DNA from: a virus
IMG/VR virus record: IMGVR_UViG_3300028666_000023
Coordinates: 89,104-153,103 of that record
Reading direction: 5' to 3' (one strand)
Length of the DNA: 64,000 bases
Each line of letters begins with the position of its first letter. Positions within the stretch are counted from its first letter, which is position 1. Below are positions 1-64,000 of this stretch, in pieces. The position numbers were made by a program, and so were the translations under genes. The notes below the pieces were generated by a model. That model saw nothing but the letters and a program-made list of their open reading frames with translations, did no database searches and was not told the origin of the DNA.

Positions 1-135
1 CTGCGGTGGCCTCGTTCGCGGTGTGGATGGCACCGACGACCTTGCCTTTCAGCGAGAGGTGCAGCTTCACACCGGGCATTCCCGTTTCTTCTTTGACCTG
101 GTTGAACTCGCGGGCTTCCCCGACCAGTTGGATCT

Positions 136-342
136 TCATACGCGTGTCACTTTCTGGAGCTTGTACTTCCTGATGGAGATGTCGGTGGAGCGGTAGGCCG
201 GGCGCTTGTCGTCCCGAAGCTCGATGGCGGTGGCGCGCGCTTGCGCAGCACTGTTGATGCCGACGCACGTGACCCATTTCTGTCGGCGCACGTCGAAGTA
301 GGAGACCTCGTAGAGGAACGGAGACGGACGTTTCTTCTTCAT
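136..342 (-). CDS. hypothetical protein
   Basis: ATG at 342 (MKKKRPSPF); stop/start overlaps with both neighbours. Confidence 0.6.
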   Translation of the reverse strand: MKKKRPSPFLYEVSYFDVRRQKWVTCVGINSAAQARATAIELRDDKRPAYRSTDISIRKYKLQKVTRV

Positions 343-614
343 GCAGCGATGACCTTTCGTTTGATGAGCGTGATGGTCGCGTACTTCTTCCCCACCATCC
401 GCTCCAACGCTTTGAGGCATTCGTCGCAGAGCGACATGCTCCCACGACGCCCGTCCTTGCCGGGCTTGTTCTCCTTGACGATGACCGTCGGGATGTTCTT
501 GCAACGCTCCGGCGCTAGGCGCGGACCGAGTGTCATGAAACTACCCGCGCGTTTCATCGCCTGGCACCGCTTCAGATCTGGCGGCGTCAGTGGCTTGAGT
601 TTCTTCTTTGCCAT
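339..614 (-). CDS. hypothetical Cys-rich protein
   Basis: Basic N-terminus MAKKKLK, LCDEC motif, coupled to next gene. Confidence 0.65.
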   Translation of the reverse strand: MAKKKLKPLTPPDLKRCQAMKRAGSFMTLGPRLAPERCKNIPTVIVKENKPGKDGRRGSMSLCDECLKALERMVGKKYATITLIKRKVIAA

Positions 615-1050
615 GTATCCACACTCCGTAGATGCATCGACCCACGCCGCCTGTGACTTTCACCTTGCCCATCTTCTCGAGGAAGAGGATCGCGTCCGCG
701 TGGGTGCTGAGGCCGTGACCGTTGACGTCTTGGCCTTCGCGCAAACCATCGGCGTGCTGTCGCACCATGTCCATCAAGCACTCGATGGCTTCGTCGCGCT
801 GCTTGCGCACGAGGCTGCGGCAGCGGCCTTTCCCGTGCGCAGCGGTAGTACTGCCACCCGCTTCCAGATACGCGTTCTTCTCCCAGAACACGAAGCGACT
901 CGGGTGCACTTTGTCACCGAGCTTGTCCGCGCGACGGTCGGTGATCTCCGTGTTGCAATGCGGGCAACGTGACAGCAGCGCGCCCTCAACTTCCTCGAGT
1001 GCGATGCGCTCTTCGATCTCCTCAGCCGACGGATTGATTTCCTTGGGCAT
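541..1050 (-). CDS. hypothetical protein with CxxC motif
   Basis: ATG 1050 (MPKEIN) lies 15 nt downstream of a GGAATAAG motif; CPHC. Confidence 0.65.
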   Translation of the reverse strand: MPKEINPSAEEIEERIALEEVEGALLSRCPHCNTEITDRRADKLGDKVHPSRFVFWEKNAYLEAGGSTTAAHGKGRCRSLVRKQRDEAIECLMDMVRQHADGLREGQDVNGHGLSTHADAILFLEKMGKVKVTGGVGRCIYGVWIHGKEETQATDAARSEAVPGDETRG

Positions 1051-1078
1051 GTGTTCCCTCGCTCCCTTATTCCTCGGG

Positions 1079-1282
1079 TCAGAGGCGATTGAAGAAACTG
1101 TCCCAGTCGTCGCGTTCGCGCTCGACATCGGCCTGCGTTCCTCCACCGCGACAGGCGTCGCACGCGTTGAAGGTGCCATCTGGGTCGTACCCAGATCCAT
1201 GGCAGTGCGTACAGTGCTCGAGGATTTCGTCCTCGGTGGCTAGAAGAGAGGCGCGCTCGTCTTCAGTAATCTCCGAAGCCAC
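1079..1282 (-). CDS. DnaJ-type Zn-finger mini-protein (paralog array)
   Basis: CTHCHGSG...CDACRGGG; GTG start inferred. Confidence 0.7.
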   Translation of the reverse strand: MASEITEDERASLLATEDEILEHCTHCHGSGYDPDGTFNACDACRGGGTQADVERERDDWDSFFNRL

Positions 1283-1496
1283 TGGTCTTGATGGTGAGGT
1301 CGATGCCATGAAGGTCTGGTTGCTCCACTCTGATGTAGCCCTCGCCTTTGCACTTGCGGCAGGGATCGGCGCTGCCGTCTCCGTACGAGAACCCAACGCC
1401 CTGCCCTTGGCACTGCGGACAGGTGACGAGGTCGTACTTCGGGCCCATGATCTTTTGCTCGGTCTCCCGCAGCGTGCACTTCTCGTCCTCTGTCAC
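1263..1496 (-). CDS. DnaJ-type Zn-finger mini-protein (paralog array)
   Basis: CPQCQGQG...CRKCKGEGY. Confidence 0.75.
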   Translation of the reverse strand: MTEDEKCTLRETEQKIMGPKYDLVTCPQCQGQGVGFSYGDGSADPCRKCKGEGYIRVEQPDLHGIDLTIKTSGFGDY

Positions 1497-1708
1497 TTGA
1501 AGTGCCTGTACCGCTGAATGTTTGGTCCACCGGCGCTGATGCGGCTAGTGACGGTGCCCTTCATATTGAAGCCGGCCTTCCACCACCACGTGTAGCCGCG
1601 ATGCTCGCAGACGGCGCAGCCAGCCTTGAGGCACCACTCGCAGTCGCGCTTCTCGTAGCCGAGGACGGTCATCTCGACGACCTCGAGCGCCTTCTGTTCT
1701 TCATCCAT
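1493..1708 (-). CDS. Zn-finger mini-protein (paralog array)
   Basis: LEVVEMTVLGY...CEWC...CAVCEHRGYTW. Confidence 0.7.
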   Translation of the reverse strand: MDEEQKALEVVEMTVLGYEKRDCEWCLKAGCAVCEHRGYTWWWKAGFNMKGTVTSRISAGGPNIQRYRHFK

Positions 1709-1955
1709 CGAGTTCCTCCCAATCTGGATCGACTCCGGTTCCGATGAAGTATTTGACACCGAGCTTGTCCCTCCAGAAGTAGCCGTGCCCATTACAACCG
1801 ATGCAGGCGACCCACGTCTTCACGGCGCGAGGGCTCTCGAAGAAGTAACGAGACGTTCCGTTGCAGTCGTAGCATTGGAAGCGGGTGTAGCCGAGAATTG
1901 TGAGTTCGGTCTCCTGCAGCTTCTGGCGATCGTTGCACGCTTCAATCTTCGTCAT
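1701..1955 (-). CDS. DnaJ-type Zn-finger mini-protein (paralog array)
   Basis: LQETELTILGY...CYDCNG...CIGCNGHGYFW. Confidence 0.75.
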   Translation of the reverse strand: MTKIEACNDRQKLQETELTILGYTRFQCYDCNGTSRYFFESPRAVKTWVACIGCNGHGYFWRDKLGVKYFIGTGVDPDWEELDG

Positions 1956-2262
1956 CGATGTACGCCTCGCTTTCCCATCCCTGCGGGTCGACCCAGATCT
2001 TGCCCGAGCCGTCGCAGAGAGCGCATGGCCGATCTTCCATCACGCTGTTGTAGGTCCCGCCGCTGCCCTCGCAATCACCGCACTTGCCGACGTACCAGCC
2101 CATGACAAGACGCTCGGTCTCGATGAGGCGGCGTTCTTCTGCGAGCAGCTGGAGGAGCACGGTGATCTTGTAGAGCGCACTGTCCGCACAACGAAGACGC
2201 TCCTTCGCCAGCAGCCGACGACTCTCGTGCAGTTCTCGTAGCCGCTGGGTATCAGTCACCAC
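1942..2262 (-). CDS. DnaJ-type Zn-finger mini-protein (paralog array)
   Basis: LIETERLVMGW...CGDCEGSG...CALCDGSGKIW. Confidence 0.75.
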   Translation of the reverse strand: MVTDTQRLRELHESRRLLAKERLRCADSALYKITVLLQLLAEERRLIETERLVMGWYVGKCGDCEGSGGTYNSVMEDRPCALCDGSGKIWVDPQGWESEAYIDDED

Positions 2263-2350
2263 GCCACCACCGCCAACGAAAGAGGTAGTAGTACTTCACG
2301 GTGGCCACCGTGACGATGGGAACGATCACCCATAGGTAGTTGTGATTCAT
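2252..2350 (-). CDS. small membrane peptide
   Basis: Read manually: MNHNYLWVIVPIVTVATVKYYYLFRWRWWRGD; GGGAGG SD upstream. Confidence 0.5.
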   Translation of the reverse strand: MNHNYLWVIVPIVTVATVKYYYLFRWRWWRGD

Positions 2351-2370
2351 CGGTCGAACCTCCCCTCGTG

Positions 2371-2604
2371 TCACCGCCGCCACCGCTGCCACCGCTGCTG
2401 GGCCGGCGTGAGCCAAGTCCACCCGCGCCCCTCACACCCCTTGCATTTGCGCGCAGGTGATTTGTGCTGCGGCTTCTTAGGTTGTGAGAGTCGACGCACA
2501 CCCTTGCCCTCGCAGTCGGCGCACGGGTTCTTCACCCAGCCCATCACGAGGAGCTCGACTTCCTTGAGCTCGTTGGTCTCCTTGATTCGTTGTTTGCGAC
2601 TCAT
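2371..2604 (-). CDS. DnaJ-type Zn-finger mini-protein (paralog array)
   Basis: LKEVELLVMGW...CADCEGKG...CKGCEGRGWTW. Confidence 0.75.
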   Translation of the reverse strand: MSRKQRIKETNELKEVELLVMGWVKNPCADCEGKGVRRLSQPKKPQHKSPARKCKGCEGRGWTWLTPAQQRWQRWRR

Positions 2605-2801
2605 TTGGTGAGCATCCTCCTCACGTGCCGCGTGACTGGTTTCATCATGATGTCGCCGTTCTGATTGAGCCACACGAGTCCACGTCCCTGACACTCGTCG
2701 CAACGGCGACGGCGGGTGAGCGGACACCGGCAAGGCACGACCCGCCAGCCCAGGGTCATCAACTCCACGGCCTCGAGGCAGCGCTGCTCGGCCTTGTTCA
2801 T
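2601..2801 (-). CDS. Zn-finger mini-protein (paralog array)
   Basis: LEAVELMTLGW...CRC...CDECQGRGLVW. Confidence 0.7.
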   Translation of the reverse strand: MNKAEQRCLEAVELMTLGWRVVPCRCPLTRRRRCDECQGRGLVWLNQNGDIMMKPVTRHVRRMLTK

Positions 2802-2986
2802 TGAGGCGTCTTGGAGAGATGGAAGCCGTGGCAGCTATCGCATGGGTAGTAGTACAACGTGACGCCGTCTCGCGCTTTGGCATTCCGAACGGCCACGAGC
2901 GCGTCACTACGCATGTCGAAGCGCTTCTTCTCTGGGAAGCGCTCGCACTCCTCGATCGGCTTCGGCCTATGCGCCTTGACGGTCAT
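2798..2986 (-). CDS. small Zn-binding phage protein
   Basis: C-terminal YPCDSCHGFHLSK (YxCxxCxxxHL) motif. Confidence 0.65.
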   Translation of the reverse strand: MTVKAHRPKPIEECERFPEKKRFDMRSDALVAVRNAKARDGVTLYYYPCDSCHGFHLSKTPQ

Positions 2987-3175
2987 GGCCGATTCACTCG
3001 ATAGCGAGCACCCGTCTCGTTCCACACGACGAAGACGGCTTCGTCGGTGCGCTTCGTATTGAAGATCTCCTGGATGGAAGTCCGCCTGGCGGGGCCGCAG
3101 TCGCGGGTTGAACCATTCGACGAAACGGCGATGAAGTTGTACATGTCTTTCTCCATTGTATTCCCTCCTGATTAC

Positions 3176-3367
3176 TTATGCCTCGTTCGGTTGGAAACCT
3201 GAGAGGTCCCTCAACGCTTCTTGCAGCTCTGTCACTGAGGCGCGCAGCTCAGAGATGTCGCCCTGCATCAGCTCCATGCACCCCGACTTCTTGTGCTTCA
3301 CGAAGTAGCCGTTCTCGTCCTCCTTGATCCAATGCCCGCAACGCTTACAGTTGTGCCCTCGCATCAC
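3176..3367 (-). CDS. hypothetical protein (CxxC plus coiled coil)
   Basis: ORF track; GGAGG SD. Confidence 0.6.
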   Translation of the reverse strand: MMRGHNCKRCGHWIKEDENGYFVKHKKSGCMELMQGDISELRASVTELQEALRDLSGFQPNEA

Positions 3368-3655
3368 GCCTCCGTTGGCTCAAGTACTTCTTCTCGGATC
3401 GCGTGAGGATCCGATGCTGTTCGAGATACGGCCTGTAGATCTCGCTCGAAGCAAGCGGCTCGTGGAGCTCGTAGTAGTTGCTGCCCTCGAGCAGCTGACG
3501 CACGCATTTGACGGCCTCGCGCGTCTCGGCGGTCTCCCTCAGCGCCCACTGCATCCACGCGCGCAGGCGTGCTCTGCGTGTGTAAGAGAACGGGCGTTCG
3601 CTGCCGCACCACGCACTCATCACGCGTGGCATGCGTCGGCGTCCTCGAAAGAAGC

Positions 3656-3925
3656 TCACGCGAACCTCGTCTTTCTCCCGTACGTCATCCCCCTCCTGAA
3701 GTCGTAGCTCCGTTTGCGCTCGCAGCTGTCGTGGTGCGCGAGCGCGCCTTGGTACATGTGCGGCATGAGGCGCGCCTTGTCCCGGATGTCCTCGGGGAAC
3801 CACCAGTCGGGACAAGTACATGTCGGGCCGTTGTTTCCCATCACCTCGTTCTCGATGAGCTTGAGGTCGTCTTCGTGCTGCTCCATGGCCGCACGAGTAG
3901 CGCCGTCATTTGGCAGTTTGATCAT
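3656..3925 (-). CDS. hypothetical protein, CxC...HxxxC motif
   Basis: CTCP...HHDSC. Confidence 0.6.
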   Translation of the reverse strand: MIKLPNDGATRAAMEQHEDDLKLIENEVMGNNGPTCTCPDWWFPEDIRDKARLMPHMYQGALAHHDSCERKRSYDFRRGMTYGRKTRFA

Positions 3926-4172
3926 GGGGAACCTTTCTGAGCCAGCTCACAGCCAGCTGCTCTTTGCGCGTTCCGATCTTGCGTTGGAAGCGCGGTGCGT
4001 TGGGGCCGAGGTCGGTGCAGATGAGTGCGCAGAGGCGCACCTCGCGATCGCACCAAGTCGACACCCAGAGCTTCTCGATCTTCCACCGCGTGCTCGTCTC
4101 GGTGTTGAAGATGACGATCTCGCCGACACGAAAGCCGTCGAGCTCTTCTCGGTACTCGCGCATCAGCCCCAC
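3906..4172 (-). CDS. hypothetical protein
   Basis: ORF in a coupled chain. Confidence 0.55.
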   Translation of the reverse strand: MGLMREYREELDGFRVGEIVIFNTETSTRWKIEKLWVSTWCDREVRLCALICTDLGPNAPRFQRKIGTRKEQLAVSWLRKVPHDQTAK

Positions 4173-4423
4173 CTGATGAGCGCGAGATCGTAGGCCGTCT
4201 TCCAGAGCGTCTTGTTGGAAGAGATCATCGTGCTGCCAATGAGGAAGGCCATCGTTGTATCAAGTGGCGTGGCGATGGTGCCGTCAGCGTTCTGTTTGGC
4301 CGCGCGCCGGCGCTTGAGATCTTCATCGGTGGTGAGGTGCCTAAACTCCTCGCAGAAGCGAGCGCGCCTCACCACACGTGCGAAGGCCGCAAGTGCGATG
4401 GAGCGCTTCTCGTCGTAGTCCAT
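4163..4423 (-). CDS. hypothetical protein
   Basis: ATG 4423 (MDYDEK) overlaps the upstream stop. Confidence 0.6.
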   Translation of the reverse strand: MDYDEKRSIALAAFARVVRRARFCEEFRHLTTDEDLKRRRAAKQNADGTIATPLDTTMAFLIGSTMISSNKTLWKTAYDLALIRWG

Positions 4424-4692
4424 CAGTTGTCCTCGGGGTCGAAGACGAAGACCGCGGTCTTGGGAATGCCCTCTCTGCATTGCGCCGAGCTCGGACCGCC
4501 GGCGTCGAACCAGCAGTCGAAGCAGAGCTTCACCGGCCAGTCCTCGGTGTCGGCGAGAATGACGGGGTCGCCACAGTGGCCGCACGACCCCGCCTGCCCC
4601 CAGTGCTTCGCTCGCCACTCGTCGATGTCGTAGCTGCCCGTATTGCCGCGGCAGTACACGCAGTCGGCCGCTTGGCAGTCGCAGTTGCTCAT
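4423..4692 (-). CDS. Cys-rich hypothetical protein
   Basis: MSNCDCQAADCVYC...CGHC...CFDC. Confidence 0.6.
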   Translation of the reverse strand: MSNCDCQAADCVYCRGNTGSYDIDEWRAKHWGQAGSCGHCGDPVILADTEDWPVKLCFDCWFDAGGPSSAQCREGIPKTAVFVFDPEDN

Positions 4693-4997
4693 CGCTTCTT
4701 TCGTAGCACCGCGCGCAGCTCCTTCGCACAATCGTGCGCGGCCTTGCGCGTGCTGAAGTAGGCGAGGTCAGCGATGTAGCCTGTTTGCTTGGCGTCGTGC
4801 TCGGCCACCACGGAGTACGGGAGCTCCTCGCCAGGGTCGTCGTGGTCGACGGTGATCTTGCCCACGACAATGCGCTTCACCGGTTTGGGCGCGGGCTTCT
4901 TGCGCGGTGGGCGCAGCGCGTAGCCCATGTGCGCCGTGCAGTACTTGCTGTGGCGACCAGAGTCCTTCTGTTTCGGTGTGCAGGTGCAAACGCTCAT
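4689..4997 (-). CDS. hypothetical protein, CxC...HxxxC motif
   Basis: MSVCTC...RHSKYC; AGGAG SD. Confidence 0.65.
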   Translation of the reverse strand: MSVCTCTPKQKDSGRHSKYCTAHMGYALRPPRKKPAPKPVKRIVVGKITVDHDDPGEELPYSVVAEHDAKQTGYIADLAYFSTRKAAHDCAKELRAVLRKKR

Positions 4998-5006
4998 GTT
5001 GTTCTC

Positions 5007-5459
5007 CTAGGTCCGCATGACGATGACGCGATCGCGGATGAGCGCGCGGTACTCCTCGAGTTCCTTCCACGCGCAGTCGTTACAGATGGCGTCGCTCTTC
5101 TTCTCCGGTGGGTCGCCCTCCCACGACAAGAGTGTATGACAGCGCTGGCAGCACGGCGATTCTTCCCACTCCTCCATGTCGAGCGCGTCATCGACGTACT
5201 GCGGATGGCCGTAGGCCCAATCGAGCCCGAGGTTGAGGCCCTCCATGCCCGATGCTTCGGCGGCCTTGAGAGCCTTGTCGATGGCGCGATCGACGCTGAC
5301 GGAGTCGTACTCCACGACGCCGCTCGCCATGGTCTTTGCGCTCTTACCGACGAGCGTGCAGCACCACCAGACGACTCCCCTGCCCATGTCGTGCTTGCGA
5401 ATGAGCACGCGAATCTTCTTGGGATCGACGCGCAGTCGAACGTGCTTGGGAGCGAGCAT
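5007..5459 (-). CDS. hypothetical protein with Zn ribbon
   Basis: CQRC...CNDC. Confidence 0.6.
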   Translation of the reverse strand: MLAPKHVRLRVDPKKIRVLIRKHDMGRGVVWWCCTLVGKSAKTMASGVVEYDSVSVDRAIDKALKAAEASGMEGLNLGLDWAYGHPQYVDDALDMEEWEESPCCQRCHTLLSWEGDPPEKKSDAICNDCAWKELEEYRALIRDRVIVMRT

Positions 5460-5687
5460 CTACTTCGCGTCTTCGGCGACGAGCTTCAACTCGATGATGT
5501 CCAAGATCTTGACCGGAGCGCCGTTGCACGTCGCCTCTTTCTTGATGAGCGCGGGCACGCGCTTCATCGCCTGGAACGCCGTGAAGGCGATGACGTTGTA
5601 CGAGGTCTCGAAAGTCGAGAGCTTCGACGCCCGCATCCAATGCTGGGTGTAGCGGCACTTCACGGTGATGCGGTAGACGTTCTTCAT
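5460..5687 (-). CDS. hypothetical protein
   Basis: First gene after terminator, GGAATAAG and GGAGG. Confidence 0.7.
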   Translation of the reverse strand: MKNVYRITVKCRYTQHWMRASKLSTFETSYNVIAFTAFQAMKRVPALIKKEATCNGAPVKILDIIELKLVAEDAK

Positions 5688-5707
5688 GTAGTACTTCCTC
5701 CGAATTC

Positions 5708-5715
5708 CTTATTCC
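5708..5715 (-). promoter_or_regulatory. GGAATAAG phage promoter-like motif (representative copy)
   Basis: 20 nt upstream of ATG 5687, directly after a terminator; the motif recurs about 20 times in the window. Confidence 0.7.
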
Positions 5716-5725
5716 CTGAACAGCT

Positions 5726-5749
5726 AAAAAGAGAGGAACCCCTCTCTTT
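5726..5749 (-). terminator. intrinsic terminator
   Basis: AAAGAGAGG-GGTT-CCTCTC-TTTTT on the minus strand. Confidence 0.75.
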
Positions 5750-6384
5750 CAGCGTCGCCACTTCTTGTACGAGGTGCCGCCTTTGGGCTGGCGCTTACAG
5801 CGCTCCCAGATAGTGGCGCGCTTTCCCATGAACTCCCGCAGCTTCCTCGCGATGCTGAGCGTGCGCGCGGAGGCGTGCTGTGCCCAACGGCCACGTGGAA
5901 GTGGCTTGTAACTCTTGGGTTCAGACGTACCAGAAGGCAGCCACGACTCGGTCTCCGTCACGTAGTACCGCATGCCCGACGTGGAGATTTCCTGTTTGCA
6001 CTTCGAGCATGACTTCTGGCCGTTCAGCTTCTCGGCGCGGCGGATGACCGCCTCACGCCACTCGGCCTCGGTTCGGTTGCCCGGGCAATCGCGAACCGTT
6101 CGTTCGTCGATCTGCCACTGCATCTCCTTGGTTGCCCTCCGCTCCCGCAGCTCACGCATGATGAAGAGCTTCTGGGTGAGGAGGTCGTGGTAGATGTCCA
6201 CGGCGCTCGATACCTGAAGCTCGGTGAGGTCGCCGCGCTTGTGCATCTCTTCGAGGCGGGCGCGCAACGTCGGCTTGTCCCCGCGCAGCCTCTCGAGCAT
6301 CGCTTCCTCCTTGGCGATGAGCTCGTCGAGCTTCTCGTCGGGGATGGCGGGGACAATGCCGCTCGGTTCCTTAGTAGTGCCCAT
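5749..6384 (-). CDS. hypothetical protein
   Basis: 211 aa; GGAATAAG (6405-6412) and GGAGG upstream. Confidence 0.7.
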   Translation of the reverse strand: MGTTKEPSGIVPAIPDEKLDELIAKEEAMLERLRGDKPTLRARLEEMHKRGDLTELQVSSAVDIYHDLLTQKLFIMRELRERRATKEMQWQIDERTVRDCPGNRTEAEWREAVIRRAEKLNGQKSCSKCKQEISTSGMRYYVTETESWLPSGTSEPKSYKPLPRGRWAQHASARTLSIARKLREFMGKRATIWERCKRQPKGGTSYKKWRR

Positions 6385-6420
6385 GTTGTAGTGCCTCCAT
6401 TGTTCTTATTCCGCGGGAGG

Positions 6421-6753
6421 CTACTTGCATCGGCAGACGATGTACGGCGCCATCGCGATGTTCTTGGCGTCCCCCACCGCATCCATCTTCTGCCCAGGCT
6501 CGCATCTGTGGACCGTCGGCGCGTTGTCGCCACCGTACACCCACTCGAACTTGTCTTGGCACGTCGATGCCGGCGCAGGGGGCGGATGCTGTTGTCGTTG
6601 CGTGCGCTGCTCGCTCAGGTGCTCGAGGAAGGCGACAAGTAGTCCAAGCGTCAGTCCCATGACAGCGCCTACCGCCCACATGATTCGACCGTGCCGGAGG
6701 TCTCGCGCGGTTGTGTCGATGATGGGCTTCTCGTTCTCACGATATGGTTTCAT
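6421..6753 (-). CDS. single-pass membrane protein with N-terminal PYR motif
   Basis: MKPYREN; TM segment IMWAVGAVMGLTLGLLVAFL; Cys-rich C-terminus. Confidence 0.7.
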   Translation of the reverse strand: MKPYRENEKPIIDTTARDLRHGRIMWAVGAVMGLTLGLLVAFLEHLSEQRTQRQQHPPPAPASTCQDKFEWVYGGDNAPTVHRCEPGQKMDAVGDAKNIAMAPYIVCRCK

Positions 6754-6762
6754 GTTGTTCTC

Positions 6763-6948
6763 CTAGTTGAGTGATGCTGTGAGGGCCGCGCGTGCTTCAC
6801 GCAGTGCCTTCTGCCAGCGGCGGTCGTGCTTCTTACACTCGCCCGTGAGCTCCGCCGGTGGCACACAGACTGCGCAGTGCGCGGCGGTGATGCCGTCGAG
6901 AGTATCGAGGACCTGCTTCAAGGCCTCACGTGTGCTGAGGGTCTTCAC
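6763..6948 (-). CDS. hypothetical protein
   Basis: GTG start with GAGGAG SD; CAVC. Confidence 0.55.
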   Translation of the reverse strand: MKTLSTREALKQVLDTLDGITAAHCAVCVPPAELTGECKKHDRRWQKALREARAALTASLN

Positions 6949-7115
6949 GTCGATTGCTCCTCGGGTTCGTTGAGTCGGCGCCACTCGCGACCGGCTTCCT
7001 GCAAGAGGGCAGCGAGGTTGGCGCGGAGCTCAGGGAGATCGCGCTCGCAGCCCTTCACGAGCGTGTCGAGCTGGCGGTGCGAGATGCGGATGTCGGTGGC
7101 ATCACCTACGAACAT
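6945..7115 (-). CDS. hypothetical protein
   Basis: Read manually, MFVGDATDIRISHRQLD... (56 aa); downstream of GGAATAAG 7140-7147. Confidence 0.5.
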   Translation of the reverse strand: MFVGDATDIRISHRQLDTLVKGCERDLPELRANLAALLQEAGREWRRLNEPEEQST

Positions 7116-7140
7116 GTTCCATGGATGCCTCCTACTGTTC

Positions 7141-7560
7141 TTATTCCTTGGTGTTGCGCTCCGTCTTTCCTACGCCGCCAGGCTCCTTCCCGGACGCGTC
7201 GGAGGGGCGGGCGGCCGCGAAGTATTGCGTGGTGAGCGCCACGATTTGACGTCCCGTTTCGACGCACGCGGGGCAAGCCGGGTGATTCGATATTAGCTCG
7301 GCATTGCAGTGCTCCACTTGAGCGCCCATGCGATGCACCTCATCGATGATGGCCTCCGCCCGCTCCGCTCTTGCCCGCCACGCCTCGGCGGATGCGAGGG
7401 CTTTCAGATCGGCGAGGAACGGGTCAGCCTCGAAGTCCGCGACGCCTTTGCCGCCAGTTTCGTGACGGCCCACGATGTAGATCATCGGCTTGCCGTGGAC
7501 TCGCGCCATCTCGATCGCTAGTTCCAAGTTTGGAATCAACTCGTCAATACCGGGCTTCAT
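7141..7560 (-). CDS. hypothetical protein
   Basis: ATG 7560 (MKPGIDEL) with AAGGAG SD. Confidence 0.6.
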   Translation of the reverse strand: MKPGIDELIPNLELAIEMARVHGKPMIYIVGRHETGGKGVADFEADPFLADLKALASAEAWRARAERAEAIIDEVHRMGAQVEHCNAELISNHPACPACVETGRQIVALTTQYFAAARPSDASGKEPGGVGKTERNTKE

Positions 7561-7565
7561 CTCCT

Positions 7566-7889
7566 TCACTTGCCTTGCTCCTTCCCCGCGTCGGGCGCGT
7601 CCCGATCGCACGACCCGAGATCGTTCAGTGCGCACTCTGGGCATCGCGGCTCCGCCCCGGGCGCGTCTTGCGCGAGGGCGGTGCGAGCAATCTTGTGCGC
7701 GCCGGGTCCGGTGTCACCGTTCGCTATGCGCTCCAGCGCCGCCCGGAATCGCTCCGCGCGTGCCAGCTGCGCCCGCAGCGCGTCCCGGCATCGCGCGTCC
7801 GTGTGCGTGCACCCTGACGCGAACTTTTCCCAAAGTCGGCCATCGTCGTTCTCCAGCTCCGTCCCGCACCCGTGCTCGCAGAGTGTCAT
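7566..7889 (-). CDS. hypothetical Cys-rich protein
   Basis: MTLCEHGCG; GAAGGAG SD. Confidence 0.6.
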   Translation of the reverse strand: MTLCEHGCGTELENDDGRLWEKFASGCTHTDARCRDALRAQLARAERFRAALERIANGDTGPGAHKIARTALAQDAPGAEPRCPECALNDLGSCDRDAPDAGKEQGK

Positions 7890-7891
7890 GG

Positions 7892-8038
7892 TCACTCCTT
7901 CGGTTTGGTTGTCTTCGCGGGCCAGCTCGCTGCTCGCTTGCACACCGGGCAGTACTTCGGCGGAGTCGAGCCCATCAGCGGTCGGCCGCATTCTGGGCAG
8001 TGTGTGTATCCCATCTGCGTGTACTCGGTGCTCGTCAT
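7892..8038 (-). CDS. Zn-ribbon mini-protein
   Basis: CPECG...YCPVC. Confidence 0.6.
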   Translation of the reverse strand: MTSTEYTQMGYTHCPECGRPLMGSTPPKYCPVCKRAASWPAKTTKPKE

Positions 8039-8703
8039 AGTATTTCCTCGACGGGATACGCGCCTCGACCCACCCGCTTCAACTGCTCGCGGATACTCTT
8101 CAGCGCGATGGCCTTGTTCTTCAAGAGGGATTCTTCCACATCCGAAAATGCTCGAACGTCCGCATGTCCGAGGTGCGTGATTCGGACCCAGCAATAGTTG
8201 CCCAAGCCGCTGGTGCCCGCGAAGACGCCCGTCCCTCCCCCGATGCCGGTCTCCACCCGGATGTCCTCCTCCTCGATCTCCGGCCACTCCGGAAGCGGCT
8301 CGTCCCACTTCCGGCCGCAGTACAGACACACCTCCCAGCGAGGACCCTCTGGAGGTCCCTGCCCTAAGCGGATGTAGCTCATGTGCCCGTCGGTACGGCC
8401 GTTGGGGGTCACGCAGGGGGCGTCGTAGAACTTGCCCATGTAGAGCTGGGTGGCCCCGCAGCTGTAGCAGCGCGGGAACTTCCCGGGCTCGCGATCGATG
8501 CGGTCTTCGCACTTGCAGTGCACGCACTTCCCCGAGTGGTCCAGCGCAGCGACGTAGTGCTGAGGGGAGGGCCCGCTGTCTACGTGGGTGGGGTACCCGT
8601 GGGGCAGATGGAGCTCGTGGCCCGCGCTGGGCACGGGGAACTGCGAGGGCAGCGGGAGCTTGAGGGGACTAACGGGTCTTCGGCGCGGCTTTTTGGAGGG
8701 CAT
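8035..8703 (-). CDS. Zn-ribbon protein fused to a peptide-chain-release-factor (RF-1)-like domain lacking GGQ
   Basis: IEEEDIRVET...VRITHL...SLLKNKAIALKSIREQL follows the RF domain-3 pattern; three CxxC pairs upstream. Confidence 0.65.
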   Translation of the reverse strand: MPSKKPRRRPVSPLKLPLPSQFPVPSAGHELHLPHGYPTHVDSGPSPQHYVAALDHSGKCVHCKCEDRIDREPGKFPRCYSCGATQLYMGKFYDAPCVTPNGRTDGHMSYIRLGQGPPEGPRWEVCLYCGRKWDEPLPEWPEIEEEDIRVETGIGGGTGVFAGTSGLGNYCWVRITHLGHADVRAFSDVEESLLKNKAIALKSIREQLKRVGRGAYPVEEIL

Positions 8704-9142
8704 CTTTGATCTCCTGAAGGTGGATGCATTCACGGCATGTCGGTGCGCGCACCTCGGCGTACGCATGCCGGATGCTCTTGCCGCAGAAGGCCTCGTACTC
8801 GTTCTTCTGTCGATGCCAGAAGTGATCGAGGCCAAGGCTGACGTTGAAGACCGGCGTGGTGGAGGGAACCGGCGATTCGGTTTGCGGCATCGTGCTCGGG
8901 AAGTCGCCCTCCACGAGTACGGTCACCTTCACCGGGAAGATCTCGTACTTCTTGGGAGAGACACTGCTGCCGAAGTACAACTTCGCGATGCTGAGCGCTT
9001 CTTCTCTGCTGCGAAGAAGCGAGCCCTTGCTGATGCGTTGTGCCGACAGATGCGATGGGCCCCAACTGCCGCCCATCTCGGTGATGAAGCCGCTGTCCAC
9101 GCGCAGAAGAAACCGCTCCTGGCTCCAGCTCTCTTTGCTCAT
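8669..9142 (-). CDS. hypothetical protein
   Basis: ORF in a coupled chain. Confidence 0.6.
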   Translation of the reverse strand: MSKESWSQERFLLRVDSGFITEMGGSWGPSHLSAQRISKGSLLRSREEALSIAKLYFGSSVSPKKYEIFPVKVTVLVEGDFPSTMPQTESPVPSTTPVFNVSLGLDHFWHRQKNEYEAFCGKSIRHAYAEVRAPTCRECIHLQEIKDALQKAAPKTR

Positions 9143-9379
9143 TTAGTACTCCCGCGGCTCTTCTGGCGTGTACAAGAAGCTGCTGCCCCACGGGATGGAG
9201 GGGTACGCCTGTTTGAAGAGCAGCTGCTTCATGAGGCGCTCGGCCGACTCCTTGCCCTCACGACGCTTGGAGTCCACCTCTTGGACGGCGTCCCAGTGGT
9301 CCTTGCAGAGAGGAATCTGGTCCACGGAGCCGTAGTACTTGCGCGAACACGCGATGCAGGCTTCGTCGTGGATGCTCAT
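9143..9379 (-). CDS. hypothetical Zn-finger protein
   Basis: CIAC...LCKDH. Confidence 0.55.
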   Translation of the reverse strand: MSIHDEACIACSRKYYGSVDQIPLCKDHWDAVQEVDSKRREGKESAERLMKQLLFKQAYPSIPWGSSFLYTPEEPREY

Positions 9380-9618
9380 CGGTGGATCAACCAGCTGGGC
9401 GCGGTGCCGCGCGCGTCGATGATGCGAGGTGCGATGCCGAAGACGCGGTGGCACCACTCCACGCCCTTGCCGGCCTGCATCTCGAGCTGCGCGACGGCGT
9501 CCGCCTCTTCACCGAGGAAGGGCAGACCCGCGAGTGGGATGGTCTCGTCGAGCTCGAACAAGATGGTGTCGGCGAGATCTGTTTTGCGAACCGTGACGCT
9601 CAAAACGTGGATGTTCAT
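9376..9618 (-). CDS. hypothetical protein
   Basis: GGAGG SD, coupled. Confidence 0.6.
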   Translation of the reverse strand: MNIHVLSVTVRKTDLADTILFELDETIPLAGLPFLGEEADAVAQLEMQAGKGVEWCHRVFGIAPRIIDARGTAPSWLIHR

Positions 9619-10001
9619 GTGACCTCCGGTGGATACCGCGTGCCCCCCGTCTTCTCAGGGTCGCACTCGGCGCATGTACACGTGTTCTTGGGCACGAGCC
9701 CATGGTTGATGCCGCGCGGGTTGTTGCACGGGCACCCATCGGCGATGCGATAGTTCTTGGGCATGATGAAGCGGTCGCAGCCTCGGCAACGCTTCAAGTC
9801 CTTGAGGTGACCCTCGAGGAAGTCCGCCCACTCCTGCGCGTGGTGATTCTGCGCGTAGACGGTGCGCATCTCTTTGATGGCCTCATCTGCGCGGTGAAGG
9901 TGCTCGGCGAGTTGTTCTCCCACCGAGCCAGGACACGGCATGTGGTCTCGGTGGTCATCAGGCGTGCGGAAGTTCTCCCCGCACGTGCATGTGTCGTTCA
10001 T
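9615..10001 (-). CDS. Cys-rich hypothetical protein
   Basis: Several CxC and CxxC motifs. Confidence 0.65.
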   Translation of the reverse strand: MNDTCTCGENFRTPDDHRDHMPCPGSVGEQLAEHLHRADEAIKEMRTVYAQNHHAQEWADFLEGHLKDLKRCRGCDRFIMPKNYRIADGCPCNNPRGINHGLVPKNTCTCAECDPEKTGGTRYPPEVT

Positions 10002-10759
10002 GTCTTTTTCCTCAGGAGGTTGCGAAGCCCGTCACGTAGCGGCAGGTAATCGCGATCGTCGAGGTACGCCGAAGCTTCACCGATGCATGCCTCGACGGCC
10101 TCGTCCCATTCCTTGTCTTTGATTTCCTTCGTCTGAATGCGCTCGCCCGTGCAGCCGTTACAAGCGCACACGCAGCTGTCGTCGTTGGTGCAACCGAACG
10201 ACCAAACTTCGCAGTGCGCCACCGGGGCAGCGCCCTCGATCGCCTTGATGGTCTCTTCACCGAGTGGCTTGCGCTCCGGGCAGCCCTTGAAGTGACGGCG
10301 AGGGTCCTTGGCCTGGATGTGCGGACATGTGCAGGTGCTCGACTTGAAGGCTTCGATCTTGGCGAGCGCCGCTTTGGCCGCATCATCGGGATGCTGCGGC
10401 GCGGTCTGGCCGCAGGAGATTTCGGTGAGCGCCACTTCCGCTACACCGATGGTGCGCCCATCGATGAAGGCTTGTACTTCCTTGCCCTGCTCGAAGGCAT
10501 TGCCCTCAATCTCACCGAGCGTCTTGCCGGGGCTCTTGCCCGTGCCGTTGCAGAGCGTGCAGGGCTCGTCGGTGTACTCCTTGGGCGGGAGCTTCTCGTT
10601 GAGGCGCGCGTAGACCTCGGGCGCCGCATCCTTGAGGGCCTCGAGCTTGTCGAAGGCCTCCACGAGTGGCCAGTTGCCCGAAGTGCCTGACCACCCACCC
10701 TGCTCGTACACGAGCCGAGCTGCGGGGATGAGCGCGTCGATGATGTTCTTGTCGTTCAT
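9998..10759 (-). CDS. hypothetical multi-Zn-finger protein
   Basis: CTLCNGTG, CTCPH...HFKGC, CVCACNGC. Confidence 0.7.
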   Translation of the reverse strand: MNDKNIIDALIPAARLVYEQGGWSGTSGNWPLVEAFDKLEALKDAAPEVYARLNEKLPPKEYTDEPCTLCNGTGKSPGKTLGEIEGNAFEQGKEVQAFIDGRTIGVAEVALTEISCGQTAPQHPDDAAKAALAKIEAFKSSTCTCPHIQAKDPRRHFKGCPERKPLGEETIKAIEGAAPVAHCEVWSFGCTNDDSCVCACNGCTGERIQTKEIKDKEWDEAVEACIGEASAYLDDRDYLPLRDGLRNLLRKKT

Positions 10760-10761
10760 GT

Positions 10762-11029
10762 TCAACTCCTGATGGTCTCGGTGAGCGTCGGAAGGACGGG
10801 GCGCTCGCGCGTCCCGTAGATCATGCGCAGCTTCACCTGCGTGCCGAAGGGATGCGCTTTAGAGGGGAGCATGAGGCCGGCGAGGATGACCTTCACCAGG
10901 TACGAGTCCCCGTACTTGTCCCTCAGTCGCCTGACTTCAGTCGCGAAGCCGACGATCTCCTTTGCTTGCTTGCTTGCGCATCGTTCGCAGAGAGACCGGG
11001 CTCTTTTTCTTTTTCGTCTTCATGCTCAT
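10762..11029 (-). pseudogene. hypothetical gene frameshifted at a (GCAA)4 repeat
   Basis: Removing one GCAA unit (10962-10977) gives an 87-aa ORF coupled to both neighbours. Confidence 0.6.
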
Positions 11030-11355
11030 CTCCGTTTGGGCCTGAGGTTGTAGCCATGCTTCTCGGCGAGCGACTTGAGCATCGCAACCTCGGTGTCGCG
11101 GTACCCGAGATGCAAGCCGCTGATGGGCGTGCCCATGTTGCCTCCAATGAGGACGGGCACGAGTTGATCTGCGTGGTGCGTCTCGATGACGTGCGCCGCA
11201 TTCACGTGGTTGAGCGCGGGCACTTCGATCATCGTCTTCGTGCCGAGCAGCATGGGCTGCGCGCATGCCTTTGCGAGGTTCTCGCCGAACGCGGGGTCTC
11301 TCATGATGGCCGAGAGCGCGTCGTTGAGAACTACTACCGTTGTGTTGTACCCCAT
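11026..11355 (-). CDS. hypothetical phage protein
   Basis: MGYNTTVVVLNDAL...; typical codon usage. Confidence 0.7.
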   Translation of the reverse strand: MGYNTTVVVLNDALSAIMRDPAFGENLAKACAQPMLLGTKTMIEVPALNHVNAAHVIETHHADQLVPVLIGGNMGTPISGLHLGYRDTEVAMLKSLAEKHGYNLRPKRR

Positions 11356-11835
11356 CTATTTCTTGTCCTTGTCACCGAGGAGCTTGTCGAGATCTTCTTG
11401 TGCACGCTCTTGACCGCGCTCGTGTGCGAGGTCGAGCAGCGCACCCTTGTACGCATCCTCGTAGCGCGCGTTCACCGCCTTCTTGAGCGCCTCAGGCAGC
11501 TTCTTGTCGAGGTTCTTCTCCTCCGCTTTGAGGTAGCGCTCCATGAGGACCTGCGCGCGCTTCTGAGCGGTCGCCTCGACCAGCTTGGCGATCGGCGAGT
11601 TCCACTTCACCTCCACGCGACTGAAGGCTTCGTCGATGCCCACCGCACGATCGATCGCGGAGTTCAGGAGTCGCTCGAGGCGACTGTGGACATACGAATG
11701 GATGCGGTGGTCGTCGCCGAGGTGCGCTGCAACCCATTCATGCGCCGCGGCGAGCAGAGCTCGACGGACACGCGCGGGTAGAACTTCTTCGTCCGGCTTG
11801 GCCGGCTTCTCTTTCTTTTCTTCGAACAGTCCCAT
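11356..11835 (-). CDS. hypothetical alpha-helical protein
   Basis: ATG 11835 with GAGG SD. Confidence 0.65.
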   Translation of the reverse strand: MGLFEEKKEKPAKPDEEVLPARVRRALLAAAHEWVAAHLGDDHRIHSYVHSRLERLLNSAIDRAVGIDEAFSRVEVKWNSPIAKLVEATAQKRAQVLMERYLKAEEKNLDKKLPEALKKAVNARYEDAYKGALLDLAHERGQERAQEDLDKLLGDKDKK

Positions 11836-11842
11836 GTGGACC

Positions 11843-12226
11843 TCACGGAATCGTAGGTTTCTGTTTGTGCTTCTTCGCACGCGGCGCTTCTGGAAGCGCG
11901 CGGTTCAACGTGTCTTGGTAGCGGCGGTTACGACGCGCCTGCTCTTGTAGTCGGTCCACGTCGAGGTAGACCTCGGGCGTGGTGGAGAGCGATCGCATGC
12001 GTCCCTCTTTGGGCTTCCAGTCCGGCGTGACCTTCAGCACGGGTAGATCGCTCTTGGGTGCGCGCGTCTCGAAGAACTCGGGGTGCATGAGCTCAACGAC
12101 GATGCGATGGCAGCACGTGCCCACCCAGATCTTGAGGCCATCGGGCAAGGTGAGACGAAAGACGGCAGCGCGCTTGATGCCACACGCCCAGCATGTGCTG
12201 TCGTCCTTCTCGTCCTTAGTCGGCAT
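11843..12226 (-). CDS. hypothetical protein
   Basis: MPTKDEK...CWACG...CCH. Confidence 0.6.
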   Translation of the reverse strand: MPTKDEKDDSTCWACGIKRAAVFRLTLPDGLKIWVGTCCHRIVVELMHPEFFETRAPKSDLPVLKVTPDWKPKEGRMRSLSTTPEVYLDVDRLQEQARRNRRYQDTLNRALPEAPRAKKHKQKPTIP

Positions 12227-12677
12227 CGAACTTCTCTGGGGGGATCTCTGCCCAATCGCAGCCGCACGTGTAGCACTGGTAGTGCATGTGCACGCAGTCG
12301 AGATCTCCGTTTGCGGTGCATTGCGAGTCGGACTGGCGGAAGTGGGCGGAGTCCAAATCCAAGGTGTGCGGGCCGACGTGACGCCCTCGGAAACGGATGT
12401 CGTGATCACTGTGGCAACGAGGGCATTCATCCTGCGGGTTGTAGAGCCAACCCTTTTCTTCTTCGGGTTCTACCGTCGCCGGTGCTCCGGGCGAGCTGCC
12501 CGAGCGATACGGATGACCAGAGACGGGCTCCTCGGTGTCCGCATCCTCCTCTTCGAACTCTTCTTGGGCTGCTTTGCGCCCGTCCCTGAAGCCGAGCCAT
12601 CGAGAGAGTATGACGCCGGGCAGAGCGGCTACAATTCCCGCCGCCAGCTCCATCAGCTCGAACTCGAAGTTGATCAT
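12216..12677 (-). CDS. membrane-anchored Zn-ribbon protein with PYR motif
   Basis: N-terminal TM, GHPYRS, CPRC...CYTC. Confidence 0.65.
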   Translation of the reverse strand: MINFEFELMELAAGIVAALPGVILSRWLGFRDGRKAAQEEFEEEDADTEEPVSGHPYRSGSSPGAPATVEPEEEKGWLYNPQDECPRCHSDHDIRFRGRHVGPHTLDLDSAHFRQSDSQCTANGDLDCVHMHYQCYTCGCDWAEIPPEKFDAD

Positions 12678-13045
12678 GCGTCTCTCCGATGTGCCGTTCG
12701 CAGGAAGCGGATGAACCTGTTCTTGTCGTCGAACTCGGCACTGATGAAGCCCGCCTTGTTGGTCTCGGGGTCGAGGCCCACGAGCCCATTGAGAAGACCG
12801 AGCAGACCGAGCTCGCTCCAATCGGTGCCGCGCGGCGCCGAGTCTTCAACGTAGACGGTCTGGATGCGCTCGTGCTTCGCCGTTGCCACCGAACACTTGA
12901 TGCGCTCTTCGATCAACTTGCCGATGTCCTCTTTGATGTCGATGTGCTCGTTGCAGAGCATGTTGAGCCGCGCGATGAGCTCGTCGGCCAACTCCTCATC
13001 TTGCACGGCGGGCACGGTTCGGCGCACTCGGTTGTTCTTTCCCAT
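12674..13045 (-). CDS. hypothetical phage protein
   Basis: MGKNNR; GAGGAGG SD; LGLLGLLNGLVG motif. Confidence 0.65.
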   Translation of the reverse strand: MGKNNRVRRTVPAVQDEELADELIARLNMLCNEHIDIKEDIGKLIEERIKCSVATAKHERIQTVYVEDSAPRGTDWSELGLLGLLNGLVGLDPETNKAGFISAEFDDKNRFIRFLRTAHRRDA

Positions 13046-13445
13046 TGTCTTCCTCCTCACGGAACCAGTTGTAGTGATCGAGCCACCGATGATGTCGCTC
13101 CATGTCGCCCTTCTTACTGGGCTCGACGATGCCCACCATTGCAAGGCCAAGGCGCGTGCCCGGTAGGCGGATGCGCTCTTGGAAGTCGTTGGCGACGGCA
13201 ACGCGTGCCATCTCCCACGTAGGCACGGAGGACAGGCGCATCAACGTCCACGCTGCATTGCATTCGCGGCAGATGGGCTCCTTCGTCTCGACGTCCATCG
13301 GACACTGCACCACCAGAGTGGATTGAAGCGGTTGCACCGTCTCGTTGCGAATCTTGCCTTGCTGCGCAAGCCGCATGCACTTGGGGCAGGGCGGAAGAAT
13401 CTCTTCTTCCAGTTGTTCTTTCACACGTTTTTCCAGGGAAGGCAT
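12996..13445 (-). CDS. hypothetical Zn-finger protein
   Basis: CPKC...CREC; first gene after terminator and GGAATAAG (13466-13473). Confidence 0.7.
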   Translation of the reverse strand: MPSLEKRVKEQLEEEILPPCPKCMRLAQQGKIRNETVQPLQSTLVVQCPMDVETKEPICRECNAAWTLMRLSSVPTWEMARVAVANDFQERIRLPGTRLGLAMVGIVEPSKKGDMERHHRWLDHYNWFREEEDNGKEQPSAPNRARRAR

Positions 13446-13491
13446 GTATTACTTCCTCCAGATTCCTTATTCCTCGCTCGAGTGGGTAGCT

Positions 13492-13516
13492 AAAAGAAAG
13501 GGCGCCGAAGCGCCCT
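13492..13516 (-). terminator. intrinsic terminator
   Basis: AGGGCGC-TTCG-GCGCCCT-TTCTTTT. Confidence 0.8.
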
Positions 13517-13519
13517 CCC

Positions 13520-13963
13520 TCACCCCACCCAAGTACGGGCGGCCGCCTCGTCGATTAGGCGAACAAAACGAGCCTGCCCATTCCCCTCAGTGGAAACGGT
13601 CAGAAAGCCCACCTCTCCCTGAAGACGGATGAGGAGTAGACGAAACGTGGTGGACTTCATCTGCAGCTCATCGGCCAGCGATGTGGTCAACTTTCCAATG
13701 GAGGGCTGCGCGCATGCGAGAAGAATCCGTACCAGGGCTTTTGCTTTTTTCTGGTACGTCCCTTCTCCAATGCGACGGTTGATGACTCGCTCACGCTTTG
13801 TGGTGTCGCTCGGTTGGCTCTGTGCCGCGGTGTACACACGCTCTAGGAGTAATCTCTCCAACAGAGCGATCACGCGCTCTTGTTGGGAAGACAACGTGTC
13901 GAGGCGTTGTAGTACCTCATCGCCAAAGGCGAAGAGGCTACCCTCACTCTTGGATTTGGGCAT
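13520..13963 (-). CDS. putative winged-HTH DNA-binding protein
   Basis: C-terminal LADELQMKSTTFRLLLIRLQGEVGFL resembles wHTH; coupled to the ParB-like gene. Confidence 0.5.
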   Translation of the reverse strand: MPKSKSEGSLFAFGDEVLQRLDTLSSQQERVIALLERLLLERVYTAAQSQPSDTTKRERVINRRIGEGTYQKKAKALVRILLACAQPSIGKLTTSLADELQMKSTTFRLLLIRLQGEVGFLTVSTEGNGQARFVRLIDEAAARTWVG

Positions 13964-14868
13964 CAGCTCACCCACGGAGGGTCGGGGAAGTAGATACGGC
14001 TAGTGCCGAGATCTTCGCGCAGCCGTGGGAGCATCACCTTCTTCATGCGCGTGTATGCTGGTGAGCGGGAATGGTCGCTGAGGTTTCGCGAGACCAACCA
14101 GTCTAGGTACGCGCCGTTGCTGGAAAGGGTCGAGAGAGCGCGGCCGAATTGCTGCTTGGTGAGCTCCGTCGTGCGCTCCGTATACGTATCCAGAACCATG
14201 TTCCGATAGAGCCACATGCACATGGTGAGGTTCAGGCCCGCCCAAAGCCTCGCGTACTCCGGATCGCGACCCCAGGCCGCGTGCGCCAGCCGCAAGAAGT
14301 CGATAAGGTCTTTGGCGGAGGCAGCTTGCAGTTGTGCAGCCACATGAACGGAGGCACTTCCACCCGAGACGGGGGTCTCAGCTGAAGATGCCATCCAATT
14401 ACGGAGGAGCTTACTCATGCTGATGATGGGAGAGCTTCCGTTTCGGCGAATGTGGTCGTAACCCACAAAGGGACAGTGTCGCCTAATCTCCAGCAGTACC
14501 GGCAGCGTGAGCTCCAGCGCCCTGAGCTTGTCGTCGGGTCGGATGTTCACGAGGTGCTGGTTCACCCGGAAGAATTCTTCGCCGATCTCCCCCATTGAGC
14601 TGAAGTGGACGAAGCGGACGTCTGCTCTGATCGGGGGTGATCCCGCCATCGACCAAGCCTCGAGACGGTGCTGCGCGTCCACGAGGTAAAGCACATCGTT
14701 GAGGACGCCGATGTGAATTATCCCCGGGAACTCGAGCTCGGAACGGATTTGGTCGGAAACTTCTCGCACCTTTGCGTTGTTGGTGAAGGGGCGTTGGATG
14801 GGCGGCTTCAACCAGTTGCCCACAACATCGGGGGTGAGGAGGACTTTCCTCAGCTCAGTTTTGTGCAT
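13963..14868 (-). CDS. ParB/sulfiredoxin-like N-terminal domain protein
   Basis: QRP...YLVDAQHRLEA (variant of DGQHRL). Confidence 0.7.
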   Translation of the reverse strand: MHKTELRKVLLTPDVVGNWLKPPIQRPFTNNAKVREVSDQIRSELEFPGIIHIGVLNDVLYLVDAQHRLEAWSMAGSPPIRADVRFVHFSSMGEIGEEFFRVNQHLVNIRPDDKLRALELTLPVLLEIRRHCPFVGYDHIRRNGSSPIISMSKLLRNWMASSAETPVSGGSASVHVAAQLQAASAKDLIDFLRLAHAAWGRDPEYARLWAGLNLTMCMWLYRNMVLDTYTERTTELTKQQFGRALSTLSSNGAYLDWLVSRNLSDHSRSPAYTRMKKVMLPRLREDLGTSRIYFPDPPWVS

Positions 14869-14943
14869 GATGAATAGACTCTCGCTTGAGTAACTGCTAT
14901 CGGAATCCGAAACTCTTATTACGACGCGTTGTAGTTTTTTAGA

Positions 14944-15384
14944 CTACTGAGGTACTTCTTCCTCCGCGACGACGGCATCTGACTTCTCTGGATGCAACGG
15001 TCCGTACAACGTCTTGAACAACGTCATGAGCGCCTTGTCGTCGAAGCGCTCGAAGCCTTCCTTCTTGTGCTGCTCGAAGTCGCGCGAGACTGCGTACTCG
15101 AGGTTCTGTCGGCGGACGCGCTTCACGTGCTCTTCCGTCCACGGCTCGGCATGCGTGAAGTCGTAGTGGTTCGTCGTGTGGAGACCGCCGTTCTTGTCCC
15201 AGACGCGCCACGTGCGCTTGGCTTTGGGGTCCGGCTTGTTCTCCCTGCCGAGCGAGATGAGACCACCGCGTACGCTCGTCACGTACATGACGCCATCGAT
15301 GCGCTCTTTCCTGTCGCGGCCCAGATAGGCGCGCGAGAGAATTGCGAACTTGTCGCCCACCTTGGGTAGTTTCTCTTCTGCCAT
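14944..15384 (-). CDS. hypothetical protein
   Basis: MAEEKLPKVGD; GGAGGAG SD. Confidence 0.6.
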   Translation of the reverse strand: MAEEKLPKVGDKFAILSRAYLGRDRKERIDGVMYVTSVRGGLISLGRENKPDPKAKRTWRVWDKNGGLHTTNHYDFTHAEPWTEEHVKRVRRQNLEYAVSRDFEQHKKEGFERFDDKALMTLFKTLYGPLHPEKSDAVVAEEEVPQ

Positions 15385-15758
15385 TACGGATGATCTCCTC
15401 CACACAGAGTGCAGCGGTCGCGCAGCTCAGAAATGCTGTGGCGCGCTCCATGCGCGTAGCCGCCGAGCCCGCGCAGGCATTTCGAACAATCCCACCACTC
15501 GCACTCGTCGTAGCTGGGACAGCCCGCGGTGTCGGTAGGATGGGGCTCGGTGCACTTCTCCACTCGAAGCCACGGACCCCACTCGCCATAGTCGCCGTGC
15601 GGCGCATGCGGACCGGGAGGGAGCCAGTGGCGCTCCCAGTGTCCTCCAAGGCGCTTGCGCGCGAAACGAAAGAAGCGAAGGCGCCACAGCAGGCCCTTCA
15701 TCCAAACAGTGACGCTGTTCGGCTTCTCGAGAGCGTTCTCTCGATACGGAGACGTCAT
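15384..15758 (-). CDS. hypothetical protein with N-terminal PYR motif
   Basis: MTSPYRENALEKP; CSKC...CTLC. Confidence 0.6.
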   Translation of the reverse strand: MTSPYRENALEKPNSVTVWMKGLLWRLRFFRFARKRLGGHWERHWLPPGPHAPHGDYGEWGPWLRVEKCTEPHPTDTAGCPSYDECEWWDCSKCLRGLGGYAHGARHSISELRDRCTLCGGDHP

Positions 15759-16276
15759 GGTGCCTCGTTGTTGTTCTTTCCGATGAGCCTGAGCGGCTCG
15801 AAGTTGTAGATGTAGACGGCGTACTCCTTCAAGACGCCATCCAGCAGCTTCACGATCTTCGGCCACTCCCCACCTGCCAGTCCCGAGCCGAGCTTCGGCG
15901 CATGGATGGACGGAGGCTGAGGGAACGCGCCCGCGAGCTGCTTCACGGAGCGTAGACAACACGCGAGCGCCTCGTACGAGAGAGGCACTGGGTTGTCGTC
16001 GGACTTGTAGCCCTTCTGCGCAAGCATGTTCACGACGATGTGCTGGTCATCGACGCGCACGGGTTGGATGTTCCCGAGCTTGAACTCGCCGCCGTACATG
16101 TCCGCGCCGGTGCGATGCCACTCCCGGTAGGAGTGTTCGGCCCTCGGCCAGCGGCGGGAGAGGCTTCCTACAAAACCACGGCCCCATCCCCCGACGTCGT
16201 TGACCACATGTATGATCAAGCGCTCCGTACTTCCGTATTCAGGTTGTGTTGCATCCCCTGTCACGTAGATGATCAT
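15755..16276 (-). CDS. Macro domain protein (Appr-1-p processing / Poa1p-like)
   Basis: YVTGDAT...IIHVVNDVGGWGRGF...IHAPKLGSGLAGGEW. Confidence 0.9.
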   Translation of the reverse strand: MIIYVTGDATQPEYGSTERLIIHVVNDVGGWGRGFVGSLSRRWPRAEHSYREWHRTGADMYGGEFKLGNIQPVRVDDQHIVVNMLAQKGYKSDDNPVPLSYEALACCLRSVKQLAGAFPQPPSIHAPKLGSGLAGGEWPKIVKLLDGVLKEYAVYIYNFEPLRLIGKNNNEAP

Positions 16277-16859
16277 CAGCCTCCACCACTCTCCTGCACC
16301 ACATCACGAAGTCCTCCACGCTAGAAGTGTGCTTCATGACGTTGATGCGTTTGTGCACCCACTGCACATTTCCTTCAACGTAGCCTTTACTTGATTCAAT
16401 ACGATCGATCGAAGCAGTGGTCAGGGAGTTCTTTGCGTTCACCCCAAAGACCAGCGGCACACCTGAAAGGGCGCACTTCCTTTCCTGCTTCTCGAAGAGG
16501 GACCAGGCGTACTCCATGGTGATGCTGAATTCGATGCCGCGTTCTTTGGCACCGGCTTGGTAGCCCCGCCAAAAATGTGATCGGATCTCCTTGTATCCCT
16601 TGAAGCCCTTGTTCTTCTCACCGGTCGTCTTCTCGTAGCGAGCCTTGCTGCAACCACACGAGCGTGTAGCGCCACTTAGCAAGGAACCGATGCGAATGTC
16701 CTTGCTCTTGCCGCAGTCGCAAGAGCATGCCGCCACATAGATCCAGGTACCCGGCTTCGCCGCAGGGACGTGGAGGAGCTCCTTTACCGCCAAGAGCCCG
16801 AACCGCCGACCAATCAGATGCGTCGGTGGACGAGCACTACTTCCGCCTTTTCCTGCCAT
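16239..16859 (-). CDS. HNH-type homing endonuclease
   Basis: LIGRRFGLL...CDCG...SCGC N-terminal domain; CALSG...SIDRIESSKGYVEGNVQWVHKRIN. Confidence 0.85.
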   Translation of the reverse strand: MAGKGGSSARPPTHLIGRRFGLLAVKELLHVPAAKPGTWIYVAACSCDCGKSKDIRIGSLLSGATRSCGCSKARYEKTTGEKNKGFKGYKEIRSHFWRGYQAGAKERGIEFSITMEYAWSLFEKQERKCALSGVPLVFGVNAKNSLTTASIDRIESSKGYVEGNVQWVHKRINVMKHTSSVEDFVMWCRRVVEADDHLRDRGCNTT

Positions 16860-16890
16860 GCATTCACATTAGCAGGAACCCAGGTGGGCG

Positions 16891-17400
16891 TCACCTGGGT
16901 TCGGCCTTCCGCTTTACTCGTCCGCGCATCTTTCGAAGCTGCTCTTCCACCCAGTCGATGGTGCTCATCGACACGACCTCGTCACAGTTGGCGATGAGGA
17001 GACCGCCGCCAAAGGCATCGTGCTGCGGCTTGCTGCAGGTGTTGGCCCACTCGAACGCGAAGCACTCCTCAGGGTCCTTCTTGAAGTGCTTGTAGTACGC
17101 CTGAACGATGCGCCCGACGAGATGCGGGTCGCCGTTCTCTTCGAAGGCCTCGAACCACACCTCGGTCTCACGAACCACCCAGGTGCAGAAGACCTGCGCC
17201 TCGCTGCCGTCGTAGACCTCACATGCGAGCTTGCCCATTGCTGTCTTGGGCTCGCCCTTCTCGTTGAAGTCGTGGTTCTCGGTGGAGTAATCGCTGAGGA
17301 CGAGCGCGTTCACGCAGGTGCAGAGGGCATCAACCCACTTCACCTGCTCTGGCGAGTCCACAACGAGCGCCGTACTGAATTGCGTGTAGTAGTCAGCCAT
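16891..17400 (-). CDS. hypothetical protein
   Basis: MADYYTQFS...; GAGG SD. Confidence 0.75.
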   Translation of the reverse strand: MADYYTQFSTALVVDSPEQVKWVDALCTCVNALVLSDYSTENHDFNEKGEPKTAMGKLACEVYDGSEAQVFCTWVVRETEVWFEAFEENGDPHLVGRIVQAYYKHFKKDPEECFAFEWANTCSKPQHDAFGGGLLIANCDEVVSMSTIDWVEEQLRKMRGRVKRKAEPR

Positions 17401-17412
17401 GTGGTGCCTCGC

Positions 17413-17796
17413 TCAGGTGAACTGCTCGAATTCCGTGCAGAGCTTTGCCCAATCGACTGCGTCCCAGTCGAAGGTCATAGCGGCCGTCTTCTGTGAGCGC
17501 ACGTAGGACTCCTGACCCGCCTTGCTGAGAAGAGCGCGGAGGTCGTGTGGAATGAACGCGTCGCCGGGCTGGCCTGCACTTCGCGTGGGTGCCTGCACGC
17601 AAAGCACCGTGAGGAGCGGGAGCCCTGCTGCGTGGCAGATGTCGCGGATGTAGCAGAGCTGGTTGAGCCCGAGGCCGATGGGCGCGATGTTGAGCGCTTT
17701 GCCGACCTCGCCGTACGTGCACGTGCGCCACTCGCGCGCGCACTTGGTCAAGAACTTGTAGACCGGGTCTGTCTTCGCTGGCTTCTTCTTGGGCAT
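17413..17796 (-). CDS. MGMT/ATase-like winged-helix DNA-binding protein
   Basis: TYGEVGKALN...GLPLLTVLCV...PGDAF. Confidence 0.55.
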   Translation of the reverse strand: MPKKKPAKTDPVYKFLTKCAREWRTCTYGEVGKALNIAPIGLGLNQLCYIRDICHAAGLPLLTVLCVQAPTRSAGQPGDAFIPHDLRALLSKAGQESYVRSQKTAAMTFDWDAVDWAKLCTEFEQFT

Positions 17797-17805
17797 GTTG
17801 TTCTC

Positions 17806-18042
17806 CTAGTAGTGGATGCCCGCTCGCTCCTTGAGGAGACGGACGAACGAGATGAGTGCGTCGATGACGCAGCGTTGCTGCACGGCCTGCTTCTCGAGCC
17901 GCTCGACTTCCTTGCTCGCTTCTTCAAGGTCGGAAGCCAGCGTCAGATTCGCGCGGCGGGAATCCTGGGCTTGCTTGTACCAGTCGTCCGTGAGCTTCTT
18001 CTGTCTCTTGAGCTCAGTTCGCAACGACGTTTGTTTGGCCAT
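17806..18042 (-). CDS. coiled-coil hypothetical protein
   Basis: Follows GGAATAAG (18060-18067) and GGAGG. Confidence 0.7.
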   Translation of the reverse strand: MAKQTSLRTELKRQKKLTDDWYKQAQDSRRANLTLASDLEEASKEVERLEKQAVQQRCVIDALISFVRLLKERAGIHY

Positions 18043-18060
18043 GTAGTTCCTCCAATTTTC

Positions 18061-18345
18061 TTATTCCCAGTCCTCGGGTTCTTCCCACTCCTGCGGCGGA
18101 TGCTCTGGATGACGAGGGTCGTCCGGAGGAACCAGCATGACGGTGAGGGTCAACCACATGGGCAGCCCAAAAGGCAGCTCGTAGACGCGAGCCATGTTGC
18201 CTGATGCGATCATGACGTGACACCGCACAACGCGGACGCGGTCGACGTCTAGACGCTCTAGAATCAGCCACACCGTCTCACCGTCATTCAAGTACTGCGG
18301 CGCGCACCACTTCGGATGTGCAGACAGCGTGAGCTCAAAGCTCAT
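18061..18345 (-). CDS. hypothetical protein
   Basis: Coupled to the HAD gene. Confidence 0.55.
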   Translation of the reverse strand: MSFELTLSAHPKWCAPQYLNDGETVWLILERLDVDRVRVVRCHVMIASGNMARVYELPFGLPMWLTLTVMLVPPDDPRHPEHPPQEWEEPEDWE

Positions 18346-18917
18346 CGTCGTTTGTTCTTCTTCGGGATGATGAGTGACTTCTTCTTGTGCCTGAACGGCA
18401 CTTCGAAGAGCTTGATGGCTGCCTCCACGTGCTCGTCGAGCAGGCCCGTGTGGAGGCTGGTGTAGATGACGCGCTCGTCCACCTCACCGCCGACGTGGGT
18501 GTCGTCGAAGATGATGAACGACTCGACGGGGTTCGACTTGTCTCCGAAGGCAGCCCACGTATCAAGCCAAGAAGCGATCTCCTCACCACGCTCGACGCTC
18601 TGACTGAACTTGGTGCGGATGTCCGTGGGCGTAGCGCCGATGACCTTGCCGGTGAAGCCATGCTTGCGAAGGAACCCGTGGATGCGCGGCCAAGGGTGCG
18701 CGTGGCGCCACGAGGAGCTGATGACGACGCTCGCGCCCGTTCGTTGCACGAGCGCCTCGAGACGCGCGACCCGGGAGGGCGAAAGCATGTCCTCCCAGGT
18801 CTCGTTGTCCTTGATGCTGAAGAGTTTGCCATCGGCCTTGGTCCGCGACTTCCTCTCCTCAACGAGGAAGTCGTGGTAGTTCAGCACCCCATCGATGTCG
18901 AGGAAGATGATCTTCAT
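18342..18917 (-). CDS. HAD-superfamily phosphatase (HAD_SAK_2 / RNA-repair-like)
   Basis: IIFLDIDGVLN, VISSSWR, RGEEI, FIIFDD. Confidence 0.88.
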   Translation of the reverse strand: MKIIFLDIDGVLNYHDFLVEERKSRTKADGKLFSIKDNETWEDMLSPSRVARLEALVQRTGASVVISSSWRHAHPWPRIHGFLRKHGFTGKVIGATPTDIRTKFSQSVERGEEIASWLDTWAAFGDKSNPVESFIIFDDTHVGGEVDERVIYTSLHTGLLDEHVEAAIKLFEVPFRHKKKSLIIPKKNKRR

Positions 18918-19156
18918 GCCTTCTTCGCCGCTGCTTCGAGTGCCCTGATGCGCTCGCGCTCCGCCTTCATCGTGTTGAAGAGATCTTCGAATCCCTCGTA
19001 GGTCATGACGAAGAGCGGCGCGGCCTCATCTTCATCAGAGGTGAACGCGATCGTGTCCGCAGCTGCGTCGTACTCGAGGTGCGTGTCGTCGTTGATGTCG
19101 ATCGTGCACGCGCGCTCGACCTTGTAAAAGCTCTTCTTCCGCTCTTCAGCCGCCAT
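18914..19156 (-). CDS. hypothetical protein
   Basis: ORF; GAAGGAG SD. Confidence 0.6.
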   Translation of the reverse strand: MAAEERKKSFYKVERACTIDINDDTHLEYDAAADTIAFTSDEDEAAPLFVMTYEGFEDLFNTMKAERERIRALEAAAKKA

Positions 19157-19159
19157 AGC

Positions 19160-19369
19160 TCACTCCTTCACTTTCGCCTTCAAAGCTTTCCGATGTTCCT
19201 CGAGGACCCACTGCACGTCCTCGACCGTGTAGAGCGCACGTCCTTCGGATGCTGCGCGCTCTCTGACTGCGTGCAGCGTCTTGCAAAGGCTGCACGCGAT
19301 GCCGTCGAGGCTGTCGAACTCGACCGCGCCGCAGAGCGTCGTGTGGTCCTCTCGTCGTTGGTGCTTCAT
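19160..19369 (-). CDS. hypothetical protein
   Basis: GGAGG SD; CSLC. Confidence 0.55.
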   Translation of the reverse strand: MKHQRREDHTTLCGAVEFDSLDGIACSLCKTLHAVRERAASEGRALYTVEDVQWVLEEHRKALKAKVKE

Positions 19370-19370
19370 G

Positions 19371-19835
19371 TCAGCCCTCCTCGAGAAAAGGTGGTAGTCC
19401 GATCTCTGGGTCTTCGTCGTCTACTTCCGGCAGCTTTGCGTTGCCGACAACGGGGACACCGCCGAACTGGATGCGAGAGACCACCCAGTACAAGATGCCC
19501 GTCTTTGTGAGCCCCCTCTTGCGCGTCTTCTTGTACTGCGCCAGCGTGACGTCGTCGATGGTACCGTTCCCATCCGCCATCTTGCGGAGCTCGCGCTTGA
19601 TGACGATCACCGAGCCCGGGCACTCAACGGCCTCGCTCGTCCCCTTGGCGCCTGCCTTGATGTGGTCGGGATGGCTCGGATCCGTGAGGTGGCAGGACTG
19701 CGCGCTCCCGCCGCCCCGTATCTGATTCCACAACCGGCGCAGGTTCGCCTTCGTGTAGAAGCTGCCAAAGTGGCGCTTGCCCTGATTCGCCGTACGCCAC
19801 GGGCATTGGGCGCAAGGTTTCTTCAATTCAGCCAT
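19371..19835 (-). CDS. DUF6283-like Cys/His protein
   Basis: KPCAQCPWR...SCH...ECPG. Confidence 0.6.
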   Translation of the reverse strand: MAELKKPCAQCPWRTANQGKRHFGSFYTKANLRRLWNQIRGGGSAQSCHLTDPSHPDHIKAGAKGTSEAVECPGSVIVIKRELRKMADGNGTIDDVTLAQYKKTRKRGLTKTGILYWVVSRIQFGGVPVVGNAKLPEVDDEDPEIGLPPFLEEG

Positions 19836-20280
19836 CGTCTTCCTCCTCGCCGTAGTGGCTGCACCACTCGTAGTGACCAGTTTCCTTGCTGCCCTCGCAC
19901 TCGTCGCAGAGGTCACCCGCCGCGATGCGGCGCTTGCGCTCCTCCGCCTCCTTCTTCAGACGCGCGCTCTCTTTGTCGTAGAACTCCTGCGTCTGCATCC
20001 CATCGCTCGTCTGGTAGAGCGGCTGCTTGCACATCTCACGGATGTCGTCTGTGTGAACCACGCGTCGTACGAAACGCTCTACATCCGTGCTCAAGACAGC
20101 GAGCGTGGTGCGCTTGTCGTTCAAGTAGCGCTCTCGCGCCTTGACGTCATCCTCGTCGTAGAGCCCCGCCTGCGCGAGGTAGCGCGTATACCCCTTGCAC
20201 TCGGGGGCCCACCACAAGATGAAGTCGCCCTTCGTGCCGGTGAGCGAGATGATGTAGTACTGCTTCTTGACGCCGCTCAT
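19828..20280 (-). CDS. hypothetical phage protein
   Basis: ILWWAPECKGYTRYLAQAGLY motif. Confidence 0.65.
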   Translation of the reverse strand: MSGVKKQYYIISLTGTKGDFILWWAPECKGYTRYLAQAGLYDEDDVKARERYLNDKRTTLAVLSTDVERFVRRVVHTDDIREMCKQPLYQTSDGMQTQEFYDKESARLKKEAEERKRRIAAGDLCDECEGSKETGHYEWCSHYGEEEDDG

Positions 20281-20552
20281 GGGACGACGTTCTGGCCGGC
20301 GAGTACCACGCCGAGGATGCGGATGGCGGCGTCGCGATCGGCGAGCAGGATTCGGCACTCGTCCTCGCACGCCTTGAGCTTGCCCTCGAGCGCACCGACC
20401 GACATCTGCAGCTTGAGGAGCATCGCCTGCGCATCGTCGATGCGGCGGAGGAGATCGTCCTCCTTGAACATCCGATCGACTTCGGCCTGCGTCTTCGGCA
20501 GGTTCTTGAGCTCGGGATTCGGGTCGAAGCGCTTCTTCTTTTTCTTGGGCAT
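20277..20552 (-). CDS. coiled-coil hypothetical protein
   Basis: MPKKKKKR; follows terminator and GGAATAAG (20571-20578). Confidence 0.7.
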   Translation of the reverse strand: MPKKKKKRFDPNPELKNLPKTQAEVDRMFKEDDLLRRIDDAQAMLLKLQMSVGALEGKLKACEDECRILLADRDAAIRILGVVLAGQNVVP

Positions 20553-20587
20553 GGTTTGGCCTCCAGATTCCTTATTCCGGAGGCAAG

Positions 20588-20611
20588 AAAAAAGTACGGA
20601 ACCCCGTACTT
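20588..20611 (-). terminator. intrinsic terminator
   Basis: AAGTACGG-GGTT-CCGTAC-TTTTTT. Confidence 0.75.
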
Positions 20612-20619
20612 CTCCCCCA

Positions 20620-21882
20620 CTACTGCAGCTGCGAGAGGATGGTGCTCACATCCACACCGAAGCGCGCAGCGATGGACAGTAGCTCCGGGTAACCTGTGAG
20701 GTCGCCCTTCGAGACTTTGCGGACCGCCGCTCCCCACTGAAGCAGGAGCTCCTTCACTACCACGGGCGGTTCGTTGGTCTTTGCCTCGTTCCTCTGACTC
20801 TCGAGAGTGATGATCTTCCGATTGAGGGAAGCCACGTTCTCTTCGGCGGCGTCGAGCTCCGCCTGTACTGCCTCGAGCTCACGATGCACGCTTGTGAGAG
20901 CGCCCTCGAACTCGTTGCGCTTGGAGATCTGCAGGCGTTCGTTGGCGAGTGCTTTGTCCTTCTCGACACGTTCGGCCTGCAGCTGCTCGTTCAAGCGCAG
21001 CACGTGATTATCTCGCTCTCGCAAAGACGAGGAGAGCTTGGCATTCTCCTTTGAGAACGACTCCGTGGCTTCCCGGAGTGCCTCCGTTGAGAACCGTAGC
21101 TTCTCGTTGAGGTCAGCGACTTCTAGCTTGTAGATCTCGAGGTCCTCGGATAGGTCGGGCGGCGGTGCAGACGCAGGTGCTTCCGAGGAAGGGGGCGGTG
21201 CTTCAACAGACACCTCTTCCTGCTCTGGCTCCTCGTCCTCGAGCTCCTCCTCGTCCTCCGCAGCTTCGAGCGGGGAAAGAGAACGCGCCGGGAGTTGTTT
21301 CCCCCAGCCACCCTTCGCATCCAAGTGGTAGGCGGGCTTGCCGGCCCGCTTGGCCATGATGGATGCCGTCTTCGCGTGGGTGGAGCCCGTGCTCGTGGGG
21401 AAGATGAGGACGATATCGCAGTCCGAGAGATCGACGCTGCTCGTGCGATTCAGGTTCACCTCACGGACGACTTGAACGTTGAAATGGCGCTCCAACCGCG
21501 CGCGCCGACGATCCCAAAAGTGGTGAGCCCAGTGCTGGAAAACGATTGCGCGAAGTGGGCGCGTAGCTACACTCGGACGAGAGGGCTCCGCTGGCTTCGC
21601 CGTTCGCGCCGTCAGCCAGTGTATGAACTCCACCGCTCCGGGCTCCTCACCGAGCACACGTAGCTTCTCGAGGTCGCACGCGACGAAGGCGCCGCTGTCG
21701 TCGCTCTTGAGCACACCGTAGTCGCAGAGACTCTGTAGATCTCGGAAGTACGTGTCGCGTGACGCCGACCCTGCGATGCCGTCACGTAGATCTGGTACCG
21801 TGATCGGGTCACTTGGATGAGCCACAAAGAAGTTTGCGACAGAACTTACACGCTCAGCTCGTTCATTGTTTGAGACACGCAT
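20620..21882 (-). CDS. wHTH + DUF2325-like domain + coiled-coil protein
   Basis: N-terminal HTH-like region; DCDIVLIFPT...AKRAGKP; long heptad region. Confidence 0.6.
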   Translation of the reverse strand: MRVSNNERAERVSSVANFFVAHPSDPITVPDLRDGIAGSASRDTYFRDLQSLCDYGVLKSDDSGAFVACDLEKLRVLGEEPGAVEFIHWLTARTAKPAEPSRPSVATRPLRAIVFQHWAHHFWDRRRARLERHFNVQVVREVNLNRTSSVDLSDCDIVLIFPTSTGSTHAKTASIMAKRAGKPAYHLDAKGGWGKQLPARSLSPLEAAEDEEELEDEEPEQEEVSVEAPPPSSEAPASAPPPDLSEDLEIYKLEVADLNEKLRFSTEALREATESFSKENAKLSSSLRERDNHVLRLNEQLQAERVEKDKALANERLQISKRNEFEGALTSVHRELEAVQAELDAAEENVASLNRKIITLESQRNEAKTNEPPVVVKELLLQWGAAVRKVSKGDLTGYPELLSIAARFGVDVSTILSQLQ

Positions 21883-21891
21883 GATCTCCTC

Positions 21892-22134
21892 CTAGAGTTT
21901 CGTACCGCACCACGGGCAATAGTTGATCAAGTACACCGACGAACCACCGTCGTGTATGAGAATCCCGAACCGCTTGATGGTCTCGTTGTAGTCGAGCACC
22001 AAGTCAGGGCATTCGTGACGAGCCTCGTGCTCATCACATGTTCGTTTGAACTCGTCGCGCATCCGTCCGCAGCACGGATTACTCGGAGCGATCTTCCTCT
22101 TGGGATCCCTGGGGAACGTCGCCTTCTTCGGCAT
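21892..22134 (-). CDS. DUF6980-like protein
   Basis: CCGRM...CPDLVL...FGILIHDGGSSVYLINYCPWCGTKL. Confidence 0.7.
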   Translation of the reverse strand: MPKKATFPRDPKRKIAPSNPCCGRMRDEFKRTCDEHEARHECPDLVLDYNETIKRFGILIHDGGSSVYLINYCPWCGTKL

Positions 22135-22408
22135 GGCGCATCTCCAATTCTTCTTTGCTGAGCGAGACGTGGATGCCACCGTCGTCCAAGAGCTTCACCT
22201 CGGCCGGCGTTCCATCCTTCGCGAGCCTGTCTTGCAGCTTGCGGTTGAAGAGCTCGTTCTTGCGCCGCTGCGCGCGGTTCAACTTCGGCTTGGCGACCGC
22301 GGCAGACCGTTGCGCGGCGGCCTGTCGCTCCATGAAGACCTGCTGCGCTCGACGTTGGTCGAGGTGCGCATCCGCGCGAGCGAGGGCAGAGCGAAGGTAC
22401 GATTTCAT
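22079..22408 (-). CDS. hypothetical protein
   Basis: Contains LNRAQRR motif. Confidence 0.6.
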   Translation of the reverse strand: MKSYLRSALARADAHLDQRRAQQVFMERQAAAQRSAAVAKPKLNRAQRRKNELFNRKLQDRLAKDGTPAEVKLLDDGGIHVSLSKEELEMRHAEEGDVPQGSQEEDRSE

Positions 22409-22414
22409 GGTCTC

Positions 22415-22651
22415 TCATTTCTTGACGTTGTAGTTCTGCTTCTCATATTTACGGCGGTACACCGCGCTGCGCAACGGAAGAGCATTCGCTCGGAACTTTG
22501 CTTCGGCGATGATGCGTCCCTGGGTCTCCATGGGGAGATGTTGTAGTGCGAGCTCGATGATGCGCTCCGCAGACACCACAACGTCGATCACCTTGTCTGC
22601 CGCGGCGGCCCCCTTCTCTGTGAGGCCGAGGTCTTTCCAACAGGGTTTCAT
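22415..22651 (-). CDS. hypothetical protein
   Basis: ATG 22651 overlaps the upstream stop. Confidence 0.55.
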   Translation of the reverse strand: MKPCWKDLGLTEKGAAAADKVIDVVVSAERIIELALQHLPMETQGRIIAEAKFRANALPLRSAVYRRKYEKQNYNVKK

Positions 22652-22863
22652 CGGAGCGTGATGTCCTTCCTCGTGCACTTCGAGTGCTTGCCCACGGTCA
22701 CGCGCGCATGGCCGAGGCCGTGCACGTTCTGGGAGGCGGTGGACTCGAGGTCGCAGTTGTTCTTGCCGCAGATGAGGCAAGTGAGGAAGTGATCGTCGGT
22801 CGGTTTGAAGATGAAGACGACTGTCTCCTCTTCCACGGGTCGGCTGCTCTCAGGGGGTGCCAT
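22648..22863 (-). CDS. hypothetical Zn-binding protein
   Basis: CLICG...HSKC. Confidence 0.55.
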   Translation of the reverse strand: MAPPESSRPVEEETVVFIFKPTDDHFLTCLICGKNNCDLESTASQNVHGLGHARVTVGKHSKCTRKDITLR

Positions 22864-23251
22864 GTTCTTCTCCCTCGGTCGGTTCGCGCGGCAGGCCGAT
22901 CGCATCCCACGCTTCGTCGGGAACGAACGCCACCCGCTTCTTCAGGATGTCGATGAGGAGCTCGGGCGGAGTGATGATATCGCGAAGAGCTTCGTCCTTC
23001 ACCACGCACCAGCCGCCGGTGCGCGTGGGATCGTCGCCGCTCTCCGTGTTGTCCGCGACGGAGATGAGGATGATGCCACGCTGCATCCACTTCTTGCACT
23101 CGTCGCAGGGCTGGTGATCGAGGACTGCCTGGCGAGGTGCTTCTGCGTCGTTCGGGAGGCGGCCCAGAAGAGCAACCTCGCCGGTCTCACGCATGCAGAA
23201 GAAGCAGACGGGAAGAGTCGGGTTCACACCGTATCTTCGACTGAGAATCAT
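22850..23251 (-). CDS. hypothetical phage protein with Zn ribbon
   Basis: GVNPTLPVCFFC...PCDEC...RTGGWCVV. Confidence 0.7.
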   Translation of the reverse strand: MILSRRYGVNPTLPVCFFCMRETGEVALLGRLPNDAEAPRQAVLDHQPCDECKKWMQRGIILISVADNTESGDDPTRTGGWCVVKDEALRDIITPPELLIDILKKRVAFVPDEAWDAIGLPREPTEGEEHGTP

Positions 23252-23481
23252 TCCGCCGTCCAGAGTGCGGGGTGGCGTTCGAACATCTCCGAGAGCTCTT
23301 GGAGCCACTCGTTGACCTTCTGCATCTGCATGGCGCGGTAGTCGAGGTCGCGATTTGTGGCCTGGCGCTTGTACGCGTCGGCGATGGAGTTGAGGAGCGT
23401 GCGGCGGCGCGTCTGCAGCGCTTGGTACTGGTCCGCTGCGTCGGTCAGTTTCTGAATCGTGCCTTCGTGGTCGTGGGCCAT
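23248..23481 (-). CDS. hypothetical protein
   Basis: Follows GGAATAAG (23497-23504) and GGAGG. Confidence 0.65.
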   Translation of the reverse strand: MAHDHEGTIQKLTDAADQYQALQTRRRTLLNSIADAYKRQATNRDLDYRAMQMQKVNEWLQELSEMFERHPALWTAE

Positions 23482-23511
23482 GGAGCCTCCAAGACCCTTA
23501 TTCCGCGGGAG

Positions 23512-23781
23512 TTACTTGTCGTTCTCGTCCGGTCGGACGGCCTTCATCTCGCGCTGGGTGTCGATGCGTGCGAGCTCGGGGTAGAGCACGTAGAGGCCGG
23601 GGACCTTGAAGCGGGAGATCTTGCCTTCGCCCCGCTTGGGCAGGTCGTTGCAGCCCGGGCACTTCTCCGCGCCCTTCCACATCTGCGGGTACGGGCAGAG
23701 CGGACAGTCGACCGCAGGAAACTTCTGAGATGCTGAGCTCACCGCCACCTCCGGCGCATCGGACCGCCGCCCACGATACAT
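23512..23781 (-). CDS. hypothetical Zn-finger protein
   Basis: CPLC...CPGC; start uncertain. Confidence 0.5.
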   Translation of the reverse strand: MYRGRRSDAPEVAVSSASQKFPAVDCPLCPYPQMWKGAEKCPGCNDLPKRGEGKISRFKVPGLYVLYPELARIDTQREMKAVRPDENDK

Positions 23782-24041
23782 GGCGCCGGAGCAGCGCGGC
23801 GCTCCGCGCGCGGCGCCTCAGGTTGCGCTTCCTCTGTGCACGCGACCTCGAGCCGCCATCCCTGACGCGCGCGCGGACCGTCGTCCTCAGGCACGTTGAC
23901 AGGCCACGCCGTAGCGATCGGCGAGTTGTAGGGAATCACGAGCACGCTCTGGGTGCCTCCCCACTGCTGGAACATGCAGATGCACGTCCCACCGCCGCAG
24001 GTGCACGCTCGGCTGTAGTTGGTGAGGGTGCCCGGGACCAT
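23739..24041 (-). CDS. hypothetical protein
   Basis: ORF coupled to the upstream gene. Confidence 0.45.
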   Translation of the reverse strand: MVPGTLTNYSRACTCGGGTCICMFQQWGGTQSVLVIPYNSPIATAWPVNVPEDDGPRARQGWRLEVACTEEAQPEAPRAERRAAPAPCIVGGGPMRRRWR

Positions 24042-24292
24042 CAGCGGCCGGCGGGAACAGACTTCGGAGCGCCGCCCTGGAGCTTCTTCAAGTAGGCGGA
24101 TGCGATGTCGTCGACCTCGGAGCGACCGGCCTTGCCGACAGCCTTCGCGGCGCCCGCGCCGGTGCTGCTGATGGACTTGCCGAAGCTACCGCTGCGCGTG
24201 AGCGCGGCCGCTGCATCGCCAATGCGATCGAACCAGCCCGCGTTCTTGATCTGCTCGAGCTCGTCTTTGAAGGCTTCAGCCATGACGTTCAT
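24041..24292 (-). CDS. small protein with AFxDEL leader (putative head-internal protein)
   Basis: MNVMAEAFKDELEQIKNAG matches the leader of the 46.4-49.4 kb proteins. Confidence 0.65.
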   Translation of the reverse strand: MNVMAEAFKDELEQIKNAGWFDRIGDAAAALTRSGSFGKSISSTGAGAAKAVGKAGRSEVDDIASAYLKKLQGGAPKSVPAGR

Positions 24293-27200
24293 GCATTTCC
24301 TCCAGCGCCCTGCGACCCTGTAGTTGTACCAAAGTTCGAGGGAGTGCCGAAGTCGACGGGTGGCGCAACCTGCTCACCCTGGAGCTGCTCGTTGACGCCG
24401 TTCGCTGCGTACTCGAAGTCGGGGGACTGCGTCTGACCGAGGAGGCGGCCCGTCGTCACCTCGCTGCGATTGAACTTCCGGATGGGCAGGTCGTTCATCG
24501 CAACGCTGCGTGAAGCTTGCTGGAAGGTGCCGGCGTAGCTCGCTTCGTCGATCGTGAGGCCGAAGAAGGCGGAGAACTGCCCGCTCACGAGGATGTCGAC
24601 GGCGCGATCGCAGCCCTTCTCGATGAAGCTCTGGATGAGCGTGTCGACCTGAGGCACCTTCTGGGTCTCGGTCGAGTAGAGCGTGAGCGTCTCTTCGATG
24701 GTGCCCGAGGTGGGCTGCGCCGTTGCAGCTGCACCGCCGATGGAGAGCACGCCGTACAGCTGGTTCAAGATCTGAGCGGCGTCGTTCACCTGCGACACCG
24801 TCGGCGCATCGTTTACGAGCAGCGGGTTGATCTTCCGGTTCATGTCCGAGAAGAACGTGCTCGAGTTCACCGTGTTCGCGAGCCACGTGTTGATCTCCGC
24901 CTGGAAGCTCCCGTAGTCCTCGAGCTTGCCCACGCGGAGGCGGCCGAATGGCGGCACGATGTTCATCGCGAAGTCCACGTTGAGCCCGTTGGGGAAGGGC
25001 GAGTCCAGCTTGATGAGCAGGTTCGCGGAGTCGACCGTCGTGATGCCGTAGCTCGCGTCGGGCGCGTTGTACTGCGTCGAGTAGTACTGGAGGAGGTCGC
25101 CTGCCTGCAGCGCGCGCGGTACCTGCGGGAGCTTGAACCAGTTGCTGGTTCCCACCGCACTGCCCGGAGGGGACGAGAAGAACAGTGGGCCGCAGTTGCC
25201 GTCGATCGTGATGGAGCTCGCGACCTCCGCAAGGAGCGAAGAGAACACGATGTGCATCTGTCCGTAGCTCGCGGTGGGCGTGCTGCTGGGGATGAAGACA
25301 GGCAGGTTCGACTGCAGCACCACATCGAGCGGCGTGCTGCCTCCGCTCAGCACGTAGTACGTGCCGATGTTCGGACCGGTGAGGATGTCGACGGAGTCGT
25401 ACTTCGCGCCAGCGAGCGGGGCGCCGAGGTCCGCAGCCACACCCGGCGTTGCCGTGCCTGCTAGGGTGCCGGTTGCCACGATGACGTCGCCTGCGTTGAG
25501 CTGCACGCCCGTGGGTGCCGCGCCGTTGACCGTGGTCACGGAGTAGTAGCTGATCGTGGGCCCGTCGCGGAGGGCGATGACGTCGCCGACGTTCACAACA
25601 CCGGGCACTTGAAGCCCCTGCACGGTGAAGGTCAGCGTGGTTGTGACGAATGTGGTGTTGCCCGTCATCCGCACGCGCGTGAGCGTGATCTCATTTTGAG
25701 ACGTCGAGTACGCCGAGAGACTGTCCTCCCCTGCAGTGGCGACGAACGTCGCAACGGCGGAGTACCCCACGGCCTTGCTCGTGATGTCCGCAGCCACTTC
25801 GTCCGCCGTCGACCGGCGACAGACGCTGATCTGCCCGTTCGCGAAGCCCAACGTCGCGAGGCAGTTCTTGCTCGGACCATCGTCCCCGTAGACCTGCAGC
25901 GAAACCTCGGGCGCGAGCTGGGTGGTGGGATCGGTGCAGCGCAGTCGGAACTTCTGGGGAGAAGAACCGAACGCCTCGGCAACCACACCGGCGGGAAGCA
26001 CCGGATTCGTGAGGGACGCAAGGAAGGCCGCCGAGAGTGGGTTGTTCGCACCCGCCGCGCTCTGCCCATTCGTGAAACCGACCAAGGTGTTCGACGAACC
26101 GTTGCCCATCAAGAGCGTCGCGTTGGGGCCGTTGTTCACCGACGTGAGCTCGAGGTTCACACCCGAGAGCGTCGCGACCGCGTCGTGCGCAGAACCCGTG
26201 TGCGTAACCGCGTTGATCTGCGAGAGCAACGCGGCGCTGTTCGCCGGCGAGGAGAAGTGCACGGTGTACGTCACCGCGCCGTCGACCGTGATGATGAACG
26301 TCTTGCCGTTGAGGGAGCCACCACCACCGTAGAGGCCTCCCACCGTGACGTCTGTCGAGCCCGTGAGCGACGCGCTGCTGGGCACCGATGACGGGGGGAA
26401 TACAACAAGGAACGGCGACCCGTTCACCCTGAACTTGAAGGTGTTGTTGTTCGGGATGCCACCACCGGACTGGATCGGCTGCGTTCCGTCACCGAAGACG
26501 AAGAACGATTCGTCGAGACCGGAGTCGAGCTCGGCGAGCGGGGAGGGCGCGAGCGTGATGCTGACCGGGGAGCCGCCGTCGAGCGTGGCCGTCAGCGTGT
26601 CGTTCGTGCCCGTGATGACGCCGAAGGCACCTCCGTGGTCGGAGGTGAGCACGGCCGGGTTCGCGGGGTGCGTCGCGTCGGCGAAGGAGAAGCCCGTGCC
26701 CGTGATGGACAAGAACTCGCTCGGCTTCTGAAAGCTGCCGAAGGTCGCGACGATGCCGAGAGAGGCTAAAAGATTGAGGACCGTCTGCCGCACCTGCTCG
26801 AGGCGCTGCGTGGGGGTGAGGGCATTCATCGTCGTGGCCGACTGGCCGACGAGGGTCTGCGCGTTGCCGATGACGCTCGAGGCCACGACGCTGGGGAGGT
26901 TCAAGCTGTTGAAGTCGGCGATCGCAGCTGCGAGCTGCGTGACCGCGGTGACGAGGTCGGTGTGCGCCGACTGGAGCTGCGTGACGAGCGCGGGGATGGC
27001 GGCCTGGGCCTCCTGCGGCGTCTGCACGATCTCCCCGCCGTCCTTCACCGTCTGCCCAGGGCCACTGAGGAACGCCGAGACGTTCGACGAGAAGCGCTGG
27101 TAGGCCGGTAGCGAAGTGATGTCCGCGAAGGAGGCCTCACGCGCAGCGGCCGCGCTCTGGAGCTCCTGCAGCGCCGCCTGTGCGTTGAAGAGCGTCGAGA

Positions 27201-27489
27201 CGTCTTGGATAGGCAGGACGCGCCGCCCGCAGGCAGCCACGGCGTCGAGGAGCTGGATGACGAGCAGCTCCTCGGAGGTGACGAGGTCAAGAGCGCGCGC
27301 TGCGCCGAGCGCCACCACGTAGAACGGAGAGTTCGGGTAGAGGAGGAAGACTCCACCCGCCGCCTGCTGGATGTCGTTGAACGAGATGTCGACCCGCCGA
27401 ACACCGAGCGCGTCGATCGGACGAGCGATGGTCGACTGGACGAGCGACGTTACGACGCTCTGAATCTCATCGTCCGAGAAGCCGGTCAT
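24289..27489 (-). CDS. large putative virion structural protein (tail/baseplate-associated)
   Basis: 1066 aa; central Gly/Thr/Ser-rich beta region with repeated modules; helical termini. Confidence 0.7.
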   Translation of the reverse strand: MTGFSDDEIQSVVTSLVQSTIARPIDALGVRRVDISFNDIQQAAGGVFLLYPNSPFYVVALGAARALDLVTSEELLVIQLLDAVAACGRRVLPIQDVSTLFNAQAALQELQSAAAAREASFADITSLPAYQRFSSNVSAFLSGPGQTVKDGGEIVQTPQEAQAAIPALVTQLQSAHTDLVTAVTQLAAAIADFNSLNLPSVVASSVIGNAQTLVGQSATTMNALTPTQRLEQVRQTVLNLLASLGIVATFGSFQKPSEFLSITGTGFSFADATHPANPAVLTSDHGGAFGVITGTNDTLTATLDGGSPVSITLAPSPLAELDSGLDESFFVFGDGTQPIQSGGGIPNNNTFKFRVNGSPFLVVFPPSSVPSSASLTGSTDVTVGGLYGGGGSLNGKTFIITVDGAVTYTVHFSSPANSAALLSQINAVTHTGSAHDAVATLSGVNLELTSVNNGPNATLLMGNGSSNTLVGFTNGQSAAGANNPLSAAFLASLTNPVLPAGVVAEAFGSSPQKFRLRCTDPTTQLAPEVSLQVYGDDGPSKNCLATLGFANGQISVCRRSTADEVAADITSKAVGYSAVATFVATAGEDSLSAYSTSQNEITLTRVRMTGNTTFVTTTLTFTVQGLQVPGVVNVGDVIALRDGPTISYYSVTTVNGAAPTGVQLNAGDVIVATGTLAGTATPGVAADLGAPLAGAKYDSVDILTGPNIGTYYVLSGGSTPLDVVLQSNLPVFIPSSTPTASYGQMHIVFSSLLAEVASSITIDGNCGPLFFSSPPGSAVGTSNWFKLPQVPRALQAGDLLQYYSTQYNAPDASYGITTVDSANLLIKLDSPFPNGLNVDFAMNIVPPFGRLRVGKLEDYGSFQAEINTWLANTVNSSTFFSDMNRKINPLLVNDAPTVSQVNDAAQILNQLYGVLSIGGAAATAQPTSGTIEETLTLYSTETQKVPQVDTLIQSFIEKGCDRAVDILVSGQFSAFFGLTIDEASYAGTFQQASRSVAMNDLPIRKFNRSEVTTGRLLGQTQSPDFEYAANGVNEQLQGEQVAPPVDFGTPSNFGTTTGSQGAGGNA

Positions 27490-27962
27490 TCGATTCGAAT
27501 GTACCGCGCCATCGCATCCAGACCAAGGATTTGCTGTTCCGTCCCAGCCACGTTGAGCATCTCGAGCTCCTGCGTGTTGCCCGTCGCCTCACAAAGACGC
27601 CGATTGAGGAGAAGCGTCTTGTCGATGACGTACTCCTTGCCGCGGTCCATGAGACCGAAGCTGACCTCACCGCGCTGGGAGATCTGGAACCTGTAGATCT
27701 TCGTCTCCTGGAAGCGGTCGAGGGTGATGAAGGCATGCTCCTTGAGCCAGCACCACTGCTCGAAGGTGCCAATGAGCGGGATGATGAACCCGGACGGCCA
27801 GTAGTCTCCGCGAGTCGGCAAGTAGTAGAGGCTCTGCTCGCGATCGCGCTTCATGCACGCGTCGAACATGAGCCGTTCAGGAAGTAAAAGATGCTCGCGT
27901 TCGAGCTCCTCGAAGAGGGCGTCACGGGCACGCCCTCTTCGATTCAGCAGCTCTCTCATCAT
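27486..27962 (-). CDS. hypothetical protein
   Basis: MMRELLNRR; coupled on both sides. Confidence 0.65.
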   Translation of the reverse strand: MMRELLNRRGRARDALFEELEREHLLLPERLMFDACMKRDREQSLYYLPTRGDYWPSGFIIPLIGTFEQWCWLKEHAFITLDRFQETKIYRFQISQRGEVSFGLMDRGKEYVIDKTLLLNRRLCEATGNTQELEMLNVAGTEQQILGLDAMARYIRIE

Positions 27963-28219
27963 GCGGACTTCTCGATCGCTCTTTCGGGCGGCGTGCAGCG
28001 GACCACGATCTTGTAGTCCGCCCACGCCATGATGAGGAACTCCACCAACGTCGGCGTCTGCAAGGGATCGCCCTGCCATGCTTTCTTCAAGTAGGTCAGG
28101 CATCCCTCGAAGTCAGTGTTCTTGGGCCAGTTGGGGTTGTTGAACGCCTCGGTGGCGAGGCGCCCAACACCATCCCATCGATGTACTTGCGTCTTCACCC
28201 AGTCGCTGAATTGAACCAT
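27959..28219 (-). CDS. hypothetical protein (YozE/SAM-like pattern)
   Basis: FSDWVKTQ..R.D.VGRLA......NWPK; GGAGG SD. Confidence 0.55.
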   Translation of the reverse strand: MVQFSDWVKTQVHRWDGVGRLATEAFNNPNWPKNTDFEGCLTYLKKAWQGDPLQTPTLVEFLIMAWADYKIVVRCTPPERAIEKSA

Positions 28220-28258
28220 GTTGCCTCCATAGTTCTTATGCCTGGGTGAGGTTGTACT

Positions 28259-28975
28259 TTACGAGATTCGGCCTTCGAGAATCGATTTCTCGAGCGGCGT
28301 CAGATCCCACTGCGCGACGACCGTAAAGATCGACTCGTGCACGTGCCTGAGGAGGAACGGGTCGCCGGGCGCCTCGTGCTTCCACTCCGGATCCCAGAGG
28401 ATGGCGTAGTCGCCCTTGTCGATGTCGTCCGGGCGGAGGTGCGCCGGAACCGCGGGCACGAGAGCGGTGGCGGTCGAGAGCTCCGGGAAGTTGTTGTTCT
28501 TGCGCCACACCGCGTTGGTGAGCTCGGAAGCCGCGTCACCCAGCAGCTGCAGCGGGATCGAGAAATGCTCCTCACGGAAGGCGCCGCGGTTGTACTGCCA
28601 AGACAACCAGCGATCTTCGGAGAAGACGAGGCGGTCGTGTTGCGTGCTGATGCGTGCGATCTTCCACTTCGGCCTGGCGATCGCGATGGCCGGAAGACGA
28701 TTGGCCCTCTGCAGCCCTGCCTTCGGTATGACCGAGTTGATGTTGAGGATGCGCTCGCCGCGCGCCATGGCGCGGAACGAGTGATACAGCTGCTCGTCCT
28801 CCTTCTCAATCTGCGACTTCTGCGATCGCGCAGCACGGAGGTCGCGACCGGCGTCGAGGATTCTCTTGCGTGCTTCCGCTTTCCGCTTCTCGCGCGCGTC
28901 GAGCACCTTCTTGTGGTAGTCGCGCTGGTGGATGAGAGCGATACGCGGATCCATTTGGTGTGTCTGAACGTCCAT
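28259..28975 (-). CDS. hypothetical phage protein
   Basis: 238 aa; YAILWD...DPFLLR...VVAQWDLTPLE. Confidence 0.75.
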   Translation of the reverse strand: MDVQTHQMDPRIALIHQRDYHKKVLDAREKRKAEARKRILDAGRDLRAARSQKSQIEKEDEQLYHSFRAMARGERILNINSVIPKAGLQRANRLPAIAIARPKWKIARISTQHDRLVFSEDRWLSWQYNRGAFREEHFSIPLQLLGDAASELTNAVWRKNNNFPELSTATALVPAVPAHLRPDDIDKGDYAILWDPEWKHEAPGDPFLLRHVHESIFTVVAQWDLTPLEKSILEGRIS

Positions 28976-28984
28976 CTGTTCCTC

Positions 28985-29191
28985 CTAGTTCGGTGGCTTC
29001 ACGTCGCTAGACTCGAGGCTGACATCCCAGCCCTCCGTCTCGAGTTTCTTGGTCACGGTGGAGATGAAGTTGTTCTCGTACTCCACTTGCTTGTCCTCGT
29101 CGAAGTCGTCCCACTCGATGGGGAACTCCTTCTGAATTGTGAGGGTAAGAGAAAGGCGCGCGGTCTGCTTGGGCTTCTTCTTGGCCGCCAT
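28985..29191 (-). CDS. hypothetical protein
   Basis: MAAKKKPK; coupled. Confidence 0.55.
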   Translation of the reverse strand: MAAKKKPKQTARLSLTLTIQKEFPIEWDDFDEDKQVEYENNFISTVTKKLETEGWDVSLESSDVKPPN

Positions 29192-29433
29192 CACGCACCC
29201 TCTGCCGCCATCCGCCACGCCGTGAGGAAGGCGAGCACGTAGCCGTTGTCGAACGCGTCGAAGCGCTTGATGCGATCGCCGTCTGAGTTCACGGGTACTA
29301 CGAATACGCGCCACCCACGGCCCCTGACGCGGCGCATGCTCACCTTGATGTAGAGCGCCTCGTTCTCCCGCAGCTCTTTGGTGACGCCGCGCGCATCGCT
29401 CTCTGCCTTGTAGTACTCCTCGAAGCTCTCCAT
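29191..29433 (-). CDS. hypothetical protein
   Basis: GGAGG SD; coupled. Confidence 0.6.
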   Translation of the reverse strand: MESFEEYYKAESDARGVTKELRENEALYIKVSMRRVRGRGWRVFVVPVNSDGDRIKRFDAFDNGYVLAFLTAWRMAAEGA

Positions 29434-29637
29434 CTAATCCTCCACGTAGTAGTTCCCTTCGTCGTTCGGGCAAGAGCGGTTCAACTCGGCGAGGCAGTGC
29501 TTCACCGCCTTATCGTCCCGCCCTGTGACCTCAGTGGTGTGGTCGCAGCGCATGCATTCCGCGCGCGTCCCATCGACCGGCTTGCCGTTCCGGTCCTTCA
29601 CCTTCACCTCGAGAATCGTGCAACGAACTCGCGCCAT
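29434..29637 (-). CDS. hypothetical Zn-binding protein
   Basis: CMRC...HC...SCP. Confidence 0.6.
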   Translation of the reverse strand: MARVRCTILEVKVKDRNGKPVDGTRAECMRCDHTTEVTGRDDKAVKHCLAELNRSCPNDEGNYYVED

Positions 29638-29835
29638 CTAGCCCTTCTTCTCTGCCTTCACGAGATCCCATCGCCAGTTGCGGGTGACTTCCTGGTCCAC
29701 GAGACAGAGGATCTCTCCGCATCCCTGGCACTGCACCTCTGAGCCCACATGGAGCTCGAAGTCGTTGCCCACGTTCCATTCATGCTTGCACTTTGGACAA
29801 CAGATCTCCGGTGCGGTCGACAGCTGTGACATCAT
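29638..29835 (-). CDS. Zn-ribbon mini-protein
   Basis: CPKC...CQGC; AAGGAGG SD. Confidence 0.6.
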   Translation of the reverse strand: MMSQLSTAPEICCPKCKHEWNVGNDFELHVGSEVQCQGCGEILCLVDQEVTRNWRWDLVKAEKKG

Positions 29836-29920
29836 TTCCTCCTTGCGCTTCGCCGATAGTCGACGAAGTAGATATAGCCCAACGTCCCAAAGACGAGGGC
29901 GATTGAGATGAACGCGTCCA

Positions 29921-30319
29921 TCAAGCGGCCTCGTCGTCCTGGAACTTGCACCAGCAGCTGTCGCACCAGTCGTTCTCGATGCCATCGCCATCGAGGTAAC
30001 AGCCGAAGTCCCACGGCACTTCTTCCCAGCACTTCATGCAGCGGAAGACGTTCGTGGGGATCGCGTACATCTTGGGGTCGGCCAGAGCGATGTAGCGCGC
30101 GTCTCGGCCGCGCGGGAAGACAAGCGCCTCTCCAGCCGCTCGAGTCCAGCCTCCGCGCTTCACGAAATGGTGTCCGGGCGGACCGCCGGGCGCACCGCCT
30201 CGTACGACGATCCACCCGCGATCTTCCTGAGGACACGGCAACAGATACGCGTAGCGGTCGAGCAGCCCCTCGAACAGCTGTGACTTGTAGCGGTCATCGA
30301 AGAACTGGAGACGGCTCAT
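29921..30319 (-). CDS. hypothetical protein with C-terminal Zn finger
   Basis: CMKC...CDSC. Confidence 0.55.
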   Translation of the reverse strand: MSRLQFFDDRYKSQLFEGLLDRYAYLLPCPQEDRGWIVVRGGAPGGPPGHHFVKRGGWTRAAGEALVFPRGRDARYIALADPKMYAIPTNVFRCMKCWEEVPWDFGCYLDGDGIENDWCDSCWCKFQDDEAA

Positions 30320-30603
30320 CGCTTCGACAACCGCAGGATGTTCGGGACGTAGCCCACCTTCTTCGCGTGGCGCGCCATCGCGCGCGAGCGCGCCTGGTAC
30401 CCCTGCGTGTAGCCATCTGCGTAGTCCTGCAGGTCCTTGTGGTCCGGCCGCATCGCGTGGCAGCCGGCGCCGTCCATGAAGCCGCGGCGAAAGAGCTGGC
30501 TACGTTCCCACGGGGTCCACTCTCTTTCTTTTCCGTCGGGGCCTTTCGGCTTTCGGCCGTATGGAGATTGAGGCGGGTTCGACTTTGCTTTCTTCTTGGG
30601 CAT
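30316..30603 (-). CDS. hypothetical basic protein
   Basis: MPKKKAK; AGGAG SD; FRRGFMDG...YADGYTQG. Confidence 0.6.
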   Translation of the reverse strand: MPKKKAKSNPPQSPYGRKPKGPDGKEREWTPWERSQLFRRGFMDGAGCHAMRPDHKDLQDYADGYTQGYQARSRAMARHAKKVGYVPNILRLSKR

Positions 30604-30696
30604 GTTCTTTCTCCTGAGGTTTGACCTCGTCGTGCATGGTGAGGATGCGCCGCTTGCGCAGGCGAGCGACGCGCGGGTTCTCGAAGTCATCCATGG

Positions 30697-31149
30697 TCAC
30701 CGTCCTTCCGGCGGAGTCAGCCGTGGGTCGTACATCGCCACCTCGACGTGCTCGAGGGCGAAGTCCTGGGCGAGGCGGGTGCGGAAGAGGACCTGCGCCT
30801 GCTTGTCCGCACGCTGCATCGGCGTCATGTACGCATAGCGACGCCGCACATACTCATCGACGGGCGAGCGATTGAAGACGAAGTCGCCGAGCGCATCTCG
30901 TAAGATCTGCACCACGATCTGCGGTGTGTCTAGCGAGTCGAACTTCTTGGCGAACGAGAAGACCGGAATGATGAAGTAGCGCTCTGATTCGAGCGTGGGC
31001 TCATGCTCTTCGTTCTTGACGAAGGCGAGCGTCTCTTTGATGTCCCCTAGCCGTTCGAGTCCGATGGACTCTCCCGATTCGATCGCCGCAACCATCAGGG
31101 ACAGTGTGGTTTCGGCGATGTGAAGCCTATCGCGTTGTGTTCGATTCAT
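30697..31149 (-). CDS. hypothetical protein
   Basis: Follows GGAATAAG (31166-31173). Confidence 0.65.
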   Translation of the reverse strand: MNRTQRDRLHIAETTLSLMVAAIESGESIGLERLGDIKETLAFVKNEEHEPTLESERYFIIPVFSFAKKFDSLDTPQIVVQILRDALGDFVFNRSPVDEYVRRRYAYMTPMQRADKQAQVLFRTRLAQDFALEHVEVAMYDPRLTPPEGR

Positions 31150-31193
31150 GTTGTTCTCCGTACTTCTTATTCCGAGCACGGAGAACTAGTGTC

Positions 31194-31517
31194 CTACGCG
31201 CCGGGATCTTTGGGTGACTCCTCTATGGGTCGCTGTACCGCGAGCTTGTTCGTCTCGATGTGAACTGCTGCGTGCAAGATGCCGAGCATCTCGAAGCGCT
31301 TGTAGTCCGACGGCGCCAGGCCGAAGGACACACCGTCAGCCGCCTTGGCGATGAGTACGAGCGACTCAACCTCACCGTTCCGCACCTTTTGCTCGAACTG
31401 CTTCAGCAGCGTCAGCATCTCGAACTTGCGGTGGTTCTCCGCCATGTGATCGGCGAGAGAGGGGACACTGTTGTCTACGACTACCCGCAGGTTCGGGTTC
31501 TTCTCTTTGTCGTCCAT
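31194..31517 (-). CDS. hypothetical protein
   Basis: MDDKEKNPNLRVVVDN. Confidence 0.6.
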   Translation of the reverse strand: MDDKEKNPNLRVVVDNSVPSLADHMAENHRKFEMLTLLKQFEQKVRNGEVESLVLIAKAADGVSFGLAPSDYKRFEMLGILHAAVHIETNKLAVQRPIEESPKDPGA

Positions 31518-31522
31518 GGTTT

Positions 31523-32899
31523 CTATCTCAGCACGACGAGGTACTTCCGGCATCTGGAAACGGCGGTGTACGCCCAGCGCCGATAGAAGTCGGGGTCGTC
31601 GAAGCGATCCCACGGGTAGTCGTCCACGAGGATGACGTACTCGAACTCGCTGCCCTGCGCCTTGTGCACCGTGAGCGCGTAGCCAAAGTCGACCAGAAGA
31701 CCGAGCTGCTCCCAGCTGAAGGCCTTGTGACCCGAGAGCTCGCGGAAGGTGACGAGGTCCTTGAGCACGCGCTCTTGCCCGAACTGGTAGCGACTGACCG
31801 GGCCAGAGAAGTGGACGCGCTCGTCGCGGAAGTCGAGCTCCCCGTGGTAGTGGACGGGGTTCGTCTGATAGAGATTGCCCACCTCCCCGCGCATGCCGTT
31901 GAAGAGGCGCGTGTATGAGTTGCGCAAGCAGATGATCTGGTCGCCGATGCGCGGGTTCGGCGTAGCCCCCTGCTCGAAGCCCCAACGGATTTCCCTTGCG
32001 AGGTTGTTGAGCACGACGCGCGTCTTGTTCGAGAAGCAGAGAAGCGCGAGGTCGTCGATCTTGAAGCCGGGCGTTTGGTAGAGCGACTGCAGCACCTCGA
32101 AGAGCTGCTCCTTCGCGAGGAACTGCACCTCCGGCGTGTTCGCGTAGTTCGGAGGGAAGCGGCCGGTCGTGCGGACCTCCTCGGAGAGCGAGAGCACGGG
32201 ACTGCCCTTCGCCTGACGGTGGATGTGCTCGAGGGTGAGGTCCGGCTTGAGCATCAGGTTGAACTGCCCCTCGACTGGCGGGAGTTGGCCGTGGTCGCCG
32301 ACAGCGAGGATGGGAATCCTGTACTCCATGAAGTCGGACAAGATCTGCTCGCTGACCATCGAACCCTCATCGATGATGATGAGATCGAAGTGGAGCTCGT
32401 ACTTCTTGTCCCATCGCAAGATCGTCCCGGTCTTCTTGTCCGTGACAGGCTCGTACATCAGCCGATGGATCGTGGAGATCTCGTGGCTGTCGAAGAGAAC
32501 ATTCTGCTGCGCGAACTTCTGGCGGAGTACGCTGACCGCCTTACCCGTGAGCGAGCAGAAGGCGATGCGCTTGTTCTCGTAGTGCTCAGCGATGGCTCCG
32601 AGCATCGTTGTCTTGCCGGTGCCGGCGTAGCCGCCGACGGTCAAGATCTCCGGCTCTTCAGGGTCCATCGAATCGAACCAGTCCACGATGCAACCGAAGA
32701 CGTTGCGCTGCTCGTCGGACAAGCTGTTCTCGGTGAGCCGCCCACCCATCTGTTGTTCGACGGCGCGAAGTGCCTCCTCCTCGCTCAACATGTCGAACGT
32801 CTCGTTCAACGAGATGGCAGAGACGCTGGCCTTGGGCTTCCCGTTCAGCGTTCCGTTCTTGATGTAGAAGTCTTGCTTGGTCCCCGCGTACTGTTCCAT
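31523..32899 (-). CDS. SF1B RecD2/Dda-like ATP-dependent DNA helicase
   Basis: GYAGTGKT, STIHRL, IIDEGSMV, VGDHGQLPPV, HRQ, YALTVHKAQGSEF, YTAVSR. Confidence 0.93.
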   Translation of the reverse strand: MEQYAGTKQDFYIKNGTLNGKPKASVSAISLNETFDMLSEEEALRAVEQQMGGRLTENSLSDEQRNVFGCIVDWFDSMDPEEPEILTVGGYAGTGKTTMLGAIAEHYENKRIAFCSLTGKAVSVLRQKFAQQNVLFDSHEISTIHRLMYEPVTDKKTGTILRWDKKYELHFDLIIIDEGSMVSEQILSDFMEYRIPILAVGDHGQLPPVEGQFNLMLKPDLTLEHIHRQAKGSPVLSLSEEVRTTGRFPPNYANTPEVQFLAKEQLFEVLQSLYQTPGFKIDDLALLCFSNKTRVVLNNLAREIRWGFEQGATPNPRIGDQIICLRNSYTRLFNGMRGEVGNLYQTNPVHYHGELDFRDERVHFSGPVSRYQFGQERVLKDLVTFRELSGHKAFSWEQLGLLVDFGYALTVHKAQGSEFEYVILVDDYPWDRFDDPDFYRRWAYTAVSRCRKYLVVLR

Positions 32900-33555
32900 G
32901 GATTCTTTTCTCGTTTCCTACTTCGTACGATCCATCCGTAGCAACGTTTGCAGAACCCGCGCGCGAAGTGGGGTGCTTGAGACGTGCCGCACTCGTGACA
33001 GCAGACGGGCTTCTCGCCGATGCCCCATACACCGACGTCCGTCTTCTTACTGCTGCGTTTGTATATGCGCTTGTCTCTGGGGAGCTGCGCGAGGAACGCG
33101 AGGATAGTCGCTTGCTCCTCAGGTCGCACGATGAACTGGTTCGGGTGCTTACGCTGGCGCGGGTCGATGCGGACAGAGTGGCGGAGCTTGATCCCCAGAT
33201 GCTCGATGGCGTTCTCCACCATGGGACGCGATCGCTTGGTGAGAAGCACGAAGCGCGCGAGGCTCATGTAGTCCGGGAGCTTGAGCTTGCGCGCGCGTGC
33301 GTGCTCGCGCACCGACATCGGACTGCGATTGAGCTCGCGCGCGATGTCTTCTATGTCGATGACGGCCCAACTAGCCGCAAGGAAGCGTTCCTCCCGCTCC
33401 TCCCACGTGCGGTGTGGGCCCGCTTTGCGTGGGTGATCATCAGGTGCCGGACTGTCGATTCCGGGCGGAAGATCTTCTTGCCGATGTAGAAGACGTGGAA
33501 GCTCGAGTTGTACTCGACTCCCCACTCCATCAGCTGCTCTTTGCTTGGGTCGCAT
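32845..33555 (-). CDS. putative HTH/Myb-like DNA-binding protein (start uncertain)
   Basis: WEEREERFL...IARELNRSPMSVREHAR; C-terminal CHECG...HFARGFCKRC. Confidence 0.55.
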   Translation of the reverse strand: MRPKQRAADGVGSRVQLELPRLLHRQEDLPPGIDSPAPDDHPRKAGPHRTWEEREERFLAASWAVIDIEDIARELNRSPMSVREHARARKLKLPDYMSLARFVLLTKRSRPMVENAIEHLGIKLRHSVRIDPRQRKHPNQFIVRPEEQATILAFLAQLPRDKRIYKRSSKKTDVGVWGIGEKPVCCHECGTSQAPHFARGFCKRCYGWIVRSRKREKNPWNSTRGPSKTSTSRTER

Positions 33556-33743
33556 GGGATCGAAAGGCTCATCGTGAGGATGTCTTCATCCGGGATGGAC
33601 CGGATGCGCTTCGCCTTGATGTCGTCGACCGCGAAGCCGTTGATGAAGGAGAAGAAGTCGCGCGCGTCATGCGGCGTCTCGGCAACCACCCAGAAGTCGG
33701 AGTCGCCGTTGTCGGTGGTGCACCAGTAGAGACCGAGGCTCAT
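33351..33743 (-). CDS. hypothetical protein
   Basis: ORF coupled to the upstream gene. Confidence 0.6.
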   Translation of the reverse strand: MSLGLYWCTTDNGDSDFWVVAETPHDARDFFSFINGFAVDDIKAKRIRSIPDEDILTMSLSIPCDPSKEQLMEWGVEYNSSFHVFYIGKKIFRPESTVRHLMITHAKRAHTARGRSGRNASLRLVGPSST

Positions 33744-34141
33744 GCTTTCCTGCAGGACTGAATCATCTCGAAGAACCAGTCTAGGAAACCGGGCGGCAGG
33801 TTGTCACTCTGCTGCGCGACTTCGTCGTAGAGCTCCTCGAGGGCGTCGACCACGCGCGGCGGCAGGCGCGGGAAGTGCTCCGGTGCGTAGTCGTTGAGCG
33901 CGGTCACCAACCGAATGGCGCGCTCGTTGTAGACGCTGCGGTCGATGCCCGCGCCTTCAAGGACTTCGGGCACCGACTGCACGAGGAACCACGCCGCGTT
34001 GGCGACGTTGGCAGCGAGTCGGTAGCTACGAAGAAGGCGCTTCACCTGAGCGCCGGTGAGCGCGACCTCTTCATCAGACAGTTGCTCGAGGGCTCGAATC
34101 TCTGCCTCGGGCGTGAAGCTCGTTTGTGCTTTTCTAGCCAT
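33740..34141 (-). CDS. hypothetical protein
   Basis: MARKAQT; GAGG SD. Confidence 0.6.
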   Translation of the reverse strand: MARKAQTSFTPEAEIRALEQLSDEEVALTGAQVKRLLRSYRLAANVANAAWFLVQSVPEVLEGAGIDRSVYNERAIRLVTALNDYAPEHFPRLPPRVVDALEELYDEVAQQSDNLPPGFLDWFFEMIQSCRKA

Positions 34142-34631
34142 GCTTTCCTCTATCCCAACAGGGTCGATGCCAAGCAACCTCGCGGTGACTGTCGTTGAGG
34201 TCGATGACCACGAGCGAGTTCACTGGAAGAACGCGCCCGCATCCGCTGCAAGTTGCCGGCTCGTTGAGCACACGGTGCTGCGGGTAGTGTTGGTCTGAGG
34301 CGACCTCGTGCTCCGGAACCTGCACGCCGAACATGTCGTTGATGGCCTGCCGCATCTGGTCGGCCGATAGGCCCTCTCCCTCCATGTTCATCACCTGTAC
34401 GCGGATGTGCCGACGCGAGGACTTCGCCTCCTTCGTGCGCTTGAACGGTGCCTGCGGCGGCTTCGGTGGGGGAGGTGGTGGGGTAGGCGCTGAAGCTGGG
34501 GCGTCGAGGAGGTTGTGCTTGGCGATCAGCTTCACTGCTTCCATGGCCGCAGTCCTCGCCTCCTCCACCGATGCTCCGGAGGAGAGGGCGAGGGCCATCA
34601 GTCGCCGCGCACGCTCGTGCGGAGAGCTCAC
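34134..34631 (-). CDS. DUF2786-like N-terminal domain protein
   Basis: RARRLMALA...EEARTAAMEAVKLIAKHNL, followed by a Pro-rich linker. Confidence 0.65.
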   Translation of the reverse strand: MSSPHERARRLMALALSSGASVEEARTAAMEAVKLIAKHNLLDAPASAPTPPPPPPKPPQAPFKRTKEAKSSRRHIRVQVMNMEGEGLSADQMRQAINDMFGVQVPEHEVASDQHYPQHRVLNEPATCSGCGRVLPVNSLVVIDLNDSHREVAWHRPCWDRGKHG

Positions 34632-35164
34632 TGCAGCTGCAGTGCGACGTACCGCTTGATCTGCTCGACGACTTCCGTGAGAAGACGCGGCGTGCCGCAG
34701 TTGGGTGCGTCGCAGCGCTCGGTGTGCGCTTTGAGCTCGGACTCGAGCTCGGGAACGATCTGGCGCAGTGCCTCGCTCTCGTACTCCTTGAAGACCGCGC
34801 CGGCCACCTTGGCGACCTGCTCCTTGTACGTGTCGACGTTCGAAGCGTCCGGCATGTGCCCGATGATCTTGCCGAGCAGCGCCTGCGTCTCGCGACTCAG
34901 GTGCGGGAACTCGGCCGGCGTGCGGCCCGCGAGCGCTTGCATGAGTCCCTGGATGGGATTGACGCGCTCTTCGGAGTGCTTCTGCGCCATGACCGCGATG
35001 CCCTGCTTGTGGAGATCGGTGCTCACGTTGTAGCCGGCCTCGAGCAGGTCGTTCATGTGCTTCTCGACCTCGAGACCGAACTTGCGGAAGTCCTTCTGGT
35101 ACGGCACCGCGATCACGCGGAACCGCTTCTCACTCTTTGCGCTCGTCTTCTTTGCCTTCGTCAT
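34628..35164 (-). CDS. hypothetical protein
   Basis: MTKAKK; strong codon bias. Confidence 0.65.
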   Translation of the reverse strand: MTKAKKTSAKSEKRFRVIAVPYQKDFRKFGLEVEKHMNDLLEAGYNVSTDLHKQGIAVMAQKHSEERVNPIQGLMQALAGRTPAEFPHLSRETQALLGKIIGHMPDASNVDTYKEQVAKVAGAVFKEYESEALRQIVPELESELKAHTERCDAPNCGTPRLLTEVVEQIKRYVALQLQ

Positions 35165-35335
35165 GATCTCTCTCCCTAGTACCAAACCACTCACGTACTG
35201 CCCACAAGGAACAGGACAGGGTGGGTAAGTGCGCCACCGGGATCAACCACCCCGACGGCTTCAACAACAAGAACATCAGCACGTCGATGGCCACCCCAAC
35301 GAGCAACCATTCGATCGCACTCTTTCGCTGTGCTG

Positions 35336-35680
35336 TCACGACTTCTTCTCCGGAAACCCGAAGTAGAGCAGCGCGCCTTGAACCGTCATCGGCTTCTTCG
35401 CGCGCTGCCACACGCTCTTCAGCGGTGGGTACGCTTCTAGATCTTCTTCCCTGAAGTGGGCCGCTTCCCCACTAACACCGATGCTGTCACGGATGACGTT
35501 GTAGATGACGAGCAACCCATCCGTGCATGGGGCGATGAACGGAGCTGGGTTCGAGGTGAACGCAGCTAGCCGCTCTTTCGCGAGGTCGTCGAAGAACTTC
35601 CGGCCGATCTCCAATCGTTCCGGTTCCTCGGTGGTCCCGGTCCCCATGACGACGACCGACAGGGTCTTCTCCATGGTCAT
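35336..35680 (-). CDS. hypothetical protein
   Basis: Follows GCAATAAG variant (35698-35705) and GGGAG. Confidence 0.6.
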   Translation of the reverse strand: MTMEKTLSVVVMGTGTTEEPERLEIGRKFFDDLAKERLAAFTSNPAPFIAPCTDGLLVIYNVIRDSIGVSGEAAHFREEDLEAYPPLKSVWQRAKKPMTVQGALLYFGFPEKKS

Positions 35681-35705
35681 GTTGTACTCCCAGGAGTCTT
35701 ATTGC

Positions 35706-36377
35706 CTAACGGCCAAAGTTGTTTCCCGGGGGTTCATCTTCGCTGACCTCTGCCTGTACCGCCTCGTAGTCGACGAGGTTCTCGGGCAGGGAGAAGACGT
35801 CCTCACTGCTCGACGAGGAGAAGACCTCACGGCGACGGTACTCGGCAGGGCGACCGACGGAGAGAACGTTCTTCGGCGTGAGCCGCTTGATGTGCGTGCG
35901 CACGAGCGCGACGTCGAGTCCGAGCGAATCGCAGATGCCCACGAAGCTCGTGACGTACTTCCCCTGCTGCTCCCGCTCCTTCCACTCCGGTGTGCCCGGC
36001 TCCTCGGTGAAGAGCCAGTGGAAGGCAGCCTCCGCCATGGTCTTGTGGAGAAGGCGCGCGCTGCTTCGGTAGAGGACCCAGTCGTAGGCTGCACGACGCA
36101 CGATCTCGAGCAGCAACGCCTTGCAGCCGTTGATCTCCTGGAGCAAGAGCTCCTCTTCGTCTTGCGTGCGGCGCTTCGGACGTACGAGGACCGGCTCGCC
36201 GAGTAGCTTCTTCGGAGGCGCGGGGAAGCGAAGAACAATACCCGTGCGCGTCTTCCGCTTGGTCTCGGTGACCTCTTCAGCGCGCGCGAAGGCCGAGCGA
36301 AGGTCTTCGATGGAGGGCCGCTGCGTCCGCTTTGCTGCGCGCCGCAAAGCCAGATGAAGTACAGCGGCGAGGGGCAT
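35706..36377 (-). CDS. conserved-type helical phage protein (possible transcription regulator)
   Basis: EIVRRAAYD...A.HWLF...SFVGICDSLGLD pattern; start uncertain. Confidence 0.55.
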   Translation of the reverse strand: MPLAAVLHLALRRAAKRTQRPSIEDLRSAFARAEEVTETKRKTRTGIVLRFPAPPKKLLGEPVLVRPKRRTQDEEELLLQEINGCKALLLEIVRRAAYDWVLYRSSARLLHKTMAEAAFHWLFTEEPGTPEWKEREQQGKYVTSFVGICDSLGLDVALVRTHIKRLTPKNVLSVGRPAEYRRREVFSSSSSEDVFSLPENLVDYEAVQAEVSEDEPPGNNFGR

Positions 36378-36378
36378 G

Positions 36379-37275
36379 TCAGGTGATGACGGTGACGAGC
36401 TGCGGAGAGCCCGCCAGCCCAGGGTCGGGGATGTGGACGATCGAGTTGTCCATGCGCTTCACCAGGATGTTCGCGGTCCCAGGTGTGAGTCCCAAGATCG
36501 TGACATTCAACGACGAGGGCTGCACGCCCAAGACGGTCGTATCGTCACTTGTATACTGAACGTCCTCGATGTCAACGCCGAGGTTCTCCCCATCGCTCGC
36601 TGTCACCGTGGGAACCAGGGTGAGCGACTCGCCGACGTGGAGCGTATACGGGCCCGGCGGGTCGTAGACGACGCTCGCGGGGATGGGGAAGATCAAGTCG
36701 ACGATGTTGCAGTTCGGCAGGTCCGGCACATCGATGTGCCGAGTGATCTCCTCTTCGCCCTCCACCGTGCAGTCGTACTGCGCGTTGCGGAACAGGTTCA
36801 CCCGCACGTAGCCGTTCTTGTCGGTGCGCACGATGACGCGCTCTTTCAGAACAGCAGCGCCCTCCACCCACACCGGGTTGAACTTCGGCATGAAGTGGAT
36901 CTCCGTGCCTGGGGCAGGAGAACCATCACCGCTGCGGAAGAAGCCGAACGCGGTGCAGAGGCGTGAGTCGATGGGCACCGGCGGCGTCACCAGCGTGCCA
37001 GGCACATCGAACGTGTTCGAGGCCGGTGGAACGGGAGCCGAGAGCACGGTGAAGGTCAGCGGGTTCGGGAACGTGACCGAGAACTTGAAGAAGCGCGCCT
37101 GGTAGGGCGACGCTGCGGAGTCGAGCAAGAAGCCGACATGCCCGTTCGTGTCGGTCGTCGCGAGGCCGTAGGTGGTGAGGCCATCAGCCGACAAGATCTT
37201 CACCGTCACGCCGGAGATGGGGTTCTTCTGCGGGGTTGTGTCCTCGACGTAGAAGTCGACCGCTTCGCTGGACAT
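36379..37275 (-). CDS. putative virion structural protein with Ig-like/carboxypeptidase-regulatory-like domains
   Basis: PISGVTVKI...TTDTNG; RTDKNGY; YTSDDTTVLGV...ILGLTPGTANI (Big_2-like). Confidence 0.7.
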   Translation of the reverse strand: MSSEAVDFYVEDTTPQKNPISGVTVKILSADGLTTYGLATTDTNGHVGFLLDSAASPYQARFFKFSVTFPNPLTFTVLSAPVPPASNTFDVPGTLVTPPVPIDSRLCTAFGFFRSGDGSPAPGTEIHFMPKFNPVWVEGAAVLKERVIVRTDKNGYVRVNLFRNAQYDCTVEGEEEITRHIDVPDLPNCNIVDLIFPIPASVVYDPPGPYTLHVGESLTLVPTVTASDGENLGVDIEDVQYTSDDTTVLGVQPSSLNVTILGLTPGTANILVKRMDNSIVHIPDPGLAGSPQLVTVIT

Positions 37276-37859
37276 CAGGCCACTTCCTTTCCAGAACTGA
37301 AGGCATTGGTGTGGAGATCCAAGTAGTCCGCCATCGCGCGCAAGAGAGCGGAGGACTCCCTCATCAAACCCAGTGCCGTGTTGCACTTTCGGCAGAGCAG
37401 CGCGCGCAGGTAATTAGTCCCCGGTAGATGGTCGACGGCTAAGAGGGGGATCTTGCCATTTCGCAGGTCTGTCTCGGGATTCTTGCAGATCGCACAGACG
37501 CCATCCTGTGCTTCGAACTGCGCAACGTAGTCCCTCAAGGAAATACCGAATGTCTTTCGAAGGTAGAGGTCTTTCAGATGACCCGCATGCGCTTCCGTGT
37601 AGTGCTTGGCACAAAAGCCTTTCGCAGCGTGCTTGCGCGTACAACCAGGTGTCTCGCAGAAACGATCCTTGGTGGGATTCTGAGCGCACCCACAAGACTT
37701 TGTAAGGCCGCGCTTCAGACTCGTGCTTCGCACTTCTGTGCGCTTCCCGCACGTGCAGAGACACTGCCAAACACTCTTCCCAGCAGCGTCGCTGCCCGTG
37801 AGTCGTTCTACGCGCAGATGACCGAAGGTTTGACCGGTAAGTTCTAGACGCCTGGTCAT
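37275..37859 (-). CDS. homing endonuclease, recombination endonuclease VII-like domain
   Basis: LTGQTFGHL...WQCLCTCG; FGISL.DY...QDGVCAICK...LAVDH...RALLCRKCNTALG. Confidence 0.88.
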   Translation of the reverse strand: MTRRLELTGQTFGHLRVERLTGSDAAGKSVWQCLCTCGKRTEVRSTSLKRGLTKSCGCAQNPTKDRFCETPGCTRKHAAKGFCAKHYTEAHAGHLKDLYLRKTFGISLRDYVAQFEAQDGVCAICKNPETDLRNGKIPLLAVDHLPGTNYLRALLCRKCNTALGLMRESSALLRAMADYLDLHTNAFSSGKEVA

Positions 37860-38869
37860 TAGATGGACCTTCGAACCGCGAAGTCTATGTTCTGCTCTTG
37901 AACGCGGAACACGTCGTTCGTCCCGACAGAGGGGTCGAGGAGGTTGATCGACGTGATGCTCGTGTCGGTGGGGACGACGACGTCGCGCACGAGGTCGGTG
38001 CCGCCAACGGCGACGGTGATCTCCTGTCCGCGCGGCAGAAGAATCTCCGCGTGTCCATTCACATCGGTGAGGAGCAGCGTGTTCCCGCCGGCGACAGTCC
38101 GCCCTTCGACGAGAGCGCCGCTGAACTTCATGCCGATCAAGATCTCCTGCCCGTTGAGTGCCGCGCCCGATGCCCCAACGAGGTCGACGTAGCAGCGCAC
38201 GAGATTGGCCGAGGAGATACCGACGATGGAGATCGCCTGCGACGGAAGGGAGAAGTCGCTGACGAGACGCGAGGCGGAGTTGAAGAAGCGCGTCTTGTAG
38301 TAGAATTGGGGCGAGCCGTTCGGATCGATGACGCTGTAGAGCTCCTTGCCGGAGACCAGCAGCACGCGCGCATCAACACCGAAGGCGATGGAGCCAGGCT
38401 CGGTGGTGGCAAAGCCGAGGATAGGAGCAGCCTCCCCGCCGACGCAGCGAAGCATCGCGATCTCCCCGACCTGCGCGGTCTGCACGACAACCTGCCCGCT
38501 CGCTACGTAGCTAGAAAGAAGCTGGTTCGATTGCGCGGCAATCTGCGTGGCGACCTGCGCGAGGGTCAGCGGGTCAGCCCCGGTGAACGTGATGTCCACC
38601 GGGTACTTCTCGTCGATGAGGAAGTGCAGGTCCGTCCCGACGATCGTGACGAACGCGCCGGTCTGAGGTGGGGACGGTGCGGTGGTGGGTGCTCCGACAG
38701 GCAGCGTCGCCGGAGCCCACGCGTCTCCATTGAGGGACGTGTAGGGCCCGTCGGCGGTCGTCTGCGATCGCCACACCTCGAGACGATCGAACATCCCCTG
38801 CCAGGCAGTGAGGGGAATGAAGAAGTCGAGCTTGATGCTCTGCCTCGTAACAAGCGTCGACTGCGTCAT
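37859..38869 (-). CDS. putative virion structural protein
   Basis: 336 aa, beta-rich; LTDVNGHAEI module; similar in character to 36379-37275. Confidence 0.65.
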   Translation of the reverse strand: MTQSTLVTRQSIKLDFFIPLTAWQGMFDRLEVWRSQTTADGPYTSLNGDAWAPATLPVGAPTTAPSPPQTGAFVTIVGTDLHFLIDEKYPVDITFTGADPLTLAQVATQIAAQSNQLLSSYVASGQVVVQTAQVGEIAMLRCVGGEAAPILGFATTEPGSIAFGVDARVLLVSGKELYSVIDPNGSPQFYYKTRFFNSASRLVSDFSLPSQAISIVGISSANLVRCYVDLVGASGAALNGQEILIGMKFSGALVEGRTVAGGNTLLLTDVNGHAEILLPRGQEITVAVGGTDLVRDVVVPTDTSITSINLLDPSVGTNDVFRVQEQNIDFAVRRSI

Positions 38870-38872
38870 GAG

Positions 38873-39202
38873 TCAGTTCTCGCTGGGGATGGGGGGAGGA
38901 ATCGGGAGAGCTGTCGTTGCGTCGGCGGCCTTGCGAAGCAAGCGGCCGGTCTTGTCGATGGCAGCCGGGGTGATCGGAAAGCCGTACTTCTTGTCGAGCG
39001 ACTTGCGGAACTCGATCGCGGCGAACGTCGCTTCCTGCGTGGCATTTGCGAGCTCTTGGACCTGCTGCTGCGCGAGCTGCTGTTGCAGACGGAGGTTCTG
39101 CAACCGCATGTGGTGGTTCTCCATCTGGAGGCGATCGACCTCCTCGATGAACTCCGCTTTCGTGAAGTCCTGCTCGCCGTTGGTTGTGGTTTCTTCAGCC
39201 AT
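38873..39202 (-). CDS. small coiled-coil protein
   Basis: Gln-rich helix; AGGAG SD. Confidence 0.65.
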   Translation of the reverse strand: MAEETTTNGEQDFTKAEFIEEVDRLQMENHHMRLQNLRLQQQLAQQQVQELANATQEATFAAIEFRKSLDKKYGFPITPAAIDKTGRLLRKAADATTALPIPPPIPSEN

Positions 39203-39216
39203 TGTCTTCTCCTGGT

Positions 39217-39438
39217 TCAACTTCCGGTGAGGAAGTCGTTGATTGAAGCTACTACCAGATCGGAGGAGGCATCGACAGTTGCTTGCGCGAGCCTCTCCGA
39301 CCCAGTCCTACCCTTCAGGATGGCCTTCGCCGACGAGACTCGGTTGTTGAGCTCGTCGGTCCGCGACTTCCCCCAGTCCTGCGCCGCCTGCGACAGCTTG
39401 TCGAGACGTGCGTCGCGGTCTGCTTGGGAAGTCGCCAT
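39217..39438 (-). CDS. small hypothetical protein, first gene of a structural unit
   Basis: ATG 7 nt after TACACT (39446-39451). Confidence 0.65.
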   Translation of the reverse strand: MATSQADRDARLDKLSQAAQDWGKSRTDELNNRVSSAKAILKGRTGSERLAQATVDASSDLVVASINDFLTGS

Positions 39439-39463
39439 GGCCACCAGTGTAGCGCCTTCTGGG

Positions 39464-40630
39464 CTACGCCTTCAACGCGTTAGAGAGCAGGTCTCCGGCC
39501 GCGCGCTGAAGCTCCGCTTTCCGGTCGCTGTCGTCCGTTTCGGTGGCCAGAAGCGCCACCACCGAGCTCGCCCAGTACGCGGAGGGCTGCGGGGTATTGT
39601 CCTTGTCGAAGGTGATGGGCGGCAGGTCGATGATGCCCGTCTTCGATGTGGTCATGATGGACTCCATCCACTCGAGCTCCACCTTCGAAAGGAGCCTGCC
39701 GAGGTTCGTCTTGAGGCGCGGCCAAGGGATCTGCTCTTCGTGGGCGAGCTGCATCGCCTTCACCAATCGTTCGACGGTCTTCGCGGAGAAGCCGGCGGTC
39801 ACGGCGTCTGCGATCGCCGACTGCTGCGCGGTGACTTCCTTGCGTGCGGTGTCATCGGAGATCTCGAGGTCGCTGTCCTGAATGATGGAGCCGAGGTGCA
39901 CGCGGTTGACCGACTCGTCGAGCACCGAGCTCGAGCCGGACGCGACACGCCACACGGTCTGGCAAACGGTGAGGCGGCCCTTGCCGAAATCGCTGTTTGA
40001 CCACTCGGTGCCGATGCAGATGAACTCCCCGGGGAAGGGCTCGTGCACCTGCGGCATGATGCACTTCAAGTACGAGCGGACCGCCGTGTTACCGGCCTCG
40101 ACGGGTTGTGCCCCCTGCGCACGGCACACCTCGACGAACGCGTTGAGCAACGGCGCGCTTGCCAAGAAGCGATTGAAGCGGCGCGAGAGGAACCCTCGGA
40201 GCTCGTTGTCGACGATGCGATGGAGAAAGCGCGGTGCCTCGCCACCCGTCGACTTGAACGGCGTGTTGTAGAAGAGACGATTGAGGCTGTCGCCCAGCAG
40301 CCCAAGGCGCCACGGTTCGGGAACGTTGAGCATGTTCGCGTACGTCATCGGCAGCTTCACCTTCTCGCAGAGCTGACCGAAGGCGTGCGGGTGAAGCTTG
40401 ACGAAGCTGAAGCTGCCGTCCGAGTTCTTGTACTGGAGGAGCAGCTCGTTGTTCCTGAAGATCGGATCGAGGGAAAACTCCATTGCCTCTTTGGTCGGGG
40501 GGACGAGCCTGTCCTGGATGACGGTCTTCTTCACCGCCTCGAGGAGGTCCTTCTCTTCTTTGCGGCCCACTTCAATGCGCGCAGCGACCTTGCGTTCGGC
40601 CGCGGTCTTCTTCTCGTGCAGTTCGTACAT
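39464..40630 (-). CDS. DUF932/DUF945-like protein
   Basis: LHPHAFGQLC...LRGFLSRRF...WSNSDFGKGRLTV...RVHLG. Confidence 0.7.
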   Translation of the reverse strand: MYELHEKKTAAERKVAARIEVGRKEEKDLLEAVKKTVIQDRLVPPTKEAMEFSLDPIFRNNELLLQYKNSDGSFSFVKLHPHAFGQLCEKVKLPMTYANMLNVPEPWRLGLLGDSLNRLFYNTPFKSTGGEAPRFLHRIVDNELRGFLSRRFNRFLASAPLLNAFVEVCRAQGAQPVEAGNTAVRSYLKCIMPQVHEPFPGEFICIGTEWSNSDFGKGRLTVCQTVWRVASGSSSVLDESVNRVHLGSIIQDSDLEISDDTARKEVTAQQSAIADAVTAGFSAKTVERLVKAMQLAHEEQIPWPRLKTNLGRLLSKVELEWMESIMTTSKTGIIDLPPITFDKDNTPQPSAYWASSVVALLATETDDSDRKAELQRAAGDLLSNALKA

Positions 40631-40896
40631 CAGGCCTTGCTCCGATCTTCTCCGTCGATGGCTTCCATCTCGGCCTCGATCGCCGACCGCGCGATGCGGA
40701 TAGCCTGCTCGAGGTCCTTCAGCTCGCGCAGAATCCAGTCACCGTTCATCTCGCTGCCCGGCGGAAGGGTTGGATTCCTAGAAGCGAGTCCCCAACGCTG
40801 CGTCTTGCCGACAGCAGCCATGACCTCACCGCACTCCTCGACGAGGTAGCCGAGCTTCGTTGCTGTCGTATGCGGGTAGTACTTTGTTATGTCCAT
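40630..40896 (-). CDS. MazG-like nucleotide pyrophosphohydrolase domain protein
   Basis: LVEECGEV..AVGK..RWG...RELKDL (EExxE...ExxD). Confidence 0.7.
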   Translation of the reverse strand: MDITKYYPHTTATKLGYLVEECGEVMAAVGKTQRWGLASRNPTLPPGSEMNGDWILRELKDLEQAIRIARSAIEAEMEAIDGEDRSKA

Positions 40897-40913
40897 GCCA
40901 TCTCCTCAGATGC

Positions 40914-40949
40914 AAAAAAGAAGGCGCGCCGATCGCTCGACGCGCCTTC
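40914..40949 (-). terminator. intrinsic terminator
   Basis: GAAGGCGCGTCGA-GCGA-TCGGCGCGCCTTC-TTTTTT. Confidence 0.85.
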
Positions 40950-41060
40950 ATGAAAGATCCGCACCGCCGCCCGGCTTCATCGGATGGGTCCCAAGTCACC
41001 CTGTCCTCTGCCGAGCAGCGGCACTTCCCGTTCGTCGGAGGCGCACCTCCTTCACGGGCT

Positions 41061-41420
41061 TCATCTGTACAGCGCGTTCACCTCTCGGTGCGCCTTGCGG
41101 CACGCATCACAACGGCACTTCCAACGCGGGCTGGTGTACCGTGTGTTGACGCCATGAGGAGGCGCTGCTTCCTGACTCGTCTTCTCCTGATGGCAGTCGT
41201 GGCAAAGAATTTGGCACTTGGCCAGTTCCTTTGCTCTGCGTTTCGGAGACCACGACCACACCTTATGATCAATCTTCGTTGCGCGATTGACGTGGTCGAC
41301 CTCGAGACGATCAGAGGAACCACACTGCTTGCAGACCTTGCCTCGTAAGAAGTCGGCTCGGTTCTTCGCAACCCACTCGCGCTGATACGTCCGCTGTCTT
41401 TCTGGATCTTTGTATCCCAT
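41061..41420 (-). CDS. HNH endonuclease
   Basis: CKQCGSSDRLEVDHV...CQILCHDCH; ATG overlaps the 3' terminal A of tmRNA. Confidence 0.85.
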   Translation of the reverse strand: MGYKDPERQRTYQREWVAKNRADFLRGKVCKQCGSSDRLEVDHVNRATKIDHKVWSWSPKRRAKELAKCQILCHDCHQEKTSQEAAPPHGVNTRYTSPRWKCRCDACRKAHREVNALYR

Positions 41421-41764
41421 GGTGGACCCGGCGGGTACTGCCCCCGCGTCCGACAAGTGCCCAACAACATCCTCTGTCACGTGCGTAGTCGCTGTATCCC
41501 CAGCGACTGAGTCCCGTCGATTCGGCAACGGCACCTACTCTTCTTCGATTCCTCACTGCTGATGGCGAAGTACATCAGTCAGCCAGCTCTGTGGGTTGGC
41601 ACCGGCTTCGCTACTAGAGCACCTTGCTAGCCGATGGCTCAGGCCGCTTGCGCGACGAGGGCGGTTGCGTTGTCGTTCGCAACTGACGTTGCCCGTTTGA
41701 ATGGACCGGGCGCCACTGCACGCAGATGTCGTCTTCTTCTAGCCGTCGAATCTATTTCGGGCCC
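41420..41764 (-). ncRNA. ssrA: transfer-messenger RNA (tmRNA), one-piece
   Basis: 5' GGGCCCGAAATAGATTCGAC; 3' GGACGCGGG-GGCAGTA-CCCGCCGGGTCCACCA; G3:U70 pair in the acceptor stem; tag frame 41680-41639 = ANDNATALVAQAA*; 345 nt. Confidence 0.96.
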
Positions 41765-41769
41765 TTACT

Positions 41770-41943
41770 TCAAACCACTCGTGGTTCTATCTTCTTCCTC
41801 CTCTTGTCACAAGGACAACCGTTGTTCTCCTTTCTGTTGATGCCGCACTCCTCGCAGAACGGTCCGTTGGGGAGCTGTCCGTGGCAATCGCAGTGGAAGT
41901 CCTCCGCGCCACACTGGGAACAGTAGAGCGGCTCGTCGCTCAC
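41770..41943 (-). CDS. Cys-rich mini-protein
   Basis: CSQCG...CDC...CEECG...CPC; stop 5 nt before the tmRNA 5' end. Confidence 0.55.
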   Translation of the reverse strand: MSDEPLYCSQCGAEDFHCDCHGQLPNGPFCEECGINRKENNGCPCDKRRKKIEPRVV

Positions 41944-42227
41944 TTGCGCACCCGGCGCCGGCCCTTCATGTTGCCGAGCGCGAGGAGGAACATCTTCGCG
42001 ACGAACTGGCAGTGCCGCTTGCCTTCTTTGCGGTCGTCGGTTTCCGCCAGGGTGAAGTACTGGACGCCGACACGGAAGAAGGTCTTGTACGTCACGCGAC
42101 GACCCCACTTGAAGGTCTCCACGTAGACGGCCCACGTCTTCTGTTTCTTCTGCACCTGCTTGGCCGCGCGCGTGGCACTCGCAAGCCGTTCGAGCTCATG
42201 TTCGATCGGCGATGTGACCTTCTTCAT
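41940..42227 (-). CDS. hypothetical basic protein
   Basis: Coupled to the sigma gene. Confidence 0.6.
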   Translation of the reverse strand: MKKVTSPIEHELERLASATRAAKQVQKKQKTWAVYVETFKWGRRVTYKTFFRVGVQYFTLAETDDRKEGKRHCQFVAKMFLLALGNMKGRRRVRK

Positions 42228-43051
42228 CAGTCTTCTTCTTCGTGGTCGTACCCCATGAACCTCTTCAGAGTGCCGAGCATCTGCGTCTTCATGTGGGAGA
42301 TCTGTTGATCGGTCTTCTTCATCTTCTTTGCGAGCAGGCCCGTCGATGTGATCTGGGGATGGTCGTTCGTTCCGAAGACGTGGTTGAAGAGCGTGTGCAT
42401 CTCGGGCTTCTGGGGGAAGAGATCGTGCAGCGACTTCGACGCCACAGCGATCTGCTCGTCCTCGAAGCTCGGGAAGTGGTCGTCCATCCCCTCGAGCGAG
42501 CTCGCCGGAACGTCACGACGTTGTGCCTTCAACACGGTGTCGATTCGCTTGGCAGAGATGTTCTGGAACTCTTGTTCCCCGCTCGACTGCAGATGTGACG
42601 CGATCTCCGTGCTCGTCGGCTCGCGCCCGTACTGCTCGGTGAGCTCCTCCTTCGCCACGTTGATGGGCGTGATGAGCGCAGCCTGGCCCGCGGGGATGTA
42701 GGCCATGTTCTGGTTCTTGAGGTTGTACCGCTGCGCCTTGCGGAGGCGGTAGTTCACGTGCGTGTTGAGAGACGCGCCCTTGTTCGGGTCGTACGTCTCG
42801 AGCGCGTTGATGAAGTGCTTCTGGAGCTCTCCCTTGAATGCGCTCTCCGGCGCCGCGTGCGGCGCGCGGTAGTGCCGCATGCGCATCTGCATGAGCGGCT
42901 CGTACGCTTTGAGCAGGGGCTCGAGGTGCTCGGGCTTGCGCGTCTTGTACCAGCGCTTCCAGAGATCGAGCTCCTGCTCCTTTCGGTCAGCCTTCGCGGC
43001 TTCCTTCGCTTGGAGGTGAACCTCCAACGGATTCGGTTTGCGCGCTGCCAT
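42227..43051 (-). CDS. phage-encoded RNA polymerase sigma-70 family factor (group 3-like)
   Basis: Region 2 ALETYDPNKGASLNTHVNYRLR; region 3 YGREPTSTEIASHL; degenerate region 4 HTH. Confidence 0.88.
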   Translation of the reverse strand: MAARKPNPLEVHLQAKEAAKADRKEQELDLWKRWYKTRKPEHLEPLLKAYEPLMQMRMRHYRAPHAAPESAFKGELQKHFINALETYDPNKGASLNTHVNYRLRKAQRYNLKNQNMAYIPAGQAALITPINVAKEELTEQYGREPTSTEIASHLQSSGEQEFQNISAKRIDTVLKAQRRDVPASSLEGMDDHFPSFEDEQIAVASKSLHDLFPQKPEMHTLFNHVFGTNDHPQITSTGLLAKKMKKTDQQISHMKTQMLGTLKRFMGYDHEEED

Positions 43052-43472
43052 CTTCGTTCCCTTCCAGTTTGAGATAGATCGAGTCGTGGATTTGGTGCTC
43101 GATACTAACTTTCTTGCCGAGTATCTGAAGAGTGTCCGCCAACGGCCCCGACTGCAGAAGGAAGCCGGAGATGCTCCCCGACAATGCGGACTTCTCAACC
43201 GCCTTCTGGAAAGCCTCCATGTGTGCGTGCTTCTGCAACTCCTCGAGCACCTCCGTCGCCCCCACACCGCGTGCGATCGCGAGCTTGAGGACCGTGCTCT
43301 GCGACAGGAGTCCACGCATAGCGAGCTTCTGGTACGGAGCGATGTCGAAGGGGAGCGGGCGCAGGATGGCGAGCTCCGTCGCCGCGAGCTCCTCGAGCTC
43401 CTTCTGTTGTTTGTTCCAGGTCGCGTAGTCCTTGGCGTTCTTCAAAGCCCAGCGAACGGTGTGCTTCTTCAT
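42987..43472 (-). CDS. hypothetical protein with faint family-A DNA polymerase-like motifs
   Basis: AATELAIL / IARGVGA / HQIHDSIYL. Confidence 0.5.
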   Translation of the reverse strand: MKKHTVRWALKNAKDYATWNKQQKELEELAATELAILRPLPFDIAPYQKLAMRGLLSQSTVLKLAIARGVGATEVLEELQKHAHMEAFQKAVEKSALSGSISGFLLQSGPLADTLQILGKKVSIEHQIHDSIYLKLEGNEDGSAQTESVGGSPPSEGSREG

Positions 43473-43795
43473 TGGTTGATCTTTGCAGCTACCAGATAGG
43501 ACCCGGGCCCTGTTGCCTTGATGCGGTACGTTCCGTCTTTGCCCTTGGTGCCCGTGATGAGCACCGTGTCTCCGGGGCCCAGACTCTGGTCGACCCCAAG
43601 CAAATCGAACTCACCCTCGCGGTTCGGACCGTCCAACATCTCCCACTCGACCGTGGGCTTGCCGATGACGATGTTCTCGATCTTGGCGAGCTCACGAGCG
43701 GTGCGCTTCCAGCGCTCGCGTTCGATCCAGCGCTTCCAGCGACGTTCTTCTTTCTCTTCGCGTCGCTGCTGTGCGGCGCGACGAGATGCTGCCAT
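43469..43795 (-). CDS. hypothetical protein
   Basis: Coupled on both sides. Confidence 0.6.
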   Translation of the reverse strand: MAASRRAAQQRREEKEERRWKRWIERERWKRTARELAKIENIVIGKPTVEWEMLDGPNREGEFDLLGVDQSLGPGDTVLITGTKGKDGTYRIKATGPGSYLVAAKINQ

Positions 43796-44214
43796 CAGAC
43801 GAAGCCGATGGTCTTCATGACCTTGTCGGTCAGCGTCTCGTCGGCGGCCGTCTTCTCTCGTCCACGCTGAAGCATCGGCGAGTGCGGGTGCCCTTCGCGC
43901 GCGTTGGCGAAGAACTCGGACATCTCTTTCTGCTCGGCGGGCGCGGTGGTCTTCGGGCTGTCGAAGAGGCGATCGATCATCTCGCCGCGGCCGTTGTGCG
44001 CCTCGCGTTCGACAGCGGTGCCGTGGACAGCCGCATCATCGTTCTTGCTGACTGGCGGCTTGTCTCCCCATTTCGCGTCGAGCGTGCCCGGCTTGCGCCC
44101 CTCGGGCGGAGGATAGACGTCGCCGCGGCCCTTGTTGCTCTGGTCCTCGTTGTTCTCGATGCGACCATCGTCCGAAGCCGTCTTCGCGCGGATCAAGTCC
44201 AGTGCCGTCATCAT
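43795..44214 (-). CDS. disordered putative head-internal protein (KTA sites)
   Basis: IRAKTAS...REKTAAD; ATG 7 nt after TAGAAT. Confidence 0.6.
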   Translation of the reverse strand: MMTALDLIRAKTASDDGRIENNEDQSNKGRGDVYPPPEGRKPGTLDAKWGDKPPVSKNDDAAVHGTAVEREAHNGRGEMIDRLFDSPKTTAPAEQKEMSEFFANAREGHPHSPMLQRGREKTAADETLTDKVMKTIGFV

Positions 44215-44224
44215 GCCTCCCATT

Positions 44225-44587
44225 CTAGCGCCTCCCGAGACCGGCACCAAGCGAACCGAGCAGCAGCTTCAACCGCCCGAGTTCTTCGTCAGCCTTGATG
44301 CGCCGGGCAACCTCGAGCTTCAGCGCTTGCTTCGTCACTTCGTGCTCGGCCTTTTCCTTGTGATAGTCGTCGCGCAGCACGGTCAGCACTTCACCCTGGA
44401 AGTCCTCCTCGCCGTAGATGCGGAAGCCGGCCTTCAGCTTCTTCTCGATCTTCTCCCACAGCTCCTCGTTCGCGTACTGCCCGTGCAGCTGACACTCGAC
44501 CTGGAAGGTGCCGTCCTCGAGCTGCCGCGAATGACTCGCCGAAAGAGCGAACGAGATGCTCGGAACCTTCTCTTCTGAATCAACCAA
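44225..44587 (-). CDS. hypothetical protein
   Basis: TTG start with GAGGAGG SD. Confidence 0.6.
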   Translation of the reverse strand: MVDSEEKVPSISFALSASHSRQLEDGTFQVECQLHGQYANEELWEKIEKKLKAGFRIYGEEDFQGEVLTVLRDDYHKEKAEHEVTKQALKLEVARRIKADEELGRLKLLLGSLGAGLGRR

Positions 44588-45143
44588 AGACCACCTCCTC
44601 GATGGAGATTTCCCCCACCACGATTCCAACTGCGCGCGAGACGCCCTCGAAGCCATGACCCTTTGAGGCGCACTCCTTCTGCGCGAATTCGAAGAACGCT
44701 TCGGCCGCGCGCTCGGCGAAGGTTTTCACGACGTCGGCGCGCTCGCTGAGCATGCCATCGTTGAAGAGCTCGAAGCAGAGAGCGAGATCGAGAGCCTTCT
44801 GCGCACGTTGCACGTGCCCCGTCTGCGCGTTGTCCGACCAACCCCTCAAGATCTGCTGCTCGGCAGTCTGCAGCGTGAGCATCTCATGCTCTTGGCGGAG
44901 GTCGGCGATCGTTTGTTTCAACGAGCGTTGTTGTGCTGGACGGCCGAGCACAGCGTTCGCCGTTGTAGCGACGGCGAGCGCCATGCGCACGCCGGTCTTG
45001 CGGACGATGAACTCCTCGGCGCTGCCGGTGTTGAGCCACTTCGTTGCGAACTCGCGGATGACACCGCTCGTTGTGTCAGAGTGCATACCGAAGTCGGCAT
45101 CATTGAGTAGCAAAAGAGAGAGCTTGCAGGTGAATGGACACAC
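44580..45143 (-). CDS. hypothetical protein
   Basis: GTG start after GGAATAAG (45160-45167) and GGAGG. Confidence 0.55.
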   Translation of the reverse strand: MCPFTCKLSLLLLNDADFGMHSDTTSGVIREFATKWLNTGSAEEFIVRKTGVRMALAVATTANAVLGRPAQQRSLKQTIADLRQEHEMLTLQTAEQQILRGWSDNAQTGHVQRAQKALDLALCFELFNDGMLSERADVVKTFAERAAEAFFEFAQKECASKGHGFEGVSRAVGIVVGEISIEEVVFG

Positions 45144-45160
45144 GGTTTCCTCCGTGGTTC

Positions 45161-45478
45161 TTATTCCTCGGAGGTCTTCCTGGTAGCCCAACCGACAAAC
45201 TGCACGTAGTCGTGGAAAGTACAACCGGTGCCAGGGCACACGTAGCTCGGTGAGAGCGTGCCGTCGGGCGAAACCGAATGGATCTTCCTGGAGATGCGGC
45301 ACGTGTGCCCGAGGGGGCACGTCGAGAAGGCCAAGTCTTCTCCGCAGACGCGCGCCCAGCGCTCGTCCCCGGTCTTGGCGAGGACCTCTTCATACGTCGG
45401 CGCGTAGTCCCACGTCTTCGGTGTCGGCAGCACCCCATGGTCGGGGATGCGCTGGTCGCCGCGCGTGAACTCGATCAC
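45161..45478 (-). CDS. DUF6527-like Zn-binding protein
   Basis: CPLGH...GTLSPSYVC...CTFHDYV. Confidence 0.55.
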   Translation of the reverse strand: MIEFTRGDQRIPDHGVLPTPKTWDYAPTYEEVLAKTGDERWARVCGEDLAFSTCPLGHTCRISRKIHSVSPDGTLSPSYVCPGTGCTFHDYVQFVGWATRKTSEE

Positions 45479-46425
45479 GTCAGGTCTTGCGGCGCGCGCC
45501 CACCGATGCTGCCCTTGAACGCACCGGCGATGCCCGAGCCGAAGTGCGGGCCCTTGGGCTTCGCAATCTGCGCGATCGACGGCCCCGGTCCAGAGAGCTT
45601 CGGTGCACCGACAGACTTCGCTGCCGAGGGTGCACCGCCGAGCGTCGGGCTCACGCCCATGATGCCGCCCGCGGCGCCCATCTTCTCACGCAGCGTCGCG
45701 ACGAACTTCGCCATCTCCTCGACGGGCATCGAGTACTTCGACTTCTTGAAGTCGCTCTGGTTGTACGTGACGTAGTCCGGCAGCATGTCGCCGTCCTTCT
45801 CCTTGGACTTCTTCGCCACGGGCGCAGGGTCGAACGCGAGATCGAGGTCGCTGCGCTTCTGGATGGGGCTCTGTAGGTCCGGAGCTGCGAACGAGGGGAT
45901 GTCGCTCGCCATCATGAAGTTCCCGCGCGTGGGCGCGCCGGCCGCTTGCTTGCGCTTCTGCACCACCGACTGGAGGTTCGGCGCAAGGAACCCGGGCGCG
46001 GAGCTCGCCTGCGAAGGGATGCTCGGGTTGAGGGGGTAGGAGTACTGGCTCGTCGTGAACGCGTGCTTCGCGATCGGCGCGACCTTGTCGATGAGCTTCT
46101 CGAGCCCGCGCTTGCCCGCGAGGTACGCCGGCGTGAGACCGGGAATCGGCACCCCCTGCATCGGGATGATCTCCGGGTTCTTGATGCCCACGGAGGCCAC
46201 GCTCTTCAGCGCACCGGCGATGCGCGGCGTGAACGTCTTGTCGGCCGCGCGATCGACCGCCGCCTGCGCGGGGCCCTGCAGCTTGCCGAACGCGTTCTCG
46301 ACTCCGTGCTGAAGACCCGCGAGCTCGTCGGGCGAACGCTTGCGCATCAGCAGCCGCGGCGTGTTGGGCACGTCAGTGGCGCCGAGGCGCACGAGCCGTT
46401 CGATGAGCGCGTCCTTCTCCATCAC
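45475..46425 (-). CDS. putative head-internal protein with multiple K-x-[AG] sites
   Basis: EKDA, AKHA, RKQA and EKMG separate low-complexity segments. Confidence 0.65.
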   Translation of the reverse strand: MMEKDALIERLVRLGATDVPNTPRLLMRKRSPDELAGLQHGVENAFGKLQGPAQAAVDRAADKTFTPRIAGALKSVASVGIKNPEIIPMQGVPIPGLTPAYLAGKRGLEKLIDKVAPIAKHAFTTSQYSYPLNPSIPSQASSAPGFLAPNLQSVVQKRKQAAGAPTRGNFMMASDIPSFAAPDLQSPIQKRSDLDLAFDPAPVAKKSKEKDGDMLPDYVTYNQSDFKKSKYSMPVEEMAKFVATLREKMGAAGGIMGVSPTLGGAPSAAKSVGAPKLSGPGPSIAQIAKPKGPHFGSGIAGAFKGSIGGRAPQDLT

Positions 46426-47054
46426 TTCTTCTTTTTCATGGCGGCGTCATGCTCGCCCTCGCGCTTGCCCACGTGATAGAGCGCCGCGCCGGAGGCGATG
46501 CCGCCCACGCCGCGCGCGATCTCGCGCGTGTCTCCATGCGCGACGCCCGACCCTGCCTCAATCGCCGGGCCGATGCGGTGCTTCAGAAAACCGTGCACGC
46601 CCTGAAGGCCATGCTCGAGTGCGCTCCGCGCCACATCTTTCGCATCCGCGCCCTTGCTCAAACCGGAGGACATCGGGGAGTCGGTCATGGCGCCGGGGGA
46701 CGGGGCGTACTCGCCGACGTGCTCCTGGTTCATGAACTTCTTGAGCTTGCCATACTCGGCCTTGCGATCGAGCTGCCGCGCGACGAGCGGGATGGCACCC
46801 ATTCCGATAGCGCCGCCGACCGCCCCCGCGAGCGCGCCGCGCCGCGTGGGGAGTGCGCCATGCTCGAGGGCGTTGCCGAGGAGCCTGGTCCCAGCGCCCG
46901 CGGCAGCACCGAGCGCGCCGTAGCGACCGACCTGCCCGAGCGTCGGCTTGCTCTGGTCGATCGCATCGAGCTTCTCGAGGGAGCGGTGGGCCTCCTCAGC
47001 GCTGACCGCGCCAAGCTTCTCGAGCTCGTCGAAGAACGCGTCGATCGGCAGCAT
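46422..47054 (-). CDS. putative head-internal protein, AFFDELEKLG leader, glycine-zipper helices
   Basis: Leader motif; GALGAAAGAG and GALAGAVGGAIG. Confidence 0.7.
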   Translation of the reverse strand: MLPIDAFFDELEKLGAVSAEEAHRSLEKLDAIDQSKPTLGQVGRYGALGAAAGAGTRLLGNALEHGALPTRRGALAGAVGGAIGMGAIPLVARQLDRKAEYGKLKKFMNQEHVGEYAPSPGAMTDSPMSSGLSKGADAKDVARSALEHGLQGVHGFLKHRIGPAIEAGSGVAHGDTREIARGVGGIASGAALYHVGKREGEHDAAMKKKK

Positions 47055-47617
47055 CAGTGGCCTCCGGCGAGACCGCCGAGCGCGGGGGCCGCGAGCACAC
47101 CGAGACCCGCGATCTCCGACAGCGGCTTGGCCGCGTGCGGCAGCACCTGACGCTTCTTCACGCCCTCGGAGCTGTAGTCGCCGTGGAGGCCCGCGCGCAG
47201 ATGCGCCTGCGCCTCGTCGAGGCTCGGGGCCGCGAGGATGCCGAGCCCGGCGAGCTCCGCCTTGTGCGCGCCCGCGCCTTGCGCGAGCGGCGCGAGGGAC
47301 TTCATGAGCCCACCGACGCCGGCCTCCTTGATCGCCTCAGCGAAGGCTGCCTTGTCGAGCATGTCGGGGTACTTCTGTTTGATCTTCGCGCGCACGGCGG
47401 CGAGGTCGGCCGAGTCGTGGTGCATCTTCGCGAAGCCGAGCGCGGAGCGCGCGTGCTGGCGATCGGGGATGGGGTACGCCTCCTCACCCGTGTTCGACTT
47501 CTTCGCCTTCACCGCGAAGTCCTTGCCGGGGAGCTTGTCGCGCGCGCTCTCGGTGAGCTCGCCCGCGATCTTGGAGAGCTCGTCGCGGCAGGACTGGATG
47601 CTGGTCAAATCGAACAT
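47054..47617 (-). CDS. putative head-internal protein with DUF6582-like domain
   Basis: CRDELSKIAG leader; LTESARDKLPGKDFA...YPIPDRQHARSAL...IKQKYP. Confidence 0.7.
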   Translation of the reverse strand: MFDLTSIQSCRDELSKIAGELTESARDKLPGKDFAVKAKKSNTGEEAYPIPDRQHARSALGFAKMHHDSADLAAVRAKIKQKYPDMLDKAAFAEAIKEAGVGGLMKSLAPLAQGAGAHKAELAGLGILAAPSLDEAQAHLRAGLHGDYSSEGVKKRQVLPHAAKPLSEIAGLGVLAAPALGGLAGGH

Positions 47618-47624
47618 GACTTCC

Positions 47625-48863
47625 TCACCTGAAGAACTTGCCGACACGTGCGAGCATACCAGGAGCCTTGGCCGCGACCGAGTGTTCTGCGGATTGCAGT
47701 GCTCCGCCGACGGCGCCGCCGAGTGAGGGGGCCTTCTTCATCAAGTTGAAAGGCGCCGCGGTCCCCATGGACTGAACGGTGTGCGCGGTAGTTCCAGACG
47801 CCGCGAGCGCAGGTCGAGCAGCGGGCAGCGCTGCACGTTGGGGGACAGCCGTTCGAACGTCGTCTACGCCACCCCCGCCGAGATGTTGTGCCGGTGGTGC
47901 CGTGGTCGGCGCGGCCTTCTGGATGTTCATCTGCGGGTTGAACACCTCCTTGCGGAGAGCTCCGACGTTCGCGTTCTGGCCGGGGTCGGCGCCGAACCGG
48001 CTGTCGCCCTTCGGTGCGTACGTGTGCAGCGAATCCAGCGCGTGGTTCGCCTGCCCTTCCGTGTGCGGCAAGAAGTCGAGCACCTTCGGACCTTGGGGGG
48101 AGTTCACGACGTTCCCCCAGTTGGTGCCGAGACTCCCTGAGGAGTTTCGGATCTTGGTGGTGTCCATCATGTGGTGGCCCTGCGCCTCCATCGGATTGAC
48201 CACCGTCTCGTTGACCTTGTTGACCGCGCCCATGTACTGGTCGCGAGGGTTGCTGTAGACCGCGCGCCCGTTGGCCTCGGCCTTCTGGCCGCGCAGGTCG
48301 GAGATGCCGGGCACGTACTCGTGGAAGGACGTCGAGCGTTGTAGTCCCCCTGCACCATGTGTCTCGTGACCGTACATCGCAGGCACCATGCTCTTCGCCT
48401 CGGGCGAGAGAGAGCGCGCTTGGTCGGTCATCTGCTGTTTGTGCTCGAGGAGCTTCGGCGTGAACTCCCCCTGAGACACGGGGCTGTCGGGTTTGTACAA
48501 CTTGCGCGCGACGTAGCCACTCTGGTTCACCTCACCCGTCGAGGGCACTGCCTTGCGTCCCATCATCAGGTCGACGCCGGCTTCCGCTCCACCAGGAGAG
48601 ATGTCCTTCAGCTGACGCGGCTTGAGTCCGAGGTCGCCGTAGCCCTTGGCGATCTGGTCGGCTCCTGCTTGGTTGCCCGCTGCATTCGCCGCCTGCCACT
48701 CCTTCACCGCGCGCGTCGCTGCGATCTTCGACCCAGGCGCCATCTTGATGGTCGCCATGCGCGGCGCGAGCGTCGTCAGCGCGTTGTTCGGACGGAGCTC
48801 CCCGGGTGTGGCGATCTTCGCGAGCTCGCTCTCGAAGGCGCTCTTGATGCTGTCGAGGTTCAT
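47625..48863 (-). CDS. protein-kinase-like domain protein with AFESELAKIA leader
   Basis: PGGAEAGV (Gly loop), VARKLY, VPAMYG, FHEYVPG, HMMD...NWGNVV, PKVLDF in kinase order. Confidence 0.65.
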   Translation of the reverse strand: MNLDSIKSAFESELAKIATPGELRPNNALTTLAPRMATIKMAPGSKIAATRAVKEWQAANAAGNQAGADQIAKGYGDLGLKPRQLKDISPGGAEAGVDLMMGRKAVPSTGEVNQSGYVARKLYKPDSPVSQGEFTPKLLEHKQQMTDQARSLSPEAKSMVPAMYGHETHGAGGLQRSTSFHEYVPGISDLRGQKAEANGRAVYSNPRDQYMGAVNKVNETVVNPMEAQGHHMMDTTKIRNSSGSLGTNWGNVVNSPQGPKVLDFLPHTEGQANHALDSLHTYAPKGDSRFGADPGQNANVGALRKEVFNPQMNIQKAAPTTAPPAQHLGGGGVDDVRTAVPQRAALPAARPALAASGTTAHTVQSMGTAAPFNLMKKAPSLGGAVGGALQSAEHSVAAKAPGMLARVGKFFR

Positions 48864-49375
48864 GCGTGCCCGCTCGGGTGGTTCATGGCACCGATGTCGC
48901 TCGAGTGTTGCCCGAGACCGGTGACCGTCGTTGCGTTCTCTCGCTGGTCGTATCGATCGACGGTGTTCACGTCGTCCAGGCTCGGGACGTCACCCTTCTT
49001 GCGTGGCTTTTTTGCTTCCGCAAACCCAGGTGTCTCACCGCCAGGGATGGGCCCGGGTCCCTCCGCGTAGACGCTGCCCTGCAGGGAACCATACTTCTGC
49101 TCGAGGGGAATCATCTCCCCCCGCGTGGGCCCGTCCCCCGAATGCTTCTTCGCTTTGGCGGCGCCGGGGTCGTCCACGCTGCCCGCCGCGGTGTCCTGGG
49201 GGTTTCCCTGAGAATCCGCCCCCTTGTAGAGCTCGCCGCGCTTGTCCTTGTCCAACAGCTTGTCCACTGAAATGGGACGGCGCCCCTCCCGCGACTTCGT
49301 AATATCCATGTGGCTCTCCGCGAAGGCGATCTTCGAAAGCTCGTCGTAGAACGCGGAGAGAACTTTGCCGTCCAC
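48860..49375 (-). CDS. putative head-internal protein, AFYDELSKIA leader
   Basis: GTG 6 nt after TACACT; internal repeat AKAKKHSGDGP / AKKPRKKGDVP. Confidence 0.7.
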   Translation of the reverse strand: MDGKVLSAFYDELSKIAFAESHMDITKSREGRRPISVDKLLDKDKRGELYKGADSQGNPQDTAAGSVDDPGAAKAKKHSGDGPTRGEMIPLEQKYGSLQGSVYAEGPGPIPGGETPGFAEAKKPRKKGDVPSLDDVNTVDRYDQRENATTVTGLGQHSSDIGAMNHPSGHA

Positions 49376-49418
49376 GACTGGAGTGTACCGCGGGCACGGA
49401 ACGTGCGGAAGAGCGGAC

Positions 49419-49622
49419 ATGCTCATCGTCGGACTCCTCGCCCTCATCATCTGCGTCGTCGGTCTGATCTTCTATCTCGCGTTCAATGCGATGTCGCGCG
49501 CGGCGTGGGTAGAAGTCTTCCGCATCATGTTCGCGATGGGGCTGCTCGCCTTTCTCATCGGCTCAGGGATGCAGAGCTGTTCCGTCGGAACAACCGGCGC
49601 GACCACCACAATCCACCACTAG
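49419..49622 (+). CDS. small two-TM membrane protein
   Basis: MLIVGLLALIICVVGLIFYLAF...IMFAMGLLAFLIG; stop overlaps the convergent gene. Confidence 0.65.
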   Translation: MLIVGLLALIICVVGLIFYLAFNAMSRAAWVEVFRIMFAMGLLAFLIGSGMQSCSVGTTGATTTIHH

Positions 49623-52600
49623 CCGAGAACGGCTCGAGCGGTCTGCAGCTGCGCGACAAATTGAAGAACAGCGCGCTGCTTGCGCTCGCGTGTGTCGCCG
49701 CGTTGCGCCGCCGTGCTCCCGCGTTGGATGCCCGTGATGTTCGTGATGTCCGGGTTCACGAGCCCGAAGAGGTCGTTGTAGGGACCGAACGCGCGCGAGT
49801 GGAATCCCTCGATGCCCTTCACGACGTTGATGCCGTCGGCGTCGAGTGCGAGATCGCTGGAACCGAACATGTCGTACATGCTGGCGATGGGGCGCCACGT
49901 GTAGTTCCGGATGAACTCGTCCACGTCGAAGCCGTTCGCGCGGATGTACGAGTACGTCTGAACTAGGAATTCAACCGCGTCTTGGATCGACGAGCCGTTG
50001 TCGAGCGCGAGGAGTCCGGCCTCGAGCCCGCGCGGGTCGTCGGCGTCGACCGCCTGTTGTACTTTCTGCAGCGCCTGCTCCGCGGTGTCGTACGAGACGC
50101 CGACTGACCCGCCGTTGGTGCCGGAGACCTGCTGCTGGTCGGTGATGGAGCCGGTGAAGAAGAACTCCTGGTACGCCTTGCCGATGAGCGAGGGGTGCCA
50201 GATGTCGCCGTACCAACCCGGGCGGATGTACTCCTCCGCGGGCAGGTCCACCTTCTGTTTCGTGTAGCGCGGCACGGACTCGGTGACGCGGAACGCGCGG
50301 AACTGCACCACGGTGGTGGGGTTGCCGAGGAGCGTCACGACGTCCGGTCCGTACGAAGAGGCGGGCAGGGAGAGACCGACGGGGACGTTGATCTTCGACG
50401 CCGTCGTCCCCGCGATCGGCGGACCCTGATAGTACGGCAGCTTCTGCCCGGTGGTGACGTCCTGCGCCTTGTACGCCGAGGTCGTCTCCTGCACCGCGGT
50501 GATGGTGCCGAGGTTCGGTCCGAGGCTGCCGATGGTCGGCGGGTTGATCGCCGAGACGACGGTGACGCGCGAGGCATCGGTGGACGCGCGCTTCTGCACT
50601 GTCTGGTCCGGGCGGATGACGCCGAGGAATTCAACGCTCTCTTCGTACTGCCGCGCGTAGCTGCAGTTGAGGTTCGTCGAGCCACCGCTCTGGCTGACGG
50701 AGTGCTCGACCTCGGTGAAGTTGGCGAGGAAGTGCGTGCCCATCAGGGCGTGCATCTCTTCGGGAGCGACGTCACCCGTTGCGCCGGCGGCCTGGTTGAT
50801 CAACTGCTGGCGAAGCGCGAGCGCCTCCGCGTTGACGTACTTGTCGATGACGAGGCCGGGGAAGCCGGGGGCGATGTACGGATTGAACTTTCCCGTGACC
50901 TGCATCGTGCGCGCGGCGAAGCGGTACTTGAAGTAGAGGAAGTTGCAGGAGCGCTGCGCCAAGCCGATCTTGGGCGGCCCGCCACCGTCGACTGAGCCCG
51001 AACGTGCGGCGAAGATGTTGAGCTCCCCCATCTTCTCGAAGACGGGCAGGATGCCGGTGAAGAGCTCGTGGTCGAGGAGGTCGTTCGACAGGATGGCCTG
51101 GAGCTCACGGCTCCCGCTCTTCAGCGTGAAGCCTTTCGGCGCGAAGTAGAACTGGTCGAAGAGCTCGTCCTCGCCGAAGAACTCGTCGTTCGTCTTGAGG
51201 AGCAACCGTGTGGGCTCTGTGAGGAACGCGCGCGAGTACTGCATGTCCCGGTAGTTCTCGGGGAACATGACGTTGCAGCGTGGCGGCGCGGAGAACCAGA
51301 CGTCGGGGCGGAAGATCTGCGAGTTGAGCCGCGCCGGCTGCGTCACCTTCGCCGAGGACACGACGATGAAGCCAGCAGCGAGCTGGAGCTGTGCGGCTGC
51401 GTTGTTGAGCGGCGTGGTGATAGACGCGATGATCGACGCCGACGCACCCGGCTGCCACTTCTTCGCGGCGGCCTGCGCCTGATCGAGCGAGGTCGACGCC
51501 GAGGCGTAGTACGACTTCGCCTGCTGCACCTGCGGCTGCGTGATGCGCGTGGCGGTGTCCCGGCAGGTCGCGCGCATGTTCGAGATGATCGTCTGCAGCG
51601 TCGCCGCGCCGAGCAAGCTCACCCCCGCTTGATCGGGCTGCGTGTTGAGGAGCTTCTGCGCGTTGTCGATCGACTGCAGGAGGCCGTCCGCCGTCGTTGC
51701 GATGAACGCGTTCTGTGGATCGGAGCGCACGCTCTTGCGCGTCACGCCGGACGGAGTGTTCCCCGTGCCCGGCACGTACCGCGGGCAGCACTGTGCGTAG
51801 GTCTCGTGGAAGATGATGCCCATCAGCGCGTTGATGGACTGCCGGATGGAGACCTGCTGCCCGAGGCCGCCGAGCGTGCGTCCGAGGAGGGAGTCGTAGC
51901 CGGCGGCGAGGAGGCGGAATGCAGTGGGGTCAGCCTCGTACGCGGTGATCATCTGCGTAATGTGCAGCTTGAGCTCCGCGATGGAGAAGAAGATGTTCTC
52001 GCCGGCGAACTGCTTGCCCTCGAAGTAGCTCCCGCCGATCGCCTCGAGCACATGCACGATGCCGCCGAGCAGGCCCTTGAGGTTCGGGTATTGCACCGAG
52101 GGGGTCTGGAAGATGCGCAAAATCGCCGAGCCCTCGTCCTCGAGGAAGTCGGTGAAGAGGTTCGTCGAGCCGCCGGAGAACATCGCCTTGAGGCCCGGCC
52201 CGAAGAGGTCGGTGTTGTTCCACTGGTAGGCGTAGTCCCAGTAGTTCGACCAGTCCATGCACTGCAGGACGAGCGAGCGTTGTGACGCGCTCTTCGTCCA
52301 CTGGAAGCCAACCATCTCGCCGCCGAAGAGGAGCTTGTAGTGGTCGTTCTCGATGTCCTGCAGGACGTTCTTGTCCCCAACATCGCCCGACGAACCGTTC
52401 ACGATCGTAGTCGAGCCCTGCTGACCCTGCTGGTAGTCAGACGGCGACTGGTTCGTGTTGCTGTTCGTGGCCGTTTTCGTGACTGGAAACGGAGAGGCGG
52501 CTTCGGCGAAGTCGTAGAAGTAGAGATGGACGAGCGTGCGCGGCAGGAGCTTCGTACCCTCGGGCAGCGGCGGGAGCTGGATGGAGCACGCCGCTGGCGC

Positions 52601-52696
52601 GTTCGGCGTGACCTGCACGGTCGCGGCGATGACGGGGACCTCCACGCCCTCGAGAAAGAGTCGAAGGCGCAGCCTCTGTGCGTACCCACCAGCCAC
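49619..52696 (-). CDS. putative baseplate hub / tail-associated protein
   Basis: 1025 aa; N-terminal LRLFLEGVEVPV...LLFGGEMVG...LVLQCMD and later FNPYIAPGFPG resemble gp27/gp44-type hubs; downstream of the tape measure gene. Confidence 0.65.
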   Translation of the reverse strand: MAGGYAQRLRLRLFLEGVEVPVIAATVQVTPNAPAACSIQLPPLPEGTKLLPRTLVHLYFYDFAEAASPFPVTKTATNSNTNQSPSDYQQGQQGSTTIVNGSSGDVGDKNVLQDIENDHYKLLFGGEMVGFQWTKSASQRSLVLQCMDWSNYWDYAYQWNNTDLFGPGLKAMFSGGSTNLFTDFLEDEGSAILRIFQTPSVQYPNLKGLLGGIVHVLEAIGGSYFEGKQFAGENIFFSIAELKLHITQMITAYEADPTAFRLLAAGYDSLLGRTLGGLGQQVSIRQSINALMGIIFHETYAQCCPRYVPGTGNTPSGVTRKSVRSDPQNAFIATTADGLLQSIDNAQKLLNTQPDQAGVSLLGAATLQTIISNMRATCRDTATRITQPQVQQAKSYYASASTSLDQAQAAAKKWQPGASASIIASITTPLNNAAAQLQLAAGFIVVSSAKVTQPARLNSQIFRPDVWFSAPPRCNVMFPENYRDMQYSRAFLTEPTRLLLKTNDEFFGEDELFDQFYFAPKGFTLKSGSRELQAILSNDLLDHELFTGILPVFEKMGELNIFAARSGSVDGGGPPKIGLAQRSCNFLYFKYRFAARTMQVTGKFNPYIAPGFPGLVIDKYVNAEALALRQQLINQAAGATGDVAPEEMHALMGTHFLANFTEVEHSVSQSGGSTNLNCSYARQYEESVEFLGVIRPDQTVQKRASTDASRVTVVSAINPPTIGSLGPNLGTITAVQETTSAYKAQDVTTGQKLPYYQGPPIAGTTASKINVPVGLSLPASSYGPDVVTLLGNPTTVVQFRAFRVTESVPRYTKQKVDLPAEEYIRPGWYGDIWHPSLIGKAYQEFFFTGSITDQQQVSGTNGGSVGVSYDTAEQALQKVQQAVDADDPRGLEAGLLALDNGSSIQDAVEFLVQTYSYIRANGFDVDEFIRNYTWRPIASMYDMFGSSDLALDADGINVVKGIEGFHSRAFGPYNDLFGLVNPDITNITGIQRGSTAAQRGDTRERKQRAVLQFVAQLQTARAVLG

Positions 52697-54426
52697 TAGA
52701 TTGTGACTCCCGTGGTGTTGGTCTGGCTGACGTTGCCGTCGGGCCCGATGAAGAAGTCGTGCGAGTCGGTGATCGGCGTGAAGGGCGTCAGCGTGCCCGA
52801 CACGATGGCCATGGAGAAGAGCGTGGGCGAACCGCCGACGTTGATCGACGCGCCCGCACCCGAGCTGGCGTACCCACCGCTCGTCGAGAAGCCGCTTGCA
52901 CCCGCCTGGAAGTTCGGGCCGCCGATGTACTGCTGCAGCACGGGTAGTCCGGTGCCGCCGCTGGAGCTCGCGACCGCAGCCGCGCCGACGCCGTTCGATT
53001 GCACACCACCCGGGCTCGCGCCGACGGTAACGGGGGAGCCAACCTCGGAGGAGTAGCCGCCGGGGATGCCGCCGCCGGCACCCTGCCCGCCGATGACGCC
53101 GCCGGAGACGGGAACGCCGTTGCCGTAGACCGGCGCGCCTGCCGAGGCGCTCACCCCCACGGCCGCGTTCTGCTGCGCCTGCGCTTGGATCGACGAGGTG
53201 AAGGACGGCGAGCCGGTGAAGCTGCCAGTGAAGCCGAGGCCGCCGTTGATGCCGCCGAACGAGTTCGAGGAGAAGCCCGACACGCCGAAGCTCGCGCCAA
53301 GTCCAATGCCCCCGAAGAGGCCGAAGGGCACGAACGCTCCGAAGAAGGGGAGCATACCGAGGTCGCCGAAGGTCAGCGGGTCGTTGATGTCCGCGCCGAA
53401 GAAGTCCGCCTGCTGCACGAGCGTCTGCTGCAGGTCGGTCACCTCCGAGTTGATGTCCGTCGGGCTGTACGTCGGCGCCGTCGGGGGCAGGAGCGCGGTG
53501 TACTCGTCCACGTTGTCGGAGATGAGGCCACGCAACGGAAGGGTCCGTCCCTGTCCCGTCTGCACCGCCTCGGCAGCGTTCTGCAGGATCTCATCGATGC
53601 TCGGGTTGCCTGTCGAAGTGACGCCCTGTTGGAGAGCCTGCGTGAGGCTTGAGGCGCCACCGAAGCCGCTCGCCTGCTGCGCGGCACCCTGCTGGGCTTG
53701 CTGAAGGGCGGCGGCCTCTTGAAGAGAGGCGTTGCCGGCGGCGCTGATGATCGCCTGCCCCGCCGTCGAGATGTCCGCGGTCGTGAGCGAGACATCCGCA
53801 GGCAGGTTCACGCTCGCGCGCACGGGGAATTCCGGCGCACCAACGAAGCTGAGGTTCTGGTAGTTCGTGATGTAGAGGCGGAACGACAGGTTCACGCTGA
53901 GCGGATTCATCGAATCCTTCTCCGCCTGCGCGAGGAGCATGTACCCCTCCACAACCGTGTCGTCGTAGAACAAGTACGTGCGCGCTCCGCGCTCGACACT
54001 CTTCGTACCGCGGAAGAACGTGTTGTAGTTCTCCCAGAACTCCGCCTCCCAGTTGAAGTCGTTCGAGTTCACGAGCACCGCGGTCACGTCGATGAAGCGG
54101 GGCGACTCACCAAAGAAGAAGATGTACGGCTCGCCGAACGTCTCCACGATCTGGTGCTTCTCCATCCGTGCTTCCTTCACGGCCTGCAGGATGAAGTTCG
54201 AGTACTGCGTGGTCTCGCCGTTCTGAGAGCCCGAGTCGATCAGCTTCAGCTCCGTGCCGTCGGACTGCACCACCTTGATGATGGCGTACGTGTCCTCTTT
54301 GATCTCGAGACCGCGCAGCGGTCGGCGCGCACGGTCCGTGCCCGCACGACGTGCAACCCCGTTCCCAGACTGGTTGTTGAAGACCTGGGTGAACGCGTCG
54401 GTAGAGAGCTCGATGAAGACGCTCAT
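52696..54426 (-). CDS. putative tail-tube-initiator/baseplate protein with low-complexity C-terminus
   Basis: NFILQAVKEARMEKHQIVETFGEPYIFFFGE domain; position after the tape measure gene. Confidence 0.6.
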   Translation of the reverse strand: MSVFIELSTDAFTQVFNNQSGNGVARRAGTDRARRPLRGLEIKEDTYAIIKVVQSDGTELKLIDSGSQNGETTQYSNFILQAVKEARMEKHQIVETFGEPYIFFFGESPRFIDVTAVLVNSNDFNWEAEFWENYNTFFRGTKSVERGARTYLFYDDTVVEGYMLLAQAEKDSMNPLSVNLSFRLYITNYQNLSFVGAPEFPVRASVNLPADVSLTTADISTAGQAIISAAGNASLQEAAALQQAQQGAAQQASGFGGASSLTQALQQGVTSTGNPSIDEILQNAAEAVQTGQGRTLPLRGLISDNVDEYTALLPPTAPTYSPTDINSEVTDLQQTLVQQADFFGADINDPLTFGDLGMLPFFGAFVPFGLFGGIGLGASFGVSGFSSNSFGGINGGLGFTGSFTGSPSFTSSIQAQAQQNAAVGVSASAGAPVYGNGVPVSGGVIGGQGAGGGIPGGYSSEVGSPVTVGASPGGVQSNGVGAAAVASSSGGTGLPVLQQYIGGPNFQAGASGFSTSGGYASSGAGASINVGGSPTLFSMAIVSGTLTPFTPITDSHDFFIGPDGNVSQTNTTGVTI

Positions 54427-54698
54427 TAGATCACCAGGTTGCTCTTGATGAGGACGTCGCGAAAGTTGCGCGCGGGCGTGAGGCCCGCGAAGGGCTCACC
54501 CTGCTGAAGGGCGAACGCCTCCGCCTTCACGAGGTTGGCGTGGCAGTCGTCGATGGTGATCTTGTCGCGCAGCGTGAGCGTGTAGAGGCGGCCGTTCTTC
54601 CGAATGACCGTCTTCACCTCGGTGCGGCAGGGAGTACAACCCGGCGGGAGACCGAAGGGCACCGCACCCTCGACGAACAGAAGAGACTTGGCGCTCAT
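54426..54698 (-). CDS. small protein in the tail operon
   Basis: Coupled to both neighbours. Confidence 0.65.
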   Translation of the reverse strand: MSAKSLLFVEGAVPFGLPPGCTPCRTEVKTVIRKNGRLYTLTLRDKITIDDCHANLVKAEAFALQQGEPFAGLTPARNFRDVLIKSNLVI

Positions 54699-57600
54699 TT
54701 CTTCTTGGTCTCCGGGTCGGCTTCGTTGAGTCGCTTGATCTCGTCTGAGGTGGCACCGGTGTGCTTCGCAATGAGCTCCAACATCGAGTTGGCCTTGTGC
54801 GTGAGCTTCACCTGCTCGGCACCGAAGGGGTCTCGCGCTTCTGCTTCCGCCTTCGAGACTTCTTCCTTGTGCTTCTTGACGCCCTCGTCCTCTTGCAGGC
54901 CCTTCATCGCCTGCGCCAGCTTCATATTGCTACCACTCTTGAAGGCGTCCTGGATGTTTTTGATGGTCTTGGGATCGGTGACGCCGGCCATCGCTGCGAG
55001 GCCGTTCTCGTCCATCGCTGCGAGCTCCTTCCCGGAGAGCCCCAAGCCGAGCTCCTGGTTGAGGACGCCCTTCAGGCCACCGCGGCGCTCGCGCTTCAAC
55101 CGTCCGGCCATGCCCGCGGTAAACAGAAGGTCTTGCCCCTGCGCTGTGCCGGCGAGCTTGCCGCCGTACTGGAGCGCTTCCTTCTCGGAGAGCAGGCCGA
55201 TCGCGTTAGATTGGTCCTGCATGAGGGACTGCGCGCGCTCGAGATCTCCAGACTTCTCCGCCTCCGCGATCGCGGCGGCGCGCTGCATCACGGAGAACTT
55301 GCCACCGTCGCCGGTCAGCTTGTGGCTCACGGCGTCGTAGACACCAGAGTTCACCATGCGCTTGACGTCAGCAGCGCCTTGGACGCGGAAGCGACGGCGC
55401 GCTTCTTCTTGGTCGCGCTTCTGCTGCGCATCGACGTTCCCCGCCATCAACCCCAGCATCGGACGGCCCGCTTCGACCTGACGCTTCTCGAGATCGGTCA
55501 TCTTCTTGGTGTCGCCGCCGGTGCGCTCCAAGATCTCCATCGCGTCCGAGCCCTGCAACATGCGCTTGTACTCTTGGAAGTTCGTTCCCTTCTCGCCGAC
55601 GTCGAGGGCTGCCTGCTGGACGCGATCGCGCGCGTTGGCGCGCTCGGCAGGATCGGCGCTGAGAAGGCCCGATGCCATGTCGCGGAACTCCTTCCCCTTG
55701 TAGAAGTCGCCCGCTGCCTGCTCCGTCTGGTACGAGCCCGTGAGCTTGCCGACCAAGTCCACCGCCGCGGTGCGCGCGTGCTCTGCTGCCGACTTGCTCC
55801 CGCCGAACTTCAGCAGGCCAAGGGGTCCGAGAAGACCTGCGGTGAGGCTCGAGGCGTACGAACCGGCCATCCCAGCGGCCACCTTCTCACCACGCGAGCG
55901 ACTGTCGCGCACGCCCATCGCCTTCGCCCACGCACGGTTCTCTTCCGTGACGCTGGAGAAGCCACCCGGCGCCGCGGTCCCCGGAAGACCGCCCGGCGCG
56001 TTGTAGTTTGCGAGGAGACCAGACCCTTCACCCACGCCAGCGGCGCGTTCGACTTGCCCGATGATGGCTGCCTTCTCTTCGGGGCTGTGCGCTGCGCGGA
56101 GCCGCGCGGCCGTGATGGGGTCGGACTGCTCGAGGGCAGCTTGGATCGACACCACGCGGGAGTCGCCTGAGCCGCCGACGCCGAAGACGTAGGCGCTTCG
56201 GATCTTGTCGCGCGTCGCCGCGCTCATGGTGAACGAGCCACTCGTCTCGTACGCGGACCGCGCGGTGGCGATCGACTGCAGCTTGTCCTGCATCTGCTGC
56301 GAGTTCATCCCGCGGAGGTCGAAGCCCGCGCGCTGCATCTGGGAGACGCCACTCTCGCCGGCGACGACCCATGAGAGACCGCGCCCGACGGCGCCAGGTA
56401 CGTCGCCACCGGAGAACAGGGATCCTCCGCGGCCGTTCCAGCCTGCCATGACGTTGTCTCCGAAGTCCCCGGAGACGCCACGGCGCATCTGACGCGCGAA
56501 GTCCAGCCCTTGCGCCCGTCCGCCGAGACCGAAACCTCCGCCCGAACCAGCGAAGCGGCTGCGTCCGCCACCGCCGAGACCGAGGTTGGCCGCGCCGTGC
56601 TTGCCGGCGGCACCACCGACCTGCATCTGCCGCATGGAATCGTCGAGGTCTTTCGAGAACGTCTCGACGTACGTCCCGAAGAGGTCATTCATGAAGCTGT
56701 CGATCGCTTCGGAGCCCGAGTTGAAGACGTCCTGGCCGACCTTCTGCAGCTTGCCGTTCACGATCTCGCGCGCCTGCTCGTAGCGCTGCTTGATGCCGGA
56801 CACGCCCTGCATCTTGCGCTGCTGCGCGAGGCCCTGGAAGTAGTTGTCCTGGCGCTCGGAGGACTGCATCTCGCGCATGATGGCGGGCATGTTGTTCGCC
56901 ATCTTCACCGCGGCATCCATTTCGTCGCGGCCCATCCCGAGCTGACGCTGCGCGAAGAGCATCGAGCGATCGTCCATCTCGTTGATGTTGATGCCCTTGC
57001 TCGCCGCCCACTCGTTGAGCTGGATGGCAGGGAGGAATGCGCCGAAGCGCGCCATCGCCGCGCCGCGTAGACGACCCTCGTTGCGGATGAAGTTCGCGCG
57101 GTTCACCGGCGCACCGGCGCCCGTGACGTGCGATCGATCGGCCCCCATCGTCTCCTGGATGCCCATCCCACCGGCCAAGATCTGCTGCACCGCCGATTCG
57201 TCGAGGGTGCCGTTCTTCCCCGCCATGGAGGCTAGCGCGCGCCGACCGCGCCCGCTCTGGAGCCAGCTCCCCGCGCGCTGCATCTGACTCGAGGCGAAGG
57301 CCTGACGTCCCTCGGCACCCGTGAGACCGGTCGCGTTGTAGATGTCCTCCTCTGAAAGGACGCCCATCTGCTGCGCGGTGCCGATCTGACCGATGGTGCG
57401 GATGCCCGCCATCGCTCCTTGGCTTCCGAGGCCTCCGATGGAGCGGGAGATCTGGGAGCCGATGCTCGCCGCGCCCGTCACTTCGCTCATGGCGAGGTTG
57501 CCGGACACGCTCGCCGATCGAACTGCGTTCGTGAACCGCCCCACGTGGTTCATCCCGAAGACGCCGGACTGCTTCGCGGCCGCGGCGAACTCCATCGCCC

Positions 57601-58273
57601 CCTCGAGTGTGGTCCCGAGGTCCTTCGCCATGGTCTTCAGCGTGCCGACCATGTCCTTGAAGCGGCGGGTGAACTCCTGGACGTCGCGCACCCCCTGGGC
57701 GAGGCCCATCGTCGACATCTTGCCAGCGAGCTGCGTGAGCTCGCCCATGGAGGTGATCTCCCCTCCCGGACCGAACTGCTCGGTCATGCCGCGCATCATG
57801 CCGCCGATTTGGCTCATGTCACCGCGCCCGAAACCGCTCCCACCGTGCTGGTTCCTGAACGAGTACGACCCCCGGAGGGTCTGATTCAGGTCCATTTGCT
57901 GCCCCATGCCCTGATACATCTGCTGGCCGGCGTAGTGGATGCCTGCTCCCGCTGCCATCAGAGGGAGAGCAACCGCTCCACCCGCTGCAACCGCGCCGCC
58001 GAGGCCTGCGCCCGCGCCGAAGGCACCCAAGCCAGCCCTCAAACCGAGGGACATGGGGTCCAAACCGAGCATGCCCATCGCGCCGGAGAGCATCGGAGCG
58101 CCCACCGAGCTCGCGCGGTTGGCCGCCCCGCTCATCATCGCGTCTGCGCCGGCCCCGTTCTGCCCGCCGTAAACACCCCCCTGCCCGATGGCAGACGAGT
58201 AGGCCATGCGATTCATCGATGCCTGAGTGAACGCGCCGTTCATCTGCGCGATCTCGGCGGAGGACATCGGCAT
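54695..58273 (-). CDS. tail tape measure protein
   Basis: 1192 aa, Gly/Ala/Met-rich and helical, with hydrophobic Gly-zipper segments; heads the baseplate operon. Confidence 0.75.
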   Translation of the reverse strand: MPMSSAEIAQMNGAFTQASMNRMAYSSAIGQGGVYGGQNGAGADAMMSGAANRASSVGAPMLSGAMGMLGLDPMSLGLRAGLGAFGAGAGLGGAVAAGGAVALPLMAAGAGIHYAGQQMYQGMGQQMDLNQTLRGSYSFRNQHGGSGFGRGDMSQIGGMMRGMTEQFGPGGEITSMGELTQLAGKMSTMGLAQGVRDVQEFTRRFKDMVGTLKTMAKDLGTTLEGAMEFAAAAKQSGVFGMNHVGRFTNAVRSASVSGNLAMSEVTGAASIGSQISRSIGGLGSQGAMAGIRTIGQIGTAQQMGVLSEEDIYNATGLTGAEGRQAFASSQMQRAGSWLQSGRGRRALASMAGKNGTLDESAVQQILAGGMGIQETMGADRSHVTGAGAPVNRANFIRNEGRLRGAAMARFGAFLPAIQLNEWAASKGININEMDDRSMLFAQRQLGMGRDEMDAAVKMANNMPAIMREMQSSERQDNYFQGLAQQRKMQGVSGIKQRYEQAREIVNGKLQKVGQDVFNSGSEAIDSFMNDLFGTYVETFSKDLDDSMRQMQVGGAAGKHGAANLGLGGGGRSRFAGSGGGFGLGGRAQGLDFARQMRRGVSGDFGDNVMAGWNGRGGSLFSGGDVPGAVGRGLSWVVAGESGVSQMQRAGFDLRGMNSQQMQDKLQSIATARSAYETSGSFTMSAATRDKIRSAYVFGVGGSGDSRVVSIQAALEQSDPITAARLRAAHSPEEKAAIIGQVERAAGVGEGSGLLANYNAPGGLPGTAAPGGFSSVTEENRAWAKAMGVRDSRSRGEKVAAGMAGSYASSLTAGLLGPLGLLKFGGSKSAAEHARTAAVDLVGKLTGSYQTEQAAGDFYKGKEFRDMASGLLSADPAERANARDRVQQAALDVGEKGTNFQEYKRMLQGSDAMEILERTGGDTKKMTDLEKRQVEAGRPMLGLMAGNVDAQQKRDQEEARRRFRVQGAADVKRMVNSGVYDAVSHKLTGDGGKFSVMQRAAAIAEAEKSGDLERAQSLMQDQSNAIGLLSEKEALQYGGKLAGTAQGQDLLFTAGMAGRLKRERRGGLKGVLNQELGLGLSGKELAAMDENGLAAMAGVTDPKTIKNIQDAFKSGSNMKLAQAMKGLQEDEGVKKHKEEVSKAEAEARDPFGAEQVKLTHKANSMLELIAKHTGATSDEIKRLNEADPETKKK

Positions 58274-58298
58274 GGGGTGAAAACCTCACCCCATACTA
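58272..58298 (-). promoter_or_regulatory. TAGTAT -10-like hexamer and 9-bp inverted repeat before the tape measure start
   Basis: ATGGGGTGA-N5-TCACCCCAT at 58272-58294. Confidence 0.5.
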
Positions 58299-58343
58299 GA
58301 GGCCAAAAGTAGCCTCCGCAAAGGCAAATTTAGGGCCCTTGGA

Positions 58344-58351
58344 GGGATAAG
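58344..58351 (+). promoter_or_regulatory. GGGATAAG phage promoter-like motif
   Basis: 18 nt before ATG 58370; also found at 58724, 59383, 59889, 60660 and 61644. Confidence 0.7.
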
Positions 58352-58369
58352 GATCTTGGAGGCATTACA

Positions 58370-58657
58370 ATGAACAACATGAACTCTTCTGAGGGTCCCA
58401 AGAGCGGCGTCTTCATGGCCGCGAAAGAGCTCTTCTCCCTGCCCATCCCGGACGAGGACTACGGCAAGGAGTTCCCCCTCGACGCGACCATCCCGTCGCG
58501 ATGCAGCTGCTGCGACAAGAAGTACAACAACGACGAGTTCCTCGCGCTCCCGGTCCCCAAGGGCTCCGAAGGCGCGTGGTTCTACCCCGCCGCCGAGGTC
58601 GAGTTCGCGATCCGCGAATGCACCTGCGGCAACAGGCTCGCCCGCCGGGTGGTCTGA
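58370..58657 (+). CDS. Zn-ribbon hypothetical protein
   Basis: CSCC...ECTCG; has its own promoter and terminator. Confidence 0.75.
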   Translation: MNNMNSSEGPKSGVFMAAKELFSLPIPDEDYGKEFPLDATIPSRCSCCDKKYNNDEFLALPVPKGSEGAWFYPAAEVEFAIRECTCGNRLARRVV

Positions 58658-58660
58658 GGG

Positions 58661-58690
58661 AGAAGTAGGGGTGAAGGACCCCTACTTTTT
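58661..58690 (+). terminator. intrinsic terminator
   Basis: AAGTAGGGG-TGAAGGA-CCCCTAC-TTTTT. Confidence 0.8.
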
Positions 58691-58750
58691 AGCCTCCAAA
58701 CAGGCAACTTTCCCATCCCAGTAGGGATAAGACCTTTGGAGGCAACCAAC

Positions 58751-59317
58751 ATGAACTTCAAATCAACAGCACTTGTACTCTTCGGCATTCTCATCGCCTG
58801 CGGAAGCAGCGCCGTCGGGGGTACCGACGACGCCAAAGCAGACAACCAGTGCACCTGCACCGGCGAAAAGGGAGCTCAAGGAGCGCCTGGTCTCGACGGC
58901 GCACAAGGCCCGGCGGGTGCGCCCGGCGCGGCAGGACCCGAGGGACCCCAAGGTCCGCAGGGACTTCAAGGAGCCGAGGGCCCGCAAGGGGTTCAAGGAC
59001 CCCAAGGCGCGCAGGGTGCGGCCGGGAAGGACGGCACCATCACTTCGAAGACCGCGCTCTACGCCGTGCAGAGCAGCGTGACCGTCCCCGCCAACAGCGG
59101 TGCGACGGTGAAGGCTGCGTGCAGCGACGCCAACGACATCCTTCTCAGCGGCAGCTGCTGGGGAGGTGGTTCGCTGGGGCAGAACCCGGTGGCCCAGAGC
59201 TACCCGGAGAACGTCGCGACGACGTCGCTCACGGCCGACTGGTACTGCGACGGCGTCAACGCGAGCTCGTCGAGCTTCCAGCTCACCGCCACGGCTGTCT
59301 GCGTGTCGGTCCCCTGA
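58751..59317 (+). CDS. collagen-like (Gly-X-Y) lipoprotein
   Basis: Signal peptide with lipobox LIA-C; about 19 GXY triplets; Cys-containing beta C-terminal domain. Confidence 0.85.
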
Positions 59318-59324
59318 AGGGGAG

Positions 59325-59353
59325 ACAAGAAGGGGAGGAGCCCTTCTTGTTTT
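59325..59353 (+). terminator. intrinsic terminator
   Basis: ACAAGAAGGG-GAGGAG-CCCTTCTTGT-TTT. Confidence 0.75.
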
Positions 59354-59408
59354 AGCTACCAGCAAATTCGCCTGTGTCTCCAGGGATAAGAGCTTTGGAG
59401 GCTTCAAC

Positions 59409-59576
59409 ATGGAAAAGCAACGCCGAATGGACATCTTGCAAGTGATGAAGGAAGAAGAGTCGCGCGGAGGGATGCCGTATCATCAGACCAGGATGTGCCT
59501 GTCTGACGAGCTACCCGAGGGAGACTTCTTCGAGCTGCCACGTCGGTGGGTCGACCCGCCGAAGGAGAAGAAGTGA
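59409..59576 (+). CDS. hypothetical protein
   Basis: MEKQRRMD after GGGATAAG and GGAGG. Confidence 0.65.
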   Translation: MEKQRRMDILQVMKEEESRGGMPYHQTRMCLSDELPEGDFFELPRRWVDPPKEKK

Positions 59577-59824
59577 TGCGATTCAGGGACCAACTGAAGG
59601 ATGACTTGATGCGACTGCCCGAGATCGAGAAGGCGATCAAGGAGTCGGCGCGTCACATCCTGCTGGTAAAGACGTTGGCCGATGCCGACCCCGCCGCGCC
59701 GAAGGGTGTGCGCGAGGGCCTCGAGGAGAACCTCGAAGAGCACCGTCGGCAGCTCGCGGACATCCGTGAGATCCGCCGGCAGCTCCCCGAGAAGTACCTC
59801 GTAGGCAGCGGCGGCGACGCATGA
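59576..59824 (+). CDS. coiled-coil hypothetical protein
   Basis: TGATG coupling. Confidence 0.65.
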   Translation: MRFRDQLKDDLMRLPEIEKAIKESARHILLVKTLADADPAAPKGVREGLEENLEEHRRQLADIREIRRQLPEKYLVGSGGDA

Positions 59825-59854
59825 AGTGGGGGTCCTCCGGGACCCCTTCTTTTT
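59823..59854 (+). terminator. intrinsic terminator
   Basis: GGGGTCC-TCCG-GGACCCC-TTCTTTTT. Confidence 0.8.
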
Positions 59855-59916
59855 AGCCTCCCATCCCGTAATTCCAGGCCTCCCGGCAGGAATAAGAAGG
59901 ATGAAGGAGGCTACGT

Positions 59917-60216
59917 ATGTCAGACATCATCAAAGGCGAGACACTCGCCAAGGGTCAGGTTGTTCTCATCCCGGTTGAAGTTCCCATGGCGTCAGGCCGG
60001 GTACTCGCAGGGTTCGTGTTCATCGCATCGCTCGGCATCCTGGGCGCGGCGGTGGCATACAATGCCGGTCGCGAGGACGGGCAGAACGAAGAGCGTCGCA
60101 TCTTCGAGCGCGAGCTGCAGGCGCGCATGAAAGCAGTCGAGGAGAAAGCCGACGCTCGGGTGGAAGAAATCCGCCGCGAGCGCGGCAGTCCTAGGCAGCA
60201 CGAGGCGCGGACGTGA
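59917..60216 (+). CDS. single-pass membrane protein
   Basis: TM segment VLAGFVFIASLGILGAAVAY followed by a coiled coil. Confidence 0.7.
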   Translation: MSDIIKGETLAKGQVVLIPVEVPMASGRVLAGFVFIASLGILGAAVAYNAGREDGQNEERRIFERELQARMKAVEEKADARVEEIRRERGSPRQHEART

Positions 60217-60488
60217 TCTTCATGGTCCTCGCCGCCGGCGCCCTCGTGGGCGTGGTGACGAAGCTGGCGGCACCGGTGCGAAAGCTCCGGGCCGCCACGG
60301 ACATGATGGCGGGGTTGAAACGAGGGGAGATGAAGCAGCCGATGCGTCTCGAGCTGCTGCTGTCCCTCGAGCAGTTCGACCGCCTCATGGGCGATCGCGA
60401 GGTGGAGCTCGCGTTCATCGAGATGTCCGCTCTCAGACGGACGGGCGCAGTACCGGTCTGCCACGAGTGTGGCGGAGCCTGCGTGTGA
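60213..60488 (+). CDS. hypothetical protein
   Basis: GTGA coupling; C-terminal CHECG. Confidence 0.6.
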   Translation: MIFMVLAAGALVGVVTKLAAPVRKLRAATDMMAGLKRGEMKQPMRLELLLSLEQFDRLMGDREVELAFIEMSALRRTGAVPVCHECGGACV

Positions 60489-60730
60489 AACACGCGCGGG
60501 ATCGAGGAACAAGAAAGATGTGGGGGTTCTACGGAGGCAACGTGGAAGGAAAAGAACCGTCTCTCAAGCATTCACTTTTCAACGAGCTGCGGGAGGTCGG
60601 TCTGTCGCTGGAAACACCGGAGGCAGACACCCCGAGGCAGCAAAAACGCCACGGAAACAGGGATAAGAACACTGGAAGGAAAGTAGTTGTGCTTCCAACC
60701 AGGGAAAACAAACAGGAGGAATCAGTCATC

Positions 60731-61018
60731 ATGAACCAGCCCAGCACGAACGAGAACCAGCCGACGTCGACCTCGAGCATCGAGACGGCAGCGGCCAGGA
60801 TCGGTGAGTCCCTGCAATCGGACATGACCCACGCGGTGCGCGAGATGCACACCCTGCGGCGTCGATTCGAAGAGCAGCACTCGCTGAAAGCGGAGTTGAT
60901 CCGCGGTGGCGCCATGTTCGCCTTGATCACCGGTGCGGTGGTCGCGGGCGGCTTGGTCGTCAACAAAGTCATCACGCGCGGTCAGCCGGACTTCCCCGCC
61001 GGCAAACCGACGAAGTGA
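60731..61018 (+). CDS. C-terminally anchored membrane protein
   Basis: AGGAGG SD before ATG 60731; TM segment GAMFALITGAVVAGGLVV. Confidence 0.7.
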   Translation: MNQPSTNENQPTSTSSIETAAARIGESLQSDMTHAVREMHTLRRRFEEQHSLKAELIRGGAMFALITGAVVAGGLVVNKVITRGQPDFPAGKPTK

Positions 61019-61025
61019 CGGACAA

Positions 61026-61056
61026 GAAAGAGGCCGCTTCGCGGCGTGCCTCTTTC
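61026..61056 (+). terminator. intrinsic terminator-like hairpin
   Basis: GAAAGAGGC-CGC-TTCG...GCCTCTTTC. Confidence 0.6.
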
Positions 61057-61260
61057 ACTACATCCGGAGGCTCATCCAGAAGAACTACGTGAGAGCCATG
61101 CCATCACGCCTCCAGGCCTCTGACTCTCACTTCGCGCGCGCCCAGCCCCCTCAGTTTTCCACCCGGCTCCTTCCCGTGGTCTTTCCTGAGGGGGTCGGGC
61201 GCGTTTTTAGCTACCGGGCTGGGTCAGATGTTGTTGTCAAGATCGTCATGTTCTTTTTAC

Positions 61261-61289
61261 TTGCAGTACTGATCCCCCGACCGTACTTT
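61261..61289 (+). promoter_or_regulatory. housekeeping sigma70-type promoter
   Basis: TTGCAG-N17-TACTTT upstream of AAGGAG SD and ATG 61316. Confidence 0.55.
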
Positions 61290-61315
61290 TACCTCAAGAA
61301 GAAAGGAGCCCGCCC

Positions 61316-61600
61316 ATGTCTCTCGATCCCGTTCTGTTCGACATCCCCCAGTTCGAGACTGCCAACGAGGCGGTCCTCTTCTGCTACGAGAAGATGCGCG
61401 AGTTCGACATGAAGTCGGAGATGAACCGCATCCGCGGCATGCTCCCCATCAACAAGCCGAGTCTCGCGCGCGCCGTTCTGCGCGAGCTGCTCTTGATGCG
61501 TCCGACCATCAAGCTGCGCGTCGTCGCCACGTACATGGACGTCGCGATCGGGGCGCTTCAACACGCTCTGTCGCAGCCGGTCTTCCTCGCCGCGAGCTGA
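61316..61600 (+). CDS. hypothetical protein
   Basis: Strong SD and codon bias. Confidence 0.7.
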   Translation: MSLDPVLFDIPQFETANEAVLFCYEKMREFDMKSEMNRIRGMLPINKPSLARAVLRELLLMRPTIKLRVVATYMDVAIGALQHALSQPVFLAAS

Positions 61601-61691
61601 AACAGCCGCGTGCCGTGTCAGTAGCAAACCGGACAGCCTCCAAGGGATAAGAGTCTTGGAGAGGATTGATGCCTCTCCAGGAGGCTGCGAC

Positions 61692-62345
61692 ATGCATTGT
61701 TTCGAGCTTGGTCAGACAGTTCAGAAGGGACTGCTGCTTCAACGCGATCCACACGCGTACATCACTACGCCCGAAGGGAGTTGCGCAACTCTCGTTCTGG
61801 CGAAGGACATCAGCGACCCTGCGGACCGCATCCCGAAGTACATCCAGTCCCCCCTACGTCTGAAGTTCGCCGAGATGGAGATCGGCAACGGCGTGATCGT
61901 CCTGAAGAGGGACTACCGTAGGCACCAGCGCCATCGGCACAAGGTGTCCGCGCTCGTGCGTGTGCATACGGCTGGAGGTGCGGGTGGGGTCGCGCGGCTC
62001 CTCGCGAGCTCATTCGACGAGATCGTGCTGGGCAGGAGTCCGAGGGAAGAAGTGGGCAGGAACTACCACAAGTTCCCGCCAGCGGGCGTCCACCCGTTCT
62101 GCGACAACGAGCATCTGAAGAAGGTGCGTGAAGGAGTGGAGATTCTGGACGTGCTTATGCTTATGCAGCCTGGCGCAGGGTTCCGCATTCATCGAACTGG
62201 AGATTTGAAGGACCAGTTCGGGGAGAGCGAGAGCGCGCAGATTGCAGTTCGATGGTCTGGGTACTCGATGACGGCGCGTGGTTACGACGACCGGATTCCT
62301 GTGCTCAATCCCTTGCCGGAGGCGCTGCCGGTGGCAGCAGAATGA
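61692..62345 (+). CDS. hypothetical protein
   Basis: MHCFELGQ after AGGAGG; GGGATAAG at 61644. Confidence 0.7.
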   Translation: MHCFELGQTVQKGLLLQRDPHAYITTPEGSCATLVLAKDISDPADRIPKYIQSPLRLKFAEMEIGNGVIVLKRDYRRHQRHRHKVSALVRVHTAGGAGGVARLLASSFDEIVLGRSPREEVGRNYHKFPPAGVHPFCDNEHLKKVREGVEILDVLMLMQPGAGFRIHRTGDLKDQFGESESAQIAVRWSGYSMTARGYDDRIPVLNPLPEALPVAAE

Positions 62346-62716
62346 TTTTGGGAAGCGGCCTTACTCGAGGAGGCCGCTTCCTTTTTCTTAGCCTCTCTCG
62401 GCTTGCGCTCGGGAGAGAGCCCGTCGATCTTCTTGCCGATCTGCTCGAGGAGCGCGCTGATGGTGCGCCTGCACGGCTCACAGAGGTCGACGAACTCCAC
62501 CTTGCGCGGTACGGCGGGGATGTGGTTCCCAGTTCCGATCGAACCCTCCTCGAGGATGAGCGCAGTGAAGGCGGGAGTCGGTATCGTGCCGGTCCACGTC
62601 TGCGGTTGGAGGTTCGTCACTCCACCGGCGACGGAGAAGCTCGGCTCGAAGATGGGCTTCTCCTCCACGCGCTTGCAGCGATCGCAGTGCACCTTCCGAA
62701 CGTCTTGAGTCGTCAT
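62282..62716 (-). CDS. hypothetical Zn-binding protein
   Basis: HCDRC...DLCEPC; GAAGGAG SD. Confidence 0.65.
   Translation of the reverse strand: MTTQDVRKVHCDRCKRVEEKPIFEPSFSVAGGVTNLQPQTWTGTIPTPAFTALILEEGSIGTGNHIPAVPRKVEFVDLCEPCRRTISALLEQIGKKIDGLSPERKPREAKKKEAASSSKAASQNHSAATGSASGKGLSTGIRSS
62352..62388 (+). terminator. intrinsic terminator (inside the convergent ORF end)
   Basis: GGAAGCGGCCTT...GAGGCCGCTTCC-TTTTT. Confidence 0.7.
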
Positions 62717-62892
62717 GTTCCTTCTCCTTCCACTCCTGGAACCTTCGTTCTGTTCTTCTCGTGCATGAGGAAGTAACAGAAGGTCTTTACGATCGCGCGC
62801 TCCGGGCGCACGATGGGACCGTTGCCCCTCTGCTGGAACCAGGAGTCGAACTCTGCGATGAGTGAGTTGATCTTCTCTTCTTCTGTCGTCAT
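62713..62892 (-). CDS. hypothetical protein
   Basis: MTTEEEKINS; GAGGAG upstream; coupled to the next gene. Confidence 0.55.
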   Translation of the reverse strand: MTTEEEKINSLIAEFDSWFQQRGNGPIVRPERAIVKTFCYFLMHEKNRTKVPGVEGEGT

Positions 62893-63298
62893 GGACTCCT
62901 CGATTCGAAAGGCCTCAGCGGCCGACCTCGAGCGCCTCGTGGAACTCGAGGGGATGTTGTTCGACAACGCCCTCAGCGAGCGCCGCTTCGAGCTCGAGAT
63001 GTCGCTCGGCGCCTGCTACGTGATCGGCACACCCGTCGTCGCTTACGCGCTCGTGCGCCCCGACGGTCCCGCGCTCCTCGACCTGATGCGCCTCGGCGTT
63101 CTGCCGACGCGACAGGGAGAAGGACTGGGGAAGAGACTCCTGCAGCATGTCCTCGCGCTCGGGAAGTCGGTCGTGCTCACCGTGCTCAAAGAGAACGCGC
63201 GGGCGCGCGCTCTCTACAAGGCACACGGGTTCAAGACCGTGGGCGTGTTACCCTCGGGGGTCGCGCTGGTGCAGCTTTGTCCATCGGCGAACGGGTGA
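62891..63298 (+). CDS. GNAT N-acetyltransferase (RimI-like)
   Basis: IRKASAADL...LGVLPTRQGEGLGKRLL...LTVLKENARARALYKAHGF. Confidence 0.88.
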   Translation: MDSSIRKASAADLERLVELEGMLFDNALSERRFELEMSLGACYVIGTPVVAYALVRPDGPALLDLMRLGVLPTRQGEGLGKRLLQHVLALGKSVVLTVLKENARARALYKAHGFKTVGVLPSGVALVQLCPSANG

Positions 63299-63464
63299 AC
63301 TGCGCGCCGCAGCCCTGGCACTGGTGGACTTCTTTGCCGTTGGGAAGACGGACGGGGATCGCGAGGCGCTGACACTTCATGCAGCGGATGCGGGCGACAC
63401 CGCCCTCCTGCTGCTTGGTGATGACGTTGCCCTTGGCGTCGCGCGTGCCGCGGATGATTTTCAT
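63231..63464 (-). CDS. Zn-ribbon mini-protein
   Basis: CMKC...CQGC. Confidence 0.65.
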   Translation of the reverse strand: MKIIRGTRDAKGNVITKQQEGGVARIRCMKCQRLAIPVRLPNGKEVHQCQGCGAQFTRSPMDKAAPARPPRVTRPRS

Positions 63465-63853
63465 GGCCCATCGCCTCCGAAGATGACCGGTGCGTCCTCG
63501 TCGGGCGACACGATGGTCTTTGTGGGGGGAGTCGGGGCGGCGGCTTGCTCTTCCTTCGCGCCGAGCTCCTTCAAGTACTGCTGCAAGTAGTAGCCGAAGT
63601 CGACCCGGCCGTCCTTGGATTCGACGAGGCCGTGACCGTGGCTGTGCAGCGTCGAGATGACCTCCTCGAGGACGTTCACCTTGATCTCCAACACCTTCAT
63701 GGTGTCCGAGAAGATCTGCGTGTTCTTGTCGAGCGCAGACTCGAGCTTGCTGACTCGCCTACTCAGCGCCTCGATCTGGAGATCCTGATTGGTCTTGCGA
63801 GACCTTCTTTCGGCGCCGACGGCGCCGCGGTTCTTTTTCTTGCTCTCCGGCAT
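63461..63853 (-). CDS. coiled-coil hypothetical protein
   Basis: MPESKKK; AGGAG SD. Confidence 0.7.
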   Translation of the reverse strand: MPESKKKNRGAVGAERRSRKTNQDLQIEALSRRVSKLESALDKNTQIFSDTMKVLEIKVNVLEEVISTLHSHGHGLVESKDGRVDFGYYLQQYLKELGAKEEQAAAPTPPTKTIVSPDEDAPVIFGGDGP

Positions 63854-64000
63854 TCTCCTGGTTCTCCGCTTTGTGTTCGAGGAAAGGTGGCTTCAACTGG
63901 GATGTCTCCACCCAGTGGAAGCGCTCCAACTGCCCGCGGAGAGATGCCTCCCACGCCTGCAGCTGCTCGAGCCTTTCCCTCAACGAGTCCTGCGTAACCT

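Follow-up and report, generated by a model that had tools for sequence, protein, structure and literature searches.

A family of predicted minimal protein-kinase-like enzymes with a putative head-targeting leader in Arash-like phages

Kinase-PolyVal (PF18762) is a kinase domain without C-lobe that occurs in polyvalent proteins and for which virion delivery was proposed in 2017, according to the part of the source available to us (Iyer et al. 2017, PMC5512222). The T7 kinases (T7K), represented by T7 gp0.7 and JSS1_004, are described in the accessible sections of another report as carrying out promiscuous anti-defence phosphorylation (PMC13645617). With respect to packaging, excerpts of the T4 literature describe gp21 as processing IPI-III and Alt, with an N-terminal propeptide as the capsid-targeting sequence (PMC9026906), and the ejection proteins of SPN3US are a further known case in the accessible text of their report (PMC10052503). 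A demonstration of a virion-packaged bacteriophage protein kinase was not found in the literature searched, the coverage of which was incomplete. The concept of a virion-delivered truncated kinase has already been predicted for Kinase-PolyVal; the protein described here belongs to a separate family.

The window, a 64,000-nt stretch of viral DNA, contains the kinase-like gene P0001 at 47625..48863 on the minus strand, which is also the strand of all features within this gene given below. Its start codon overlaps the stop of the upstream gene (ATGA), and the 3' end of the 412-aa ORF runs into the next gene. The genome carrying it (G000) is a 193,844-bp phage with terminase, HK97-fold capsid protein, one-piece beta-beta' RNA polymerase and sigma factor, and Salmonella phage Arash has matches to 16 of the 265 genes called in it, those for RNAP, portal, capsid, protease, terminase, gp6, gp8 and gp10 among them. 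The beta and beta' parts form one 2162-aa ORF (G000:C1:7048-13536, minus, outside the window), and the homologues in Arash are the separate gp206 and gp216, both abundant in particles. The sole match among genome contigs was a 12-kb contig in a Deltaproteobacteria MAG; it may be a mis-binned phage contig and was set aside as a pointer to the host.

A list of kinase motifs in canonical order had been proposed for this gene in an earlier note, and all of them were found in P0001 in that order: ISPGGAEAGVDL at residues 88-99, YVARKLY at 117-123, VPAMYG at 160-165, SFHEYVPG at 179-186, GHHMMD at 229-234, a 13-residue insert, NWGNVV at 248-253 and PKVLDFLP at 259-266. Searches for relatives retrieved 53 proteins at E<=1e-3, and in a set of 1.84 billion proteins the family has 85 representatives, of which 79 fall at E<=1e-10. 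These relatives and representatives, together with the near-invariant catalytic columns, indicate that the motif set is more than the product of chance. P0001 had no sequence match in Pfam, PHROGs, NCBIfam or PDB sequences, its relatives likewise had no kinase-family match in the sequence libraries, and the weakest matches among the 85 representatives gave no link to a named kinase family. The kinase gene was not found in cultured phages by tblastn, and a search of the Arash ORFs with the family HMM gave no match (best E 1.9). By sequence, minimal PKL enzymes of the P0001 type appear to form a new family.

The fold was examined on an AlphaFold2 model of residues 46-314, built from a 53-row alignment (pLDDT 95.0, pTM 0.91). 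Foldseek against the PDB returned kinases for 49 of 49 among the matches listed (best E 3.6e-5), with TM-scores to the solved kinases among those listed of only 0.32-0.44, and matches in a viral structure library were mostly annotated protein kinases. With VIA-align over 48,161 chains, 50 of 50 among the matches listed were PKL proteins; ULK4 ranked first (Z 11.1, 155 residues at rmsd 3.6 A), followed by BRAF (Z 10.5), Rio1 and Rio2 (10.1) and the small-molecule kinases YihE (8.7) and APH (8.6); most of these alignments end at model residue 220-240. The Atlas's own structure model of the protein had listed matches that were all Pkinase clusters. Its nearest named feature clusters, which at scores of 0.89-0.90 serve as leads only, include T7-kinase (13% of members) and Kinase-PolyVal (84%). 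The structural check suggested by the earlier note therefore came out as anticipated, with kinases returned by three structure searches, and the PKL fold is well supported as a prediction. The order of the catalytic residues and their secondary-structure positions in the model suggest that they may converge on one site.

Within P0001, a conserved N-terminal helical hairpin at about residues 51-77 (48633..48719; R51 96/103, E55 96/104) precedes the predicted minimal PKL kinase domain at residues 83-310 (47934..48617), which consists of N-lobe, hinge, catalytic loop with insert, and DFLP. Only about 45 domain residues, forming two short helices, follow DFLP in P0001, and over 69 sequences the domain ends a median of 49 aa after DFLP; the model accordingly lacks most of the C-lobe. 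The remainder is an Ala/Gly/Pro-rich tail (47625..47933) that ends in a basic, probably amphipathic segment, APGMLARVGKFFR. The leader and the Pro/Ala tail noticed earlier were both recovered, as SAFESELAKIA at residues 8-18 and as 102 residues with 23 Ala, 12 Gly and 9 Pro.

Conservation was counted in a 116-sequence alignment over the rows with a residue at the column, one of 117 proteins having been dropped because it gave no domain hit. Glu94 of the GGxE glycine loop (48582..48584) is invariant (108/108), and the beta3 lysine Lys121 (48501..48503) is kept in 108/111. In the catalytic loop, D234-[insert]-N248-x-G-N251 (48111..48164), D234 is found in 111/112, N248 in 107/112 and N251 in 110/111 sequences, and the variable insert gives a D234-to-N251 spacing of 6-41 across the family. 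In canonical kinases this spacing is 5. The reading of GHHMMD and NWGNVV as the catalytic D...N pair thus held for the two conserved residues, D234 and N251, but the HRD-type His is missing, H231 being kept in only 8/108 sequences; the family in this alignment has neither the HRD His/Arg nor the catalytic-loop Lys. Similarly, the predicted metal-binding motif at D263-P266 (48066..48077), which had been called DFG-like, contains the expected invariant Asp (D263 111/111) but reads DFLP and not DFG (F264 103/111, P266 105/111). Helix alphaC has no invariant acid (E133 65/108, D147 79/110). Its middle is occupied by Lys142 (48438..48440; K in 106 and R in 3 of 110), which by helix register probably sits at the position of the alphaC Glu, and E94 may replace this missing Glu. 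P0001 was rejected as a canonical Hanks-type kinase, given the absent alphaC Glu (K142 106/110), the absent HRD, the short C-lobe and the lack of a Pkinase HMM match.

The missing alphaC Glu and the long variable insert in the catalytic loop would also suit a pseudokinase or ATP-binding decoy without transfer activity. We regard this as very improbable, since K121, D234, N251 and D263 are kept at 97-100% over 111-112 sequences.

The described system closest in concept is Kinase-PolyVal. As far as the available part of the 2017 paper goes, both have lost most of the C-lobe with the catalytic residues intact, and both contain a catalytic-loop insert and a Glu before strand 2, E94 in P0001 preceding strand 95-101. 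Fusions to InPase and other cargo, cassette shuffling and proposed virion delivery are shared as well. In contrast to the Gln described in the last N-lobe strand of Kinase-PolyVal, P0001 has S179, H181 (100/110; Gln in 3) and E182, and where the text of that paper appears to place an insert between a conserved His and the Asp, P0001 has no conserved His and an insert between D234 and N248. The N-terminal helical hairpin, the alphaC Lys and the K-x-A boundary with a leader are additional features of the P0001 family, whose members are mostly proteins of 300-500 aa from an Arash-like phage clade. The Kinase-PolyVal HMM matched 0 of 53 members at E<=10 and 0 of 39 further or divergent members at E<=0.01; it also found none in G000 and matched 0 of 28 related records. 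Because P0001 shows neither the Gln nor the His feature and gave no match to the HMM, it was not filed as Kinase-PolyVal.

The parallel drawn earlier with T7 gp0.7 stands as a functional precedent, but its motifs are not those of P0001 and profile comparison showed no similarity: the hhalign probability was 0.04-0.35% and the best hmmsearch E 1.1, with a T7K profile that is shallow (Neff 1.7). Judging from the accessible description of T7K and JSS1_004, these are also phage PKL kinases with a short C-lobe and a divergent, Pro-containing DFG-like motif, which reads DPV compared with DFLP in P0001, and DMHSGN takes the place of D-[6-41]-NxGN. P0001 has a low-complexity tail in place of the shut-off domain, and it lies in a late block with a predicted cleavable leader, whereas T7K is an early gene. 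Membership in the T7K family was not supported, as the DPV motif and the C-terminal shut-off domain are absent. The RIO kinases (1zp9, 1tqi) are similar in their small C-lobe and in structure (Z 10.1), with the Rio1 alignment covering the N-terminal helix, and a Glu in the Gly loop is also found in RIO and Bud32 kinases. P0001 differs from RIO kinases in showing no sequence match, in its catalytic loop, in having no alphaC Glu and in its phage cargo context.

The absence of HRD His/Arg and of the catalytic-loop Lys, the near-invariant N248 and the alphaC Lys may also point to an injected PKL cargo that transfers AMP or acts on a non-protein substrate, be it a small molecule, a signalling nucleotide or the end of a nucleic acid. 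YihE and APH among the structural matches are in line with such chemistry, as are the fusions to InPase and to LigD phosphoesterase plus ligase in two relatives. In these two, P0224 and P0221, the kinase lies behind a LigD 3'-phosphoesterase and an ATP-dependent ligase, with InPase in addition in P0221, an arrangement that recalls end-healing repair enzymes. On the other hand, the best structural matches are protein kinases, the catalytic Asp is retained, and the large helical inserts of the C-lobe, which build the pockets for small molecules, are missing from P0001. P0224 has K-I-A directly before the kinase, so its ligase may be merely adjacent cargo. We therefore consider a non-protein substrate unlikely and favour a protein kinase.

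We then turn to the features that bear on where such a protein kinase would act. The first 18 residues of P0001 (48810..48863) form a leader of the type (A)F-x-[DE]-E-L-x-K-I-A that ends in a first K-I-A (16-18), and they are predicted to be a head-targeting propeptide with a cut site. This leader pattern occurs within the first 80 aa in 40 of the 53 kinase relatives. A leader PSSM built without P0001 gave 5 raw hits among 2536 ORFs, four of which were the starts of the P0001 gene and three neighbours, and the fifth a head-block gene. A second K-I-A at residues 46-48 (48720..48728), not named in the earlier note, directly precedes the folded domain and is the predicted release site. K-x-[AGS] was found at one fixed offset before the kinase domain in 82 of 86 sequences, which are mutually related and hence not independent counts, compared with at most 5 at any other offset from 3 to 12. 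The count was anchored on the R-x-x-x-E helix of the domain, and 30 of 116 sequences were left out because the anchor was not located. The K-x-A boundary is also present in internal kinase copies behind InPase, SNF2 helicase, ligase, HNH and DUF5661 domains, with the exception of fusion P0221, where it reads T-E-A. A third, C-terminal cut site at K316-A-A was rejected, as K-x-A follows the domain in only 5 of 69 sequences and is not conserved.

The related pattern K[ILTV]A was counted across gene classes. In 17 head-block genes it was counted 42 times where 9.0 were expected, with a p-value that is optimistic because the pattern was picked after looking at the data. Replication genes have 7 for 7.5 expected, and tail-fibre and baseplate genes 2 for 4.8 expected. 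Enrichment was also seen in cultured relatives, namely in gp19 (5 observed, 0.6 expected) and gp7 (9, 2.1) of phage G and in gp220 (6, 0.8) and gp225 (4, 0.4) of Arash. It was not seen in the Arash virion protein gp217 (0, 0.7), RNAP beta (2, 2.8) or the phage G capsid protein gp27 (0, 0.6), which indicates that the motif is not required for packaging. The simplest reading, by analogy with the T4 capsid-targeting sequence, is that a prohead protease cuts at K-x-A and that the helix upstream serves for targeting. The literature searched, where coverage was incomplete, gave neither a measured cleavage rule of the K-x-A type nor a paper on capsid cleavage in phage G.

A candidate protease is encoded in the same genome. 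A 586-aa protein of the head block has matches in phage G (gp19) and in Arash (gp222), and its structure model retrieved T4 gp21 first with probability 1.00, at an E of 1.8e-3 that lies above the 1e-3 line but far ahead of the next fold at 0.11. Phage G gp19 is annotated as a head maturation protease in the available portion of its report (PMC12484599). The 586-aa protein is thus predicted to be a T4-gp21-type head protease, and there were 1502 hits for it compared with 53 for the kinase. The head block that contains the gp21-fold protease, scaffold-like genes and the capsid protein lies outside the window at G000:C1:177173-191928. In several relatives the prohead protease carries an intein (P0056, P0057, P0100, P0104 and others), and in P0125 it is fused to InPase. 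Compared with the T4 system as presented in the excerpts available, both have a short N-terminal propeptide common to unrelated, poorly conserved proteins and encode a protease of the gp21 fold. The T4 propeptide ends at Glu, whereas the predicted site here is K-x-[AGS]; the tag here also separates modules inside fusions.

The kinase gene lies in a late block between two conserved flanks, in the window and in the close relatives examined. These are, upstream, a gene for a 1025-aa homologue of the Arash virion protein gp8 (49619..52696) and, downstream, a sigma factor gene homologous to Arash gp10 (42227..43051); both flanks and the cassette genes between them are on the minus strand. Directly upstream of P0001 is a leader gene with SAFYDELSKIA (48860..49375), the N-terminal module of which is fused to the kinase in 4 relatives. 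Downstream are a leader gene with SCRDELSKIA (47054..47617), a leader gene with AFFDELEKLG that is fused to the kinase in 2 relatives (46422..47054), and a cassette gene whose modules are fused to the kinase in 3 relatives (45475..46422). The kinase fuses in relatives with each of its four neighbours, and with InPase as well. A variable module set fills the slot between gp8 and sigma in 12 of 13 fetched regions with usable gene calls; a leader-pattern ORF was present in 9 of these 12 and a module shared with the cassette of the window in 11 of 12. Left out of this comparison were G003, which had no sigma match, and L125, in which genes were lost to the GC filter. The kinase itself was present in 3 of 28 related records, two of which had been known to carry it beforehand; of the 14 that are near-complete, 1 has it. 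These comparisons of gene content indicate that the kinase is an accessory module in a variable cassette of leader-tagged genes. A sigma-70 promoter scan of positions 42000-50500 found 0 and was uninformative.

Leader and K-x-A might instead be protease sites, or relics of them, that activate or clear a late kinase staying in the infected cell. Virion residence in Arash does not need the motif, and K[ILTV]A enrichment in the kinase cassette was not significant (7 observed against 3.6 expected, p 0.075), both in keeping with such a role. However, four unrelated proteins of neighbouring genes begin with this leader and a head-block gene contains it, the accessible T4 text places the action of prohead proteases inside proheads (PMC9026906), and a virion-helicase homologue is the fusion partner in one relative. 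A kinase confined to the infected cell is for these reasons decidedly unlikely, and packaging of the kinase is preferred. In the relative concerned, P0175, the kinase is fused to an intein-bearing SNF2-type helicase that is 38% identical to Arash gp217 (E 5e-81). Arash gp217 gave 1148 spectra in purified particles, compared with 1333 for the capsid protein, in Table 2 of a report consulted in part (PMC10585845). The virion list there holds 116 of 252 proteins, and its authors allowed for carry-over (PMC10585845, same portion). The helicase-kinase fusion P0175 (L123:6120-10061, G023) fills the cassette slot.

A packaged and processed kinase might also act on phage proteins such as scaffold, core, cargo or packaged RNAP, and regulate head maturation or early transcription. 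The position between a gp8-like gene and a sigma factor in the late block would fit this, as would the packaging by Arash of RNAP, sigma and a helicase homologous to the P0175 fusion partner. However, 13 of 14 near-complete relatives do without the kinase, which would be surprising if it served assembly, and ATP is unlikely to be available in the mature phage head. Phage targets are accordingly quite unlikely, and we prefer targets in the host cell.

Because the domain starts right after a motif typical of head-assembly proteins, the kinase probably enters the head, is released there by cleavage and is injected. The interpretation in the earlier note is thus supported in part: head targeting and packaging gain indirect support from the motif enrichment in head genes of G000 and two cultured relatives, the gp21-type fold of the protease, the K-x-A boundary and the helicase fusion. 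Sequences and models show the fold, the conserved catalytic set, this boundary, the position among late genes and the shuffling with other tagged modules. From these we infer packaging, injection, protein substrates and an anti-defence role, and give an even chance to the reading of P0001 as a head-packaged, protease-released and injected protein kinase acting on host or defence proteins. Expression would be late. The acidic amphipathic leader helix, which resembles segments of head-block proteins, would direct packaging into the prohead, where the gp21-type protease would cut after Ala48 of K46-I-A48 to give a mature protein starting near residue 49. After ejection with the DNA, the kinase would phosphorylate Ser/Thr, perhaps Tyr, in an ATP-dependent manner before phage gene expression. 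Catalysis would use K121, with D234 as the base, N251 and D263 as Mg ligands, and E94 in place of the alphaC Glu that K142 replaces. Specificity for proteins may be broad, since the substrate-selecting C-lobe is missing and the site is open. As most relatives are without the kinase gene, its benefit would be conditional and of a counter-defence type.

A fuller version, which we hold as possible but doubtful, is that of a new virion-borne kinase family with a rewired active site, made as a tagged pro-form, released at Lys-x-Ala in the head and phosphorylating host proteins broadly before phage expression. As part of that tentative version, the Gly-loop Glu and the alphaC Lys would replace the Lys-Glu bridge and Asn would replace the catalytic-loop Lys. 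Also as part of it, the cassette would be a plug-in cargo site of Arash/phage-G-type phages, a large and mostly uncultured clade, and the kinase one of its exchangeable payloads.

A kinase carried in the head, if this is true, would act from the first second of infection, including against systems that sense or block early transcription. By contrast, T7K can disarm many defences but needs prior expression. The head-borne kinase would then be the first of a phage for which delivery in the particle is shown. With P0001 the family has a member that is small, well folded and stands alone, and whose mature N-terminus is precisely predicted, so that virion delivery can be tested on it directly. Phage G and Arash, both cultured relatives, allow a check of the K-x-A rule. 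For the evolution of kinases, the rearranged active site is of interest as well.

Several further observations were made in the genome and its relatives. A recurring uncharacterised module, MP[AEKQ]W[IM]H.RA.H.LAKNP, lies in the slot of L116, L117, L119, L121, L122 and L124 and also occurs in L003, L009 and L011; it is absent from the cassette of the window. A stand-alone polyvalent-type InPase (PF18823) is encoded among the tail genes (G000:C1:45064-45549, minus), and in relatives InPase moves into the cassette and fuses to leader-bearing modules. A MoxR-type AAA ATPase lies beside a DUF2201 metallopeptidase/VWA gene (G000:C1:15109-17738, plus). Between the gp8 homologue and the cassette, the window contains a 67-aa hydrophobic ORF at 49419-49622 on the plus strand. 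An 83-aa ORF at 24041-24292 on the minus strand, downstream of a 1066-aa gene and away from the cassette, has a leader-like start, AEAFKDELEQIKNA.
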